DNA from: Vulcanimicrobiota bacterium
GTDB lineage: Bacteria > Vulcanimicrobiota > Vulcanimicrobiia > Vulcanimicrobiales > Vulcanimicrobiaceae
Assembly (NCBI GenBank): GCA_003133025.1
Contig: PKZK01000023.1
Span: 1,879 to 12,871 of the forward strand
DNA: 10,993 bases
Reading direction: 5' to 3'
The notes under the pieces are model-generated. The model was not told the origin of the DNA. It saw only the letters and a program-made list of their open reading frames with translations, and ran no database searches. Shown piece by piece: positions 1 through 10,993 of this stretch (positions are counted from its first letter, which is position 1; the number at the start of each line of letters is the position of its first letter). Made by a program: the position numbers and the translations under genes.

Positions 1-297
1 GAGCGCATCCATCGCTCGAACCTCATCGGCATGGGCATCTTGCCCCTCGAATTTCTTCCGGGAGAGAACCGCGAGTCGCTCGACCTGACGGGCGAGGAGA
101 TCTTCGACATCGAGAACGTTGCGGGGCATCTCGCGCCGCGCAGCCGGATCACCGTGCGCGCCACCGATGCGGATATCGATGCGCGGGTCAAGACGTTTAC
201 CGCCACCGTGCGCATCGATACGCCGGACGAAGCCGACTACTACCGCCACGGAGGCATCCTGCAGTACGTCCTTCGCCAACTCCGCGGCGCGCGCTAG
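1..297 (+). CDS. acnA: Aconitate hydratase A, C-terminal swivel domain (5'-truncated by window edge)
   Basis: Frame is open from base 1 and reads ERIHRSNLIGMGILPLEF...LTGEE.FDI...VRIDTPDEADYYRHGGILQYVLRQL, the typical AcnA C-terminus. Stop TAG at 295-297. The ORF-track ATG at 31 is internal. Confidence 0.97.
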   Translation, partial: ERIHRSNLIGMGILPLEFLPGENRESLDLTGEEIFDIENVAGHLAPRSRITVRATDADIDARVKTFTATVRIDTPDEADYYRHGGILQYVLRQLRGAR

Positions 298-314
298 CGC
301 CGGCCGGAACGAGC

Positions 315-1577
315 ATGCTTGCGGGGCACCGCTATGCGGCGCTGTTGTCGTTCGAAGGCCCCGACCGCTATTCGCTCGTCGGCGGCTTGGGCACGCGCGT
401 CACGTCGCTCGCGCGCGCCCTCGGGGAACGCGAACTCGAAGTCGATCTGTTCTTCGTCGGCGATCCGAATTTGCCCGACGTGCAAGAGTTCGCGCCGGGC
501 GTCACGTTGCGCCGCTGGTCGCAGTGGATCTCGGCCTACCACCCGCGCAACGTCTACGACGGCGAAGAAGGCAAGGTCAACGATTTCCGCGAGTCGGTGC
601 CGTTATTCGTGGCTAACGACATCGTGGCCAAGGCTGCGTCCGAAGGCGAGAAAGTGCTCGTCGTGGCCGAGGAATGGCAGACGGCCGACGCGCTGATCCG
701 GCTCGATGCGATCCTGCGCGCGACCGGCTTGCGCGGCGCGGCCACGCTGCTTTGGAACGCCAACAACACCTACGGCTTCGAGCGCATCGATTGGGGCGCG
801 CTGCAGCGCGCCGCCGCGATCACGACCGTGAGCAAGTACATGAAATTCGAACTGGCGCTCCGCGGGATTCCGTCACTGGTCGTGCCCAACGGCATCGACG
901 AAGCGCTGCTCGACGGACCGCCGCAAGCGGCGATCGACAAATTACGCGGGGCCTTGCGGGGTAAGCCCGCGCTGGTCAAAGTCGGGCGCTTCGATCCCGA
1001 TAAGAATTGGCTGCAAGCCATCGACGCCGTCGCCGAGTTGAAGGCCTGGGGCGCCGCGCCGCAGTTGATCGTGCGCGGCGGTCGCGAACCGTACGGCGAG
1101 GTGGTGTTCGACCGCGCCCGGGCGCGCGGTCTTTCCGTGGAACGCATCGAGGCCAACGGCGACGACATCGATGCGGTTGCCGCGGCGCTTGCGGGCGCGA
1201 CGGCGGACGTGGTGCACCTCATCGCCTTCTTGCCCGAGCCCACGTTGAATGCGCTGTACGTCGCGGCGGGAGCCGTCTTGGCCAACAGCGGCAAGGAGCC
1301 GTTCGGCCTCGTCGGTCTGGAAGTGATGGCCTCGGGCGGCGTGGCCGTTTGCGGCTCCACCGGCGAAGATTACGCCGAACCGTTCGTCAACGCGCTCGTC
1401 TGCGACGGCGAAGACGGCCGCGAACTCGCGGGCTATCTGCAGGTGCTCGACGGCGACGCGGTGCGCGCCGACCGGATGCGACAGGCCGGTTTTGCGACGG
1501 CACACCGCTACGTGTGGTCGAGCGTGCTCGACACGCTGGCGCTCAAACTCGGCTTCGTGGCGCGGCTCGGCCGATGA
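315..1577 (+). CDS. GT-B fold glycosyltransferase, GT4 family (glycogen-synthase-like N-terminal GGLG loop)
   Basis: 420 aa. Motifs: LSFEGPDRYSLVGGLGTRV Gly loop, ITTVSKY, VVPNGID, VGRFDPDKN and KEPFGLVGLEVMASG (E-x7-E motif of retaining GT4 enzymes). Confidence 0.9.
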   Translation: MLAGHRYAALLSFEGPDRYSLVGGLGTRVTSLARALGERELEVDLFFVGDPNLPDVQEFAPGVTLRRWSQWISAYHPRNVYDGEEGKVNDFRESVPLFVANDIVAKAASEGEKVLVVAEEWQTADALIRLDAILRATGLRGAATLLWNANNTYGFERIDWGALQRAAAITTVSKYMKFELALRGIPSLVVPNGIDEALLDGPPQAAIDKLRGALRGKPALVKVGRFDPDKNWLQAIDAVAELKAWGAAPQLIVRGGREPYGEVVFDRARARGLSVERIEANGDDIDAVAAALAGATADVVHLIAFLPEPTLNALYVAAGAVLANSGKEPFGLVGLEVMASGGVAVCGSTGEDYAEPFVNALVCDGEDGRELAGYLQVLDGDAVRADRMRQAGFATAHRYVWSSVLDTLALKLGFVARLGR

Positions 1578-2338
1578 CGGTTCTCCAAGAGCAGGTCGGT
1601 CGGGCGCTCGTGGTGACGATCTCGCGTCCGGAACGGCGCAACGCCGTCGATGCGGCGACCGCGGCGGAATTGGAGGCGGCCTTCGCGCGCTTCGATTCAG
1701 ACGACGGGTCCGACGTGGCGATTCTCACCGGCGCCAAGGGCACCTTTTGCGCCGGCGCCGACCTTCAAGCGATCGCGCACGGGGAAGTTCGGCTGCTCGA
1801 ATCCGAAGGGCACGCGCCGATGGGTCCGACGCGGATGCAACTCTCGAAGCCGGTCATCGCGGCGATCGAAGGCTACGCGGTCGGCGGCGGCTTCGAATTG
1901 GCGCTGTGGTGCGACCTGCGTGTCGCCGCGACCAACGCGACGTTCGGGTTTCTCAACCGTCGCTTCGGCGTTCCGCTGATCGACATGGGCACGATCCGCT
2001 TGCCTCAGTTAATTGGTCAGAGCCGTGCGATGGATCTGATCCTCACCGGACGCACGCTGCAGGCTGGTGAGGCCGAGCGCTTCGGGATCGTCAATTACTT
2101 GGCGCCGCCCGGCGGCGCGCTCGAGGTGGCGCTCGATCTGGCGCGCCAGATCTCGGCCTTGCCCCAGGAGGCGCTGCGCAACGATCGTCTCTCCGCGGTC
2201 GAGCAGTGGAGCCTCGACCGCGATGCGGCGATCGCCAACGAACTCGAACGCGGCCGGCAAACGATGGCGGCCATCGACGTCGCGACCGCCGCGGCGCGCT
2301 TTGCCGCCGGATTGGGTCGCCGCGGCGAGCCGATTTAG
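1574..2338 (+). CDS. Enoyl-CoA hydratase/isomerase (crotonase superfamily), 254 aa
   Basis: Start most likely ATG 1574, overlapping the GT stop (ATGA, 1574-1577). Motifs: ISRPERRNAVD, FCAGADL (oxyanion hole), KPVIAAIEGYAVGGGFELALWCDLR, RRFGVPLIDMGTIRLPQLIG, AMDLILTGR. Confidence 0.93.
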   Translation: MTVLQEQVGRALVVTISRPERRNAVDAATAAELEAAFARFDSDDGSDVAILTGAKGTFCAGADLQAIAHGEVRLLESEGHAPMGPTRMQLSKPVIAAIEGYAVGGGFELALWCDLRVAATNATFGFLNRRFGVPLIDMGTIRLPQLIGQSRAMDLILTGRTLQAGEAERFGIVNYLAPPGGALEVALDLARQISALPQEALRNDRLSAVEQWSLDRDAAIANELERGRQTMAAIDVATAAARFAAGLGRRGEPI

Positions 2339-2352
2339 CGACCGGGATCATA

Positions 2353-2380
2353 TCAACCCCGGCTCGCCTCCGGCCGAAAA
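2353..2380 (+). promoter_or_regulatory. Possible sigma28 (FliA/SigD/WhiG)-type promoter for the 2423 gene
   Basis: TCAA (2353-2356)-N16-GCCGAAAA (2373-2380), compared with the consensus TAAA-N15/16-GCCGATAA. It ends 42 nt upstream of the GTG start. Confidence 0.35.
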
Positions 2381-2422
2381 AATGATGAGCGGGCCGCTGC
2401 GGGCCCAACCGAGGAGGCCCAG

Positions 2423-2848
2423 GTGGAAACCACGACCCGTCAAGCGTTTCAAGCCCGTTGCTCTCAGGTGGCCGCGGTCGTCGAACAGACCGGAGCGACG
2501 GTCGCGAAGGCGCCCAAGGATTTTGCGGTCATCGTTTCGCGCGGCGACGCCTCGGTGACGTTCCCGATCGTGAGCGACCAGCGCGACTGGCGCGAAACGA
2601 CGGCGGAAGAAGCGCTGTTTGCGGCGCTCACCGATCTCTTCGCCTGGGCGTCGGCGAAGACCGACGACGCGACGATCACAACCCTCGACGCGACGGAGAA
2701 AACTGAAGTGCCGCTCGTGCGTCGCGATTTGGGAGCTGAGGTCGAGCGCCTCCGTGCGCTCGCTCAGATCGTCGGCGGAATGGAACCGGTTCGGCGAGCG
2801 TGGCAAGCCGCGGGCATCGATGCGGCCGCCGCCGCCGCCATCGAATAG
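2423..2848 (+). CDS. Hypothetical protein, 141 aa
   Basis: GTG start preceded by a strong SD, GAGGAGG (2411-2417). G/C-rich third positions and ordinary protein composition. No family motif recognised. Confidence 0.8.
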   Translation: METTTRQAFQARCSQVAAVVEQTGATVAKAPKDFAVIVSRGDASVTFPIVSDQRDWRETTAEEALFAALTDLFAWASAKTDDATITTLDATEKTEVPLVRRDLGAEVERLRALAQIVGGMEPVRRAWQAAGIDAAAAAAIE

Positions 2849-2861
2849 TCTGCGGGCTTCG

Positions 2862-2981
2862 TTAGCCGCAGGGGATGATGACGCCGCACGGCGGCGGCGG
2901 GAAATCGTTGGGAATGATCGCGAAGTGATGTGCGACTTGGACAAGGTGAATCAAAGCCCAGACGAGGGCGTGCTCTAACAT
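2862..2981 (-). CDS. Unannotated 39-aa peptide MLEHALVWALIHLVQVAHHFAIIPNDFPPPPCGVIIPCG (candidate signalling or precursor peptide)
   Basis: Translated by hand. ATG at 2981-2979, TAA at 2864-2862, SD GGAGG (plus-strand cctcc 2991-2995) 9 nt upstream. It fills the gap between the 2423-2848 gene and the regulator genes without overlap. Hydrophobic His-rich N-half, Pro/Cys-rich C-half. Confidence 0.72.
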   Translation of the reverse strand: MLEHALVWALIHLVQVAHHFAIIPNDFPPPPCGVIIPCG

Positions 2982-2991
2982 TGATGCTGGC

Positions 2992-3018
2992 CTCCGCAGA
3001 AATTGGGTTACTGCGGAG
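2992..3018. repeat. 8-bp perfect inverted repeat overlapping the peptide gene's RBS
   Basis: CTCCGCAG (2992-2999)-N11-CTGCGGAG (3011-3018). On the minus-strand RNA the GGAG of the SD lies in the 3' arm. Confidence 0.75.
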
Positions 3019-3019
3019 C

Positions 3020-3066
3020 ATTATGCAGAATGGAATTAACGAAGCGTGATCAGGAAATCCTGACCA
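3020..3066 (-). promoter_or_regulatory. Putative activator-dependent promoter of the peptide gene: -10 CATAAT plus 20-bp palindromic operator
   Basis: Minus-strand CATAAT is plus-strand attatg at 3020-3025. No TTGACA-like -35 at 17 bp. Palindrome TGATCAGGAAATCCTGACCA at 3047-3066 (core TCAGGA-AA-TCCTGA) is centred at 3056.5, about -43.5 if the hexamer is -12..-7. Confidence 0.55.
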
Positions 3067-3094
3067 CCTTCCCCTTTGTGTCGCTCGAAGGTGG
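3064..3094. repeat. 8-bp inverted repeat after the regulator stop codon (possible terminator/pause hairpin or second operator)
   Basis: CCACCTTC (3064-3071)-N15-GAAGGTGG (3087-3094), starting 15 nt after the TAG of the 3110-4501 gene. No clear U-tract. Confidence 0.55.
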
Positions 3095-3109
3095 ACTAGT
3101 GCTGCGCTG

Positions 3110-4501
3110 CTATTCGGGTCGGAGCAGGCGAGATATTTTTGCGATCGCCTCGCCGCGCGTCTTGACGTCGAGTTTTTCGTACGCGCTCATCAGGCGCCGC
3201 TCGACGGCGTTGCGCGTCACGCCGCGCTCGAGCGCGATCGCGGCATTCGACTTGCCTTGCGCGACCGCGCGCAGAACGTCGACTTCCGTTTGCGTCAAGG
3301 AGAACGGGACGGCAGCCTCGAGCGCGAGGTTGCCCAGTCGCGCGCGTTGCGCGACGATCAAATAGCCGCGCACCTGCGCGATCGACGGGTTCTGCGTGTC
3401 GAAGGCGGAGCCGCGCGCCTCCGATTCCAGCGCCGCGGCCAGCGTGCCCGTCGAGCCCGGCCACTTGCTGCGCACGCCGAGCGCGCGCATGCCGTGATAA
3501 GCGTCGCCTACGACGACCGAAGCCCACGCCGCGAGCACGCCGGCCAGCTTGCGCCGGATCGCTAGGTGCAGCATCTCGTCACGGTTTTGGTGCATGTTGC
3601 TCAGCGCGAGCGCCTGCCGGGCCACGGGGTTGGCCTCGCTCTTGCAGCCGAGTCCGGCGAGCGCGAGCGCGTGGAGCGCCATGACGAAGGCCCGATCGAT
3701 CGGTTGCACCTCTGCGCTCAAGGTCGCTTCGAGGTGAGCGCGCATCGCGTTGAAGTCGCCGCGCTGGCCGAACATCAACGCATCGCCGATCCGGGTCGGC
3801 AGGCGTGCGGGCACGGGCTCCGGCAAGCGGTCGCGCCGAATCAATTCTCGCAGCGATCCCGCGCGGTCCCAATCCGCGAAGACGCAGGCCAGATCGTATT
3901 GAGCGACGAGAAAGCTACGCCGCGTCGTCGTGTCGCCTGAAGAATCGGCCAGACTCGTGGCGAGTTCCGCGTAATAGCGCGCCGCCTGCAGGTCGCCGGT
4001 GAGATGGTAGTACAGGCCGTAGAGCACGCCCGCGGCGCGCGAGCCCAGGCCGCGCATGCCATACCGGTCGCAGAGCGTCAGGGCAGCTAAACTATGCTCT
4101 TCGCATCCGAGCGCGTCGCGAGAGTACGCCGATGCGACGCCGGCGCGTTGGCGCACGACCGCTTGGGTGGGCCCGGGGATCGCCGGGAGCAAGGCGAGCG
4201 CCGCAGCGAGATCGTCCGCGGGCGACTCGCCCGCCATGGCCCGCACGACACCCCGCAACGCGCTCAGGCGCGCCCGGGCATCGGGGTCGGGCACGAGTTC
4301 GCCGATATTCGCGAGCACCTGCGCCGCCCGCTCCGGCTGGGCTACGCTGACGAGTTCGGGTACGAGACGATCGGCCAAGTGCGCGCGTTCGAGCGCGTCG
4401 CGCGAGTTGCGGAAGCGGCGCTCGAGGTCGCGCAACAACTCCTCGCCGTGCAGCCGGCGCTCGGGGAGACTGCTACGAAGGGCGTGGCTCGCGCTGATCA
4501 T
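3110..4501 (-). CDS. LuxR-family HTH transcriptional regulator with large helical (TPR-like) N-terminal domain, paralog 2
   Basis: 463 aa. C-terminal LTQTEVDVLRAVAQGKSNAAIALERGVTRNAVERRLMSAYEKLDVKTRGEAI is a LuxR/GerE HTH. The N-terminal ~400 aa is Ala/Leu-rich and helical, with no Walker A and no recognisable receiver domain. Confidence 0.88.
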   Translation of the reverse strand: MISASHALRSSLPERRLHGEELLRDLERRFRNSRDALERAHLADRLVPELVSVAQPERAAQVLANIGELVPDPDARARLSALRGVVRAMAGESPADDLAAALALLPAIPGPTQAVVRQRAGVASAYSRDALGCEEHSLAALTLCDRYGMRGLGSRAAGVLYGLYYHLTGDLQAARYYAELATSLADSSGDTTTRRSFLVAQYDLACVFADWDRAGSLRELIRRDRLPEPVPARLPTRIGDALMFGQRGDFNAMRAHLEATLSAEVQPIDRAFVMALHALALAGLGCKSEANPVARQALALSNMHQNRDEMLHLAIRRKLAGVLAAWASVVVGDAYHGMRALGVRSKWPGSTGTLAAALESEARGSAFDTQNPSIAQVRGYLIVAQRARLGNLALEAAVPFSLTQTEVDVLRAVAQGKSNAAIALERGVTRNAVERRLMSAYEKLDVKTRGEAIAKISRLLRPE

Positions 4502-4520
4502 CGGTCTCTTATCGTAAATC

Positions 4521-5915
4521 CTAGCGGTAAGAATGGAGGAGTGACGATACTTTGGCGATTGCTTCGCCGCGCGTCTTTACTTCGAGCTTGGCGTAGGCGC
4601 TCATCAAGCGGCGTTCGACGGCGTTCCGGCTCACGCCGCGCTCGCCGGCGATGGCGCTATTCGTTTTCCCTTCGGCGACGCCCCGCAACACGTCGAGTTC
4701 CGTGGTCGTCAGCGCGTAGGGCGTGGCTGCTTCCAGCGCGAGCGCGCTCTGCCGGGCCGTTCGGGCGAGGATGAGATAGCCCCGAACTTGGGTGAGGGAG
4801 CGATTCTGCACATCGACCGACGCGCCTCGTGCCTCAGCGCAGAGTGCCGCGGCGAGCACGCCGGTCGAGCCCGGCCATTTGCCGCGCACGGTCAGCGCGC
4901 GCGAGCCGTGATAGGTGTCGCCCACGATGACCGAGGCCCAGGCTCCGAGCACGCCCGCGAGCCGCCGGCGGATCGTCGAGTGCAAGAGGTCGCGACGGCG
5001 TCCGTGCGCGTTGCTCAACCCCAAGGCACGGCGTGCGGCAGAGCGGCCCTCTACTTTGAGCCCGAGCCCCGCCAGCGCCAGCGCGTGCAAAGCCACGATC
5101 AAGGCCCGGTCCACCGAGTCGGTCTCCGTCGCGAGCGCCGCCTCGACGTGACCCCGCATGGCGTTGAAGTCGCCGCGGCTTCCGAGCATCAAGGCGTCGC
5201 CGACGCGGAGCGGCGTACCGGAGGTGTATGCCTCCGGGCCCCGGTCGCGGCGGAGCAACTCGCGCAGCGAACCCGCCTGGTCCCAGTCGCCGAAAACGCA
5301 CGCGAGGTCGAATTGCGCCGTCAAGCAGGCGCGCCGCAGCGCACCGTCGCTCGCCGCGCCCGCGAGACCGGTGGCGAGTTCGGCGTAGAATCGCGCGGCG
5401 TGCAGATCGCCGGTGAGGTGATAGTGCAGTCCGTAGAGCGACGCCGCCGCGCGCGCGCCGAGCCACGAGAGGCCGTGCCGGTCGCACAGCGCGAGCGAGG
5501 CCAGCGCCTGTTCCTCGGCCGTGCGCGCGTCGCGCGCGTGCAGCGCGGCGACGGCGGCCCGCTGTAGCACGACGGCCGCGGCCGGTCCTCCGAGCGCGGG
5601 CAGCAGGGACAGCGCTTGCTCGACATCGGCCGCATGGGATTCGCCGAGCATCGCGCTGACCACGCCGCGGAGCGCATGTAGCCTGGCTCGGGCCTCGGCG
5701 CTCGCGCCGGTCGTGTCGATCGCCTCCAGCACGAGCGCTGCGCGCTCGGCATCGGAATTTCCGACCAGTTCGGGTACGAGCCGGTCGGCTAGGTCGATGC
5801 GCTGGGCCGGATCGACAGCCGCGCGAAACCGGCGCTCGAGGTCGCGCAGCAATGCGACTCCATCCAAGCGGACTTGGGGAAGCCGGCGTTCGGTATCTGC
5901 ACGCGAGTCGTTCAA
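4521..5915 (-). CDS. LuxR-family HTH transcriptional regulator with large helical (TPR-like) N-terminal domain, paralog 1
   Basis: 464 aa, TTG start. C-terminal LTTTELDVLRGVAEGKTNSAIAGERGVSRNAVERRLMSAYAKLEVKTRGEAI. It aligns to the 3110-4501 protein without gaps from residue 1, which supports both starts. Intergenic gap is 19 bp. Confidence 0.88.
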   Translation of the reverse strand: MNDSRADTERRLPQVRLDGVALLRDLERRFRAAVDPAQRIDLADRLVPELVGNSDAERAALVLEAIDTTGASAEARARLHALRGVVSAMLGESHAADVEQALSLLPALGGPAAAVVLQRAAVAALHARDARTAEEQALASLALCDRHGLSWLGARAAASLYGLHYHLTGDLHAARFYAELATGLAGAASDGALRRACLTAQFDLACVFGDWDQAGSLRELLRRDRGPEAYTSGTPLRVGDALMLGSRGDFNAMRGHVEAALATETDSVDRALIVALHALALAGLGLKVEGRSAARRALGLSNAHGRRRDLLHSTIRRRLAGVLGAWASVIVGDTYHGSRALTVRGKWPGSTGVLAAALCAEARGASVDVQNRSLTQVRGYLILARTARQSALALEAATPYALTTTELDVLRGVAEGKTNSAIAGERGVSRNAVERRLMSAYAKLEVKTRGEAIAKVSSLLHSYR

Positions 5916-6021
5916 ACGTATAAGCCTGCGGAGAGCGGGTGGATTCGTTCGGTCAGCGCGGCGAGGGGCCTTCCCTTCCTCGGTGAGCCGGGAAGCATTC
6001 GTGCGGAGCGCTGCGCTTCCG

Positions 6022-6065
6022 ATGCTAGGGCACGCTCTTACGCGGGGGTTAACGGCGGGTTACGC
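6022..6065 (-). promoter_or_regulatory. Possible internal promoter for the regulator pair with three 11-bp-period direct repeats
   Basis: Minus strand reads GCGTAACCCGC / CGTTAACCCCC / GCGTAAGAGCG (6065->6033; TAA cores exactly 11 bp apart), followed by a -10-like TAGCAT (6027->6022). Confidence 0.35.
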
Positions 6066-6073
6066 GCCGGACG

Positions 6074-8578
6074 TCACACCTCGACGAGTTGTTCGATGTG
6101 TCCGGCGACCTCGCCGATCAGGCGGTCCGCCTCGTCGCCCGTCGTACCCTCTGCGTACACGTTGAGGATCGGGTCCGATGCATCGGGCAGCACCAGAAAC
6201 CACTCGTCGCCGTTGAGCGCGACGCGCACGCCGTCGAAGAGTTCCATCTCGCGGCCTTGATTTTCGACCACGATGGTGCGCATGATCTCGCCCTTGCGCT
6301 CCCACGGACAACTGATCTTCCGGTGACGCAGAAACCAGTGCGGCAACAGGTCGTTGAGTTCGTGCAACTTGCAGCCCTCGAGCGCCAGCAATTCCATCAC
6401 CTTGACGATCGCGTAGAGCGCGTCGAAGGCGGGCTGGAACTCGGGGAAGACGGGCTCCTGGTTGACGCCGCTGCCGTAATCGAGGGTCTCGCGTTGCGCG
6501 TCGGCCAGCGCCATCATCGAGCGTCTGTCGCTGCGCGTGCGCGTCATCGTTGCGCCGAGCGAGCCCGCGAGACGTTCGATGGCGGACGGCGTCGTGACCG
6601 GCACGGCGAGGCGTGCGTTGGCCTTGCGCCTGCACACCATCAGGGTCACGAGCGCCAAGAGCCGGTTTCCCGCGATCACCCGTCCGAGATCGTCGACGAG
6701 CGCAAACGACTCGCCGTCGTGGTCGACGAGCACGCCGAGATCCGCGCCGAGGGTCATGGTGATCGTGCGTAACTGCTCGATGTAGCGCTCGCGGTCGACG
6801 CGGAACGTGCGCGATTTGCTCTCGTCGTAATACGCGTCGAGCGCGATGATGTCGACGCCCAAATTGGAGAGGATGCGCGGCAGCACGATCGAGGCGTTGC
6901 CGTAGCCGTAGTCGACGACCACTTTGAAGCCGGCCTTGGGCAGCGCGCGCGGTTTGAGCGCGGTCAGAAACTCGCCCGTGTAGATTTCGAGCGAACGTGC
7001 CGGAAAGGAGAGCAGGCCCACTTCGTCCATGCCGGTGCGCCGGAAATCCTCGCGGAAGAACAGGTTCTCGATCTTGCGTTCGGTCGACTTGTCGACGTTG
7101 ATGCCGCCCGCGTCGAAGAGTTCGATGAGCAACGAGTTGGGCTCTTGCGGATCGATGCGCGTGTGCACCCCGCCGTCGCCGCCGATGCGCGTCGAATAGC
7201 GCGCGAGCGGCAGCGGGATCGAGCGCAGATCCTGGACGTTGACGCCCACCGAGAGTAAGCCGGAGATGATGCAGCGGTTCATGATGCGCGCGGCGGGATG
7301 GGCGTCGCGGCTGGTCATGATCGTTTGTCCGGGTTTGACGTGCGAGCCGAACGCCTGCCCGAGCTTCATCGCGAACTCGGGCGTGATCTCGACGTTGGCA
7401 AGACCCGTGACCCCGACGCCGCCGAAGAGCGAGCCCGGCCACTTGATGCCGTAGATCAGCGACATCGAAACGATCGAGCCCGAGCTGACCGTCTTTTCGG
7501 GCCAGAGCTTGATATTGGGACGGATCACGGCGTTGCTGCCCAGCGTGCAGTTGCTGCCGACGACCGAACCTTCGCCGATCGTGACGTGGTCCTTGACGAT
7601 GTTGCGGTCGGCCAGCGTGCACTCGGTGAGCGCGCTGAATTCGCCGAAGTAGCCGTCTTCCCAGGCGATCGTGCGGTGCAGTTTGGCATGCTTGGCCACG
7701 ATGCCCGCGTTGCCGATGACGGTCTCCGCGCCGACGATCGCGCCCGCTTCGACCGTGACGTTCTTGCCGAGCACGACCGGCCCGAGGATGTGCGCGCCGG
7801 GATCGATGCGGCAGCCCTCGCCCGTCCAGACGCCGGGGCTGGTCTGCGTTCCCGGAATTTCGACGCGCACGCGGCCGTTGAGCGCATCGTAGTTTGCTTG
7901 TTGATACTGCTGCAGGTTGCCGATGTCGGTCCAGTAGTCGTCGGTGACGAAGCCTTGCACGAGCTTGCCGTCGTGGAGCAGCCGCGGGAAAATGTCGCGC
8001 GAGAAGTCGTAGCTCTTGCCGCGTTCCATGTATGCGAAGACGGCCGGATCGATGACGTAGATGCCGGTGTTGATCGTGTCGGAGAAGATCTCGCCCCACG
8101 ACGGCTTTTCGAGGAAGCGCGTGATCCGCCGGCTGTCGTCGGTGATCACCACGCCGAACTCGAGCGGGTTGCTCACGCGCTGCAACGCGATCGTGGCTTG
8201 GGCTCCCGTCCGTGCGTGCTCCGCCAGGAATGCGGTGAGATCGAGATCGGTCAGCGCGTCGCCCGAGATGATCAGGAACGGCTCGTCCTTGAGCGCCTCC
8301 TCGGCGAGCTTCACCGCCCCGGCCGTACCCAGCGGCGTATCTTCGACGACGTAGCTCATCGAGACGCCGAACGCGCTGCCGTCGCCGAAGTAGCTTTCGA
8401 TTTCGTCGGCGAGGTAGTGCAGCGTCGCCACGATTTCCACGACGCCGTGCGTGCGCAGCAGGTCGACGATGTGCTCCATCACCGGCTTGTTGACGACGGG
8501 CGCCAGCGGTTTGGGCCTGCGCGACGTAAGCGGACGCAGCCGCGAGCCCTCGCCGCCGGCCATCACAACCGCTTTCAT
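6074..8578 (-). CDS. Mannose-1-phosphate guanylyltransferase-like nucleotidyltransferase + hexapeptide (LbH) domain + phosphoglucomutase/phosphomannomutase-like domain fusion
   Basis: 834 aa. Nucleotidyltransferase motifs [54 protein letters not shown]. Hexapeptide repeats at about aa 250-370. PGM/PMM-like region from [12 protein letters not shown] onward. SD GGAGG at 8591-8587. Confidence 0.9.
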
Positions 8579-8582
8579 CGAA

Positions 8583-10298
8583 TCAACCTCCCCGGACTCG
8601 CGCCCGGACCCCGGCGGCCAATCGTGCGATGCTCTCGTCGCAGGCGATGTCGTCGAGGCGAATGCGAGCCTTTCTTCGCCAATTCGGATATTCGCCGTAG
8701 GTTCCCGGCAGATTCACTTGGTCGATTTCGCCCAGCGCGTCGTCGAGTTGCACGAGCACGATTCGGGCCGGGCTTTGCGCCAGAAAGCGATAGGCCGCGG
8801 CGACCAGCGGAGCGTAGGCGCCGGCGTCCCGTTCGCCCGCGTCGATGCGCCCGTGCAGCGTCTCGACCTCATCGTGGGAGAGTTCCCCGGCGGCCTGCAC
8901 GGCTTCGAGCAAGCGCGTCGCGTCGAGCCGCCGGAGCGCGCGCGCTGCAGCGAGCGCGGCCGCATCGAGTTCGCCGAAGGCGGCGCGCACGTCGAGATCG
9001 CGCCCGAGCACCCAGCCGGGCAGCGTGGGCAGGTCGTGCGTGGTGGCCGTGGCGAGAGCGAGTTTCGGATACGCCGGCGGCGCGTGAAAATTGCCGCCGC
9101 CGTCGCGTTCGAAGAGCAGGAGACGGTACGAGAGAATCGCGGCGCTTTCCATCCGTTCGCGAAAACCGTCGGGCACCGTGCCCAGATCCTCGCCCACGAT
9201 CACGCAACGGGCCGCGTTGCTGGCTTCGGCCGTGAGCCCGAGCAGCAACTCGAACGGATATGCCACATACTCGCCGTGAGCCGCGTCGCTGCCCAGCGGG
9301 ATTTGGAAGAGGCGCAGCAACGACATCACATGGTCGATGCGTAACGCCGCGGCAAAGCGCGTGGCGTCGTGCAGCAGCGCGGCGAAGGTGCGACCGCCGC
9401 CGGCTTCGAGTGCGACCGGATCGAAGGGTGCGAGTCCCCAATTCTGGCCGAGCGGGCCGAGCGGGTCGGGCGGCGCTCCGACCGTGCGGTCGAGCAGATA
9501 TGCTTCCCGGTCGCTCCATACGTCGGCGCTGTTTGCGTCGACGCCGACCGCCATGTCGAGGTAGAGGCCGGCGCTCTGCGCATCGGCGGCAACCGCGGCG
9601 AGTTGCTCGTGCGCGACGAATTGCAGGTATTTATAGAAGTCGATCCGCGCGCGCTCGCGCCGCGCAAAGCGCGAGACCGCGGATCCGCGCGGGTCGCGAT
9701 AGCTTTGGGGCCAAGTGAGCCAGCCGCGGGTGCGGCCGCCGTCGCGCGCGTAGCGCTCGTTGAGCGCTTCGTAGCGCGCGAATCGCTCGAGCGCCGGCCC
9801 GGCCGCGGCGCAGAAGGCGGCGAATTCGCGTCGGCGTTCCCCGTTCGCGCGGGCCTCGAAGGCCGCGTACAACGCCTCCAAGGCGAGCCGCTTGCAGCGA
9901 CCGACGAGCGCGTACTCGACGCGTGGTGAAGCGCGCGCGCGTTCGAGGTCGTCCGTCAAGGTCGCGAGCAACCCTGCGAGCGACGGCGGGTCGAGCGCGA
10001 ACTCGGGCACGGCCTCGACGTCGATATAGAACGGGTTGAGGAAGCGGCGGCTCGTCGGCGAGTAGGGACTCGCCGCCTCGGGATCGAGCCAGTGTAGCGC
10101 ATGCAGCGGGTTGATGCCCACCAGATCCGCACCCAGATGCTTGGCCAGGCGCGCGAAGTCGCGCAGGTCGGTGAAGTCGCCCATGCCCCAGTTGCGCTCC
10201 GAGCGCAGCGCGTACAGATGCGCCGCGAAGCCCCAGGCGCGTCCCGAGCCCTCCCAGTCGGGCGGAAGGAAGCAGCGCGGGCCGAGGCCGTCGCTCAC
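8583..10298 (-). CDS. malQ: 4-alpha-glucanotransferase (amylomaltase, GH77), about 571 aa
   Basis: Motifs [83 protein letters not shown]. Likely start GTG 10298, overlapping the glgX stop (GTGA). Confidence 0.95.
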
Positions 10299-10993
10299 GC
10301 GCGCGAACGCATGAGCACGAGCGAACGCGCGGCCACGATGCGCTCCGCGGCGAGCGCGGTCTCGGCGCTGACCGCGCTCGCGTCCGGGCCTGCGGCCGTG
10401 TCGACCAAGACCTCCCAACCGCACTCGTGCGGCGGCGGATAGACCGCGACCGGAGCATCGTGTGCGTTGAGGTACATCAGCAACAGCCGGTCTTGCGCTC
10501 CGGGCGTCTCATCGCCGAAGACCAAGCCCATGAAACGCAGGCCCGGGTCGTGCCAATCGGCTTCGCTCATCTCCGTGCCCGCTGAGGTCAGCCAGGTGAC
10601 GTCCTTGCGCAGGCCGTCGGCGAGCGGCGCGCCGTTGAAGAAGCGCTCGCGGCGTAACGCAGGCTGTTCGCGCCTGATGCGCAGTATCGTCCGCACGAAC
10701 TCGCGTAAACCGGGATCGGCGGGCGTGGTCCAATCGAGCCAACTGACCTCGTTGTCCTGGCAATAGGCGTTGTTGTTGCCTTGCTGCGTGCGGCCGAGTT
10801 CGTCGCCCGCGACGAACATGGGCACGCCCTGGGAGAAGGCCAGGGTGGCCAGGAAGTTGCGGCGCTGCCGCGCGCGCAGGTCGAGCACGGCGGGATCGTC
10901 GGTCGGCCCCTCGACGCCGCAATTCCAACTGATGTTGCCGCTGGATCCGTCGCGGTTGTCTTCGAGGTTGGCCTCGTTGTGTTTGCGATCGTA
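10295..10993 (-). CDS. glgX: Glycogen debranching enzyme GlgX/TreX (GH13), C-terminal part (5'-truncated by window edge)
   Basis: Frame is open from 10993: YDRKHNEANLEDNRDGSSGNISWNCGVEGPTDD...LAFSQGVPMFVAGDELGRTQQGNNNAYCQDNEVSWLDW. Stop TGA at 10297-10295. Confidence 0.96.
   Translation of the reverse strand, partial: YDRKHNEANLEDNRDGSSGNISWNCGVEGPTDDPAVLDLRARQRRNFLATLAFSQGVPMFVAGDELGRTQQGNNNAYCQDNEVSWLDWTTPADPGLREFVRTILRIRREQPALRRERFFNGAPLADGLRKDVTWLTSAGTEMSEADWHDPGLRFMGLVFGDETPGAQDRLLLMYLNAHDAPVAVYPPPHECGWEVLVDTAAGPDASAVSAETALAAERIVAARSLVLMRSRA

Follow-up and report, generated by a model that had tools for sequence, protein, structure and literature searches.

The window, a 10,993-nucleotide stretch of DNA from a Vulcanimicrobiota bacterium (assembly GCA_003133025.1, contig PKZK01000023.1), carries two adjoining regulator genes followed by a short peptide gene, all on the reverse strand. 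The features of this locus, in the order in which they would be transcribed, are:

4521..5915, reverse strand: regulator B, 464 aa, predicted TPR-solenoid sensor and C-terminal LuxR HTH; TTG start uncertain
3110..4501, reverse strand: regulator A, 463 aa, predicted TPR-solenoid sensor at about residues 19-397 and LuxR HTH at residues 401-453 (about 3143-3301)
3064..3094, reverse strand: inverted repeat able to form a hairpin, downstream of the regulator's stop codon, without a U-tract and not scored as a terminator
3050..3063, no strand: palindrome TCAGGA-N2-TCCTGA, predicted operator, centred at about -43.5 from the predicted peptide transcript start (near 3013)
3020..3025, reverse strand: predicted -10 hexamer (CATAAT), following the palindrome at a distance of 24 nt
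2992..3018, reverse strand: inverted repeat whose 3' arm contains the Shine-Dalgarno (SD) sequence and which would hide the ribosome site in read-through RNA
2991..2995, reverse strand: SD sequence GGAGG, 9 nt from the ATG, kept in homologues
2862..2981, reverse strand: peptide gene, 39 aa, predicted pro-peptide

The original prediction described two paralogous genes with a helical domain and a LuxR HTH, and both open reading frames were found as stated, with 65% identity over 449 aa (63% in the sensor and 77% in the HTH). A GerE/LuxR match at residues 401-454 of regulator A (E 2e-8) was the sole Pfam match above cut-off, neither the Pfam scan nor the structure model revealed an N-terminal HTH or a STAND ATPase in the regulators, and NCBIfam gave no family above cut-off for the regulators or the peptide. 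The tandem arrangement, proposed as a feature of the system, had to be given up: since loci L032 and L034 carry one regulator copy at the same site, the pair is not part of the system, and it was seen only in the window's species (in the window itself and at L031 and L033, two loci nearly identical to it). Regulator B is a diverged second copy without a peptide gene of its own, and regulator A is likely the cognate receptor of the peptide. A convergent 141-aa gene (2423-2848) was considered as a further component and rejected; it was found in 13 of 61 genomes, and all five loci examined were without an adjoining regulator in the sequence covered.

A recurrent peptide gene with a two-cysteine tail

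The peptide has a hydrophobic N-half spaced by histidines, a proline run and a C-terminal C-x5-C loop. Its gene was found as predicted, though the SD sequence, described as perfect, holds five of the six letters of AGGAGG and is better called good. Recurrence of such genes was scored with a fixed rule (SD of 4 nt or more, 14-60 aa, a hydrophobic segment, and a distance of at most 330 nt from the regulator), which was passed by 23 of 26 rows of the close clade, compared with 57 of 2136 long ORFs in a genome control, as the prediction that these genes recur beside homologues of the regulators would have it. Further out, it was passed by 33 of 47 ATPase-less relatives, 15 of 23 STAND-type rows and 3 of 23 other LuxR-HTH rows, the 14 and 8 misses in the first two groups reflecting receptor clades without a rule-passing peptide. 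A terminal cysteine loop was present in a single control ORF (1/2136), which is the window's locus itself. The pairing of regulator and peptide ORF is thus real and far beyond chance, and the cassette is a member of a family spread over Vulcanimicrobiota.

A C-x5-7-C terminus with a variable loop ends 21 of 22 distinct peptides, with both cysteines invariant among the 21 aligned; of the Pro/Cys-rich tail originally described, it is the two-cysteine loop and not the proline run that is conserved in this clade. Start, stop and frame are kept in all six peptide genes of the window's sub-clade, and SD, start, frame, stop and the two cysteines persist down to receptors about 43% identical. Codon changes among five peptide genes (48 synonymous vs 78 non-synonymous) do not amount to a clean sign of purifying selection. 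Contigs from RNA runs covered the peptide ORF in three of four runs (run X2 being the exception), a weak indication of transcription, and covered the regulators only patchily. Paralogous cassettes of one genome differ in their peptide tails, and peptide and receptor co-vary on the tree, a pattern that physical linkage alone would also predict.

A palindrome at a predicted activator position

The 128-bp gap between regulator A and the peptide gene (2982-3109) contains the three inverted repeats originally noted (3064-3071/3087-3094, 3046-3055/3058-3067 and 2992-3002/3008-3018), and its RNA fold is, taken alone, moderately unusual (z -2.2, with 6 of 200 shuffles folding equally well). A generic sigma-70 scan of the locus returned no promoter and no terminator, and the peptide promoter proposed here is predicted from conservation. 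The palindrome is present in 26 of 30 close-homologue rows, and a -10-like hexamer follows it at 23 or 24 nt in 26 of the 26 rows that bear it, a spacing pattern that was written down only after the loci had been viewed. The palindrome's position before the peptide gene is, by this prediction, that of an activator site, in agreement with what had been proposed. Across the family it occurs in 8 of 207 genomes (reversed control, 0) and is missing in the one member with an altered recognition helix, while other clades, with different recognition helices, have different palindromes 73-82 nt from the peptide ATG. Taken together, this co-occurrence with one recognition helix and the fixed spacing make it a strong prediction that the palindrome is the regulator's binding site, from which it would activate at about -43.

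With folding begun at the predicted transcript start, the SD sequence was less paired in 19 of 22 loci, and its mean unpaired value rose from 0.14 to 0.32. As RNAalifold recovered no consensus structure for the SD-masking stem, we offer such masking as a suggestion.

Ancestry of the receptor and comparison with known systems

The proposed TPR-like character of the sensor was upheld by its predicted fold. The AlphaFold2 model of regulator A (pLDDT 93.3) shows an all-helical N-domain forming a predicted TPR solenoid. MalT domain III and NprR-NprX are among its top Foldseek rows, with Rap and LGN among the other matches. VIA, which re-ranked the Foldseek hits only, gave Z 17-20 and rmsd 4-6 A over 300+ residues against LGN, Rap, NprR and MalT domain III, with LGN ranked first, and its scores do not split RRNPP receptors from generic TPR proteins. 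A Pfam scan of 39 relatives placed TPR_12 above cut-off in one, many others having sub-threshold TPR matches, and a sequence search of the PDB returned HTH matches and one weak match at residues 132-192, with no RRNPP structure among them. Relatives of 820-880 aa carry a STAND ATPase and match MalT PRK04841 at E ~1e-44, and the window's proteins align to their TPR-HTH half. By sequence, then, the receptor traces to MalT/STAND-type regulators and not to RRNPP or AHL-LuxR proteins. As to descent shared with the RRNPP receptors of Bacillota, the sequence kin are MalT-like and the structure is equally near LGN, Rap and MalT. Overall, the original interpretation is supported in part; of the three conditions named as refuting it, two were put to the test and neither went against it.

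RRNPPA systems are delimited, in the available parts of the source, by a small pro-peptide gene adjacent to a cytoplasmic TPR receptor of 250-500 aa (PMC10075063), with an HTH that is optional and N-terminal (available parts of PMC12700828). Like the Bacillota systems Rap-Phr, NprR-NprX, PlcR-PapR, Rgg-SHP, ComR-ComS and AimR-AimP, the cassette has a recurrent, adjoining small hydrophobic pro-peptide gene, 128 bp away, whose conserved 39-aa product falls in the 10-100 aa range, and a 463-aa receptor modelled as a TPR solenoid, within the 250-500 aa range, whose fold resembles NprR and Rap (Z 18-19). The order receptor-peptide-output is reminiscent of aimR-aimP-aimX. The cassette differs from these systems in its C-terminal, LuxR-type HTH, in its sequence kinship with MalT-like STANDs, in its Vulcanimicrobiota host with Omp85, and in its peptides, which end in a two-cysteine loop and are without a basic n-region. 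RRNPP(A) pro-peptides are exported by Sec (or, SHP-like, by PptAB); the peptides here have a hydrophobic core, with no basic n-region in 67 of 70.

With the MalT/LAL STAND activators (ATPase-TPR-LuxR HTH) it shares a TPR sensor followed by a C-terminal LuxR HTH, as well as MalT domain III among the top fold matches; unlike them, the window's proteins lack an ATPase, and the proposed ligand is a peptide encoded by the next gene, not a sugar. We found no description in the literature of an adjoining peptide gene for MalT. LuxI/LuxR quorum sensing offers a C-terminal LuxR HTH and a lux box near -43 before the signal gene, comparable to the palindrome near -43 before the presumed signal gene here, but the cassette has no synthase and no autoinducer-binding domain (Pfam), and its sensor is an all-helical TPR solenoid. 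Mycobacterial proteins share the TPR and LuxR HTH architecture, and their authors speculate that they might bind internalised peptides; unlike the present case, the available part of that preprint names neither a peptide gene cognate to them nor an operator or a family (bioRxiv 10.1101/2024.03.06.583649). Our literature search found no paper describing this cassette.

A putative peptide-signalling loop and its likely outputs

We consider it probable that regulator, palindrome and peptide form an RRNPP-like signalling loop with positive feedback, without being a member of RRNPP. In this loop, export and trimming of the peptide would be followed by the return of its tail, likely closed by a disulfide, to the cell, where it would dock in the regulator's TPR groove; the bound regulator would then switch on the peptide's promoter through the palindrome. 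Copy B would likely act at the same site as a receptor of second specificity or as a modulator. In regulator A, the conserved residues R119, Y161, Y165, Q201 and R339 are candidates for contacts in the groove. The tail is predicted with moderate confidence to be the regulator's ligand, export is predicted with moderate to weak confidence, and that the peptide turns the regulator on rather than off is a weak prediction.

In relatives, the peptide gene is the first of operons with HD-GYP or phosphorelay genes, which the same promoter would drive, making a cyclic-di-GMP-type lifestyle switch the likely output. This position is also what would be expected if the peptide were an output only, a small membrane, metal-binding or secreted product heading an operon without feedback, and the regulator sensed another small molecule, as the TPR sensor of MalT senses its sugar inducer. 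The STAND/MalT ancestry and the receptor clades without a peptide fit this account, yet the micro-peptide stays first across clades whose downstream genes belong to four separate, unrelated families, and it is kept in the window's sub-clade (six loci) though all other targets are gone. In addition, G013 and G183 have a second palindrome before a CheW-CheR-CheW-MCP-CheA-CheB-hybrid-kinase run, co-directional towards the regulator gene; this operon starts with cheW, indicating that the peptide goes with the receptor and not with the promoter type. We therefore regard an output-only peptide as unlikely.

Improbable, too, is a ligand that never leaves the cell, lying in the inner membrane (N-out/C-in) or the cytoplasm, its tail sequestering or tuning the regulator in an intracellular feedback that acts as a timer, a bistable switch or a switch gated by redox or metal through the cysteine pair and histidines. 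K/R occurs within the first six residues in only 3 of 70 distinct peptides, so that a Sec-type basic n-region is mostly missing; 14 of 21 two-cysteine peptides carry a basic residue past the hydrophobic stretch, which would favour a tail-inside orientation; each peptide has 2-5 histidines; and the L049 peptide frame runs on into the next gene. The disulfide-closed tail of the main reading meets the objection that such a ring would likely be reduced in the cytoplasm. Sequestration also has a precedent in MalT, which partner proteins sequester (available parts of PMC10427625). Against this, peptides of the sub-clade to which the window belongs show no basic residue past the hydrophobic part, some relatives have long Ser/Thr/Pro linkers ahead of the tail, and lipoprotein-like precursors with repeated units stand beside LuxR-HTH regulators (G000:C10 and C229), both of which fit export, and a variable loop between fixed cysteines suits signal dialects more than a cell-private brake. 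The reading of the micro-ORF as an accidental frame within a conserved promoter or terminator region, which its want of a family match and of proteomic support might favour, is effectively refuted by its conservation and by the rarity of such a tail among control ORFs.

A peptide signal passing between cells, built from parts other than those of the Gram-positive version and so far undescribed, is thus likely in this little-studied group. More tentatively, and with doubt slightly prevailing, Vulcanimicrobiota (Eremiobacterota) may hold a large, independently built system of peptide communication in a diderm. Its receptors would be MalT-like STAND proteins, their ATPase kept or lost, that respond to peptides encoded by the cell itself, of which there would be many dialects (a genome having up to five or more cassettes), and that turn on operons for HD-GYP and chemosensory proteins. 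In this clade, the signal to a cytoplasmic receptor would be a disulfide-closed ring. Signalling through intracellular peptide receptors has been described in Bacillota and in phages of theirs (available parts of PMC10075063 and PMC12700828), and an outgroup is said to be missing (PMC12700828, same parts). If true, a parallel system assembled from MalT/STAND components, in a phylum that is mostly uncultured and likely diderm, would either mean two origins of the design or furnish that outgroup, and would name ligands for many orphan TPR-LuxR and STAND regulators. With receptor, ligand, operator and promoter all predicted, the cassette is open to direct testing in a laboratory host, and the many dialects offer candidates for orthogonal switches.

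At the window locus itself there is no output gene. A palindrome PWM found a single strong site in this genome (G000), scoring 34 bits; the second-best independent site (C49), at 16.5 bits, was rejected for its overlap with an open frame. This genome, 80% complete, has no match to the 103-aa gene or, beyond one receiver-domain hit, to che genes, which together with the single site points to a loop without visible output. LpxC was not found in it either. Omp85 is present in the host, whose group likely has an outer membrane. Generic machinery is present, with M50 proteases and 14 family-5 solute-binding proteins above cut-off. Elsewhere in the family, three one-mismatch palindrome sites in G206 (C6, C16) are unexplained, and three of the one-mismatch (G206, G183) and exact (G088) sites, rejected as operators, lie inside one membrane-protein gene family.

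The locus and its regulators

The locus is laid out as the original prediction had it: two paralogous regulators, 65% identical, lie in tandem on the minus strand, and beyond them come a 128-bp gap, in which three inverted repeats were found, and a small ORF with its ribosome-binding site (GGAGG). The flanking genes are housekeeping genes by their Pfam matches (glycosyltransferase, enoyl-CoA hydratase, nucleotidyltransferase/phosphomannomutase and 4-alpha-glucanotransferase).

6074-8578, minus strand: fused nucleotidyltransferase-hexapeptide-phosphomannomutase gene, ordinary, beside glucanotransferase and debranching-enzyme-like genes
4521-5915, minus strand: regulator B
3110-4501, minus strand: regulator A, the likely cognate receptor
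3050-3063: palindrome, predicted operator
2862-2981, minus strand: 39-aa peptide ORF
2423-2848, plus strand: 141-aa gene that matches nothing in Pfam or NCBIfam; 13 of 61 family genomes have it, often adjoining enoyl-CoA hydratase or glycosyltransferase
about 2391-2406: GC-rich palindromic stretch upstream of the 141-aa gene

The C-terminal LuxR HTH was the sole Pfam match above cut-off in the regulator. An AlphaFold2 model built on a 100-row alignment (mean pLDDT 93.3) places an all-helical repeat at residues ~19-397 and the HTH after it. Foldseek returned five matches at E <=0.001, MalT domain III and peptide-bound NprR among them, and VIA re-ranking gave Z scores of 20.2 for LGN, 19.4 for phage Rap, 19.1 for NprR and 17.0 for MalT domain III (rmsd 4.8-5.4 A over 303-332 residues). 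Model and structural matches agree with the solenoid fold suggested for the N-terminal domain: the sensor is a predicted TPR solenoid, and its scores place the modelled fold among TPR proteins without assigning it to one TPR family.

The profile search yielded 59 representatives with E no higher than 1e-30, and also matched proteins of 820-880 aa over their C-terminal half. Three of these long relatives were scanned and matched MalT at ~1e-44, AAA hits occur in most of them, and an Atlas feature search pointed to TPR_MalT clusters with scores near 0.9, which counts as no more than a lead. Because the long relatives match MalT and the Atlas search agrees, the window regulators are best read, from sequence, as ATPase-less forms of the MalT-like STAND family. 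Regulator homologues come from Vulcanimicrobiaceae / Eremiobacteraeota, and the host is likely diderm, since its genome (G000, 80% complete) contains an Omp85 gene; LpxC was not found in that 80%-complete assembly.

At the same chromosomal place, two homologue loci (L032, L034) have a single regulator, and the L032 protein is closer to A (76% identity in the sensor, 93% in the HTH) than to B (64% and 77%). In the tree, a quick one of 88 rows, A and its orthologues form a group that excludes B, moderately supported (SH-aLRT 92). As the recognition helix is retained in B, B would bind the same site as A with a changed sensor.

The peptide gene

The peptide gene is real and accompanies the receptor. 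Under one fixed rule applied to de-duplicated loci, 23 of the 26 close-clade rows (the nearest homologues) had a peptide, compared with 57 of 2136 long ORFs in the window's genome, so that the predicted recurrence of small hydrophobic ORFs with Pro/Cys tails beside homologues holds. The three misses are two paralogue B rows, where A follows directly, and L049, in which the peptide frame continues into the following gene. Peptides were called as well in 33 of 47 other ATPase-less relatives, in 15 of 23 STAND-type rows (two of the 15 partial) and in 3 of 23 other LuxR-HTH rows, five of these 23 being fragments or opposite-strand frames. The STAND-type row L009, from the unpublished genome G020, is counted in the 15, in the 70 peptides below and in the tree. 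No p-value is given, because loci were taken as top profile hits instead of being sampled at random, and related loci are non-independent.

A C-x5-7-C ending occurs in 21 of 22 distinct close-clade peptides, the exception being a frameshifted record; in an alignment of 21 peptides no column other than the two Cys is invariant, the intervening loop being variable. In the wider family, 60 of 70 peptides have a Pro within the last 8 residues. All six peptide genes in the sub-clade of the window share start, frame and stop, their lengths differing by multiples of three, and five of them show 48 synonymous and 78 non-synonymous codon changes. RNA-library contigs span the ORF in three of four runs (three studies); being unstranded, shallow, picked for containing the stretch and possibly DNA, with one reaching 22 nt past the predicted start, they give a weak hint of transcription.

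Two departures from the one-peptide arrangement were seen: L096 has two near-identical peptide ORFs in tandem behind one receptor, and in a peptide-less receptor clade (L109, L111, L112) a small opposite-strand ORF encoding an HTH alone lies directly past the receptor stop.

The predicted operator and downstream genes

Of 30 close rows, 26 (23 distinct) contain the palindrome TCAG(G/T)A-N2-TCCT(G/T)A, and in every row bearing it the palindrome lies 23 or 24 nt upstream of a -10-like hexamer, both patterns having been drawn up after the loci were viewed. With this spacing its centre falls at about -42.5 to -43.5, a position around which activators bind. The four rows lacking it are three paralogue B rows and L040, the only close-clade member with a different recognition helix. 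Other clades have different recognition helices; the STAND clade and one ATPase-less clade have recurring palindromes of their own, at 73-82 nt from the ATG of the peptide gene, and in several others no clear palindrome was seen upstream of the peptide.

A search of 207 family genomes for the exact 18-mer turned up 8 that contain it, against 0 for the reversed control. They are G000, six out of the seven genomes in one genus, and G088, with one intragenic site. Such family-genome tallies include unpublished genomes (G020, G224, G255, G036 or G244), on which no conclusion rests. Among the six one-genus genomes, the receptor was seen in the four that were read (all but G344 and G355). G013 and G183 each have a second site, with unchanged spacing to a -10-like element, in front of a che operon (cheW-cheR-cheW-MCP-cheA-cheB-hybrid kinase-amine oxidase-regulator; Pfam-checked for G013), and in G344 two sites lie as far apart (12 kb) as in those two genomes. 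G206 has neither the che run nor the second site at the corresponding locus. Its locus L144 (G206:C16:31530 and 32552) has two near-perfect palindromes ~1 kb apart, flanking a pair of small unnamed paralogues (~120 aa) that may also belong to the regulon.

In loci beyond the window's own sub-clade, the peptide gene comes first in an operon. In 19 of 25 close-clade loci an unnamed 103-aa gene follows, then HPt and REC-HD genes; elsewhere the next gene is an unnamed one of 55-85 aa or 120 aa or, in the STAND clade, encodes a predicted HD-GYP-like HD_5 protein. The 103-aa gene (L037:3890-4198 and 18 other loci) has no Pfam match and is fused to the peptide frame in L049. Among L060-L107 two further unnamed small families stand behind peptides (55-85 aa, HTH-like; ~120 aa, helical), and one genus there has five or more cassettes per genome. 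At the six loci of the window's sub-clade the peptide gene has no operon partner, and a convergent, unrelated gene comes next. G000 has one strong palindrome site and, one receiver-domain hit aside, no match to the che genes or the 103-aa gene; its output is missing from the assembly, sits under a degenerate site or has been lost.

Proposed working and related systems

We propose, as the fairly probable reading, a peptide signalling loop: the peptide would be exported, trimmed and re-imported, the TPR sensor would bind it, and the bound regulator would activate the peptide promoter in positive feedback. A basic n-region was found in only 3 of 70 peptides, and this scarcity, the doubtful survival of a disulfide inside the cell and the missing local output leave room for two rivals. 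That the peptide is output only seems unlikely; that it is an intracellular or membrane-tethered ligand is likewise improbable. As a possible refinement of the signalling loop, a stem may mask the SD in read-through RNA and do so to a lesser extent in transcripts from the peptide promoter: at 19 of 22 loci the SD is less masked in RNA starting there, and no consensus fold was recovered for the stem.

The cassette is RRNPP-like in working, sharing peptide size, TPR receptor (counted with its length) and adjacency, three of the five criteria published in PMC10075063; on export the peptides point both ways, with a hydrophobic core but, in 67 of 70, no basic n-region. It is not filed under RRNPP because its HTH is not N-terminal, as the RRNPP architecture described in PMC12700828 has it. 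Peptide binding by TPR-LuxR proteins appears as speculation only in the portion of bioRxiv 2024.03.06.583649 consulted, and no description of the cassette was found in the literature searched (mostly open-access, main texts). The cassette is real, conserved and unnamed.

Elsewhere in G000, on contig C229 (minus strand, offsets 7296-9313), a lipoprotein-like precursor in which an 8-residue Gly/Pro unit occurs three times lies directly upstream of a helical LuxR-HTH regulator (531-aa frame), whose family-profile match is significant over the HTH only. On contig C10 (672-5061) a MalT-like STAND-TPR-LuxR gene, a 66-aa lipoprotein-like ORF (start 3703; a 9-residue unit repeated twice) and an HD-GYP-like gene follow in that order and likely make up a second family cassette in G000.
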